Positions 1-64,000 of a stretch of 64,000 nt of DNA are shown piece by piece. The DNA comes from Sminthopsis crassicaudata. Its lineage: Eukaryota. A program made the position numbers and the translations under genes. Every line of letters starts with the position of its first letter. The stretch's first letter is position 1. The stretch lies in the NCBI RefSeq assembly GCF_048593235.1, contig NC_133617.1:62395767-62459766 (forward strand). The letters are read 5' to 3'. The notes below the pieces were generated by a model. The model saw nothing but the letters and a program-made list of their open reading frames with translations. It was not told the origin of the DNA and searched no databases.

Positions 1-1528
1 CATTTACATTACAGCTCCCGGTGTAGTGTCACCCTCTCATTTGACTAAAAGCTCCATGAGGGCAGGGATCAGGTCTTAACTAAACTATAAATCTCTGCCA
101 GCCTTCAACACAGGTCTTTGTGTTGGAGATACAACTTGAATTAATAAAACTATCCCCTTCTCTTTACCCTTTTCTTATGCATCCCCTGTCCTGACAGTAA
201 CCGATCATAGTAGGCTTGTTGCATCCTGGTGGGCCGATTGTCTCCTCTCCCCACCCCCCTTCCTGCCCCTTTTCTCTCCTCCAAGCCCTCAGAGGCTTTC
301 ACTGGAAGGGTCTATCTGGTGCATGACAGTGTTAATGAGGACATGTGCAAGTTTGCATAGATTTGCATAAGTATATTCACTGGAAGCTTCAGAGGCCTTC
401 GGAGGTCATTTCCTTCCCTTCCAGAAGCTGGGCAGGTTTGAGCATTTCTGTCTCCCGCCCTCCCAGGAGAGGGAGGGTTAGAGTCTGATTAGGAGGGAAA
501 GCAGTCAGGAGAACAGAGAATATTGAGGGACAGTTTCCATATTTCCTTTTAAATTTGAGGTATTACTGTATTGGTCCTGATACAGCCTACCCCTTGTCCC
601 CAAAGCTAATTTGTATAAAGCTTGAATGAGACTACAATCAAGCTGAGTTATATTCATTCCAATGATTATAAAACCCCCCACCTTTGTATGAACAGAAAGA
701 ATTGCTAACAATTGGCAAATTCGTTAACAATTTGCATAACATACCACATAAAACTTTTAAAGAAAATCCCATTTGTGTATTATTTTGTGCAATTATGTTT
801 TCAGTATATACTTATTTATTTTTTTCCTATTAGAGATATAACCTATACTCAGCAACATCCTATATTCTTGCCAGTATAGTATTTCTAGCATTTTCTTTCT
901 TTCTTTGTAAATCAATATTTATGTCTAACTGTAGGAGTTGGAATGGTGGTAGCTACAGGCATCTTACTAGAATAAGTAAGCAGTATTTAGATATGGAAGC
1001 TTAGGGCCCCAGGAATGAGCTGCCTGAAGACAGATCTGGGAATTCATTGAGGAGAACAGTTTAGTTAAGTGCAGACTTAATATAAGAGGGGATCTTTGTG
1101 AATTGGGACAGGGAAGTCAAGTCAAAACTACTATGTACTAAGCAGTGGAGATACAAAGAAGGAGAAAACCAGTCCCTTTCTCAAGGAGCTCAGAGTTCAC
1201 TGAAGGAAGCAACATACAAATACCCATCTGCAAACAAGATATAAATAGGATCTATATAAGTCAGGGCTTGGGGCAAAATCTGACATCGTATCATAGAATT
1301 GGATAGTTTGTACCTAGGTACAAAGAGATCTTTAAACTCAGGTAGACAAATGGCTAAAACTTCTGAGTCAGACAAGATCCCCGGGCCTTATCCAGTCCAG
1401 CCAGATACCAGGCTCAGGACCCAAGGAAAAAGGAATGCCATAGGAACACTGAGAGTTACAGAGGGTGGGCAAAGATCCTCCACCATTCCTGCCCTTTGTT
1501 CTTCCCCATCTCCCAAGTGCCAACTTAC

Positions 1529-1601
1529 CCTGCCCCCAGGCCCAGAGCAGTAACAGCTGGAGCAGCAGGCCACGGGCAGCCCAGAAAGATGGGCTCCCCA
1601 T
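1529..1601 (-). CDS. NCAN: Neurocan first coding exon (exon 2, 1529-1608 incl. 7 nt UTR); signal peptide MGSPSFWAARGLLLQLLLLWAWGQ-G. The rest of the gene lies left of the window
   Basis: Polypyrimidine tract and AG acceptor (1610-1609), 7 nt UTR GTTCAGG, ATG, 73 coding nt, then GTAAGT donor at 1528. Resembles human [25 protein letters not shown] with the same phase-1 exon size; synteny with NR2C2AP/RFXANK. Confidence 0.92.
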
Positions 1602-2447
1602 CCTGAACCTGGAATGAAAAGGAGAAGGAGAGAAGAGGGAAGATGAGTTTTTTCTCCATCTCCTGGTTAATAACTTTTCAGTAATGAGTAGATGAATTCA
1701 AACTTTCTTCTAATAAAATGAGGCTAGGAAGCCAACTGTAGAGGTCAAGTGGACTCTTTTGGGCTAGGATACAGCCCTAGGGACTTAGTGTCCTTTCATA
1801 ACATCCCAAAGTGATCTTCCTTTCTCTCTATGTAGCCCAAGAACAGCTGGACAACTTTTTCCTATTCCTCCTTATGGAAGAGATTTCATATTACAATGCA
1901 TTGAAATCCATCTTCTCCCCTTTCCCAATACGACACAAAGAATGATTTCCCAAATCCTCAAGGCTCAGTCCCACCCTGAAACTGAACACAAAACACAAGA
2001 ATGATTCCTGAAGCCCACATTCTCCTCATGCAGGGACCCCTAAGTCCCTCCATATATATATAGCAATATCCTCCCAAATAGGACACAGCACCATTCTCTT
2101 GTCCCCATAAAGGAACCCCCCTTACAGACTACTTACACACAATGGTTCCCAAGATCGAATGAAATGCCCAACTATCCAGTAAGAAAAAAGTGGCAATCTA
2201 CGCCATCTCAACTACCTCCTTGTCTAATAAACTGTTCTCCAAGCAAGCTGGCTCTGGAAAGTATAGCCAAGATCAGTGTTGTGTATGTATCTCTCCAACA
2301 TAATGAGTGACTATTCATCCCCAGAGTAATGAGGAGTACCATTTCTGCTTTCCCCCCACAATCATAATCTGCCTACAGTGTTTCTCTTTTCATCCCTAGC
2401 CATGTCAAATACCTTGTATATACTTCTAAGTTTTTTTTCCCTTTCTG

Positions 2448-2449
<2 letters not shown>

Positions 2450-2527
<78 letters not shown>
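2450..2527. repeat. (TC)n microsatellite, about 39 units
   Basis: Read directly. Confidence 0.98.
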
Positions 2528-2529
<2 letters not shown>

Positions 2530-3414
2530 CCTCTTTTTTCCCCCCAGGTCTTTCTGTTTAGCTTTCTTGGCCTCCCTGTCTCAATCTTTCTATATTGGTT
2601 ATAGTTTCTTTCCTGTCCCTTTTTCTTTTTTCTTATATATCTCTGGATCTATTTTTTTTTATTTTCTTGATTTTGCCATTCAATACCATCTTCCATCCCC
2701 AACTTCCAGATGGCACAATAGGGTCCAGGGGATATTAAAGAACTGATTGCTGACCTAAATCAGAAAACCTGTAGGAAATCTTCCCAACCTGGACCCCACT
2801 TGCCTAGAGTAATAGACAGAGTCTATCGCCTACCTTAAAGATAATATTCACCCTAGAGTTTTTGCTATTCTTTTTGAGATGATGAATCCAGCTTTAAAAA
2901 TGAATGAATGTGTTTCCTTTCCTCACTTCTTTGAAAAGATGGGGGTGAGGGGAAGAGGTCCAAAGGTCTAGACTACAACATATGTTTTCAGATTTTAAAA
3001 ATGTATTAACAGGTTTGACTAATTTTTTCTCAACAATGATTATTTGTTAAGGGGAATGGATTTCTAGGAGGAGGAAGAGAGATACAAGAGAAATTTTAGG
3101 CAATGCAATAATTAAAGATAAACATAATTTTTTTTTAAAGAATGACTGTCCTCTACACAGTCCCTCTTCAAATAAATAATATGGTCTTCTTAGGAGAGGT
3201 GAGCTCCAAGGAAAGTCATGGCACTCTATTTACAGCCAGAAGATCATTTTTCTATCCCCTCTCAACTATGTCTCTAACTCTTGAAGATTTTCCACATCCA
3301 AGTTCCTAGTTTTTAGAAGCAAGTGCTTTGAGAACTTTGAGTACCAGTTTCAGTCTCAACTCCAGCCTTAGCTGACTGTAGAATTCATTTGGTCTTCATT
3401 AGAGCTTTATAGAG

Positions 3415-3918
3415 TGTTAGGATTACTGGGTGAGAACTCAGGTTTTCTGGACGGTTACAAGGTGAGAACTCAGGTTGACTTGATAGAGGGGGCAAAGCTC
3501 ATTGGCTGGGGTGGTTCTTCCCAGAAGCCCTTGCATTATTCCACGCCCATTCTCTGGGAGAATAAAAAGAGACAGCACTGGGCGCAGAGGGCAGATCGGC
3601 CTGGAGAAGGATAAGAGCTGGAGGAGATTCAGAGCCAGGATTCAAGAGAAAGACTCTCTGAATTGCATCAGGCTTGACGGGGCTCTCTGCAGGAAGGGAA
3701 GTCACTTCTTTGGACAAGAGTTAACAGCAACTGCCTGGAGACAACGGTTCGCTACAGGAAGAAGAATCTGTCTGAGAGATTTGAGTAGACACAGCAGATC
3801 TCTTCCCAGAGAGCGATCCAGCAGCTTTTGGAGACGACAGCTCGTTACAATTGGCGTCCACACGTGGGGCAAGGACTTTTGCTTATCCTGACAAGAGGAG
3901 CTAGACCAGACCTTCGCA
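3415..3918 (+). mobile_element. ERV (class II/beta-like) LTR 3415-3849 + tRNA-Lys1,2-like PBS 3852-3870 + 48 nt leader
   Basis: TG start; TTACA then TGGCGTCCACACGTGGGGC; flanked by ATAGAG at 3409-3414 and 3919-3924; ATTGG at 3501 and AATAAAA at 3561. Confidence 0.8.
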
Positions 3919-4214
3919 ATAGAGGATAGGGCAAAAAAAAAAAAGACACTGAGCTAGTGGGGAATGGGATAAATAAGGACTGTGGAAGTATATTGGGAAC
4001 CTTAGAGATATCAATTTTGCTTCAGACTTAGAAATGCCTAATCCCAGAGAGGGTTTAGACAAGACAGTAAAATGAAAAAATAAGGGTGAGCATCAAGAGG
4101 GTTGGATTCTTGTTCATTCTCTCCCACTAACTCCCATGTGACTTCGGGTCAGTGCTTCATTGTACTCCTGGATCTCAATTTCTTCATCTTTAAAATGAAG
4201 TGGTTGGATTAAGA

Positions 4215-4400
4215 GATTTTGACCTTAGAATCCATGAACTTTTAAAAAATTCAGTAACCGGATTTCAATATAATTGTTTCCTTTGTAATTATATGTATTT
4301 CATTTTATGCATTAAAAATCTTATTCTGAGAAGAGATACAAATATTTCACTGGATTGCTAAAGGAGACAAATGACACTAAAGAGTTTTGAGAGTCCCTTG
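4215..4400 (+). mobile_element. Old hAT-Charlie (Charlie4z-like) MITE remnant
   Basis: tttcaatataatt..tttcctttgtaat..attctgagaag signature shared with the 31533-31722 copy. Confidence 0.55.
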
Positions 4401-7400
4401 ACTAGATTTGATCTCTAAGGTCTCTTTAAGCACCAATGCTTCATGTTCTAAGGTCACTCGGTCCAAACCATATTGAACCCTTTCAAAACAATTTCAGTGA
4501 GAGATCAGTCTCCAGCTGAAGACCTCTAGTGAAGGGGAACAGATTGCTTCCTGAGGCTACTCATTGCATTTTTTTTTGGACACTTCTGTTAGCAAGATTT
4601 TCCTTACATAGAGTTCCAAATCCACCTCTTGGCTACTTCTCTCCATTGTACTTAGTTCTGCCCTCTGGGAATAAATAGAATGAGTCTAATTTCTCTTCCA
4701 CAAAATAAGCTTTTAAATACTTGGAAGACATTTATCATGGTACCTCTTAGTCTCTTATTCAAGCTAAAAATTTATAGTTCCTTTAACCAATCCTTGTTTA
4801 AGTAAAATCTCTTGTTATCTTACTGACCTAGTCATCTGCTTCTGGTTACATGCCCATTTGTCAGGGTAGCTCCAAAAGGCTATACTTGGAATAGTGCTGG
4901 ATGGTGCAGTGGCTTGACAACAACAGAACTGGAGGCAAGAAGATCTAAGTTCAAATCCTGCCTCAAACATTTACTAGTTGTGAGATACTGGGAAAGAAAA
5001 AAAATTAAATTATTTAAATATTCTCAGCCTCAGTTTCCTTATCTGTAAAAATGGGGATAATAATGTCACCTATCATGCAGAGTTGTTGTGAAGTATCAAA
5101 TGATATAACATGTAGTGTACTTTGCTAATCTTAAAACTTCATATAAATGTCAACTGTTATTATTATTGCTGTATTTATTGAATGCTAGTCTCCAAGTATG
5201 GTCTGCTCAGGGTAGAGTCTGGCAAGTCCCTTTCTCTGGATCTTTCCCATTTCATCTACACATAAATAAGTTTCTAGGGGTTAGAGGAGGGTAGTGAAAA
5301 AGAGTTCAGTGTGGTATCAGAGAGTCTGCTTTCCCAGCCCAGCTCTGCTTCCCTCTAGCACTGCAACCCTGGCCAAGTTATGTCCTTCATTGGGTCCTAG
5401 TTTCCTTCTAACACTCAAATTACTTGCCCCATGGGATCATTTTAAAGAAAGCATTTTGTAAAGCTTAAAGAGCCAGAGAAATGCTTTATTATTGTTGCCC
5501 ATCTTTGTATCTGCTTCAGTAATGAGCATAGCAAGCTACATAGAGGAGGGCTTAGTAAGTATCTGCTGATGAACAAATGAATTGTTCTATTCCATTAATC
5601 CAAGATCTAAGATTCTATTCTATTCCAGGGTTCTGTGAATGATGAAAGAAAGAGATGTCTCATAGGACAAAGAGAATTGCCCCTGATTCATAACATCGGG
5701 CAATACCAAGGGATTGTAATTTTCTCCTATCCATATCTTGTCCCCAGGGAATCTGTTTTCTGGCATCCATTTAATTAACAAGGGACTAGCCACCCTGGAC
5801 AGCTACTTCTGCTATCTAAACTATCTGTCTCAGCTAGGAACCACCCTGGATTGTATCCTGGCCCTAAATATCCAAAGAATCAGGAATAGTTCATCAGGAA
5901 GGAAAAAAAAAAAAGGCATTAGTCATGAGATCTGGACTATGGTCTCTGCTCTGCCATTGAATCTTAGATAAATTACAATCCCCCTTTCAAGTAGGGGAAT
6001 GGTATTAGATTAGATGACTTCTCAAAGCCTAGCTCTAAGTTTTAAGTTCTCACAGTCCTTCTAGTTCTAACATTCTTTTTTCTAAGGATCCTTCCTGTCA
6101 TAATTTTAATCTCATAAAAGCCCAAGAGCATGTCAACTTTGGGGTGGATGAGGTAAGCAGATTAGAAGATGATATCCATGTAATTAGACAGTTGAAGCCT
6201 CTCTGGTTGTCACTCTTACCCCCACTTGGGAACTCTTAAATCCTCTCTTCTGAGGTTTCTCCCTGGTTATTATCAACTTGCAGAATTTTACCTGGACATA
6301 GGGGTACATTATAATTAACCCCCATCCTTCACCTCCTAGAAGATCCTAATCAAAATCCTTGAGAATTTCCTGGGTATAGGAGGAGGGAGGGTGCTCTGAA
6401 TGTGAAGTAGGAGGGATTGTCATGTTGGAAGTGAGTTGAGTGACCAATCAACTCATTTCAACTTTCTTGCCCTTTCTTGTCTTTAAAATGAGGTTTTGGG
6501 ATTCAATGCTTCTGAAGTTCCTTTCAGCTCAAAATCTGTGATTTAAGCCATATCTCTATGTTCCTTTAATCCCTTTCTTGAAGTTGGAAATAAGAGCTGA
6601 GACTACCCTCATTTCCCCTGTTTGACAAACAGGAAAGAGGCTGGAAGGAGGATCAGAGCTTAAGTGTATGGCTTCCCTTTGAGAAAGAAACTTTCAGAGC
6701 TGGGTAGAACATCCAATAGTGGGGAAAGAATTTCTTCAGATCTTGTATTATGGCCCTAGCATCATATCACTGCATGGCTCCAGGTTGTTGTAAACTGGCT
6801 AGAGCCCTGCCTAAATAGGACCCTGTCCATGGTACTGAGGGAGTACCTGAAGTTCGAAAGTCCTTCCCTTCCCTTCATTTGAAATGAATTTTTGAGTTAT
6901 GACTCTAATGTACCAGGAACTACAAAGAGCCAGCCAGTAGCTCTCCCACCCTTGGTATCAATTATATGGGTTACAAGTAAAAGATCAGGTCTCAGTATAT
7001 AAGTCCTTGAAAAAATGAATAAGGAATCTGGACTTCAGTAGGCAGACTAGAATTTGATATTATTGGAATTGTATTTTATAAAACTGAATTTAGTCTCAGC
7101 TTCCTCTTCTAAAAATCATCAGGATGAACTACATGACATGGAAGGTACTTCCCAGCTTTGAAATCCTGTGTTCTAAGATCTTTTTCCAGCTCTAGTATTC
7201 TATGCTCTAAGGTCCCTCCCAACTCTTAAATTTTATGTTCTAAGATTCTAGGACAAATCTAGAGACTTTTAAAGGATTGTTGTGTTGAAAGAGAGATCAG
7301 TGAGTAACTACAGTACTTGTCCATTGCTCACAGCAGTGATTCCCAACCTGTGATCTGGGGAATTTTTGCAAGAGCTCCCTGAATCCAAATCCAAATTCAT

Positions 7401-8356
7401 AAATAAGCAAAATCTATCTTCTAGAAGATGAATAATATCTCACAGAAATAAGCATCACTATTTTTCAAAAACATGTAGATGCTTTTTAAACAAAACAAAT
7501 TCATTTTTAAAGCATTACTGAATTCAAAGCAGTTTTAACCTAGCTTTGTAATTTTCTCAATCAACAGATACTAAAATTGCAACTTCTATTGTGTTAAAAG
7601 CATGCAAAAAAGAAAAGAAAAAAATACTGACTTTAAAAAAGGATCCTTTCACTCAAAATGTTTTAAACTGATGATTTACAGGATAAAGTTCAAGTTCCTT
7701 TAGCCTGGCAGTTCAAGGACTTGAACAGTCCTTTGCTTCCATCCCCATTATAAACCTTTCTATCTATCCTGGGATCATGGTCTTATAGAACAAGAATTGG
7801 AAAGTAGCTCAGGGGACTTCTAGCCTAACCCCTTCATTTTCTAGATAAGAAAAAAAGCCGTAGGGAACTGTAGTGATTTGTTCATGATCAGAAAAAGTAG
7901 TAAGTATTAGAAATAAGATTTGAATCTGGATTTCCTGATTCCAGAGCCGGGTCCTCTTTAACTTCTGCTTGGGAGCTGGCTAGTCTGGCATGGGTGACTA
8001 CAGTGCTAATGGTCCCTTATCCGGGTTACAGATTACAATACTATTAACCTATGAGCATCCCACTGGATAGAGAATTCTCTTTGTATTCCCCTGGATCTTT
8101 AGTAAGAGGATGCTCAACTACTTGACTCATTTGGACTCAAATTCCAATTTTAAAACAAAGGTAGGCTTTGCTTTAGGGAAATGCCAACAATAAGAGTTAG
8201 GATTTAACCAGAAAAGTGGTGATGAGAGTTGGGAAAAGTGTTCACTTTACAAAAAGAATCCCCACAGGTTTTTAAAAATCCCCATTTGAAATGAAAATCA
8301 ATTGGCAAAATCCATCTTGCTCAGGGTGAGGGGTAACCAGGCAATGAGTCAGGTTG

Positions 8357-8365
8357 CACACACAC

Positions 8366-8398
<33 letters not shown>
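8357..8398. repeat. (CA)n microsatellite in CA-rich low-complexity DNA
   Basis: Read directly. Confidence 0.95.
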
Positions 8399-8401
<3 letters not shown>

Positions 8402-9477
8402 CTCTATCCTACCCCACCCCACCCCACCTATAGTCACAAGTAGTCATTCAGTTGACATCATAGACACAGAATCATCCTGTTAGTCATATAGTCACATCTC
8501 CACATTCGCTGGCACCCTCCCCATACCTGCAATCAGTCACACACACACACAGAGTGCACAAGTCACCCAAAGTCACACTCTTAAAATAACCCCTCACTCC
8601 AGAGTCCTGGTGAATTTTCACAGCTGTGAAGGGTTTTGTCATCTCATGAATAATTCATAGGATTCATGCATATGCAAGTGGAGGCAAAGAGGGAGCTGGA
8701 GACCAGCCTCAGCTGGAACCCAGTCCAATTCTGAGCAAATGACAGTGTGTGTGTGTGGGGGGGGGGGGGTTGGGAGGGGTAAGATATGAGGATTAGAGGA
8801 GATATCCAGTTCTCTCTCTTAACTGGGTTTCCCTGACCTCCTAATTCTGAAGGTATATGTATTTGAGATGATAGAAAGGATTATATATCCATAAGGTACC
8901 TTTGTGGGGAAACATTTGTGAATGTCCATGTGTCTCTGTGTGAAAGCATGATTTTGATGTGTTTTTGTGAAGGAGTTGAGGAAGATGCATTTCTGACTGT
9001 GTGCATTTATAGGTAGAAATACTGCTTTCTTTGCATCTGTATTTTTCTGTGTGTGAAAGAATGCAGGGAAGGCTGGAAGCAACTCTGGAGAGAAGTACAA
9101 ACTGTAGAGCACAAGGAAATTTAATCTTCAGGCTGGTGAATAGAGATGAAACATTCACCACCCGATTCCCCCTCCCAATCTCTCTCAGGTTACCAGAGTC
9201 CCCTTGGAAATCCCCTGTATCTCAAGTTGGGCAGATAATAGCGTGTAAAAGACCCCAGGAAAAATCCTGGAGGTAGGACTGTCCACCAGCTAAGGGATGG
9301 AAACGCAGGGAGATATTGGAGCCAATTTGGCTTCAGAAAATCCCAGGGAGGTTCCTGAAGACTGAAAGATATGGCCCTCAAATTCTGGACTCTTCTTGGG
9401 CACCATTGAATCACATTGTCACAACCCATGGATAATTTTCTTTGCATACACACACACACACAGTCTCAAGCCAAGAA

Positions 9478-9975
9478 NNNNNNNNNNNNNNNNNNNNNNN
9501 NNNNNNNNNNNNNNNNNNNNNNNNNNNNNNNNNNNNNNNNNNNNNNNNNNNNNNNNNNNNNNNNNNNNNNNNNNNNNNNNNNNNNNNNNNNNNNNNNNNN
9601 NNNNNNNNNNNNNNNNNNNNNNNNNNNNNNNNNNNNNNNNNNNNNNNNNNNNNNNNNNNNNNNNNNNNNNNNNNNNNNNNNNNNNNNNNNNNNNNNNNNN
9701 NNNNNNNNNNNNNNNNNNNNNNNNNNNNNNNNNNNNNNNNNNNNNNNNNNNNNNNNNNNNNNNNNNNNNNNNNNNNNNNNNNNNNNNNNNNNNNNNNNNN
9801 NNNNNNNNNNNNNNNNNNNNNNNNNNNNNNNNNNNNNNNNNNNNNNNNNNNNNNNNNNNNNNNNNNNNNNNNNNNNNNNNNNNNNNNNNNNNNNNNNNNN
9901 NNNNNNNNNNNNNNNNNNNNNNNNNNNNNNNNNNNNNNNNNNNNNNNNNNNNNNNNNNNNNNNNNNNNNNNNNNN
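9478..9975. other. Assembly gap (498 N)
   Basis: N run. Confidence 1.
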
Positions 9976-11499
9976 TGCTTTTCATTTTTACATGGGAATA
10001 TAAAGACTCAGATGGGAAACTGAGGCTCAGTGAATTCATGTGACTGGACCAAGGTCAGGAAAGCAATAAAGCCAGAATCCAAACCCAGTTTCTTTGATGC
10101 CAAGTCCAGGGATCTGTCCATTCCAACACAAGAAGCATTACCACACATCCTAACATAGTCACACCCCAGCAGACACATACCCTCTCACACACAAAGACAT
10201 GGCTGCAGTGTCGTGTACACACACAGTCACAACCACATATATTCTTACTAAAACACCCCTCAACACACGTCCGTACAATCATTCCAGCACTTCCAGCAAC
10301 GAAGAGATTAGGAGGGCTGGGGTGGGGAGGGGTTCGGGAAGGAGGGAGGGCGGTATGTCTTTAGAGAAGGGATGACTGCTGAAATCTGTGACCTCTTCTC
10401 TTACACCTAGTTTCTTCCGTACTCTAGTACTAATTGTCTTTCTCCAGTACCCCACCCCCACTCCATCCTCTCCCTCACCCAAAAGCAGTGGTTTAAGAAG
10501 CCGAAGCAGCAGCTGCTCAGCTTAAGAAATCCACCCCTCCAATCAAAGCCACCAGCAGGAGGCAGGCATATCGCTAGGGAAGCCCCATAAGCGAACAAAG
10601 CCCAGGCTCGGTCCACTCGAGGACTTCTGGCCAGGGGTACTCCGTGGAGGAGCTGGCTGGTCCAAGCAGCCGGGAGAGAAGGAGAAAGAAGGGTGATGGC
10701 TGAAAGTGTCCAGATGGGGATGCCTGAGCCCTCCGCTGGTCCTTTCAGACACTTCCTTCCCTCTCCCGTTCTAATTGGTATTTTAGGGCTGTCCCCTTGA
10801 CCCAACATCAACCCCAGCCTTCCACGCTCTTGATCTACCAGGACATAGGGTGAGAAATGGAGGGGGCAGAGGGGTTAGCGGGCGGAGGGATACGTTATAT
10901 GTTGTCCGGTGAGTCTCTCACTCCTATTTCCTCTGAGTCAGTCTGGACTGTTCTCCTTTTGGAAAACCTGTCCTTCCAGCTCCCAATGCCGCTGCTGGAA
11001 GGGCACCCAGCTAGATGTGGCCTGAAAAGAAGGAGCTTCTATGGCACTTCCCATTAGCTCCCTTCACACTCTCCATCTCCATCCCCAAGCAGATTTCTTT
11101 CCAGCTCCCTTTTCCAGAGGTGTTTTCTTCAGGCCCTAGACCACCCAGACAATATAGACCACCACAAAGTTCTCCTTTGCCTTGGCCTGGGCAAGAGATG
11201 GAACTCCTGCCCCTTACACAGGGAGGCTATATAGAGTGAAGAATCCATTGTATCAAGATAGCATGGGTCAATTCCGCCACCTCTGACCGGTTCTTCCACT
11301 CACTTGATCCCTTAATCCCAATCTCACCCCGGGGTCTCCTGAGTAGTCCTAACCCAGATCACCTAGGATCCTGGGTGAACCGGCTGTTGCCTTCATTTGG
11401 GTTGCCTCCCTCCCGTCCTTCTTCCCAGCTCATAGTATTTGCTTCTCTCCCCTCCTCTCTCTGGGCAACCAGCCGTGTTCCCCATCCCCTGAATCGCTG

Positions 11500-12960
11500 A
11501 CCCCAACCCCCGCCCTCCGTTCTTGTTCTAACAATTCCGTTCCCAAACTCTTCTTCCTCTCCACCTTCCTATCCCTGTTAACTGGTGGGCTCCTCCATTT
11601 TCATACCTCCCCCCCCCGCGACCCTCGAGCACACTGCCGGGGTGGGTGGGAAATGAAGACATGGCTTAAGCTCCCCTGCTCAAGAAGCACCTTAGAGGAG
11701 CTGGCGGGATGGGGATGGAGAGTGCCGCTCACGGGTCCCAGGAGCCAGCTGCCTCTAGGGACGGTCGGTTGTCAACTCCCCTTTCTCAGGGTCCCAGGAA
11801 AAGAAATCAGGGGCTACAGCTGGCCCAGTTCTAGAATCCCCACCTCTAACCGGGCCGGGCAGAGCTCGCAGAATTCAGCCGGCTGCCAGGACGGGGCGGG
11901 CATCGGAGCCTGCGTTGTCCGCTAAACCAGAGGACTCCGGACGGAGCTCCTTCCCCCGTCCCACCCCAGTCTGCCGCCCACTCCCCGTCTCAGGCCCAGA
12001 TCCGGGAAGCGCACCCACCTGCGTATGGGCTCGTCCTGCGGCGCCGTCCGTGGGTCCGGCCGCCCGCGGGCCAAGGGGGCGGCGGCGCCCGCTCCTAGCG
12101 CCGGTGCATCCCCGCAGCGCCTACGAGGCGGAGCGGTGCCGGGGCGGGTAGGCGGCTCCGCATCGGGGGAAGGGAACAGGGGAGAAAAGCGAGTCAAGGG
12201 GAGCCCTGCACAAAGCGGCCGAGCCTCAGGTTCCGGCTGCAGGCTAGCCGGGGCGCCCGCGGCCGCTGCACCGCTGCCTGCTTGTCCGCCCGCCGGGGGC
12301 CCAGCTAGCTCTCAGCTAGCTCTGCACTCCCCGCTCCCAGCAGGTGGCCGCGGCGCTGGGGGCCTCGCGTCCCAGGGTCTGTCGCCGCGGTTTCCTCGCC
12401 TTCTCCCTTTTTTATAAAGAGGATTCGGGTTTGGAGTGCGCATGCGTTGCCAGCTTTGCACGCGCGCCCCCCCCTTTCATGCCCCCCTCCCCATTCTAAA
12501 CTCCCTCTCTTTCAGTCTTCGTTCCCCCCACCTCTCCCTCCTTGCGATCCAGAGACTTCTTTTGGAGATGCCCTGGGAGTGATGGAGAGACTCCCCCCAC
12601 CCCTCACCCGACTGTTCTTCAGGAAGGACCGAATATGCGTCTCCGACCTTATCCCTCAATTCAACCCACCTCCCCTTGGTCTGATGTTGGGGGTCGCGGT
12701 GGGGCTGGAACCCAAACCTCAGGCTTCTCTAGCCCAATTACTGGGTTTTGGAAGGAGGTAAAAGGACAAAGGAGGGGCTGAGTGGTTGGGTAGGTGTGTC
12801 TACCTTAAGGCCAATCTTGAGAAAGCTCTGAGACTGAGCTTGAGAAGCCAGGGTCCCATTTACTTTTAGCGACCCCAGGCCCCCACCAAAGGAGCCTCAT
12901 TCTTACCCCTTCTGTACGGCTCTACACTGGCGGTATTGTGCCTGCCTGTCTGGAGAAGTC
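11500..12960 (-). promoter_or_regulatory. NCAN: NCAN CpG-island promoter: TATAAAA at 12416-12410, NRF1-like TGCGCATGCG 12437-12446, CTCF-like CCAGCAGGTGGC 12337-12348
   Basis: CpG-dense region; motifs read directly. Confidence 0.75.
12019..12385 (-). other. NCAN: NCAN non-coding exon 1 (5' end approximate)
   Basis: GC-rich segment about 25-30 nt downstream of a TATA box; donor CGCAG|GTGGGT at 12019/12018; intron 1 would be 1609-12018. Confidence 0.65.
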
Positions 12961-14394
12961 TGATTATGTACTAGCGCCAGAGCACGTGTGTTAGCAGCCT
13001 GTATTTGTCGGAAAGTGTGGTGTGGGTATGTTGTCGGGGGAGATTAAGGGGAGTGTTTGTGTGTTTCTGGATTTTTTTTTTTTTTTTTTTTGCACAGTCC
13101 CATTTACCAGCCATGTCTCTGACCTTGATATGTTACTTGACTCCTCCGGCCTCAGTTTGCTCATTTGTAAAAACCAGAGGGGAAAATTAAATGATTTCTA
13201 ATTGTGATATTTTAAGTTTTTTAGTGGCCTCTTCATGACTCTCTGAAAAAGTGTAAATCCTGATGTGTGTCTTTGTCCATCTGAATCAAGAAGGAAGCTT
13301 GTGGTCCTTTCTGTATCTGAGGAAGGCTATTTGATTATGCGGGAATGTGAGAGGTTGATGCCTCTTCTCATCCTCTACCAGAAAGATGATTGAGATTTCA
13401 ATCGGTAAGAAACAGATGACAGACTTCTGTCTGGTACCAACTTCCAGCACTCCCTATTGTTCCCTTCAGCCATAACTCTGGTTTTTCAAAGATTAAGTCA
13501 CAGTCCATTTCCCTATTTCTTTTCCATCACTATCTTCTCCCAGTTTCCCCCACCCCCAGCACAGTCTGAGATGGGAGAACTGAAGGAGTAAGAATGAGAA
13601 AAGGTGGACACTAACCTAGGAGACAGGGAGGGTGAAACTCCCAAATCTGGCCTATAAATAGCTCATTGAGCAAGACCGGGTTTTCAGCATCCCTCCTCCT
13701 CTTTGTATGGCTAGACACATTCTTGTCCCTGGGCAACAAGCTGGCCCCCAATGGAACCCACTGAAGCGCTCCCTCTTTCCCTGAGGAGGGGGTTGCTCAC
13801 CCATTCCTTCTGACACAGAACTCTCTTCTGGGCTGCCTGGGGCTCCATCCTTTCTTTGGAAGGGGGTGTCCCCTGACAAAAACTGTGCTAGCCTGCCCCT
13901 CCTCCAGTTCTGCCAAACTGTTAGCCTTGGCCCCAAGCCCAATTCCCAGGCAAAGGCTTGGCGATGGATGGAAAGCAAAATCCCAGGGGTTCTTAAATGA
14001 GGAATATGGGCATCATGGCTGGCTCTGCATGGGACATTGTCAGCAGGTGTCTTGGGGATCAAGTGTCTTCAGCTCTAACATAAGCTCTCCTCTAACAGGG
14101 AGAGATTGTGGATCCCACAGAGAAACAAAATTTGCCTCCCTGTCCCAAACAGAGGGCCAATATGTTAGGAACATTCAGGTCAATTATCCTTTTGTTCACT
14201 CCTTCCCATCCCCCATTCTTAAATGGCTCCTTCTTTCCTCTCTCTCTATTGCCCTACTTCTCCCTTCTTACAAATTCCCAAACACCTTAGGGACAAATTT
14301 CACCCTTGAACTATATCTCTAATGTTACAAAATGAAAACATCCGTTATTGCACCTCTGTCCTGTAAGAGACTCTAAACTGAAGAACCAAAATTC

Positions 14395-16850
14395 CCAGAA
14401 TCTCAAAAGTTCAGATTTGGAAAAGACTCCAGAGAGCATCTAATTCAGTCTGTGGAACAAACTCTTCTCCAACATCCCCTACAAGTGGCCAGCTAGCTTT
14501 TACTTGAAGACTTCCATTGAGGAGGAACTAATCACCTATTGGGGCAGACATCCCATTTTTGGTTAGCTCTAATTATTAGAAAGTTTTCCCTTCTGCTAAG
14601 CTGAAATTCTTTTCTTTTCCACTTACAATATTTGCTTATGGATCTGTCCTTTGAGACCAAACAGAAGTGGCAAGGCAGTATGGCATAGTGTATAGGGCCT
14701 TGGACTTAGAGTTAGGAAGACATATTTTGAATTCTGCTTCAGACAATTTTTAGCTGTGTGATCCTGAGCAAATCATTCAAACTCCCTAGACCACAGTTTT
14801 CTTATATGTTCCTTCCAGCCCTAAATTGATGATTTTATAGATGTCTAAACCCTTTTCACAATGGCAGCCCTTCCAGTAATTGAACAGTTATTTTCCAAGT
14901 CTCTTTTCTAGGCTAAAAACCTCAACTCCTCCTACCAATCCAACTATCCCATCCTTGTTGTCTCCTTCTACATATGCTCCAACTAATGACTTTCTTACCT
15001 AAAAAGTAGCACCCAGAACTCACGATAATATTCTAGTTTGGTCTGACCAAGACAAAGTACAGATGAATTGATACCTCCCTAGGTATCTTTAATATAACTC
15101 AAAACTTCATTTGGTTTTCTATGAGTTGAATATCTCATTCTCTTGATTCATATTGAATTTGCAGTCTACTAAAACTTTCAGGTCTTTTTCAAACACACCA
15201 CTGTCTAGCCATATCTCGCCAATTTTGTATTTGTGGAGGGTTTTTTTTGTCATTTTTTTTACCCTGAATCCCTATTACATTTATTCTTATCAGATTTGAT
15301 CCAATGTTCCAGACTGTCAAGTTCTTTTTTTGGATCCTTACTCTGTCATCTAATGTGTTAGCTATCTCTTCCAGTTTGTGCCATCTGCAAATCTGATAAG
15401 TATACCATTTATGGCTTCATCTAAGTCATTGATAAAAATGTTACATAGGGTGATACCCAGAACCCTAAGGCTCTCAGAATCAACAAATGCTTATTAAGCA
15501 CCCATCTAGTATATACCAGTTACAGTACTAAACTCTGGGGATGCAAAGGCAAAAAGATCCTCAAGGATCTTTACATTTTAGTGAAAGGAATGATACATGT
15601 GTAGGTAGAGGTGAGCTGATAAATATTTAACAATTGGCTTTCTGGGGGAGCAAATGTGTGAATGATGCACTTTAAGTTTAAACTGCATTTACAATTTCTT
15701 GATCACTTAAATCTAGACAGCCAACAAAACAACAGAAAAAATTCTTCATTTATAACATTTTCATATTTCTGAGGTACAAATGTTCACATTTAAACTTAAA
15801 CAATTGGGTCTTTCTAACATACCATTGTATATAGGCATATTTGTTCAGTTGTGTCAGATTCTTTGTGACCCCATTTGGTATTTTCTTGCTATTTCTTTCT
15901 CTGGTTCATTTTACAGATGAGGAAATTGAGGCAAACAGGATTATGTGATTTGCCCAGGGTCACAAAACTAGTTATTGTCTGAGACTAAATTTGAAGTCAG
16001 GAAAATGAATCTTTCTAAGTCCTCCAGCCCTCTAATGTATCATCTAGCTGCCCATATAGATGTATGTGCATACATACACCCATGCACACACACACGCATA
16101 CATATTGCATAAAAGGTAGACAAAGTAACTTTAGAGAGGAAGGCACCAGCAGTTGTTTGGATGTGGAAACACTTCCTGAAGATTACTATCCAGTTCAGTT
16201 TTGAAGGAAAAGAGAGATTGTAAGAGCTAAGGAGGTGAGGGGAACAATCTTCACAAAAGCCTGGATATAGGAGGTGGAATATCATGAGAACCATATCACA
16301 AAGCATGGGTCATAGAGTATATGGAGAAAGTTCTGAAAAGATAGGAACCAACCAGATTGTAAAAACTTCAAATGCCATCCTGAAAAGTTTAGTGTTAATT
16401 CAAGAGATGATTAGGAGTTTGTTGAGTTTGGGAGGTTTGTTGAGTAGGGGAATGATATAGTCAGACCAATGCAATGGATTATAGTGGGGAGAAAGTAGGA
16501 GATTATTTTTCTAAGCTGACATTGAGCCATTAATGACTACTTTGTAGGTGCCTGTCAATTCCAATTCTATTTTACCACTGTTTAGCCCATCTATTTCCAT
16601 CATTTCTACAAAGATATCATGAGAGCATTTGTCAAATGCTTTGCTAAAATATAGGTAAATTATGCCTACAGAATTCTCCTGATTTAATAGTCTAGTAACC
16701 CTGTCAGAAAGGAAGTAAATTTAGTTTGACATGACCTGGTCTTATTAAATCCCACTGCTTATTTTTTAATGATCCCTATTTCTTTCTCTATATGTTGAAT
16801 TTTGCAAGGAATCAAATTCAAGTTCACTGTCTAAAGTCTAAAGACTATTT
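14395..16850 (-). mobile_element. Fragmented L3/CR1 LINE interrupted by MIR, L2, MAR1 and hAT pieces
   Basis: Degenerate CR1 RT-like segments (ccatctgcaaatctgataag; tgtcaaatgctttgctaaaat). Confidence 0.6.
15835..16050 (-). mobile_element. MAR1-type SINE
   Basis: ctttgtgaccccatttgg..ttttacagatgaggaaattgaggca core. Confidence 0.7.
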
Positions 16851-19699
16851 TCTTTCTTTCTACTTCACCCCAATTGTTGTTTGCACTTTGTTTTCAAAGA
16901 GAATTGAGATCACCACAATATTGGAGTAAAATAGTGGATGATGGGGGATGTCTTGATTTGCACATGAATTGGATCTAAGGCAGAATTGCACAAAGTCCTC
17001 AGTCTCACTCTCTCAGAATTATCAAAGTCTAGTAACAGAACACAATTCAAGATAATTGAGGATGACTTTGGCTCCTTCAATATCTGATCAAGCTCATAGC
17101 ACCTGCTTCAACCATCTTCATGGCCAATGGAACAAATTGTTCTCCTCTACCCATTCCACTGGAGGAAGGCTTCACATGCTTGCAGTAGACATTCCCCTAA
17201 CTCACTGACAGATTTGAGACTGGTAGGTAATCCTCAACCTTGTTTAGCTCACTTGCTGAGATGGATTTATTGGAGTATAGCCACTGTGCATGCTATAGCT
17301 TCTTGGGCCATAGATAAGAGATGGGTGAAAGTGGACACCAAAGATGGATGAACAGTCCTGAAAAAGAGTCAGCAGTTCCCCAACCCAGAAGTGCTAATCC
17401 TTCCTGAACACCTCATACATCCCTCATTTCAATTAATGGAAGGTCCAAATAATTAAATGGAATAAACCAGTCAATCAAATATGTAAACTAGGTGTGAATA
17501 AGACTTTAATAAATTTTGGATGAGTAAAATGCTTTGATCATTAGATGAAATCATATAGGGAAATCAGATAAGGGAAAATTGGCTAAAAGAACCAAACACA
17601 CCTCTGAGCTAGTGTATATAATAATCAAGTTAGTCCAAATTGCATATTCTAGTGCCAGTGAGTTGAATAGTGGTTGAATCCAGTAGTGAAAAACTTTTTA
17701 AAGTAATTGCCTTTGGAAGGCAACTATGAGTTTTTCTTCTTCTCTCTCTACATCCTTTCCCCTTCCCTTCTCCTCCATATGATTGTCAAAGTGACAGCCT
17801 TGTGAATTTCAAAAGATTGGGAGATTTGGAATTCCCATGGGTATTAGTAGCAATGTCCCTGCAACATTCATGGCCATGTCTGCATCTGGAACTGAGAGAA
17901 TCACCAAAGACCAACAGATACATTGAAGAAAGATTTTACAAAAGCATTGGCTTTTGTTGCCTAGAAAGTTATACCTAGGAAGAGGATTCCATTAAACAAA
18001 GAAAAGGATTTCTAAGAACTAGGAATGTGAGGTTTATCTTCTGTGCACATTTAATCTCCAAATTTAAGCTCACTTTCCTAGGAAATGTGATGTATACAAG
18101 GAAAAGGAGTATTCCTGGCTTGGGAGTATGTTTCTGTAACAAATCTTCTTGTTATACCTGATTAATAAATATCTTTTCTAAAAACTAATTCACTCTGCTG
18201 TTAATTGATGGGGAGTGCATACAAGGGGGCTTGTGAGTAAAAGTATTGGAAACTTGAGCCTTTAAAATGAAGAAGTTGCCAAACTCTTTGTAAGATTTGA
18301 TCTGTCATGTGAATGGTAGTTGGGGAATTCGCCCTTGAAGATTGTATTTCCTTTGTGAAAAATCAAGACATTTGCCTTTTTTTTTAATCCTGTCATATTT
18401 CTTTGTGTTCTATAATCTTACAAAGACCACTGACAATGGCTCAGTACTTTCTCCTTCAAATGAAGTTCATGGAATAGATAATCTCTAAGATCTATCTAGC
18501 TCTGATATTCTATGACATCAAAGGTGATGAAGATAGGGATACTGGTGATGAAAATGGTAAAGATATTTTTAATAATCAACATTTATTAACTGCTTCCTGT
18601 ATTTGTGGCCCTGGGCTTAGTACTGAAGGAGACAAAAATTATTAACACAATCACTTCTGCTCTTGCATAATTTAGATGCATGGAATGGGAGAAGGTACTT
18701 CAATCAGATAAGTGCTGTTTGTCCTTTGTTTTCAGAGGACCAATGACATCATAATGTTGGCAAAATAAAAACCAAATAGGTTGGTGATGGTCCAGGATGC
18801 AGTGGATAATCTTGGTATCTTTGATGTCTGACCAAGTTCTAAGTACTTTTTATCACCCACTTCAGGTGATACGGTCATTTATGGCCATTAGAATAAATTG
18901 TTCTCATCTGCCTATTCTATCGGGGAAGTTCTCAGATGCTTGGGATAAGCAATAGAAGTAACATAAGAGAGTTAGAAAGTGTTGGGGGTTTCAGAGGAGG
19001 GAGATATTACTTTTGATATGTGGAAGGAATATAAAGTTCTTCCGGAAGATGAAGATGATTTTAATGATAATGGTGATGATGGTAATATCTGGGTTCAGGG
19101 AAAGAAGGCAAGTGAGAAAAAAATAAAGCAAAGACCAATAGTGGAGAAAAGCAAGACAGTGAAGACAATAGTATGGGAAGATGAGATTCTCATCATGACA
19201 GTAGTAAGGCTCAGGCAGCCAACATATTGCATGAACATTTAGCTTAGACTCTCTTCAAGTTCCCTGGGCCATCACTGGGGCCCTATTTCCCTCAGACTGA
19301 TTCAGGGAAGAAAAAATGAGCAGATCTTCTGAGATCTTAATTTAGAGAACTAGCCAATTGTCCGGAGTTTTCTAATGGCCAGGGTCAAGCAGGAATCTTG
19401 GAGTATGTAATATGCATGCTCTTATTTTCTACTAAGGCAGAGGGGGGAACCCCGTAATCAGAGTCCTAGGCTTTTATTAGGCAGCTTGGCTTGGAATCCT
19501 GACCATCAACTTACTATAAACTATGGGCATGTCCTTTTTCTTTTAAAAACTCCCTTACTGAAGACTAGCTATTATCAGATAAAACCTACTTCCAGATTAT
19601 CCTGTTTGTATAATGTTGGTGAGAACGAAACTCTTATCAACCTCCATTATCTATCCCAAACCTCTGTGTATCTTTAAACAACTTTTGAAATATTGATTA

Positions 19700-20160
19700 G
19701 CATGTATTTAGAGAGGTCTGAGACCTGGTTTGCCAGGTGTATGCCATCTAGTTCCTTAATCCCTCTCTGCATTCCCACCTTTACTTCCTAGTTTCACTGA
19801 GGCTATATTTCCCCCATAAAAGATCTGCTTATGCTGAAGATCTTTGCTCAGTTCTTTCTGCACTAAGCCCATAATGAGGTACTTTCTTTCTCTTCCTCAT
19901 AGTGCCTTCCCTCTAATGGCATCTTTCTCCTTACGACAGCTACCTCTAGTTAGTCTGCTATACTCCTCTGTGGAACAAACTTGCCAGTCAATGGCATTCT
20001 CATGGCATCCATAAGAATGAATTCTTCCAAATCCCTTTCCTTGGTAACTCTATTGCTCTTCCAACTCTATTTCATATCTGTCATTCCTGGTGCCTATTTT
20101 ACCTCTTATTTTGTCTGTAACTTCTTCTCCTAAATAAATCTACCTTTTGGTAAAGAGAAA
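19700..20160 (+). mobile_element. LTR fragment related to the 43167-43682 LTR (ends approximate)
   Basis: About 130 bp near-identical block aaatccctttccttggtaact...aaataaa..cttttg..aagagaa; TATA-like cataaaa about 19815. Confidence 0.6.
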
Positions 20161-21005
20161 ATTTCCTCTTTCCTCTTCTGTAAAATGGGGGCGATAATCT
20201 TTGCATATTGTTGACTCCATAGAATTGTTGTGAGGAAACCACTTTGTAAACTGTAAGTTATAAAAATGCAAGCTATGTTTATCGTGATTTATATGTAGTA
20301 ACAAAGAGGGCTTCCCCTTCTCCGGTTTCATAAACAATTATTAGCTGTTTACTGTGTGCAGAGCCCGATGCTAGGGGTTTGGGGAGATAAAAAGTCTAGA
20401 TATGATATGGTCTTTAACTTTCTAGACTTTCTTCCTCATTCTTCCTCTCTGCCTTCCCAGAAGAGGGATGTGATGCACAGAAGACTCTTTTTTAAGGAGG
20501 TTGAGGTGGGGGTAGACTTGTGAATTCATTGAATGAGAGAATTCTAAGTAAGGGAACTCCTGTCACTGAGGAAGATTACCAACTCCTTGTAATCATTGTC
20601 AGGTATGTACAAAGCACTTATTCGAAACCAGGTTTTTGTTCTAGGCCCTGGGGATATAAACATAAAGACTGAAACAGTTCCTGCTTGCAAGGAGTTTACA
20701 CTGATAGGAGAGATAAGAACATGTAAGAATTTATACCACATCCATGTGAAGTGAATAAACACAAATAAATGCAAGGGAGTTGAATATAAGACATTTTTGG
20801 AAAGAAGTCATCAGCATTTGGGAGAATCAGGAAAAGCTTCATGTGGAAGGTGGTATTTTAGCTGCATCTCAAAAGAATAGGAATTTTTTTTTTATGAAGG
20901 ATTCTATTCTTCATAGAAAAGAATTCTATAAAGTAGAAGGAAGGAGAGAAGGCATTCCAGGTATAGGAAACAGTCACTGAAAAGGTGAATAGGTGGGAAA
21001 ATGGA

Positions 21006-21008
<3 letters not shown>

Positions 21009-21062
<54 letters not shown>
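21009..21062. repeat. (GT)27 microsatellite; compound (TA/TG)n at 21133-21172
   Basis: Read directly. Confidence 0.97.
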
Positions 21063-21064
<2 letters not shown>

Positions 21065-23799
21065 CAGAGACATCAGTTTGGCCATATCATGGAGTGCAGT
21101 GGTATAAAATACTATATAAGATATTGTGACTAATATATATGTGTATATATATGTATATATATATATATATATGTTTTGCAAAGGGATATTTATTTCAAAA
21201 ATATAACAATCACAGAAGTACATTTCTCCCCAACTTATATCCAGCTTTATGGGGGGGGTGCTTGGGTACTGAAAAGCTAAAGGACTCAGAAAACTACAAT
21301 AAAAATTAAAAGCACAAGCATAGCACTAGATGAGACAGGTCATTACTTACTGAAGGAAGCAGGGAAGATTTCTTGGAGGGCTTGGAATTAGCATTCCACT
21401 TGGACTTTAAAGGGTGGGAAAACTGAAACTGAAAAAGATGGGCTGGTCACCTGGTGAGAGGGAGGGTTGTCCAGTAAGAAGACGGCTCTGTGTTCTCCAT
21501 TGGTGTCTTTGAAATTTCAGCACATTGTAGCAAACTCATAAGATGTGAGAGGGAGGCTGTAATTGCCATCAGTGGAGGGAACGTTCTCACAGATGAGATC
21601 TGAGAGCTGTTGCAGTTGGGGCATGTTGGAGGAATGCAAGAGGTGGGAGAAGCTGGGATGCTGGGACATTCCAGGCACAAAGACAGGAGAATGGAGAGGG
21701 TACGTGTGGGAGGGCAGCAAGTTATTTGGGGAAAAGGCAAAAGGAAGGGAACCAACATTTATTAAGCATCTGTGCTCAGCATTTAACAAGTATTATCACT
21801 TGATGCTCACAAAATCCTAGAAGATGGGCGTTGTTATTATCCACATTTTACAGCTGAAGAAACTGAAACATGCTGTATATACCCAGGGTCACACAGCTAA
21901 TAATATCTTAAATATCTTCCTGACTCTGGTATAGAGGCTTTAAATGCCTGGTTAAAGAATTTGAACTTGACTTAGAAAGCAATAGGGAGCCATTGAAAGG
22001 TTTTGAAGAGTAGCATGAAGGGACCATATCTGTGCATAAAGAAGGTTAGCCCGGCAGTGTGTGAAGGATGGATGGGAAGAGTTCAGTGCAGGCACCTCCC
22101 TTAGAATTTCCCCAAACCCTTGCTGTCTCTCCCGGTGCTCCCGGCCATACAAATGTGCTGCATTGTGAGAGGCCGACTCTGATCCATATAATTCCCCTGG
22201 GAAACAAGAAGCTCATTCATAAACTGAAAGAGAAGCTGGGGAAGCTGTTGGCTCCTGCCATAAAGCCAGCCACACAGGCCCAGGAAGCTAGGAGGGCAGG
22301 AGGATGGGGAGGGAGGAGAGGGGGTTGTTAGATCCAAGCAGGCGGGAGGGACAGTCTGGCTCCAGCTTGCCCACTTGGGCTAGACATGTGGATTGGGGGT
22401 GTTCAGAGACTCAGAACCTTGCCCTCCTGGCACAGGTCCAAGAGACAGGGGCTTTATCAGCTCCACCCCCATTGTCCAGGCTTCCTTAGAGACTCCAGCC
22501 TATATGACATTTAACTTGCAGGCCTGGCCTTTGCCTATGGCTCTGGGAAGAGAACCAGGTCTTGAAATGGAGACTATGTGGGAAGAAATATGGGGGTTTG
22601 GGGATCGGCACTGTGGACACAGCACTGAGGGAAAAATAGACCCTGAGGTACTTGGGAGAAATAGGGGAGAGGACATGGGAAAAGTGACTTTTCACTGAAA
22701 TATGGATCGGAACTTCTTAAGCAATGCTCTGTGACATTGGTCTTTATCATCCTGCTCTTCCTCTCCATTCTTCCAAAACACTGGAGCCCACAGCTGGAGC
22801 GAGCAGGAGCAGACCTTGCTCACAGCTAGAACAGCAGGCAGCCAGAGGCCAGAGGCATTGATCCATAGAGATAAGTGGTTGTCAATGAATAAAGCCAGCC
22901 ATTGGCTCAGACTGGAGATCAAATTCCAGAATAAAGTGGTACCCAGACCTTGGAAAGCATCAATAGAGCCATGCAAGCAGAGGCAGGAAGGGGAAGAAAA
23001 GAGCATTAAGATGTATCTCTAGGTTCAAGGGTCAGTGAACCAACCAATAGAATGGGCATAAAGGGATCTTAAATGTCCTAATATGATCTTCCCATTTGGA
23101 ATAGACAGACAGTCTGGAGCTTCTTTTGAAAAGCAAATGGATCTATATTCTCTGTGGATTCAGAGACCCATTGTTACCCCCATGTTAACTTTTGTTCTTC
23201 CTAAAGAAAGTGTGTTAGAAGGTAACCAAGACAGGGGAAGAAGATCCATGACTGTTAGGGTGTAAGGAAAAAAGTGCCAAGAAACTAAGAACACACCATT
23301 CCTCACTGGGGATCAGGAAGCTCATAACTAGAACAGGTTCTGCTCTCTGGAAGCAGTCTGGGAGACATCAGCTCCCAACTCTCTATTTCATCTCCAGTTC
23401 TCAGAGAACTACTCCACTTTTCCTGACACAAAGTATCCACACACTTCCTGAGACAGTAACAATTCAAGTTGAGCAGCTGAGAGCTGTATCAAGACAGGGA
23501 GGGCTGACTGAGCTTTTCTGACCCTCTGCCATAACTAGCAGATTTCACTGTTAACCTTTCTGAATTTAGTCCTCAATGCTTAGCATACTCCCACACCCTC
23601 TTATTCTTCCTTTCTCTGTGATAATAAACTTCCAAATACCAATGATTAAATCCTCTTTCTCAAACTCAATTGCTCACTCCCCCACTCTTGTCCATATCAA
23701 TTCTCCTGTTTCCCTCCCTCTAAATGTCCCCACTACCATTCTACCTCACTGTGCCCTCAGGGACAACAACTCCATGATATTACTAGTTAGTCATGCATA

Positions 23800-25500
23800 G
23801 ATCAAAAAAAAGATATTTATTTCTTATTCCTCTAATTTGTTATTTGATGTGACTTTTAAAATCTAGGTCATGTATACATTTGGAGCTTATATGTTGGGAG
23901 ATATTGTTCTAAACCTAATTTTGTCAGATTGCTGCCCAATTTTTTTCCAGCAGTTTTTGACAAAAACTTCCCTCAGGAACCAGTCTTTAGATTTTCCAAA
24001 CACTTTGCTACTGTCTTTGCTTCTGTACGTTGTGTGCCTAATTGACTAACATGGTGTGATCATCTCAGCAGACTGACTAAACCAGGTGGAAGATAACTGA
24101 CAAGTCTCAAATCTGTTGGTGAGTTAGAGGGATGTGTTAGGTTCTTACTAAGTGCTATACCTCTAATATTGTTAGAAAAGCTTTTAGTTTATTTCCATGA
24201 CATAAAAAGCCACTTCTTGGTTTTAAATAGATATTGCTTACCACATTAATGAAATGCTCATTTATTCCTGTATTTTCTAGTTTTTATATAACAGAAATAA
24301 ATATTGTATTTTGTCCAAAAGCCTTTCTTAAATCTATTGATATAATTGTATGTTTTTGTTTTTCTTCTTATTAAAATAATCTAATATGCGTATAGTCTTC
24401 CTAATGGTGAACCTGCCTATATTATACTAGAAATGTATAATTTCAACTGAGTCATAATGTATTACCTTTTTGGATATGCTGTGTTAGTCGCTTTACTAAA
24501 ATTTCATTTAAATTTTTTGTTTCAGTGTTAATTAGAGATATTGATCCATGACTTTTAAAATTTCTATTCTCTCTGATTTGGGTGTTGAGACTATATTTGT
24601 ATCATAGAAAGTATTTAGTAGAATCCCTTATTTTGATACTTTTCTTGCAAACAAGTTATAGATAATGTGTAATAATAGTTATATTACATCACTATATTAA
24701 ATTAGCTATATTATATTCATTTATATGTAACATGATATTTAATCTGTGGGTTTTTATTAATATATAGTCAAACAAAATAATTTGTAATAATTTTCTTCAT
24801 CTATTGTTAACTCATTTTTGATATTGGTAATTTAGTTTTCCTTTTTAAAAGAAATCAGATTAGCTAATAATTTGTCTATTTTATTTATTTTTTAAAAAAC
24901 CCTAGCACCTACTTTTATTTTTTAATTTAATAGGATTTTTTTCTTTTTGATTTTGTTAATTTCTATAACAATTTTCAGAATTTCTCTTTTGTGTTTAATT
25001 GGGTTTAAAAGTTGAGCTTTTTAGTTATTTTTCAAAGTTGCAAAACAAATTCATTGATCTGTTCATTTATTTTTCTTATTGTATATGTTTAGTGATATGA
25101 ATTTTCTTCTATGAATTGTTTTGATTGCATCCACAAAGTTTTTGTTATATTATTATTTTCATTGGAATTATCTATTGTGGGTTTTTTTTTTTTGTTTTGT
25201 TTTTGCTTATCAGATCTTTAGGATTAAATTATTTAAACCTCAAATTCATTTTTAAGCCTTTTTTCAATGGTCCTTTATTGAATGTAATTTCTACTTCATT
25301 GTGGTCAGTAAAGGATGTATATTTTATTTCTGCTTCCTTGCATTACTTTGTGAGCTTGTTCTGCCTCAATACATGGTCATCTGAGAAATATGTACATTCT
25401 TTTCTATCCCCATTCAATAGTCATTAAAGAACTATCATATTAACTTTTCTAAACTTCTTTTCAGAACCTTATTTCTTGCCTATTATTAAAATTAGCTTTG
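23800..25500 (-). mobile_element. Old degenerate L1 ORF2 fragments
   Basis: T-rich L1-like segments with no intact ORF. Confidence 0.55.
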
Positions 25501-28476
25501 TTTAGATGCTTCCTATAATTAAACATAATATTCTAGATGTGGTTTGACCAGGGAAAAGTACAGAGCGACTACCATCTCCTTATTCCGAGATACTACATCT
25601 CTCAATTTGTTCTAACTTTACATCACCAAGAATTTCACCAAGAATCTGTCTCAAGAGAGGGGGTGGCTTCATGGACAGCATGGGGGCATTGAGAAGCTGC
25701 AAAGGCTCCTAGTTATAGGAGGTGTGGTGAGAAGAGATTAAGTAGTGGCAACCAGAAGGGAGTAGATGGCTAATACCTAAGGCTTGTGGGAGAAAGGGAA
25801 AAGGAAAAGAGAAAGTCAATTCTGATCCGAGCTATGTCTTCTAGGGATTAAAGGCAGAAACTCCTGGTCAATGACAGGAGTCTGGTGGAGTTAATTAGTT
25901 GATATTCAAGCATTAGCACTAATTTGGGGATTGGGACCATCTGGGTGGCCATTAAGCCAACTCCTCCTTTCTTTTCCTTTTTCCTTTCTCCTTTCCAGTC
26001 TCCTCCTTGCCATTCCTTTCCCCTTCTTCCTTTCCTCTCTTAAGCATCCCCACCTTTTCCTCTTCATTACCCCTTTCCATCTTTCTTTCCTATATTCTTC
26101 CCCTTCTTGGCAGGCTTGGCTAGCTCCCCTCCTCCACTCCTTGGAGCAATGAGACTCAGTGACAGGCCCCAGATGGTGAGGAAGTCACTGGAACTGGGGA
26201 ATGAATGAGCCAAAAGGTCATTTATTCCCTGGAGGTCTTGTACCCCTGCCAGCAACCTCATGGCTTCTCAGCATCTTTTTGCTCCAGCAAGCAGTTATCT
26301 TGTTTCTGAATGAATGCTCTGGTGATGGAGAACTCAGTATCTCCATCTACATTTGGACAACTCATTATTAAGAGGGTCTTTCTTATATTTAACAATCATT
26401 TTTCTATTTGGTGTAGCAGAAAGAGCAATGAATTGGAGTTGGGGATCTGTGTTTGAATCATACTACTGCAAACTGCTCTTTGTGTGATGGTGAACAACTT
26501 ACTTAATCTTTAGTTTCCTTATTTGTACAATGACAAGATTGGACTTTGATGATCTCTGAAGTTCCTTCCAGCTATCACTGTTTTACTTTCTTCATCTATA
26601 AAAAGGGAGAGGGATTGGACTCAATGGCCTTTAAGGTCCCTTTTAGCTCTAAGCTATGATCTTATAGAAGTCAGAGCAATGGGCAGAAATGGCACTGAAG
26701 AAAATTTAAGGAGAGATGTCAGAAAAAAGTTGTAGATGATGAGAGCTTTTCAAAAGTAGAACGTGCTTCTTTTGAGTTGGTGGGATTTTCTTCCAGTGGC
26801 TGCTGAGAGTGTATTAGAGGGAATTCCTGTTCATAGGGAAACTTAGGACTCTTTCAGTGCAGTTTATCTGATGCTATGAAACTTAATTTTTCTGTCCAAG
26901 AACCCTTCACATAATAGTGAGTATTTGTACAGTGCTTTGACATAAGCAAAATGGTTTACAAATCATTTCATTTTATCCTCACAACAACCATGGGATATAG
27001 GTGCTATTGTTATCACTATTTTAAAAATGAAGAAACTGAGGCAGACAGGTAAAATGACTTGTCCAGGATCATACAGCTAGGAAGTACCTGAGGCCGGATT
27101 TTAAACTCAGCTTTTACTGATTCCAAACCTAGTGTTCTGTCCATTGTACCAATTGCCTGCCCTCAAATACTTTTTGATAGTGATCATATCTGTCCTAAAT
27201 TTTCTTTTCTCCACGCTAAATATTCCTATTGAACCTCAAAGAATGTGGCTCCCACTCCTTTCCTCTTCTGTTTATCTTCCTCTGAGTACAATTTGTTAGT
27301 CAACATCCTTCCAAAAATGGGTTGCTCAGAATAATATGATATCAGTAGAGTGGGAAGTTTAACACCAAGACAGACAAAATTTGAGGACAAAACAAGCTAT
27401 ACACTCCACCTTATTTCTCAGGACCAATGTGTTGAAATATGTAGGGGCCCATCAACAGGACAATGTATACTAATTCATTGGTCTTGCAATCTGTGAGGCA
27501 GAAAAATATCAAAGGGTGCTCAGTATAATATATCCTTTTTTGCTTCTTTAGGAATGGTGGCAGAGTGGAAGAAATGGGGCAGAGGAAGAGAAAACCTAGC
27601 ACCTTGGATAGAAGAAGCCCAGCTTAGGAGTCAGGAAGAGTTGAGTTCAAGACCCCTTGGTCACAAATTCCCTGTGATGCTAATCAGGTGGCTTTACCTC
27701 TTCAGACCCGGCAAGTCTTAAAGACCATGTAGTGCAAAGATTGCTTTTCTCTTTTGAGAAAGGAAAATCTGTTCTTTACCAGGTGTTCCCGACACTAATG
27801 AAATCAAAAGAATGGGAGCAAGGTCTCCAAGGTTACTAATATATAGTTTCTAAAATATTCATGAACATTAATTTTGCTGTTGATACTATAAATGGGAGTA
27901 TCTTATCCAGTTTGGGAGCCACAAAAGCACATTCATCTTGATATCTCTCTACAAATGAAATCTGAAGACAAATGGAAGTTGTAGATTAGTGGATAATTGA
28001 TAAAATTCAACCAACAACTCTAAGGTAGGCAGTGAACTGGAATTCAAAGACGGAAACTAATTGGTCCTTTCCCACGAAGAGCTTACATTCTGTTTTGAGG
28101 CTCTATATAGATAAATAAATTACAAAGTGTGTACAAAGTAATGAGAAAAAAATTGGAGACACTCAATACAGTGAGTGCCAAATGACATGGAAAACCAAAA
28201 TTGATCATATTTGAAGAGGCAGAAAGTGACTGATTACTGATGTAAGAATCGTTTCTGAATCAGTTGTATACAGCCCTACCAATAACTTGTTAGCTCATAG
28301 ATTGAAATCAATAACCAATTAGAAGAAAGAACAAAAAAAGGACAAAGAAACAAAGGCCCATCTTTTTTTATATCAATATTCTTCTGGTTATGCTGTAATT
28401 TATGGAGTACTGTGGCCTTTCCCCAAGATGGGAAAAGAATAACAGAGAGGCATGTATATTGTGAGTAGAAGTGGTG

Positions 28477-28715
28477 CCATAATGCCTAGAGCACTGGGCC
28501 TAAAGTCAGAAAGATTCCTTTTTCTGTGTTCAAATCTGACCTTCAAACATTTAGTAGCTGTGTGACCCTGAGCAAATCACTCACTTTGTTTGCCTCAGTT
28601 TCCTCATCTGTAAAATGAGCTGGAGAAGGAAATGAAAAATTATTAGTGTCTTTCCCAAGAAAACCCCAAATAGGACCCCAAAGAGTTAGACACAACTGAA
28701 TGGTAACAACAAAAT
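28477..28715 (+). mobile_element. MAR1-type SINE
   Basis: tRNA-like head, MIR core and ctggagaaggaaatg..aagaaaaccccaaat tail. Confidence 0.75.
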
Positions 28716-28719
28716 ATAA

Positions 28720-29270
28720 ATTGTGGACTTGTACTTCTATCAAAACATGAAACCTAATCACTTCACACCTCTCAGATTGGCTAAGATGACAAGAAAAGGT
28801 AATGATAAATGTTGGAAAGGATGTGGGGAAACTGAGATACTCATTGTTGGTGGAGCTATGAACTGATCCAGCCATTCTGGAAAGCAATTTGGAACTATTT
28901 GGGAATTCCAAAAGTCTTGTGATGGAGAAAGCCATCGGCATTCAGAGAGAGGAATATGGTAATTGAATATGGATCACAATACAGTATTTTCATCTTTTTT
29001 TTTGTTGTTTGTTTGCTTGGTTTTTTTTTTTCTCAACTTTCCCCTTTTGATCTGGTTTTTATTGTGTATCATGATATATGTGGAAATATGTTTAGAAGAA
29101 TTGCACATGTTTAGCCTATATTGGATTACTTGCTGTCCAGCGGCGGGGGGGAGGGGGAGGACAAGGGAAGAAGGGAGAAAAATTTGAAACGCAAGGTTTT
29201 GCAAGAGTGACTGTTGAAAACATGTATTTTGCATGTATTTTGGGGAAAAAAGGCTATTATTATATAAAAA
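28720..29270 (+). mobile_element. L1 ORF2-end and 3' UTR fragments with A tail
   Basis: gattggctaagatgacaagaaaaggtaatgataaatgttgg signature. Confidence 0.7.
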
Positions 29271-30609
29271 AAAGAAACCTAGATCTTCGGTCATCTTCAC
29301 TCTGGAAATAATATATCCTAGGACTATAGAGACCTCAGAAGTCACTTAGTTCAATCTCCTCATCTTATAGGGAAGAAAAATCAACTGCACTTCTATTATA
29401 ACAATAACAAAATCTAAGAAGCAGTAATAGAAAAGAAAATCCCATTCCAAACAACCATAAAATGCTTAAAGCCCTAGCACTATAGATGTACAAAGTATAT
29501 GTTTTACATATAACATATAATTACACATATAATATATTACATAATATGTAACCATTATATATTATATACAGAATGTATATAAGCCACTGGCTCAAGTCTC
29601 ACAAGTAACAATTATCAGAAGCAGAATTGGAATCCAGACCACATTATTCTTAAACCGATATGCCTTTCCATTTTACCATGAAAAAAGGTAAAAGGAGATT
29701 CGAGGGCTTTTGTTTTCTCTTCTTCCTCTACTAAGAGTTTGACTCCCTCTGCCCCCAAGCTGGCCAATCTGTGCAGCTTCATACATACCCCTGGGGAATC
29801 TGGGATGCTCATTGGGAAGAAGGTGCCTGGTGGATGGGAAAAATGGTATTATCAGATTGTTAAACTGTTATTCCCATTGATGCAGCAGGACAGTCTGCTG
29901 TCTGTGCTGTTCATTATACCAAAGCAGCCCCCCGGGGGAATCTCCATGATTAGGAATAGAATTTTATTCCTCTTTGTCATCTGACTGTGCCAGTCCTAGT
30001 ATTCCCCTCCTTTGTTCTTTGGCCCCAGTTCTCCTCTAATATTGCTCCCAAACTACCCAGGTGTTAGACCCTCAGCCTGGCTTTGGGCTTTTTAAGTTTA
30101 ACTGGAATTATTAACATTTTTCCATCACTTTCTGAAATGTAGATAATCAACAAAACAATAATCAAGCTTTGATTTGTAGTGTTGGCTGATTTCTGAGGTA
30201 TAAATGCTCACACTGAAAATTTAACAATCACCCTTGAAAGCTAGTACAATGAGCTCCAACATAATTCTTTCCAGATCTCAGCTTGTTATTATTTATGCCA
30301 TTAAAAAGTAGTTGATAAATTGATAATTAGTAAATGGGTAATTGTTAGATAATTAAGGATACAAGTATGAAAAAAATTATACCGCTCTGTCTTCAAAGAA
30401 CTTCTAATGGAGAGATGAGAATCATGCATTTATATGAATGTTTGTTTCATCCAAGAACAATATTCCTCTGTGGTCTATTGACTACTTAGGAAAGGAGTAG
30501 CAAGGGGAAAACAATGTAGCAGTGAGGGCACATATGGTGCCCCACGGGGACCATTTCTGTCCCCATTTCTTCTGTGACCATTTCCTGGATGACTTTAGAC
30601 ATGGATACT

Positions 30610-31532
30610 TTTTTTTTTTAATTTTTTTTAATTACAGTTTTTATTTATCAGATATATGCATGGGTAATTTTACAGCTAATTGCCAAACATTTTGTTCCAA
30701 TTTTCCCCCTCCTCCCCCCCCACCCAGATGGCAAGTTGACCAATGTTAAATATGTTAAAATATAAATTAAATACAATATATGTGTACATGTTCATACAGT
30801 TATTTTGTTGTACAAAAAGAATCGGACTTTGAAATAGAGTACAATTAGCCTGTGAAGGAAATAAAAAATGCAGGCAGACAAAAATAGAGGGATTGGGAAT
30901 TCTATGTAGTGGTTCATAGTCATCTTCCAGAGTTCTTTTGCTGGGTGGAGCTGGTTCAGTTCATTACTGCTCTATTGGAACTGATTTGGTTCATTTAATT
31001 GTTAAAGAGGGCCACGTCCATCAGAATCGATCATCATACAGTATTGTTGTTGAAGTGTACAATGATCTCTTGGTCCTGCTCATTTTACTCAGCATCAGTT
31101 CATGTAAGTCTCTCCAGGCTTTCTGAAACCATCCTGTTGGTCATTTCTTACAGAGCAATAATATTCCATAATATTCATATACTGTACTTTATTCAGCCAT
31201 TCTCCAATTGATGGGCATCCACTCAGTTTCCAGTTTCTGGCTACCACAAAAAGGGCTGCCACAAACATTCTTGCACATACAGGTCACTTTCCTTTCTTTA
31301 GTATTTCCTTGGGATATAAGCCCAGTAGTAACACTGCTGGGTCAAAGGGTATGCACATTTTGATAACTTTTTGAGCATAGTTTCAAATCGCTCTCCAGAA
31401 TGACTGGATATATTCAAATTCCACCAGCAATGTATCAATGTCCCTGTTTTCTCACATCCCCTCCAACATTGCACATTATCTTTCCCTGTCATTCTAGCCA
31501 ATCTGACAGCTGTGTAGTATATCTCAGAGTTG
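30610..31532 (-). mobile_element. 5'-truncated L1 (about 920 bp) with 14-bp TSD
   Basis: Poly-T left end; TAGACATGGAT(A/T)CT at 30596-30609 and 31533-31546. Confidence 0.9.
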
Positions 31533-31722
31533 TAGACATGGATTCTTAACCAGGGGTCCATGTTTTTTTATTAATATTGTGACAATTGCATTTCAGTGTA
31601 TTTGGGTTTCTTTGTAATTCTACACATTTTATTTTGTTAATTTAAAAAACATTCTTCTGAGAAGAGGTCCATAAGTTTCACCAGAGAAGGAATCCATGAC
31701 ACACAAAAAAGGTTAACAACCT
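31533..31722 (+). mobile_element. hAT-Charlie (Charlie4z-like) MITE; the L1 inserted at its left TIR
   Basis: ggattcttaaccaggggtccatg ... aaaaaaggttaacaaccttg ends. Confidence 0.65.
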
Positions 31723-31829
31723 TGCTTCAGAATATAGCAGATCAGACCTGGAAGGGAACTTAGAACATAGATCAAAGAATGTTCGAGCAAGGAGGGATGA
31801 TAGAATATAGTTTTGTTGGGATTCAGAGA

Positions 31830-32157
31830 TGTAGGGGTTTCCCCCAAATTTATTGGGGTTCTAGACTGCCATGGTGGATATCCTAAAAAAAATGTGAAAG
31901 CCTAAATAATTTCTAAGTCAAGAGGCAAAGTTTTATTATAATAGTAATATTATTTAAAGCAGGTTAAATTCCAAGAGAGGGAGATGGCAAAGAGCAAGAA
32001 GGAAAAAGGTAAATTTATAGGGATTTGGGGAATACAGAACAAAGAATAGAGTAAATGATGTTTTGAGAATAAGGCTCACAAAATTGGTAGAAATTTTGGT
32101 AATGGAAGTTTCTTGAAAAGTATTGAGGTCTCTACTACTATTGGGGTTTCCACTACA
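31830..32157 (-). mobile_element. Probable short LTR
   Basis: TGTAG...CTACA inverted ends; AATAAAA and TATAAA on the - strand; no TSD found. Confidence 0.45.
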
Positions 32158-32229
32158 TCATTCCTAAGGTTAGATAATCTGGGGGTAGTTATTACAACAT
32201 TCCTAAGGGCTATACCACATCAGTTTGAT

Positions 32230-32560
32230 GCATTCCTACTGTCAATATGAATCCTTAATTGCTTCATATTGTCTTGTCCATGTCTTTCAATATTTCTTCC
32301 ACAAAAGATCAATCCAGTGCTCAGGAGATTTTGGACTCTTTTAATATTTCACCTATACCAAGGTAGGGCTGGCAGGGCTCTATTCTTCTTGTTGTTATAT
32401 GTCTGGTCCATCTCCTTTTCCAGTCTTTGGTGATGTTTTATCTGTAAGTTTTTATCTGTGAGTAGTGTTGATGAAATGCTGCGGCCTATTTGCATATACC
32501 ATCATTTTAGCCATTGCAATTTGAGTCATTCACCATTTTGACTTTTCTGGGATTGTGGTT
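32230..32560 (-). mobile_element. RTE LINE 3' fragment
   Basis: - strand gagcactggattgatcttttgtgg..gaaagacatggacaaga resembles the marsupial RTE 3' end. Confidence 0.5.
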
Positions 32561-34796
32561 TTCCATGATTTGTAGCTATCTGACTCATCAAAACCAGAGA
32601 AAAATGAAAAAGAAAGCTTTTTTAAGATTGATTTTGTGACAGTATGTAGCTTGGGTCAGTGAAAGTACTTTGAAATTTTCCAAATGGGGTCTAATTTATT
32701 CTCTTTCTCGGGAAAATAAGACAAAGGCCATTAGTTCTACCCAATCTCCTTTCTTCTTGGTGGGATTTTCATGAACTTTAACTACTATAATTGGAGTAAA
32801 AAAGGAACTGAAGGGAAGTTTTTAATCTCAAGTTAGTCAATCACCTAATATTTATTAAATGCCTTTATAGGCCATGCACTGGGCATGTGAAGAAAAGCAA
32901 AGATTGTCTCTGTCTTGAAGGAGCTTACTTTCAAATGGAGAAAGATAACATAACAATACACACACAAAAAAAGCCAAATGGGGTAGAGGGCAAGATGAAG
33001 AAATCCAAAGTGCAACTGGATGAGAAATAAAGAGAACTGGCCAGGAGATCCTTCTTTAATGAAGATCTTAGGAGAAGCTCTCCATTTTCCAGTCAGAAGG
33101 AGCCCTTATTCTCCCCTTCACCTCAGGATACTTGAGATGTGAGTTCTGGAATTGAAATAAGATAGAAAATTTGACCTAGGGAATGAAAAGTTAAGTGTAC
33201 AAAAAGAAAGTGCAAAAGATAGATCTTAATGTATAAGAGCTTCTCTAGCTAGCTGGCTGAGTGTAGCTGGTTGGATTCTACATAGCAAAAGAGCTGAAAA
33301 AGCTCCTTGAGCCATGAGCAAAAAAGTAAGAAATGAATGCTGACTTTTCCCTCCAACAGTTAAGAGGTCAAATGGCACTTGAAAACTCAGCAGGTGGCAG
33401 CATGGAGCAAGAATTTAGAGGAGACCATATAACACAGATGGAAAAAAAGAACAATTTTTCAGATGGTATTACTAAAAGGTATCAGTCAATAAGCATTTAT
33501 TAAGCACCTTCTATGTTCTAGGAACTGAGCTAAGCACTAGGGATACAAAAGAAGCAGTCTCTACCCCAGGAGTTACAATCTAATAGGGGAGACAATATAC
33601 AAACAAATATATACAAGAATAAATAGGAATAATTAAAAGAGGGAACGTGCTAGAATTAACAAGGAATAGGAACGTATTCCTGTAGAAGATGGAATTTTAG
33701 TTTGGACTTAAAGGAAGCCAGGAGAAGCTGAGGAAGAAGAGCATTCCAGGTATGGGGGTCAGCCACAGAAAATGTCCGGGCTAAGAGAAGAAGTATCTTG
33801 TTCATAGAACACTCAATAGGCCCGTGTCACTGAATCATAAGAGTACAATGGGGGAGAGTAAGTGTAAGAAGAATGGGAAGGTCTGCCCAAAAGATTTTGA
33901 GTTTATGCTGGTGGTGATAGAGTAGATATTGAGAAGAGGAGTGACATTATTGGGCCTGCACATTAAGAAAATTACTGTAATGGCTGAATGGAGGATGAAT
34001 TGGAGAAAGAAGAGGCTTGAGGGGGGCAGACCCACCAGCAGGCTCTTAAAATTCACAATATGTGACATTTACACAACTAGCCATTCTAATAATGAATAAG
34101 CACTTACTTAATAATAATGCAAAATAAACCTACTGAGAACATTCCTAGTGTGTAGGGATCTTTCTTGTCACTGATTATGCGATGCTATTTGAACTAATAT
34201 ATCTTCTGGTTGACACAAGAAAACAAATCAGTGGAGACTGATGATGGATGCTGACCCACAAAAACATTTTGGATATGGGGTATCTTTCAAAATACCCTCA
34301 TGTAAATGAGATTACTTTTTAAATTGAAATAGATCTTACCAATGTTTATCATTCTATAGCTAGTTAAAAAAAAAAAAAAAAAGGAAGTGACCCTGATAAC
34401 ATCAGGCAAAATTAAATTCAAATAGAAACACTTTAAAAAGGAAAAGATGAGGAAATTACATTTTCTTTCCAAGGTACTATTCAAATAAATATTTTAAATA
34501 TTTATGCACCATATAATTTGGCAGTAAAATTGTTCATAGGAAAGCTTGACATTTTCTAAGAGGCAATAAGTAAATGATTAATAATGGAATATTTCAATAC
34601 CTAACTACAAGAAAATGCCAAATCTAAAAGAAAGATAAAGAAAATAAAATTAAACGTAGTACTAACCAAACTAGAACAAATAGATACATGGGGAAAACTT
34701 AATGGAAAAGTGACAAATAAATACAATTTGAAATTATGCATGCAAAGTATACAAAAATGTATCATCTGCAAAGATCATAGAGAATTGAGAAACTAG

Positions 34797-35047
34797 NNNN
34801 NNNNNNNNNNNNNNNNNNNNNNNNNNNNNNNNNNNNNNNNNNNNNNNNNNNNNNNNNNNNNNNNNNNNNNNNNNNNNNNNNNNNNNNNNNNNNNNNNNNN
34901 NNNNNNNNNNNNNNNNNNNNNNNNNNNNNNNNNNNNNNNNNNNNNNNNNNNNNNNNNNNNNNNNNNNNNNNNNNNNNNNNNNNNNNNNNNNNNNNNNNNN
35001 NNNNNNNNNNNNNNNNNNNNNNNNNNNNNNNNNNNNNNNNNNNNNNN
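34797..35047. other. Assembly gap (251 N)
   Basis: N run. Confidence 1.
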
Positions 35048-35109
35048 GGATGGAAGAAGGAAGGAGGGAAGGAAGGCAGGCAGGCATGAATTGTCCTTGA
35101 TGAAAACTT

Positions 35110-35640
35110 CTGGTTACACCCATCACTCCTTTTTCCAGATATTCACATTCACTTTCTCAAGTACATTCTAAATTTTTTCCAGGAATTGAAATTCTAGAGT
35201 TTGCAGACACTTCCTTTTTTAAAATTTTCATTTATTTATTTATTTGTTTATCTATTTATTTATTTATTTGTTTATTTTTTTTTCGGGGAGAGGGTGGGCA
35301 GGAGAAACCAAGATAACATTTGCCTTTCTCCAGTCCTGAAATACATTTCTATTGTTCTTCTTGGTCTCTAAAAATTCAGTGGGAATGACTCAGGAATCCC
35401 ACCCATCAGTTCTTTCAGGACTCTAAGACCCTATTAGCAGTTTATTTGGAACTGGTAATTTGAACTCATTGAGAGTAGCAAAGTGTGCTCTTATCTCTAT
35501 TTTTCCAACCCAAAAGTGGTTTTCTTAGTAGATGAAGCAAAATAAAAATGAGTTGAATAATTCTGCCTTATTGACATCATATATGATCATATACATAATG
35601 ATGTCTATTCTTTATATAATCCTCTTCCCTAACAAAACCA
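35110..35640 (-). mobile_element. L3/CR1 ORF2 fragments
   Basis: acatttgcctttctccagtc and tttgaactcattgagagtagc signatures. Confidence 0.55.
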
Positions 35641-36109
35641 AAAAGCCATTCTTGAGGAAGAGAAAGCATTTAGGAGTCAATTAAAAGGTAAGCGGTGATG
35701 AGGTCCTGAACTAAATAAGTAGAACTGGTAATAGTAATAATGAACAGATTCAAGAGATGTTGTGGAATCAATAGGACTTAATATGGGAAATGATGAAGAG
35801 ATAAGAGTAACAAATGTCTTTTAAGATTTTAAGCCTTTAACTGGAAAGGTGGTGATTCCATCAATAGAAACTGTATTTTTGGGAAAAGTAATAGATTTAG
35901 TAGGTAAATGATGAATTCAATTACGGTTCAATTTGAGATATCAGGGGATATCCAAGTGGAGATATCCTGTAGGTAGTTGGTGATGTGGTAAAGAAGTCCT
36001 GGGAGAGATTGGGGCTAGAAAAAGGAATAATCTGGAAGTCAATTTGAACCAGTGAATAAAGGCAATCCTTACAAATGTCTCATATTTCTCTAAGCAACAC
36101 GCATCTGGC

Positions 36110-36273
36110 ATCAAAGTTATGAGAGACAAAGATATGATGTGAGCACATGCTGTTGGGAAAATGGCATCAATACACTTGCTTGGTACAAGGTTGCCACAAA
36201 CCTTCAAACCTTGTAAAAATGCAATATCTGCAAAGTGTGAAAAAATAAAGTGTAATGAAATGAGATGTGTCTG
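36110..36273 (-). mobile_element. Tigger1-like (TcMar) 5' terminal fragment
   Basis: - strand CAGACACATCTCATTT..GAAGGTTTGTGGCAACC..CCAACAGCATGTGCTCAC with flanking TA. Confidence 0.8.
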
Positions 36274-36300
36274 TATACCAAATTTTTTTTTCCTCAATAG

Positions 36301-36484
36301 CAGGGATTCTCAAACTACGGCCCTCGGGCCAGATGCAGCCTGCTGAGGACATTTATGCGGCCCACCCGGTTATGGCAAATGGTTTGAAACAGAGTGTGAG
36401 CTTTTGTTTTTACTATTGTCCAGCCCTCCAACAGTCTGAGGGACAGGGAACTGGTCCCTGTTTAAAAAGTGTTGAGGACCACTG
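36301..36484 (+). mobile_element. OC1 (OposCharlie1)-type non-autonomous hAT MITE, 184 bp
   Basis: TIRs CAGGGATTCTCAAAC / GTGTTGAGGACCACTG; perfect 8-bp TSD CTCAATAG at 36293-36300 and 36485-36492. Confidence 0.88.
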
Positions 36485-36544
36485 CTCAATAGTATTTTGT
36501 TTTTCTGAATACATGTAAAGATAGTTTTCTACATTCATTTTTAT

Positions 36545-38100
36545 AAGATTTTGTGTTCCAATTTTTTTCTCTCTTCCCTCTTATTTTCCCCCCTCCCTAA
36601 GACAGCAAGCAATCTGATATGTTATACATGTACAATTCTTTTAATCATATTTCCATATTTGTCATATTATGCAAGAAAAATCAGAGGGAAAAAAAAAAGA
36701 AAAACTACAAGGATGAAAAACCAAACCAAAAAAAAAAAAAAAAAAAAAGTAAAAAGTACTGTTTCAATCCACATTCAGTCCCATAGTTCTTTTTCTGGAT
36801 TCAGATGGCATTTTCCATCTCAACTCTATTAGACTTTGTAATAGTCTCTCTAAAATGTAATGTTCTCTGTTGAGGTTTTCTTGGGGTCTCTGGAGGCAGC
36901 CTTCATTTCAGTTCAATAATCACCACACGAGTAGCCAGGGTTAAAATCCAAATCCTTTATTGTCTCCTTCACAGTCTTGTCTCCTTCACTTGGGGCTAGT
37001 TTTTCTGGAGGCCTATCTCCCTCCTTGGTTCCTAGAGCTTGAGCTCCTGCTTGTCTTCCCTGGCTTCTGAATCTCCTGACTCCAGAGATTTGTGCTTCAG
37101 CCTCCAGCCACAACAAAGGTGAAAGATAGAATGAATCTGTCTCAGCCTTTGAGAGCTTCTAGTACACTTGTCCCTTCTGGCTCTGAGAGCTTCTTGCTTA
37201 TGTGCTCTACACTGAGTACACACCAATCATACTAGGAAATCATTATTTGTTGTAGCATTAAATCATTGTCTCCTCAATTCCACTTAGTACCTTGTCTCAA
37301 GTTTGGCCCATAACATTTCCTTGTAAGATTAAATCAACCATACTGAACCATGCTAAATTAGATAACTATTGTCTCCATCAATTCCACTGACTTAGTACCT
37401 TGTAAGAATCCTTTGTTTCAAGTTCAGAGTTCTGGGCCATAACAGGACTTGTCTTGGATTACCACATTGCTGAGAAAAGCTAAGTATCATAGTTTATCAT
37501 TACATAATCTTGCTGTTGTGGTGTATAATGTTTTGGTTCTGCTCATTTCACTCAGCATCCGTTCATGAACGTCTTTCTAGAATTTTCTGAAATCAACCTG
37601 CTCATCATTTCTTATAGAACAATAATATTCCATTACATTCATATGCCTTAACTTATTCAGCCATTTCCCAATTGATGGAAATTCACTTAATTTCCAAATC
37701 TTTGTCATTATAAAAAGAGCTGTTACATTTTTGCACATGTGAGTCCTTGTACCGCTTTTATGATCTCTTTGGGATATAGCTCCAATAGATACCCTGTAGG
37801 ATCAAAGAGTATGCACAGTTTTATAGTCCTTTGGGCATAGTTCCAAGTTGCTATCTAGAATGGTTGCTTCGTTTTACAACTCCACCAATAATGCATTAGT
37901 GTCCCAGTTTTTCCACATCCCCTTCAACATTTATCATTATCTTTTCCTGTCATCTTAGCCAATTTGAGAGGTGTGAGATGGTAGTTCAGAGTTGTTTTAA
38001 TTTGCATTTCTCTGATCAATAGTGATGTTAGCATATTTTTTCATATGACTAGAAATGGCTTTAATTTGTTCATCTGAAAATTGTATGTTGATATCTTTTA
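36545..38100 (-). mobile_element. L1 3' region split by a solo LTR
   Basis: L1 3' UTR/ORF2-end sequence continuous across 36836/37451. Confidence 0.85.
36837..37444 (-). mobile_element. Solo LTR (608 bp) with 6-bp TSD (A/G)GACTT
   Basis: TG...CA ends; AGACTT 36831-36836 and GGACTT 37445-37450; AATAAA on the - strand near 36955. Confidence 0.85.
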
Positions 38101-38201
38101 ATTATTTTTCCTGACTTTAGGGCTGGTGCTCTATCCATTGCTCCACCTGGTTGTCCCCCATGTGTGGTTTTTGGTAGAGTTTCTTTGGTCTGTTTTCTTT
38201 C

Positions 38202-38307
38202 ACAACATGACAATACAAAAATATATTTTGCCTAATTGCATATGTATAACCTATACAACATGACAATACAAAAATATATTTTGCCTAATTGCATATGTAT
38301 AACCTAT
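38202..38307. repeat. Perfect 53-bp tandem duplication
   Basis: 38202-38254 is identical to 38255-38307. Confidence 0.95.
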
Positions 38308-38924
38308 ATCAAATTACTTGCTATCTCAGGAAGGGGAAGGGAAAAAAGAGAGGAAGAGAATTTGAAACTCAAAATTTTTAAAGAGAATATTAAAATTATT
38401 TTTTCAGGTAATTGGGGAAAATAAGATATTATTTAAAATAAGAAGATACCAATAAAATAATTTAAAAACACTATCTGGTGGACAATGTTATACACTAGAA
38501 ACATACTATTCTTCATAAGTTAATAGATTAGTTTCCATAATATATAGATGCTAAACTATCCTTGAGAATTCAACAAGTAATCTGTATTGGAAATTGAGTA
38601 TTATTACCCATTGCAATCATAATCATCTGGCTATAACAGTAGTTCATAAAAATTTAATCAGCCCTTAAAATAGTATATTAAGTATGCATAATCTCCATTT
38701 TACATGGAATGAAAAGCTTTTGAAATGTAGAGATCTAGCTGAAGAAAATCATTTGGAATCAGGATGAGGTGCTATCATTCTAGCCATCCTGTTTGCTATG
38801 GAATTTATCCAAAAAGTGCTTTCAGTGAACGCACAGAATATAAACATATATTCCAAAACTTTTATTCATTTAAAAAAATAATTATTTTATATACTTGTGC
38901 AGTAGTCTGTTTGTTCCTCTTGAG

Positions 38925-39725
38925 AATGAAGGACATTCTCATTCATGAAGAGGAGTAAATTGGATTTAAGGGAGGGAGGGCTATGCAAAATCAGCAGCCT
39001 CCCTTTCTCTTCTGGAGCCATCTGGAATGACAAGATATAGAGCAGGATGAGCGAAGATAGCCCTGGATGCAGTGAGGGACCTTGGCTTTTTTAAGTTACA
39101 GTCTTTCTGAGGTCTCAGTTTGACTGAACATTCAATGATTAAAATTAGGCAAAAAATGAGACAAAGAATGGTCTCTTCCCTAGTAAAAAATTAGTCTGGG
39201 AGGGAAGATCTTCAGGCTTTCTGACCAAAAGAGAAACAATCAAGGCTCAAACAATGGCTCAAGTGAGGCTTGGGGATGGACTTATTGTAGGTCAATCAAT
39301 GACAGCCAGAGTGATTTGGTTTAAGGCATGGTCCTCAAGAAAGAAATCTAGCCCCTAAACCCCAATATATTTTCAATATGTGGTTTCAGCCATTAAAATT
39401 TATATTCTTTTGAGCAGAGCACCTGAAAGTAAGGGTATAGGGTGGGAAGAGAAGGAGAGAGGGAAGAAAGAAAGAAGGAAGGAAGGAGGAAACTGTGTTG
39501 TCCAACTGGAACTAGCCAATTGGGTCCCCAGGTTCTACTACTTAGTGGTTATTGTTTATCCTTAGTTCTTGAAGAAAACCATGAAATCAGGAAGGTGATG
39601 CTATGACTTGTAAGTGAATTGGATTTAAGGGAGGGAGAGCTGTGCAAAATCACAAGTCTTACTCTCTCCTCTGAAGCCATCTAAATCCAATGGGAAGATA
39701 TAGATTGGGATGATTGGAAATGGCC
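38925..39725 (+). mobile_element. Two WALLSI-type RTE-related SINE copies (about 38925-39370 and 39555-39725)
   Basis: gaattggatttaagggagggag..gcaaaatca..ctcctctg.agccatct signature; related pieces near 16890-17110 and 18715-18860. Confidence 0.6.
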
Positions 39726-40161
39726 CCTACAGAATATTATATATAAAAGATTACTAGCAAGAAAGTGACTTATCGCAGGATGATTTCTCACTAAAATCCA
39801 TTTTTTAAAGATGAGAATTAAATAATAAATAATAAAAAGGATTTAAGATTTGGAAATTGCTTTACATATATCATTTGAACTCATTTGAGATATTGATTTG
39901 AAAGTCATCTACAAGTATATGAAACAATAGGAATGAATGAAGATACCAAGGAAGAAAGTGTAGAGAGGAGAGAGTTAAGGGACACCCATACCACAGAGAT
40001 GCCATTCTGTCTTAGAAAGCATTTTGTTAAGCTTTAAAAAGTCAGTTTTATAACACATGGAGTTCTATTCTCCCCTTAATGAATACCTAAAAATCCTAAA
40101 TATAAAGATTAGTTGCCCTCCATTTTCTTTTTCCTGCAATAATCATCACTATTGACCATGC

Positions 40162-41240
40162 TGTTGTTGGGAACTCTGGATCAGATTGTGGGCTGAACTA
40201 GTTTATTCTCAGGAATTTCTAAAAACAGCCCATCCAGTTCCTATTGTCAACCATGATAGGAACTTAAGTTTTTTTCACTGCCTTGATTAGCATATTTGAG
40301 ACAGCCTTTATGGGAATTCAGTTTTCCCAGAGTTTTCCAGTTTGTCCCTTAAAATAATCTCAACATCTCTATATACTTCCTTGTTATTCCCTAGATCCTG
40401 CCTTAATTTCCTCCTCCTTCCTCAGTATTATCAAACTCCTTGCTAGTTCCTTCCCTTACTTCTCAGATCCTGCCCTCCCACTCCTTGGTTTCTCCTGAGC
40501 TATAAAAGTCATATCCCTTCAAAAGCAAATTGCTCAGTCACTTATTACTCTATCTTGCTTAGTTGTGATTGATTTTGTCAGAAATGAAAACTTCAGACTC
40601 AAATTCTTGGAGTGGATCGAGAGGCTTTATTATGTTTCTTGCAAGAAGTGGGCACCATAGCCCTTTGTGGGGGTACAAACACAAATTACAGAGGCCAGAA
40701 CAAGCAATTATTATATTCCATAATCTCATCCTACCTCTTCAGAATTTCCATTGGAGATCCTTCCAAAATCTAATATTTCATGACACTCCCAGTACATACA
40801 TTCTTTGATCCATTTCCCCCCCTCCTCTTGCCACATCATCACATTTTCAAAAATGGTATCTGTCTCCTCCTTAAGGGAGGAGAAGTTAATATACATGAGA
40901 CTTATTAAGCATGCTCAATTAAAAATTTATCTTGCCTGGAGCATAAACCTAGATTATTTGCACTCAAGCAGCACCTGCAGTTACTTCTGTTGACTTAAGA
41001 CATTCTTTAGTTACCTTCAATCAGGATGTACTGACCTTAAAACTTATATATCACATTCTTTTCTACCAGGGCATGAGACTCTGAAACTTTTCAACTGTGG
41101 AAACAAAACTTTACAATTTTACTTCTCATAGTTTGTCCCCCATGTGCTATCCACATAAATAAAATAGTAAATTTTTATCGGTGATAGATGGCTTGTTGTG
41201 GTTGCTCCATATAATGAACCAAATCTCTATTATACTATTT
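40162..41240 (+). mobile_element. Host LTR (ends approximate) interrupted by a second LTR
   Basis: TATAAAA 40501-40507 and AATAAA 41158-41163 lie about 110 bp apart once the insert is removed. Confidence 0.55.
40576..41115 (-). mobile_element. Solo LTR (540 bp) with 4-bp TSD ATTT (ERV1-like)
   Basis: TG...CA ends; ATTT at 40572-40575 and 41116-41119; AATAAA on the - strand at 40626-40631. Confidence 0.65.
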
Positions 41241-41461
41241 TATAATATTCTTTTATAATTATGCCCTTCCAAAACAATTTCATATTTCTACATCATATTA
41301 TTACATCTGATACCTTTATTACCACTTCACCCTCCTCCCCAAAACTCTTTCCTTCTGTGGTTTCTGAAGTACTTCCTCTTGATCCTTCTACCTGCATGAT
41401 TGTTGTTGCTTCTCACATTCACTATCTGAATCAATCAGTTCTTATTAAATGTCTATTTGCC

Positions 41462-41692
41462 TAGGAGGCAGCTAGATGGATCAGTGGATAAAATACTGGG
41501 CCTGAAATTAGGAAGACCTGAGTTCAAATCCCGCCTTAGTCACTTATTAGCTATATGATCTTGGGCAAGACACTTAACCTGTGTCTGCCTTAATTTACTA
41601 GAGAAGAACAAGGCAAACCACTTAAGTATCTTTGCCAAGAAATCCCAAATGGGGTCACAAAGAGTCAGATAGGATTGAACAACAATAATAAA
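41462..41692 (+). mobile_element. MAR1-type SINE
   Basis: ggcagctagatgg..gagttcaaatcc..caagaaatcccaaatggggtcacaaagagtcaga. Confidence 0.75.
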
Positions 41693-43166
41693 ATGACTTC
41701 CTTGTGTCATTCAGAAAAAGCTGCATGGTACTGTGCAAAGAAGACTAAGATGCTGCTAGTATTACCTATGTGACCTTTCAGGGTCTCAGTTTTGTGATAT
41801 GTAAAATAAGAGAGCTGGACTAGATGATGGCTAAAATCCCTTCCGATTCTGCATCTCTGATCTTATAACCTGGTAAGAGGAATAAGAATGATGAATAAAT
41901 GATGAGGAATAAGATACAAAGTATTTATTCAATACTTACTATGGGTCAAGTCAATTTGCTAAACCCTAGGGATAGCAGGGGAAAACAGACAGGGGTGAAA
42001 ATGTCCAATGGGGTCCCGGGGAAGGGCATTTTGGAATGTTACCCAGGGTAAAGGAGGTCAGAAGAGAATAGAATGACTCTCCCCTTCCAGGAACAGTGGT
42101 TGAGTTGGTTTCATCCCAACTGTCATCACATCATCATGATGATGTTTTAAGATTTGTAAAGAGCTTTACAAATATCTCATTTTATCCTCCCAAAGAGCCT
42201 TGGAGATAGGTTCTATTGTTATCTCCATTTTGCAGATGAGACAACTAAGGCAGACAAAGGTTAAATGATTTGTCCAAAGCTATATAACTAGTCCATATTT
42301 GAACTCAGGTCTTCCCAGCTCCAGACCCAACACTCTGTCCTCTGCTCCATCTCATTGCCCCTTCATGGTGGCCTGTTGTTTATACCTGTCCTAGGAAATA
42401 CAAAGTGTATAATCCAGTATCCCATGCAAGGATGTTGCTTGTTGCCTTTGCAGATGGATGAAACCGTCTTTATTCTGTTTTCTAAGGAGAAGATGTGAAC
42501 TATCTTTCATTGGAAGTCTTTGATTTCTGATTTCCTTTCCAGGGGATGTAATAAGATCATGGGGGTTAAGCTATCTGGGGCTTTAGAGAGCATCTAGTAC
42601 AAGCCCATCTTAAAGCAAAAGAAACTGAGACCCAGAGATGTAAGTGCCTGTATACATGGCATAATCTGGATATGAACTCAGGCCTTATTACCTTATTACT
42701 CTATTTCCTGGGCTCTTTCTACCACATCTTAATTCCTCTTGAACAAACTCTACAATGTTCTTCTTTTTTTTTTTTAATCAGTTGGGTTTGACTTGATAAT
42801 TTATTGGTCCTTAAAGGTTAGAGCAAGAAGAAACTTTAGCATGTGGAATGTTAGGGATGTCACTAAGTGGCAAAACTGTCAAGGATCTTAGAACTTGGAT
42901 GTCAGGGCTGGAAGGGATCTGAGAATGTCAATCTAGATCTGAGTTTTTAATTAGATTATTATATATATAATTTTATCTTATTAGAATGTCGAATGTTAGG
43001 ACTTTAAGACACCAGATTAGTGTGGATGGAATGCTAGTCTTGGAGACAGGAAGATGTGTCACTCTCTTGGAGCCTCAGTTTTCTCATCTGTAAAATGAAG
43101 GGAGTAGACTAGCAGAGCAGAGAAGGGCAGGGGTGGGGATCAGTTTAGCCTTATTGTCCCACTCTC

Positions 43167-43682
43167 TGTGGAAGTCAGATCTTGCTATGGCAGATTAGAA
43201 ATCCGAGTTGTGTCAAACCCCTGGGGTTAAATTTCCCCTATAAATCTGATTTGCTGACCCCTTTTGGGTCATGGCCTCTACTACTCTTCTTCATGTCTTT
43301 CTCCCCTCTCTCCTCTATGCCACACAGTCAGTCACTCCTCCCCACCATGCCTCTATTGGTACTATAACTACCTCTTTTAGGTAAACTCCTGCCAGTTAAG
43401 GGCATAGTCCATCCTACTGGGATATTCCCTTTCTCCCAATTACTTGTGAGTTCCACTAGGGAACTTGTCTTTTCCATCATTAATTGTTAAAAATCCCTTT
43501 CCTTGGTAACTATATGCTCTCCCAATTCTATTTCATATTTACCATTCCTAGTGTCTATTGTATCACTTAATTTTTGTCTGTAACCTCTTCTCCCAAATAA
43601 ACCTTTTGCCTAAGAGAATGGCTATTGTGAATTCTTCACATGACCAAATCCCAACATTTGGCACTGAACCCTAAACACATCA
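43167..43682 (+). mobile_element. LTR (right end approximate)
   Basis: TGTGG start, TATAAA about 43219, AATAAA about 43596; homologous to 19700-20160. Confidence 0.65.
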
Positions 43683-43779
43683 TTTGGAGCTAGAAATTGC
43701 TCTTCTAATCCACATCATAATGTCAGAGCTGAAAGGCATCTTAAACCAAGAAGATCAAAATGAAATAGAAATGAAAGAT

Positions 43780-43950
43780 CATAAATAAGTATCTTTGTGG
43801 ACTCCATATTGAGTTGGTTTTAAAATGTAATATCTACATTTTACTGTATTTTTATTCATTTTGTTAAATATTCCCCAATTACATTTTAAACTGGTTCTGG
43901 CTGCATTTGGGAGTATTGAGGGCCCTCGTTTGACAGTATTTGACACCTCT
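43780..43950 (+). mobile_element. Old hAT-type MITE; second copy at about 53065-53270
   Basis: Shared block ttttgttaaatatt.cc.aattac.ttttaa.ctggtt..gggagt.tt. Confidence 0.55.
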
Positions 43951-44199
43951 GTTTTGGAACATAAAATGTTAAAGGTTTAGTGGTTCCTGCCCCTCATTAA
44001 CTATCTCCAGGGTGGTGGGGATACAGAAAAATCAGTCATTCAATTGGCTATCATCAATCACCTCCGGGGCACCAGATATTGTGTTTGTTTGTGTAGAAGC
44101 AAAAAAGACAAAAGTTCTTGCCCTCAAGGAGTTTCCATTCTATGAGGAAATAAGATTTACAAATATAAAAACCACAAAGTTAATGTCAGGTAAGTTGAA

Positions 44200-45000
44200 G
44201 GAGGAAGGACATCTTGGGAGAGGGAGGCGATCGAGAAGGAAGAGGCTTCAGTTGAGGGAATGGTGGGAATCATTCATCCCTCAGTCCCCCGGGGATCTGA
44301 CCCTCCCCAGCTAGCAGCGGTCTGACCTTTCCCTTAGCCCTCGAATCCCCATAGCCTAACAGTCCCCTCCATCTCCGCCCCGATTCCTTTCTTCCCCAGG
44401 AAAGGAGGTTTCCGTCTCACAGCGTATTAATCAGGGGCTGGCGCCGAAGTCCCCGGCCAGAGACGCTTCCCCTCCCCACCCTGGCGAGCTCTGAGCTCCC
44501 TCCTTCCTGCCAGCTGCCCCTGGGTGCTGGGGGTTAGGGGAGGCGGGGAGCCCAGTGTGGCGCAAGGGCCGGAAAGGAAGGGAGCTGGACTGAGAGCTGT
44601 CCTGTAGAGGACTGCGAATCTTCCATTCCTCTGATACCCGCTCCCCGCCCTTGGAGTTTCTAGAGCTGGCTGGACAAAACCGGGGGTCTCTGGGTTTTCC
44701 TGCGCTTGGAGAAGAGGCGAACTTTGGCTGAGCCGGCGCTTGGAGATCGGGTCCTGTAGCTGCCGAGCCCATGTGCATCGTGGTCTGTCCTCGCCACCTG
44801 GTGGCTGGAACATGGGCCTATCCCTGGCTTTCTTTGGGTTGAACTGAAGACTACTCCGTCTGAGGACAGGATTCCTCCAACCTGGGAGAGCTTGGGGTAG
44901 GGCTGCGCTGTAGGGACCCGATCTCCGTGGATTCCTAGAAATTCATTTGAGAGGCACCTGAGCGCGGGAGGAGGGTAGGGCATGCGGGAGCCGGGCAGAG
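44200..45000. promoter_or_regulatory. Orphan CpG-rich island with a CTCF-like motif (CCACCAGGTGGCG on the - strand, about 44792-44804)
   Basis: Local CpG retention inside repeat-rich, CpG-poor DNA; no recognisable exon. Confidence 0.55.
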
Positions 45001-46498
45001 ATTCTAATGCTTTACAGGGTCCCCCAGAGCACATCTTCACAAAGGAGGACCTTTGAGAGAAAATTCCAGATCAAGTGGAAGTTCCCTGTCCTTTATACAG
45101 TGTGTGAAATGGAAGGGATCTTTCTGAAAGTTTTTGTCTGGACCTGATGGGCCCTCAATGTGCCAGGTCTGGAATTCAGGTCAGGACTTGCTGAATTCAA
45201 ATCTGGCCCCAGACACTTACTGTGTCACCCTGGGCAAATCACTTCACCCTGTTTGCCTCAGTTTCCTCATCTGTAAGATGAGTTGAAGAAGCATAGTTCA
45301 ACTTTTTGCCTGAAGAATTGTAATAAATAAATAGCCTTCTAATTGGTTTCCTGAAGTCTCCTTGATCCAATCCATCCTTCACACAGCTACCAGAGTGATT
45401 TTCCTAAAGCATAAGTCTGATCATTTCATGTGCCCTTATATAACAAACTTCAGTGATTCCACATTACCTCCAGGATGAAGTATAAAATCTTCAATTTGGC
45501 ATTTAAAGCTCTTTATAACCCAATCCCTTCCTACCTCTTTTCTTATACTTTATTTTCCTCTCTGATCCAGCAACTCTGGCCTATTTGCATTTCCTCAAAC
45601 ATGACAGTTTATCTCCTGTCTCTGCCTTTTTGTGACTTTTCTGCTATTATGGGATGCTTTCCTTCCCCATCACTGCCTGTTTTCCTTAAGGCTGATTTCA
45701 AATCCCATATTCTGCAAAATGCCTTTCCCAATGCCAAATGCTTCCTCTTCTGAGATTACCATTCCAATTGCTTTATACATATTTTGCATGTACCCAGTTA
45801 ACAACATATATGCATGTATCCCTACCAGAGGGGTATTTTAATTTGAATTTCTGAGGGGACCACAGAGTGAAATGTTTCTAGAGGATCAGCTTTGTGTCTT
45901 CCTTGAAGGCGAGAACTGTTTTTTATTTTTTATGTCCCCAGTGCTTTGTAGAGTGCTTGGAACTTAGTAGATATTTAATAAATGCTTGTTGACTGATGGG
46001 AAATTTGGAGAGAGCAATTTCTTTCAGCTGAGCGATCAGATTGGAAACCAGATTGCAAAAGGTTGAGAAGTGAATATGAGCAGGGGATATGGAGACAAGT
46101 GTAGATAGTTTTTCCAAAGGTTTTGGCTGAGAAAGAAAGGAGAGACGGAGGGAGATGGAAGGGTTTTTTAAGGATGGGCATGTTTGTGGACAGCAGGGAA
46201 AGATCCAGTAGATAGGGAAGAATTGAAAATTTAAGAGAGAGAGGAATGATTATATGTGGGTGTATGGAGGGGCAATCTCCTGGAGAGAACTGAATTAGAT
46301 GCCATGGAGGGCACACAAAGTGGGGTTTGCCTTGGTGAGGAGGAGAGTTACCTCTCAGAGATGGAATAAAGGAGCAGAGAATAAGGTGAGGCTGAAAGAT
46401 GAAGGATCTCATCGTGACTGGCTTCTACTTTTTTATTGAAGCTTTTTATTTATAAATCATATGCATGGGTAATTAAAATTTTTCTTTTCTTTTCCTTC

Positions 46499-46499
46499 T

Positions 46500-46537
<38 letters not shown>

Positions 46538-46669
46538 GAGGCAATTGGGGTTAAGCAACTTGCCCAGGGTCACACAGCTAGGAAGTGCTAAGTGTCTGAG
46601 GCCACATTTGAACTCGGGTCCTCCTGAATCAAGGGCTGGTGCTCTATCCACTGCGCCCCCTAGCTGCAC
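46499..46669 (-). mobile_element. WSINE1 with (AAC)n tail, inserted in an L1 3' fragment
   Basis: Nearly full WSINE1 body; (TTG)13 on the + strand. Confidence 0.88.
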
Positions 46670-49005
46670 TTCTATTTTTTCTTTTTTTTTTTTAATTCTT
46701 TTTATTATCAATTCTACATTTTCTCCCTCTCTTCACCCTTTCCTCTACACATTGAGAAGGCAAGAAATATGACACCCATTATACATATGCAGTCATTTAA
46801 AAATCTCCATATTAGCCATAAATTGAAAGGGAAAAAAAAGCAAGAAAAATTAAGGGAAGATGCCTCAAGATTGAAACATATTATTTTCACTTTTTTCCTT
46901 TCTCATGGTTTTTCCCTTTTGATTTGATTCTTTGTTCACAACATTACTAATGTTTAATATGATTGTGCATGTATGACCTATATCAGATTGTTTGTCATTT
47001 TGAGGCAGGAGGGAGAAAAAAAATTTGGAACTCAAATTCTTACAAAAATGAATGTTGAAAACTATCTTAGCATGTCATTGGAAAAAATAAAATAAAAAAA
47101 AAAATGTTTCCGGCCGCAACATGTGGTAGATAACATTTTAAATCAGGAGTTGTGGTGGCTCATTTTAATGATGAGTTGCAAATTCTTTCACAATTGATCT
47201 TTACCCTTGCTGAGATAGTTTTGTTGGTTCTACTCAATTGTGCATCATTTCATGTAGGTCTTCCCCATTTTTTCTGAAACCATTCACTTCATTTCTTACA
47301 ACACAATAGTATTCCATCACATTCATGTATCATGTCTTGTTTAGTGATTCCTCAAATCTGAGGGGATTCTCATTGAATTATTTTACCTCTCTTTCTTGAT
47401 CATGAACTCTTTCTCTATCCAAAAATTTGACAGTTTCTTCCGTGCTCTCCTAATTTGCTCATGACGTCATCCCTCATGTTTATGCCTAGTTTTGCTGGGC
47501 TGTTTTCCCAGGAATTTTGGTCAAATAGCGAGTCGTTATTTTCTCAGTAACCTGTGACGAGAGGTGCTGGGCTGGGAGCAGGACTGGGAGTAGGGGAGGC
47601 TTGAGGAGGTTCAGAAGGGCTGCTATGGGGCTGGCTAGAAAGTCAGTTATGGAGGTACAAGGCTCATGTCTATTTCCATTGGTCTGCTTCTTTCAGGTCT
47701 CTTTTAAGCTGCGCCCCGGTTCTTTCTAAGAACGTGTGGCCGGACTAGGCGGTGCCACGGAGGGACTCAGAGACACCTAAATCCGAGTCCAGCCTCGGGC
47801 TCACCAGCTCTGGGAGCACTCTCGTCACCCCGCAGCCTCAGTGTTCTCATACGTAAAACGGGGAGAATACGGGCACGGACCTCGGAACTGTTTCCCTGTC
47901 ATTTTGGCTAAGCTGAGTGGTGTGAAGAGGGGCCTTTCTCTTGGGCGGGCCGGGATAGGGGTCAGCGCGCATTGATTCAGCCCCTTCTGGTCAGGTTCCG
48001 CGCGAGGGCCCTGCCCGCCAGGGCCCGTTCTACCCGAGAAGCAGCTGGGAAACAGTGCGTCAGGGCGAGATGCGGTAGGACGAGCTGGGCGGTCTCGGGG
48101 GACGCGCTGAGACTAAGGAGGCCTGGGAAAGACTTCACTTTCTCGGTAGAAGGTGCGGTTTTAGCTGAGACGAGGGATGCAGGAAAAAGAGAAGGGCAGG
48201 GACGCCAGGGCTCGAGGGGAGGGGGTGTGCGGGAGCACCCCACAGGGAAGAGGAGGGGCGGGGCAGGCTGGGAAGGCGCTTGGCTCGGGGAGCCACTGGG
48301 GCGGGGGTGGAGAGTGCTCCTGCCCAATCCTGGGCTCTCAGTAGTGTCCCCGGAGGTGTTAGGCAAAGGGCCCAGAAGCGAGGTCAGGGAGGAGCGTTCC
48401 CGACCGCGGCTCGGGCAGGCCGGGCCTTTTAAAGTCTGAGGAGGGGCAGGCCCGCTCTGCTCCGCCCAGGCCCCAGGATGCACCGGGAAGCACTTCCCGC
48501 CCCGCCGCTCCGGTCCCCGCCCCGCCCCGCGCCTGCGCCCTGCGCGCCGTTGGCCTCCGCGTCGGCCTGGACTAGATCTCCACGTGCAGCATCCGAGAGG
48601 GAGGGGGCGCCGGCGCTCCCCACGTGATCGCGCCCGGCGCTCCCGCCTCAGTCCTTTTAAAATTGTGGACTCTCTTCCGGCCCCCTGGGCCCGGGCGCGC
48701 CGAGAGAAGCGGGAGGTCCCCGGAGCGGGGAAGCGCGGGGGGTGACGAGAGCCACGGAGGAGGAGGCGGGGTCTCTGGGCTGGCCATTCGCCGTGTCTGG
48801 GCTCAGCTTCCCCGTCTGTCCGAGGCTGGCGGTTGGAGCCGTCTCCCTCCGAGGGCCCGGGTGGGAAGGGGACATTTACTAAGCACCTTGCAGACACGCT
48901 CTCCTTGGATCGCGACTCCCCCACTGCCCCATTTTACAGATGAGGAAGCTGAGGCCGACCGCGTGACTTGGCCCACGTGGCCTGACTCTGCCCCGCCGGC
49001 GGGCC

Positions 49006-49049
49006 ATGGCCGCCTCGGTGCCTTTGGTCTGCAGCCAGACCGTGAGCAG
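49006..49049 (+). CDS. NR2C2AP: NR2C2AP (TRA16) coding exon 1, MAASVPLVCSQTVS-R
   Basis: GCCATGG Kozak context; donor AG|GTGAGG; similar to human MTHSLVCPETVSR. Confidence 0.9.
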
Positions 49050-49138
49050 GTGAGGGCGGGTCCCGGGCCGGGATCGCGGGGCCGCGGCTGCCCCCCCACC
49101 CCGCGCCGCTGCCACCCCCCCCCTCGGTGTCTCCGCAG

Positions 49139-49229
49139 GGTGAGCTCCGTGCTGCAGCGGGACTCGAAGCAGTTTGGAAAGAAGCATCTGTTTGACGGGC
49201 AGGATGAGACGTGTTGGAATTCTGACCAG
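49139..49229 (+). CDS. NR2C2AP: NR2C2AP coding exon 2, VSSVLQRDSKQFGKKHLFDGQDETCWNSDQ
   Basis: CAG acceptor, GTGACG donor, 91 nt; matches human VSSVLNRNTRQFGKKHLFDQDEETCWNSDQ. Confidence 0.95.
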
Positions 49230-49544
49230 GTGACGGGGGAGGGGGGGCGGCCCCGCGGTGGGACCGGAAGAGCCCCGGGAGAGCCCACTGCAGGTTTCAG
49301 GGGCCAGCCCGCCTCCCTCCCTCCCCGTGGGAGGCTGAGGCCGCCTCTGCGTGCCGCGTACACCGGCCCCGGGGCACTCCCACAGGGCCTTGCAGGTCCA
49401 CCGAGGGGCGCTGCGCACCTCTCAGGAACCCGGGGGGCGGCTGGCTTTCACTGCAGCCGGAGGCCAGTCCGAGCCCCTGCCCGCCGGGTGGGCGCTGGCA
49501 TTTTCCGGGGACTGACCCCGTTTTCTTTGGCTGTCTGACCTCAG

Positions 49545-49650
49545 GGCACCTCCCAGTGGGTGATGCTGGAATTCCCCCAGTCCGTCCGCGTGTCTCAGGT
49601 GCAGATCCAGTTCCAGGGGGGGTTTGCGAGCCGCCAAGGCCGCTTGGAAG
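49545..49650 (+). CDS. NR2C2AP: NR2C2AP coding exon 3, GTSQWVMLEFPQSVRVSQVQIQFQGGFASRQGRLE-G
   Basis: CAG acceptor, GTGAGG donor, 106 nt; IQFQGGF motif. Confidence 0.95.
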
Positions 49651-49760
49651 GTGAGGAGGGGTCAAGGGGAGGAGGGGGTGGTCTGGCCCGGCCCCTCCTG
49701 TAGGGCTCCAGCGCAGACTCTGTGCTGCTGAGCCCTTCTCTTTCCCTTCTTTAAAAACAG

Positions 49761-49828
49761 GTGGCAGGAAGAGCGAGTCCCTGGAGAAGATTGGGGATTT
49801 CTACCCCCAGGACAACAACTCCCTGCAG
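49761..49828 (+). CDS. NR2C2AP: NR2C2AP coding exon 4, GRKSESLEKIGDFYPQDNNSLQ
   Basis: AACAG acceptor, 68 nt; DFYPxDNNSLQ motif; followed by U12 donor ATATCCTCT. Confidence 0.93.
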
Positions 49829-50029
49829 ATATCCTCTCCGCTGGGGGGAGGGGGCTGGCCCAGCTCGGGTTAGGCAGCACTGGGCCGGGCTGGAGGCCTC
49901 CGTGGGAGCTGGGAGAAAAGGCGGGGGTCAGTGGGAGCTGAGGAAGCCCCTGGCAGGGACCGGGTCCTGACTGGGCTCCGAGTGGGGCCCCCAGCTCAGT
50001 CCTGTTAACCTTGACAGCGCGTGAGTTAC
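49829..50029 (+). other. NR2C2AP: U12-type AT-AC intron (201 nt), last intron of NR2C2AP
   Basis: 5' end ATATCCTCT, branch CCTTGAC at 50009-50015, terminal AC; this is the splice that keeps the homologous frame. Confidence 0.92.
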
Positions 50030-50146
50030 AGCTTCCCCGTGGCAGATGTCACACTGGACAAGCTCAAGGTAACTTTCGAGAAGAGCACTGACTTTTTTGG
50101 CCGGATCATCATCTACCACCTGCGGATCCTTGGGGAGAAGCTGTGA
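50030..50146 (+). CDS. NR2C2AP: NR2C2AP coding exon 5, SFPVADVTLDKLKVTFEKSTDFFGRIIIYHLRILGEKL-stop
   Basis: Follows an AC acceptor (50028-50029); matches human TFPIPAAEVDRLKVTFEDATDFFGRVVIYHLRVLGEKV; total CDS 426 nt. Confidence 0.95.
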   Translation, partial: SFPVADVTLDKLKVTFEKSTDFFGRIIIYHLRILGEKL

Positions 50147-50884
50147 GCGGCCCAGCAGCCCAGCTTCTCCCCTCACCCGCAGGACTCCCTGGAAGGACAG
50201 AGCAGAAGCTACACCTGCCTCTGGCCCAGTGGCCAGGAAGTAGGAGGAGTTATAATTTGGGTGACCAGAGTGGTTCCCACCCCCTCTTCTCCCCCCAAGA
50301 ACCTGAGAGAACCCCAGAAAGAAGTCTCAGAGGTTCAGTTTAATCCTTCCAGGAAGCCAGGCGTGATTGGAAAACAGCTGACACACTAACAGCATCGAAG
50401 AGACGGCTCTGAAGGACTTGAGAAGTCTGGTCACTGCAGCGTCTGGCCAAGATGCTGAAGTACACGTGAGAGGTTCAGGATGCAAAATAAGCATTCTTTG
50501 GACTAGACGTTGTAGAATTTGTTTTGCCCGATTATGCACATTTGTTCCAAGCTTTTTCTTTTAAGTGGTAAATGCTTGTTCATTTAAAAACGAAAAGAGA
50601 AGCCCACACATTCCTACCTTGGGATCGCCAGGCTGCTTGAATGGCCCCACCTGTCTCACTCTCAGCCCCCTGTGCCATCTACATGTAATGGGAAGCAGGC
50701 TCCCTCATTCTGGAACAAAGGAGTCAGCCCGAGGCCTTCTCAGAGTGGCCCCTCAGATCTAAGAAGGCAGCCATTTCTCCTCTCTTCCAGGCTACAGTTG
50801 CCCTATTTCCTTATAGCCAGACTTCCCTGGGTGTCAGAGATGGAACAGCCAGTGTTGACCCTGCTTGTGGGGGTAGCAGCTGGT

Positions 50885-50890
50885 TTTATT
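50885..50890 (-). terminator. RFXANK: Probable RFXANK polyadenylation signal AATAAA
   Basis: TTTATT on the + strand about 410 nt past the stop; first canonical hexamer found in the 3' UTR. Confidence 0.6.
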
Positions 50891-51299
50891 GGTTCATGTT
50901 CCCATTCCATGGGCTTGGGGAAGCAGGGAGGGATTCCCAGGATGGCTGGTGATGGGGCAGCAGAGGAGCCATCATGGCAGGGAGCTACGGGGTCAAGTCA
51001 TTAGCCAGGAGCACAGACCCTCCCACGGTCCTGGGAAGGAGATGAGCTGCCTTGTTTCTGTTTGGGGGTCTGCCTCGTGTGCACTGGAGTTCTTGGACAC
51101 GGAGTTCTTGGTTGTGGTCCCCCCAGATATTTGTAGGTGGCTAGGGAAAGACCCACAGCCTTCAGCCATGGGAAGAGGGAGATCTCCTGGACCTGCTCTC
51201 CCTGGCCATAGGGATTGAAGAACTGGCTTCTAAGTGAGCTGGCCTTCCTGAGCACCAGATGGAAGGCACAGGACCAAAGCCTAGTGGCCTAGGCCCCTT

Positions 51300-51367
51300 T
51301 CACTCTGTCTCTGGAAGCAGCTTGTTCTGAAAAAGTTTAAGGATATGGTTCTCCATCACCTGTTGGA
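51300..51367 (-). CDS. RFXANK: RFXANK last coding exon, VQQVMENHILKLFQNKLLPETE-stop; total CDS 792 nt
   Basis: CAG acceptor; matches human VQQVIENHILKLFQ; TGA at 51302-51300. Confidence 0.95.
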
Positions 51368-52450
51368 CTGAAGCCCAGAAAGAAGGGAGTGAGAGAAAAT
51401 AATTTAGGACCCCCTCTGCCCTGCCAGCACAAAGAGGCGAGAGCGGGGACTGCCAGGAGCTTGGAATGGCACATCTGACTTAGTGTCCTGGCAGTGACAC
51501 AAGCCAGTAGGACACTATCACTCTGAGGCTCAGTTTCCTCATCTGTACAATGAGGATAAGTAAATGGTTCATGGGGTAGGAAGGAGATGGGAACAGAACC
51601 CTCACAACCCCAGGTTTCCTGGGACCTGTCTAAAACAGATCTTTCTGGTGGATTTGGTGCAGATGGGGAGAAAAGGTCTGTCCCTCCAAGGAGGGGCTAC
51701 ACAGCCAGGTGGGGACGGAGCTGGGACTAGATGGAGCCTTGGCAGTGGCTGGAATGGTGGGGCTATTGACAGCTGACAAAAACTTTTGGTTTCTTGAGGA
51801 TTTTAGGGTATGGGAAAGGCTCTTTTCAGGGCAACCCTGTGCAGGTAACAGGATTCCCATTTTACATAAAGAAAAAATGAAGTTCAGAATTAGGAGTTGA
51901 TGCAGAATTGAGGGGAAGACAGCTGACTTGAGGCTCCAGAGCCCATGAGGGTAGGACTGGAACCCCATTTTGTCCTGATTTTGAGACCAGCATTTTCTCC
52001 TCTACACACATCCTTGATAGGCTAGCTAGGGCAGGGTCCAGGGGCTGGTATCAGAGGTAAAGAGACAAAGGTCCAGTGGAGTTCAGATACTTGTGGGGCC
52101 ACACACTTAGCTCATGGCTGAGGCAGGTCAAAACCAGGTTATCTTGCCTCCAACCACTGTACTACATACTGCTTCTTACTAGTTCTGTGACTGGGGGAGC
52201 AGCCTGCCTGAGTCTCTGTGAAATAGGAATACCACTGGTAGTATGTTTCACTGGCTGATTGTGAGGAAAGGGCTCTGCAGAACTTAAAACTTTTTTGGGG
52301 GGAATTTTTATTTTGGGAATTTGGGATTATTATTCTCTTCTTACCACTGTCCCCCCCAGGCCCTGGAGGCTATATATGGGGGCAGATCAAGATGAGGTAC
52401 TGTCCCCAACAAACTTGTATATAGTTTTTACTTCTTTATGTATATTTTCA

Positions 52451-52837
<387 letters not shown>

Positions 52838-53387
52838 TTATTAGAATATAAGCTCTTGGAAGGCAGAGACCATCTCTTCTTTCCCCAATGCACAGCTCAC
52901 TGTCTGGTACATTCTAATTACTTAAAAGCTTTTTTTGGAATCCACGAGGACCTGCCCTGGGACTCTGAATCTCTCACAAAGCTCCTGTTAGTATGCCCCT
53001 GGTTACTCATTAGGGACAAGCTGCTTACAAGCTAAAAGAAGCTGCCCCAAAAATTCATCTAAGTGTTACTGGTGGCCAAATTCAAACAGAAACAGCAGCC
53101 ACTAATTCTATACACAAGGATCCCTACAGGCTGCATATTGACTTAAGTTTAAAAACGTAATCCGTGTTTTATTGTATTTTTGTTGATTTTGTTAAATATT
53201 TCCTAATTACGTTTTAATCTGGTTTGGACCTCACTTGGGAGTGTTATGGGCTGCAAATCTGACATCTGTTGTGAGCCTAGCAAACTTGCTGCCTATGAAG
53301 GAAGCCCAGTGGACTATGGAGAATTGACAGGAAGTCTTCTAATCCAATAAGAGGAGAAAAAGGGGGAGAGAGCTGAAGTATGGATTA

Positions 53388-53573
<186 letters not shown>

Positions 53574-54151
53574 TTACTGCCTGGCTTGGGCAAGCCCCAG
53601 CCTGAATATCCTCAGGGGTAGGTAGTTACCAGGCAGGGCGCCCTCCTGGAGCCCCTCAGCTTCCTAGACGCTTCCTCCTCCTCAGGAGGATCTCAAACCC
53701 TGCTGGTGCCGAGACATCGCCAAGGCCTGGGACTCTTCTGGTCCCTCCTGGCAGGCTGGCGAAGCCTACGAACCCCTCAGAATAAAACGCAGGAGTTATA
53801 AAGGGGACATTCTACTGAGATAAAGTTTTCAAGATAAAAAAGTTCACACACCCTGGGTTAAGAAGCTGAAAGAAGCTTCTGTTAAGAAGCCTTTACAGAT
53901 GGAGAAAGTGAGGGTTAGAATCCAGGTCTCCTCCCAACCTGGCGGTTTTTCCCTAACATCACTCAGAGCTAAGCTTTGGCCAAAGAAGCCTCCCTGGCTC
54001 CTCATACCAGCTGGGTACTCAGCAGGCCTGGGACCCGGATCCTCCCTGGTAAGAAGGGAGGGACAAGCCCAGAGTCACCAATGCCAGGGGCTGGGGGGGC
54101 CTCACTGGGTCTGTAAGGGACCAAGGACACCCCTGTCAGTACTGAAGGTCA

Positions 54152-54640
<489 letters not shown>

Positions 54641-54894
54641 TCACCTCTGAAGGCGAGGGCAGGACCTGCCCTCCCTCTGCAGGACAGACAAACTCTGAGA
54701 CAAAGTCGAGACTCCTCCATGTGGCCTCCGTGGGCCCTTAAGTGATGGCTAAGGAGTGAAGCTTGTGATGGCCCAGAAGGCAGTGCCTGGGCAGAAAGGC
54801 CATCAGTTCTGAACTACTGCCCAATGCTTGGGGACTGGGAATAGGGAGGGGGTGGGCTACAGCATGGTCCCCAGAGGAGGGGGAGGAAGAAGAG

Positions 54895-55105
54895 ATGGAG
54901 AGAGACAGAGACAGAGGGAGAGAGAGAAAGAGACGGAAACAAAGGAGAGAGACAGACGGAGGTGGAGAGAGGAGAGAAACACATGATGGGGGAGAAACAA
55001 AGAGGCAGAGAGAAGAGTTAGAGGAAGAGAGAAAGTGGGGGGAGGAGAGACAGAGACAGAGACCACAGAGAAAAGAGAGAGGGAGAGAAAGAGAGAGACA
55101 GGGAA
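54895..55105. repeat. GA-rich low-complexity tract in an RFXANK intron
   Basis: Read directly. Confidence 0.9.
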
Positions 55106-55305
55106 AAGGTGCTTCTTGTTTGGCAATGTTGGCCCAGACTTCCCCAGCTATCAGACAGCTCTTCATAGTATCACAGAACCCTCAGAGATACAAATAAATG
55201 TCTAAGGTCCAGAGCAAAGGGGACAACCACTCAGTGCCCTGTGTCCTGACTGGACCCCATCTGGAAGGTCATTTGCATGTCACAAGATTTAGAAATTAAG
55301 GTCAC

Positions 55306-55456
55306 TGGGGGCAGCTAGGGGGCGCAGTGGATAGAGCACCAGCCCTGAAGTCAGGAGGGCCTGAGTTCAAATCTGGTCTCAGACACTTAACACTTCCTAG
55401 CTGTGTGACCCTGGGCAAGTCACTTAACCCCAGCCTCAGGAAAAAAAAAAAAAAAA
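55306..55456 (+). mobile_element. Young WSINE1 with poly-A tail and 13-bp TSD, in an RFXANK intron
   Basis: AAAT(T/G)AAGGTCAC at 55293-55305 and 55457-55469. Confidence 0.92.
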
Positions 55457-56280
55457 AAATGAAGGTCACCCAGGCAAGAAGAAATCTTCCTCTATGGTCC
55501 ACCTGATAGATGAGCCCCTCCTGCTGACCTGCCTCCAGAGAAGGGGTTCTCCACACCTTCTGGGGAGCTCATTTAGTGCTGGGTGAGTCCCAACACTGAT
55601 GTGGAGCTCTGCTCCATCACTTCTACCCACTATTCGCAGCTCTGACCTTGCTCATCCTCCTTCTCTATGACATTCTTTCTAGTGGTTAGACAGTGATCAC
55701 GGCCCTTCTAAGAAATCTTTTCTGCAGAATTAATATTCTCCACATGGTCTGAAGTTCTGTGCCCTCTTCTGAAGGTCTTTTCCACATAATGTAATAACCA
55801 CAAAAGCATCAGCCTGGGGGTTGGGCGACTCCAAATGAACTGAACACAGCACTTCAGAGGAGGTCTGACCGGGGCAGGCACTAGTAGGGCCATCCCTCCC
55901 TCGGGACAGCAGGCGGCCGTTCTATTTCTGTGTATGGCCTAAGCTTACATTAGCTTTCTTGTTGCCAAGCCACACAACTGATTTACATTAAGCTTGTACT
56001 CAGCTCATCCCCACAGGTGGTGTCAAAGTAGATAGAACTTGGGGGTCAAGGAGACCTGAATTCAAAATCTGCCTCAGATACTTACTAGCTGTGTGACTCT
56101 GGGCAAGACAATTAGCCTGTCAGCCTCCATCTCCCCACTAAAGTGAGATATAAATCAATTGTTCAGCTTGGCAATAACAATAGCAACCACCTCATGGTTT
56201 TGTTGTAAGAATTCAATGAGTTAACATACACAAAGGCTTTGGAAAATCTGAAAGCACCATATAAATGATAGCTATTGTTA

Positions 56281-56517
<237 letters not shown>

Positions 56518-57133
56518 CTAGGCTTTTAGCAGCTTTACAGGGTGCAAGTGGGCATAGCATCAACAGGGCAGGGAGGCTGGGGGGGGGGGGGGACAGCGCA
56601 CAGGTGTGTGTGTTTGTGTGTGAATCCTGTTCTGAAGGGGGTCTTCATGGTGCTCCAGATGACTATCGGACTCGGAGCTTTGGCCCTGACTGTGAGGACG
56701 GCGGCATGACCAAGGCAATAGATGGAATGAAGATGTGACCTGGGGGCCAAGGTGAGGTGCAAACAACAAGTGGCTGGAAACTGGAATTCCTAGATTCTAG
56801 ACCTAGATATTCAATCAATTCTACAGGGCCTCTCTGTACATTTGCTTCTGGATTTGGAAGCCGAGGGGACAGAGGGACTCCTTGGAGAGGTTTGTGTTCA
56901 CAGGGCCTGCTGCCTCTGGCCCTCCGGGCTCTCATACATCGGGGCAGAAGAGATGCCCTTCAAACAAAGCCAAGCTCCTTGGGCCGGCCTGAGCCCCTCA
57001 CTCTCTCTTCTGCAGAGCCTGTTCCCACCCAGTCCAGTCTCTGATAAAGTAGGCCAGGCTCAGGACTCTTAGAACCACAGTCCCTGGGGTCTGGGGAGGA
57101 GCAGCCAGGGAGAGGATAGCGGGAGCCACGTAC

Positions 57134-57199
57134 CTTTAAGAAGGTATTCTTTTAGCTGAGTCAGTTCTCCCTGAGCAGCAAGCTGGTGGATGGACAGAG
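57134..57199 (-). CDS. RFXANK: RFXANK exon, SLSIHQLAAQGELTQLKEYLLK (ankyrin 1)
   Basis: AACAG acceptor, GTACGT donor, 66 nt. Confidence 0.95.
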
Positions 57200-57502
57200 C
57201 TGTTGTTTAGGAAGGGGAGGCAGAAAGAGGCATGGGTTATAAGGGAGGGGAAGGAAACGTCTTTATGGGGGAGGGGCAGGACAACTTTGGAAATTTCAAA
57301 GATAATAAAGACGGATAAAGTCCCGGAACCAGAGAGTCAAGATAACGTGACACCCCCTCCCTGGCAGGGTCGGGCTCCTTCCTCATCTCTGGAGGTCAGA
57401 GTTTGGCACAGGGGCTCAGGTTTTCCCAGTGTGACATTCTCCAGCTCCGGTGGCTGAGAATTCTAGGGCCGGAGCCCAACCTTGGCCCCGAGGCATACTC
57501 AC

Positions 57503-57589
57503 AGTCCAGGGTGGCAGGCTGGGCGGAGATCTCGTTGCCCCTCTGCCGGTTGGTCAGGGTGGTGGAGTGCTTCAGGGAGCTGCTGCCGG
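57503..57589 (-). CDS. RFXANK: RFXANK exon, [29 protein letters not shown]
   Basis: CAG acceptor, GTGAGT donor, 87 nt; [16 protein letters not shown] motif. Confidence 0.95.
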
Positions 57590-58044
57590 CTGGGATAGAA
57601 GAGGAGCGGTCAGGAGGGCACTGAGCCTTCTCTGCCCCAGAAGAAAACTTCATGTCTAAACCCGGAGGTGAAGAGCACCGCCCACAGCCTGCCCGGGGTC
57701 AGCTCTAAGCACTTAGGGGCCAGGCGGGACACAAGAAGGGCAAAAACGCTCCCAGCCTCAGGGAGGAGGCAGGAAAGGGAGAGAGGGACTGTCACTAGAT
57801 GCGCGCCACCACTGCGCTAAGTTCTGTACAAACACCGTCTCTGGGAGAGCGGGATGGACCACAGGGTAATCCAGGAGGAGAGCAGCAGCAGCCGGGCAGG
57901 CGGGGTGAGCTCCAGTGCCCCTCAGTTTCCCCATCCATAAAATGGGGACCAGTAGCATGCAGCACGTTGGTGGCCCGTGCTTGTGAAGGGGCCAGTTTTG
58001 GTCGGGGTCCTCCTCTCCCGGCCTGATCTCCCCAGAGGACTTAC

Positions 58045-58240
58045 TGTGGGGCGCGGCGAGGACTCCGTCCAGCTCGGGACTCCCGGAGTCTGGGATGCAG
58101 GGGTACAGGCGCAGCAGCACGGTGTCAGAGCCATCCGAGCTGTCCTGGGTGGGGTCTTCAGGCTGAGGGAGGGCGGGGGGCTCCTGGAGCTGGCCAGGGC
58201 CCCCGGAACCTAGGCTGGCCACGGCCCCTTCTGGCTCCAT
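58045..58240 (-). CDS. RFXANK: RFXANK first coding exon (MEPEGAVASL...DGSDTVLLRLYPCIP...AAPH), exon 58045-58251 incl. 11 nt UTR
   Basis: AG acceptor 58253-58252, GCCATGG context, GTAAGT donor; DGSDTVxLxLxPC matches the human N-terminus. Confidence 0.9.
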
Positions 58241-59555
58241 GGCGGGCACTTCTGGGGGGTCCAGATGAAAGCAGGCAATTAGGGGGCGCTTCCCCCTGGG
58301 TGCCCCTCCCCCTCCTCACCATTCCTCCTCATACGGGAGGATGCTCCCCATTCCCAGGCCTGTTTCTGGAAGAAACTTTAGTCCTCTCTAGTCCTGGCTC
58401 GATGAGAGACCTTGATCAAGTCCCTTCCCCTCTCTAACCTCAGTTTCCCCTCTCTGCCAAATGACGCCCCACGCAGAGGAAATACAGGGCCAAGCAAACC
58501 CTTCGCGCCCGACGGATGCAGTTCCGCGGGCCTGCGTTTGTTCAGGGACCGGGGGAGAGCCCACCTTCTCGGACCCCAGCCCCTGCGCCCTGGGGGGACC
58601 GGGTGCGCGGGGCTCTGCCCACGAGGCAGCCGGGGCTGAGCAGCCTCTCCCCGCGTCTCCTGCCTGGGAGCCGGGATCCTCCTCCTCCCGACCCTACCCG
58701 GGACTTCCCGAGCCCGAACCGAAAGTTAACTTTACCAAACTGCAGCGCTCCGCCCCCTCGCCCCCTTCCCCAACCCGGCGGGGGGCCTCCCACAATGCAC
58801 CTGAGAGCAGCGGGGGCGGGGGGCGCCCCTCCCCCGCCGGGAGCAGCTGCGCAGAGCGCAGGGAAGGGACAGGGGCGCTGGCCCTTTAAGAACTCAGCTT
58901 CGGGCCCGGGAGACTAACCCGAGAGAGAGGAGGAGGGCCGGGCGGAGCTCGGACGCAAGGAGGCCAGGTCGGAGGGCTTCTAGTGCGCCTGCGCACCACT
59001 CGAGCCCCCTCCCGTAGGAACCAATCGACCGGGGGGCTGGGCGGGACCAACTGGGCTGCGGGATTTAAAGGGACGGTGCGGGCCATTTCTCGTCCCCCCT
59101 CCTGAGGCGCGAGTTTTCCCCTTTTTAGGCTATTCCGGGGACCTGGGGGAGGCCGAGGGCGTTGGGGTGGAAACCTGGGAGCCGGCCCCCAAGGTGAGAG
59201 GTGGGCCTGTGGAGCCCCTCTCCTCCCTGCGGACAGGAGTCCCCTCTCCCGTTTGAGCCCCTCGGGGAGTGTCCTTCCCCGCTAAGGCCTGGATCGGAGG
59301 CCCCCACTCCTTCGCCTCGTCCCGGGCCGAAGCCACCGCCGGGGCTGGTCCTCCCGCAGCCCAGGACTGGGACCAAGGGGCGGGGAGGAGGTCGGAGTGC
59401 ATTAGGGAGCCAGACCGGAAGCGGAACTGGAGCGGCGCGGCTACGAGTTTCGGCCGGGACGGTCGAGGAGCTGCACCTCTCCCCGGCCCCCCGAGGCTTC
59501 CCGTCGCCGCCAACCGCCACCAACTGCCACAAACCGCCGGCTCCGCGGAGGCGCC

Positions 59556-59592
59556 ATGGAGGAGGCGGAGATGCAGCTCAAGGGGAAGAAAG
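59556..59592 (+). CDS. BORCS8: BORCS8 (MEF2BNB) exon 1, MEEAEMQLKGKK-V
   Basis: GCCATGG context, 37 nt, GT donor; matches human MEEPEMQLKGKK. Confidence 0.93.
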
Positions 59593-60436
59593 GTGGCGGC
59601 GGGGCGGGGACCGGGGGCCGGGGAGGGAGGTGAAAAGTCGAAACTGGCTGGAGACGCCGCTGTGTGACCCCGGGCAAGTGTCTCCCCCTCTCTGGGTCCG
59701 AGTGCGCCTTTCAAACGGTCCGGGTCCTCACCCCGCAGCCGTGAACTTGGACGGGGAAAATTACCTATTTTCGCTAAACTCTGGCTTTCATATGCACTTT
59801 ATGCCAGGCACTTTAAAATGTGTCCTGGGAAGTCCGTGGATTTCCCCTGGCCGGCCCCCAAAGGGTTCCAATCACGAGCAAGGTGGGGGACCCCCGCACC
59901 CGAGGGAGGCCTTTCTGTTGCCAGCTCCTGGAGGTCGCTGGAGACTTCCGGAGGATCACGTCTTCTCCGCTGTCCCCCAATTCGCTGCCCCGTTTTCTAG
60001 AAGGGACCTTGGGGGTCATCTAGCAATAGCACTCATTTTACAGATAGGGAAACTGAGTCCTGGAGAGAAGAGGAGGATCAGTCGACTTAAGTATAGTTGC
60101 TCCTCTTATCAATCAGCTGCTCAGAGGAGAAGGTTGGGTTAGATAAGAGTTTAAGGTCCCTTTTAGGCACTAAACGTAGGATATTTCCAACCTCAGCTCT
60201 CCCTAAAACCAGGCCGGAAAGTCATATGCCAAGGGATCAGTCGAACAGAATACATTGGATCCCCGTTGTTGTCAGTCTGTGTCTGAGGGGACATTCCGGA
60301 GTCCCCCTACGGAGGGATCTCTGATCGCTCAGCCCCGAGCGGGGATGTACTGGGGAAGTTAGAGCCGGCGGGCAGTTTTCATTACTTTGGGATCCTTTGA
60401 TTGCATCTTAACCACGGCCACTGGCTTTGGGTTCAG

Positions 60437-60549
60437 TTACAGACAAATTCACGGAGAGCGTGTACGTCCTGGCCAACGAGCCCTCCGTGGCGCTCTACCG
60501 CCTGCAGGAGCATGTGAGGCGCTCCTTGCCCGAGTTAGCCCAGCACAAG
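60437..60549 (+). CDS. BORCS8: BORCS8 exon 2, VTDKFTESVYVLANEPSVALYRLQEHVRRSLPELAQHK; later exons not found in the window
   Basis: CAG acceptor, GTGAGC donor, 113 nt; matches recalled human sequence. Confidence 0.96.
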
Positions 60550-60829
60550 GTGAGCCTGCGGAGTGGTCGGCACCGGCCTGGTCCGGAGGGGGGCGCTTCC
60601 TGAGCTCGGGGAGGACCTAGGGACAAGAGCTATGATAGGAAAAGACAATCACTTTATATGGCTTCAGAGGATGTAATTGGGGCTACTGGAATAGTGTGTG
60701 CAAGGAGGCAGATTTCAGCTTCAAGAGCAACTTAGTGATCAAAGCTGGCCCCCAATGTTATAGGCTGTCCTGGGAAATATGAATTGTTTAAACAAAGAGG
60801 GAGGAGGTATTGTAAAGGGGCTCATATTC

Positions 60830-62111
60830 CTTTTTTTATTATAGCTTTTTACTTTTCAGAATATGTGCAAAGATAGTTTTAACCTTTGCAAAACCTTGTG
60901 TTCCATATTTTTCTCCCTTTCCCCCTCTCCCTTCTAGTAAGTTCCAAAATAGTTTAAATCCATGGGATTCTTCTAAATATATTTCCATACTTATCATGCT
61001 GCACAAGAAAAATCAGATCAAAAGGGGGAAAAGTGAGAAAAAAAAAGGTGAAAATACTAGCTCCATATTCAGTCCCCATAATGCTCCCTGTGGATGCAAA
61101 CGACCTTTTCATCACAAATGTGTTTGAATTGGCCTGCATCACGGCCATGAAAAGAGCCGAGTCCATCACAGTTGGTCATCACATAATTTTATTGTTGCTG
61201 TATACAATGATCTCCTGGTTCTACTCATTTCACTCAGCATCAGTTCCTGTAAGTTTCTCCAAACCTCTCTGAGATCATCCTGCTGGTCATTTCTTACAGA
61301 ACAATAATATTCCATAACCTTCATATACCACAACTTATTCAGCCCTTCTCCAATTGATGGACATCCACTCAGTTTCCAGTTCCTTGCTACTACAGAAAGG
61401 GCTTCTACAAGTATTTTTGCCCATGTGGGTCTTTTTCCCTTTTTTATGATCTCTTTGGGATACACACCCAGTAAGGACTTTGCTGGATCAAAAGATATGC
61501 AGTTTGACAGCCCTTTGGGTGTAGTTCTACATTGTTGGTCAGAATGGTTGGATCAGTCCACAACTCCAACAATGTGTTAATATCCCAGTTTTCCCATATC
61601 CCCTCCACCATTTATCGCTATCTTTTCCTGTCAGCTAATCTGAGAGGTGTGAAGTGGTATTTCAGAATTGTCTTAATTTGCATTTCTCTGATCAATAGTG
61701 ATTTAGAACAGCTTTTTCATATGATTATAAATGGTTTTAATTTCTTCATCTGAAAATTGTTCTTTTCCTTTGACCATTTTTCAATTGAAGAATGGCTTAT
61801 ATTCTTACAAACTTAGAAGTGAGGCCTTTATCAGAAATTTTTTCCCAATTTTCTGCTTCCCTTCTAATCTTCACTACTGCTTTTAAAATTAATATAATCT
61901 GTATTATCCATTTTGCATTTCATAATGTTCTCTACTTCTTTGGCTATAAATTCATTCTCTACATATCTGAGAAGTAAACTGTCTCATGTTCTCCTAATTT
62001 GCTTATAGTATCACCCTTTATTTTAAACCAAACTCATTTCAACCTTATTTTGGTATAGGGTATTGGGTGTTGGTCAGTGCCTAGTTTCTGCCATACTATT
62101 TTCTAATTTTG
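60830..62111 (-). mobile_element. 5'-truncated L1 (about 1.3 kb) in BORCS8 intron 2
   Basis: Poly-T left end, L1 3' UTR/ORF2 end; degenerate TSD aaggggctcatattc / aagggttcatatttc. Confidence 0.85.
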
Positions 62112-62874
62112 AAGGGTTCATATTTCAAGTAAAGTTTGAACTACATGATTGAAATTTCTTTTTTAAAACAAATCATCTTTTGTTTATATTACCTTGGCTT
62201 CTCAAAAATCTCTTTCCCTTCCTCAACCAACCAGCACTTATAATAGGGAAGGTAGTTTAGCCAAAATAAATACTTTAGTTAAGTCTGCCAGTATATGTTG
62301 TGTTCATACCCATCACCCCTATCTCTGTGAAGATGATTTCTAAGGTACTCTGTAATTCCGAATTTCTGTGCTATCATGATGTAGGGGAAAGAGCAATACA
62401 TTTGGAAAGTTAGGCCTGAGGTCAATTTCTAAAACTTTGGCTTCTCAGTGGGCAAATCAGTTTACTTTTCTGTAATTCAGTTTCCTTATCTCTAAAAATC
62501 AAGATAATCCTTTTCACAAATGCTTTGGAAATTTTGAAAGTGTATATATCAATATTGGTCACTGTTAACTGACTCTTCTGGTTTCTGGGACTGATGCAAA
62601 CTAAGCTAAGACCCTGCCTGCTGCTTTTATGGAGCTAACACTTGAGTACTGGGTTGCTTTCCTACAAAAATAGCAGGTTCCTTTTTACATGAAATTTCAA
62701 ATAAAGAAGAGTTAAAAAACATTCTGTGAAAATTCTAAGGAGAGAAAAATTGTTTCTGATCGGAGAAGGAAAGCTTCAAGAAAGAGGTAGCATATAAGCT
62801 GTGTTTTAATTGAGGAAGAAAGAATTCCAGGGTGTGGCAGTTTTGGGAGAAGAGGCAGCAAAGTAGTGTGGTTT

Positions 62875-63016
62875 TGGTCAACCTAATATCTGGGAGAGGG
62901 GGTAGGAGGAAGGAGGGGAAAAATTGGAACAAAAGATTGGGCAATTGTTAATGCTGTAAAATTACCCATGCATATAACTTGTAAATAAATAGCTATAATA
63001 AATAAATAAGCAAATA
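62875..63016 (+). mobile_element. 142-bp L1 3' tail with perfect 15-bp TSD
   Basis: AAAGTAGTGTGGTTT at 62860-62874 and 63017-63031. Confidence 0.9.
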
Positions 63017-64000
63017 AAAGTAGTGTGGTTTGTTTCTTAGAGGACAGAATGGAGAAGAAAAATGAAGGCTAGAAAGTTAGGTTATAACCTAAACTCCCAG
63101 AGACCCTATGTGGTGAGTAGGAAAGTTTGCGGTTTTTTTCCATAGGCATAGGAGAGAGCCACTTTAGGGTATTGCAAATAGGGGACTATCATGGTAGAGT
63201 AAATCACTAGACATTGGGTGAAGGATAGACTCAAAGCAGGGAGATTGGTTGAGGCTTGCCAGTTATAATGGTTAGTGTAAGAACCTGGGGGCAGAAATTG
63301 GAAGAAAATGGAAAGACACAGATACCTGCTGTTTGGGCATAGTCATTTGCATGTTGTCTGTCTCATTAGATTACAAGCTTCTTAAGGAAAAGGCTCAGCT
63401 ATTACTTTTTGTGTGTGCTTAGCATATGTCTGGCATGCCTTTTAATACTTGTTTTATTGCCTGGCAACAGCCTTAGTGGTAATCAGTAACAGAGCTTCAA
63501 GTTACTATTAATAGAAAATAAATTTACCTGCTTCTCCAGATGTGAATATCTGGTTGTCCATACAAATTAGTTTAATAGTAAACCCATAAGACTGTTATGA
63601 TTGAAATTCTCATGTGTTTCTGTCCCATGGACCAGGGCTCGGCTGCTGAGACATCTGACATCTACACAAAACATAAATCTGGAAGAAAATAGTACTCTTG
63701 GAAAATGTAAATGTTTTTAAAGTTTGTGAGCAGGATTGGATTCATGGGGTTTTACCTAGCATACTAGTTCATTTAAAATTTACCTTGTTCCTTTCTCTCC
63801 TGCTTGAGAATTTATTTCTTGTGTAAATATGAAGGATATTCCATTTTCAAACATGCTTTTTTTTCATTGCCCCCAAACCTTGAGATCGCTTTATTGTTAT
63901 TTTTAAGGCTCTCTCAAGGGTCCCATTAATAAATACAAATGCTAATCTTATAAAATCAAAGCATGTTGGTACTTAAAGAGATCTTAAGATATAGAACACA

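Follow-up and report, generated by a model that had tools for sequence, protein, structure and literature searches.

The 504-bp unit at 3415-3918 of the window, the whole 64,000-nucleotide stretch of Sminthopsis crassicaudata DNA analysed here, is very probably the long LTR form of a betaretrovirus-like family that uses two tandem primer-binding sites (PBSs). On this account the copy in the window would be a solo LTR, produced by recombination between long LTRs and likely descended from a provirus primed at the second site. The locus is an ordinary minority product of an unusual endogenous retrovirus (ERV) family.

A probable solo LTR that contains a primer-binding site

The unit and its parts, all on the + strand, are as follows; the labels and functions of the three promoter-like motifs are putative.

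3409..3414, +, left 6-bp target-site duplication (TSD) ATAGAG, read from the window letters
3415..3918, +, solo LTR, long form, 504 bp, probable product of PBS2 priming, from family comparison
3415..3849, +, short-form LTR, 435 bp, the commonest LTR of the family, from family comparison
3429..3444 and 3461..3476, +, two 16-nt direct repeats, 32 nt apart, in the U3-like part
3501..3505, +, reverse CCAAT
3541..3548, +, GC-box-like motif
3561..3566, +, AATAAA, TATA-like or poly(A) signal
3850..3851, +, 2-nt spacer from the short U5 end to PBS1
3852..3870, +, PBS1, mismatched allele V, 19-mer, compared with tRNA-Lys-CTT
3871..3918, +, 48-nt spacer from PBS1 to the second att end; in proviruses 3 nt and PBS2 come next
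3919..3924, +, right 6-bp TSD ATAGAG, read from the window letters

The unit opens with TG at 3415, reaches a short U5-like end, GTTACA, at 3844-3849, and closes with CA at 3918, where the 48-nt stretch ends. A sequence-only reading had placed these features, together with the 19-mer, the two ATAGAG copies and the 504-bp length, and all of its coordinates are exact. The chance of a given 6-mer match, which bears on the ATAGAG duplication, is about 2.4e-4. The terminal inverted repeat measures 3 bp for the short LTR form and 2 bp for the long form. The same reading took the 19-mer to lie one substitution and one insertion from a tRNA-Lys PBS, and we confirmed this against the complement of the host tRNA-Lys-CTT 3' end. 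That end is canonical in 14/14 gene-like tRNA-Lys-CTT sites examined.

A TG...CA unit flanked by a TSD, with no internal sequence between the duplications and no trace of PBS2 or a polypurine tract (PPT) found there, has the makeup of a solo LTR, and the same unit forms both LTRs of long/long proviruses elsewhere in the genome. The window copy is one of the long-form solos described below. It likely arose by recombination between the two long LTRs of one provirus, and that parent was likely primed at PBS2. A miniature, TRIM-like LTR element was considered and rejected, as the unit has one LTR and no PPT inside its TSD, and copies of the family carry gag. The number of 16-nt direct repeats in the U3-like part likely contributes to LTR length variation in the family, whose short forms measure 373-471 nt. 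Elsewhere in the window, GC-rich islands (0.52-0.69) lie at 10001-13000, 48001-50000 and 57001-60000, the first of them about 6 kb from the solo LTR.

A young class II family without env

The search covered the S. crassicaudata genome, 3.24 Gb in 8 contigs, and the 504-bp unit gave 4,028 first-look candidates genome-wide. Among the 40 that were scored, 33 match positions 1-504 and 7 match 15-504, at 96-100% identity, and all 40 reach position 504. At 24 of 30 fetched loci, base 504 is followed by 3-4 nt, a second 18-nt PBS (PBS2), the leader and gag. The leader order is accordingly U5 end, PBS1 (Lys-CUU type), 48 nt, PBS2 (which we take to be of Lys-UUU type) and gag, and an exact pattern for the PBS1-spacer-PBS2 junction counts 1,815 in the genome. 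The Lys-CTT label of the host tRNA comes from ARAGORN. Loss of the spacer is rare, with 17 such junctions, three of them inside one tandem array.

Most copies of the family are about 3 kb and contain gag only, and full copies span 6.2-6.5 kb. In a 6-kb copy (L193) the frames of gag-pro (802 aa) and pol (895 aa) run without a break, and no env frame is present. Pfam domains at loci L032 and L193 include gag p10, p24 and a CCHC_5 zinc finger, followed by pro, RT, RNase H and integrase. The best solved-structure matches of pol are 7sr6 (E 9e-154), 7usf and 3jca, far above HIV RT (E 1e-58); we take these entries to be HERV-K RT and MMTV integrase, i.e. betaretroviral. The 6-bp TSD and the tRNA-Lys primer are likewise those of a betaretrovirus-like element. 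The family is a young, env-less class II (betaretrovirus-like) ERV, and because a 601-bp stretch of RT is the same in at least 40 copies, its burst must have been very recent.

Integrants with deletions or rearrangements are many. One provirus (L005/L036) has a large internal inversion, a short right end and an exact TSD, and another (L123) keeps only 34 nt between PBS2 and the PPT. In six proviruses (L039, L118, L121, L126, L127 and L444) the 5' and 3' LTRs differ at polymorphisms of the family while the TSDs are exact or near exact, which suggests intermolecular strand transfer. If true, this would bias dating by LTR-LTR comparison.

Two right-hand LTR ends

Right ends in the family are of two kinds, either 2 nt before PBS1 or 3 nt before PBS2, with 6-bp TSDs at both, and the long end lies 69 nt beyond the short one. 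Long-ended proviruses make up roughly 8% (~3/36 in the set taken in genomic order, once the three junctions set aside from it are counted as long), and the rest are mostly short-ended. A first set of 20 regions, picked by likeness to the window copy, held 5 proviruses with two long LTRs (3 with a callable exact TSD), 11 with a 3' LTR stopping at position 435 beside a matching 6-mer, and 4 that were rearranged, tandem, mismatched or incomplete. A second set of 40 regions, mostly in genomic order and with 3 junctions that had already-listed long partners set aside beforehand, gave 33 short 3' ends (28 with an exact TSD), 6 regions without a 3' LTR and 1 tandem. Twelve candidate long pairs resolved into 8 clean long/long proviruses with exact TSDs, 1 complex locus and 3 that were not pairs. 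When 20 of 40 copies were chosen by RT identity alone, 17 could be resolved; all 17 were short-ended, 15 had an exact TSD, and the two LTRs were identical in 12/16.

Pattern searches found both kinds of end in large numbers. A strict pattern for long ends followed by C or G gave 241, and a different pattern for short ends gave 2,352; these are partial counts of unequal stringency and do not form a ratio. Sixty long-end loci were examined, comprising 28 solos with a 6-bp TSD, 2 solos with a 5-bp TSD, 24 3' LTRs behind a PPT and 6 others. Thirty short ends comprised 13 3' LTRs, 4 solos with a TSD and 13 that stayed unresolved.

The earlier reading had proposed a check on genome copies that would tell a family trait from a single accident, and both of its outcomes turned up in one family, since copies with TSDs end at the short end and at the long end alike. 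The branch in which the long end is a family trait holds, as all 40 scored copies reach position 504 and 28/60 other long-end loci have an exact 6-bp TSD of their own. The other branch, in which a single integration went astray and took a cryptic CA in the leader for its right att site, fails. A terminal inverted repeat of only 2 bp and a PBS within the unit would suit such an accident. However, the same boundary recurs at the same base in 241 long ends, those examined including solos with their own TSDs and 3' LTRs behind a PPT, and it falls 3 nt before a second PBS at which captured tRNA is found. We regard the probability of this explanation as practically nil. The long boundary is instead placed by the second PBS, which starts three bases after 3918 in proviruses.

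These counts also bear on how the window copy itself came about. It could have integrated directly as the one-LTR product of faulty reverse transcription, in a family otherwise as described here, and the many deleted or rearranged integrants, such as L123, lend this some weight. However, the window TSD encloses no trace of PBS2 or a PPT, and long-form solos and two-LTR proviruses are similar in number, as recombination between LTRs is expected to produce. We thus consider direct integration very unlikely and retain recombination between two long LTRs as the source of the window copy.

Primer copies at both binding sites

Reverse transcriptase that reads through its primer copies the tRNA into the provirus at the site that was primed. 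We examined 56 of the 84 sites in the genome that match the tRNA-Lys-CTT T-arm. Twenty-nine of them are CCA-bearing copies 1-4 nt after a short U5 end, in this family or close relatives; the remainder comprise 2 after a long end, 11 after other ends and 14 genes. Copies of the Lys-UUU type, in turn, number 31 in the genome, and 26 of the 30 examined join long ends, 13 with the 48-nt spacer and the rest in longer-spacer relatives. None of the 30 sits at the short end of the 48-nt family; the other 4 include a double capture. In this double capture (L364, 1380-1560), one LTR carries a whole tRNA-Lys-CTT copy at its short end and, after it, a Lys-UUU-type copy at its long end. At another locus (L314, around 1500) the captured stretch starts as the Lys-CUU 18-mer, proceeds like the Lys-UUU-type captures and rejoins the spacer; on one reading this is a template switch between two primers.

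Thus LTRs end 2-3 nt before each PBS with TSDs, and a trace of the primer is found at each. The read-through copies at both ends show that PBS1 and PBS2 are both used. The captures stem from aberrant second-strand transfers, so they reveal which tRNA primed and not how often, and the two cases of tRNA-Lys-CTT captured at PBS2 show that the pairing of primer and site is not strictly one-to-one.

A lineage from which 10 nt of PBS2 are deleted has spread to 49 copies. We fetched 40; all 33 that could be resolved are short-ended, and 26 have an exact TSD. The lack of long ends in this lineage is borderline taken alone (p about 0.065, for 0/35 at a 7.5% background). That the lineage still spread shows that PBS1 is sufficient. 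PBS1 is the main primer site of the family and not a relic, given the tRNA-Lys-CTT captures there and the proviruses, most of which end just before it.

Captured primers also touch on the annotation of this genome. Joined to LTR-like ends or carrying the CCA complement are 42 of the 56 tRNA-Lys-CTT-like sites examined (L306-L355 included), and most such sites in the genome are copies of primers captured by ERVs and not genes. ARAGORN called 15/30 of these tRNA-Lys-CTT-like loci tRNA genes, although only 2/30 were gene-like. Captured primers inflate the tRNA gene counts of this genome. Two clusters (L336 and L337) each hold four tRNA-Lys-CTT genes in inverted pairs, and L337 also holds two tRNA-Ser-TGA.

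Proposed mechanism and origin

In retroviral reverse transcription, the position of the primer sets the right end of the LTR. Priming at PBS1, in about 9/10 of proviruses, would yield LTRs of the 435 type, and the 5' LTR of such a provirus would look longer than its 3' LTR. Priming at PBS2, in about 1/10, would let minus strong-stop DNA take in PBS1 and the spacer, adding 69 nt to each LTR. As transcription of either product would give the same RNA, the two LTR forms would interconvert in each cycle. Recombination between the LTRs of a long/long provirus would then leave the unit seen in the window.

The arrangement may have originated by duplication of a module consisting of a U5 end and a PBS. 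In older relatives (L356, L367 and L370) the 18-nt stretches that precede the two PBSs match at 15-16/18 positions, which points to such a duplication; in the 48-nt family the two att-proximal stretches agree at only 4-7/18 ungapped positions, so the duplication is visible only in the older relatives. If the module was duplicated, the long end would be a true second att site and not a cryptic CA. In older relatives (L154-L185 and others) the spacer measures about 69 nt and the U5 ends differ, but the two-PBS layout and the long ends are the same.

A duplicated module also fits the idea of an LTR boundary permanently shifted beyond an ancestral PBS that is now dead, giving a fixed long LTR or a miniature element. 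This was the second option of the sequence-only reading. The mismatch in the inner PBS of the window copy and the existence of long/long proviruses are in keeping with it as well. However, short 3' ends dominate even among the youngest copies (17/17, with identical LTRs in 12/16), tRNA-Lys-CTT is captured at PBS1, and the proviruses carry gag, some of them gag-pro-pol. The inner PBS is thus no ancestral relic and the unit no miniature element, and we judge a permanently moved boundary extremely improbable. Two tandem sites in use, with the long form as the minority outcome, remain the account that we carry forward.

A mismatched PBS1 allele is common

Exact copies of PBS1 number 1,419 for the mismatched allele V and 1,818 for the perfect allele P, and no intermediates between them occur at the 5' junctions counted. 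Among longer-spacer relatives, 32 matches at 31 sites comprise 20 of allele P, 9 of allele V and 2 with the substitution only. Long ends, with their passively copied PBS1, have V in 108/241, and 5' junctions have it in 45/100 (Fisher p=1.0). The V share is 26/49 in the PBS2-deleted lineage (26:23) and 9/17 among RT-identical copies.

The equal V share in the two classes would be accounted for if all copying started at PBS2 and short ends arose later, through integrase or a nuclease acting at the inner U5 end. Against this, complete tRNA-Lys-CTT copies, CCA included, sit at short ends, the PBS2-deleted lineage reached 49 copies with TSDs, and PBS1 alleles in that lineage are mixed 26:23, as tRNA-templated rewriting predicts. 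A start at PBS2 only is in our view highly unlikely, and we interpret the alleles with priming at both sites in mind.

At one locus (L326) canonical tRNA was copied onto an allele-V template. The tRNA copy may reset V to P in one out of two PBS1-primed events. With such a reset in half of the V-templated events, V at 5' junctions would be expected near 24%, which the observed 45/100 rejects (p=6e-6). To reach the observed share, about 90% of PBS1-primed integrants would have to come from V RNA, an approximately 11-fold advantage per RNA, assuming 50:50 resolution. We see an about even chance that V is reset by the tRNA copy and kept common by this roughly 11-fold better priming at PBS1, likely through escape from 3' tRNA fragments. 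The genome would then hold a record of what a PBS mismatch does to fitness, as PBS1 is only carried along in PBS2-primed integrants but is needed by PBS1-primed ones. One count sits poorly with the rest: allele P is present in 11/12 Lys-UUU captures from the 48-nt family (p=0.008 against 45%), a mismatch with the 108/241 V at long ends.

V might also persist without selection, either because heteroduplex repair favours the RNA-derived strand and switches of template beside PBS1 reassort the alleles, or because a variant host tRNA primes it. The equal share of V in both priming classes agrees with this, as may the weak clustering of the alleles on a tree built from the 72 leader-gag stretches that were left of 112 once 40 with short alignments had been removed, in which 17 changes compare with 19.8 after shuffling and 43/500 shuffles are as low; this set is enriched for V. 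However, the near 50:50 proportions in the PBS2-deleted lineage (26/49) and in RT-identical copies (9/17) are as simple segregation of heteroduplexes formed on V templates would give, and the canonical tRNA copy at L326 sits on a V template. A variant host tRNA priming V was sought and rejected: one pattern gave 0 matches, and 0 tRNAs were found in 36 of 71 and in 5/5 sites, the search for tRNA-Lys-CTT T-arms serving as positive control. None of the other 35 of the 71 matches has the A-G context of the Lys-CTT T-loop, and no variant tRNA gene or capture was found among the 36/71 and 5/5 sites. Persistence without selection is a possibility that we hold to be real, though we would bet against it. 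Better priming by V stays our working explanation.

Comparison with known systems

In openly accessible papers, Repbase/Dfam notes and bioRxiv supplements aside, we came across no naturally occurring mammalian ERV in which two tandem PBSs are both active. Going by their title, Voronin and Pathak (2004) reportedly saw that an HIV-1 vector genome with two PBSs can be primed at either of them. In the part of the literature on HIV-1 culture variants that we draw on, multiple PBSs arise during primer switching (PMC1084362). Such HIV-1 genomes are engineered or transient in culture, whereas the family described here is natural, has at least 1,815 germline copies and has kept the layout across subfamilies. 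Drosophila Gypsy likewise has two primer binding sites in one retroelement, but these lie at opposite ends of the genome and use the same tRNA-Lys2, only the 5' one is indispensable, and the portion of the paper available describes no alternative LTR length (PMC1635307). Two other candidates are not precedents, going by the available portions of the papers: one concerns two vectors (PMC4021621), and the other different PBSs among copies of a copia cluster (PMC3212995).

The family resembles, by description, MEBrv 3, an env-less betaretrovirus-like ERV amplified in Dasyuridae (PMC11334065). In both, pol is of class II, gag-pro-pol comes without env, the two LTRs of a provirus can be identical and copy number is high, and the MEBrv 3 LTR of 469 nt falls within the 373-471 nt range of the short form; MEBrv 3 is about 7.3 kb as against 6.2-6.5 kb here, a comparison by description only. 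The words PBS, primer and tRNA have 0 occurrences in the text or in one text supplement of that paper, and neither a pair of primer sites nor a pair of LTR lengths is described there (PMC11334065).

Mouse ETn/MusD elements, as far as the available portion of their description goes, offer a second likeness (PMC7472051). They too are betaretrovirus-like, with autonomous and non-autonomous partners, Lys3 and Lys1,2 primers both occur, and a common mismatched PBS, which the tRNA copy reverts 50:50, is dispersed across the tree. There, the fragment tRF3a blocks priming in a mismatch-sensitive manner, and escape from 3' tRNA fragments has been proposed (PMC7472051). ETn copies differ in having one PBS each and switching primers, whereas in the window family both sites are in one RNA and LTR length changes with the site used.

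Meaning of the finding

Two working rules of ERV annotation, a single LTR boundary per provirus family and a PBS placed outside the LTR, are broken by this family. One RNA gives two LTR lengths, so that the LTRs of most proviruses seem unequal and a single element is covered by two LTR models. The long form also places a PBS into solo LTRs, which normally lose it. The PBS is a target of tRNA fragments and of KRAB zinc-finger repressors. It may be, although we put this at somewhat under an even chance, that two tandem PBSs for different lysine tRNAs have been kept over subfamilies as a hedge against silencing by tRNA fragments, and that the roughly 11-fold gain of V is a germline measure of restriction by 3' tRNA fragments. 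The family also has a built-in control for asking if selection favours PBS mismatches because they evade tRNA fragments.
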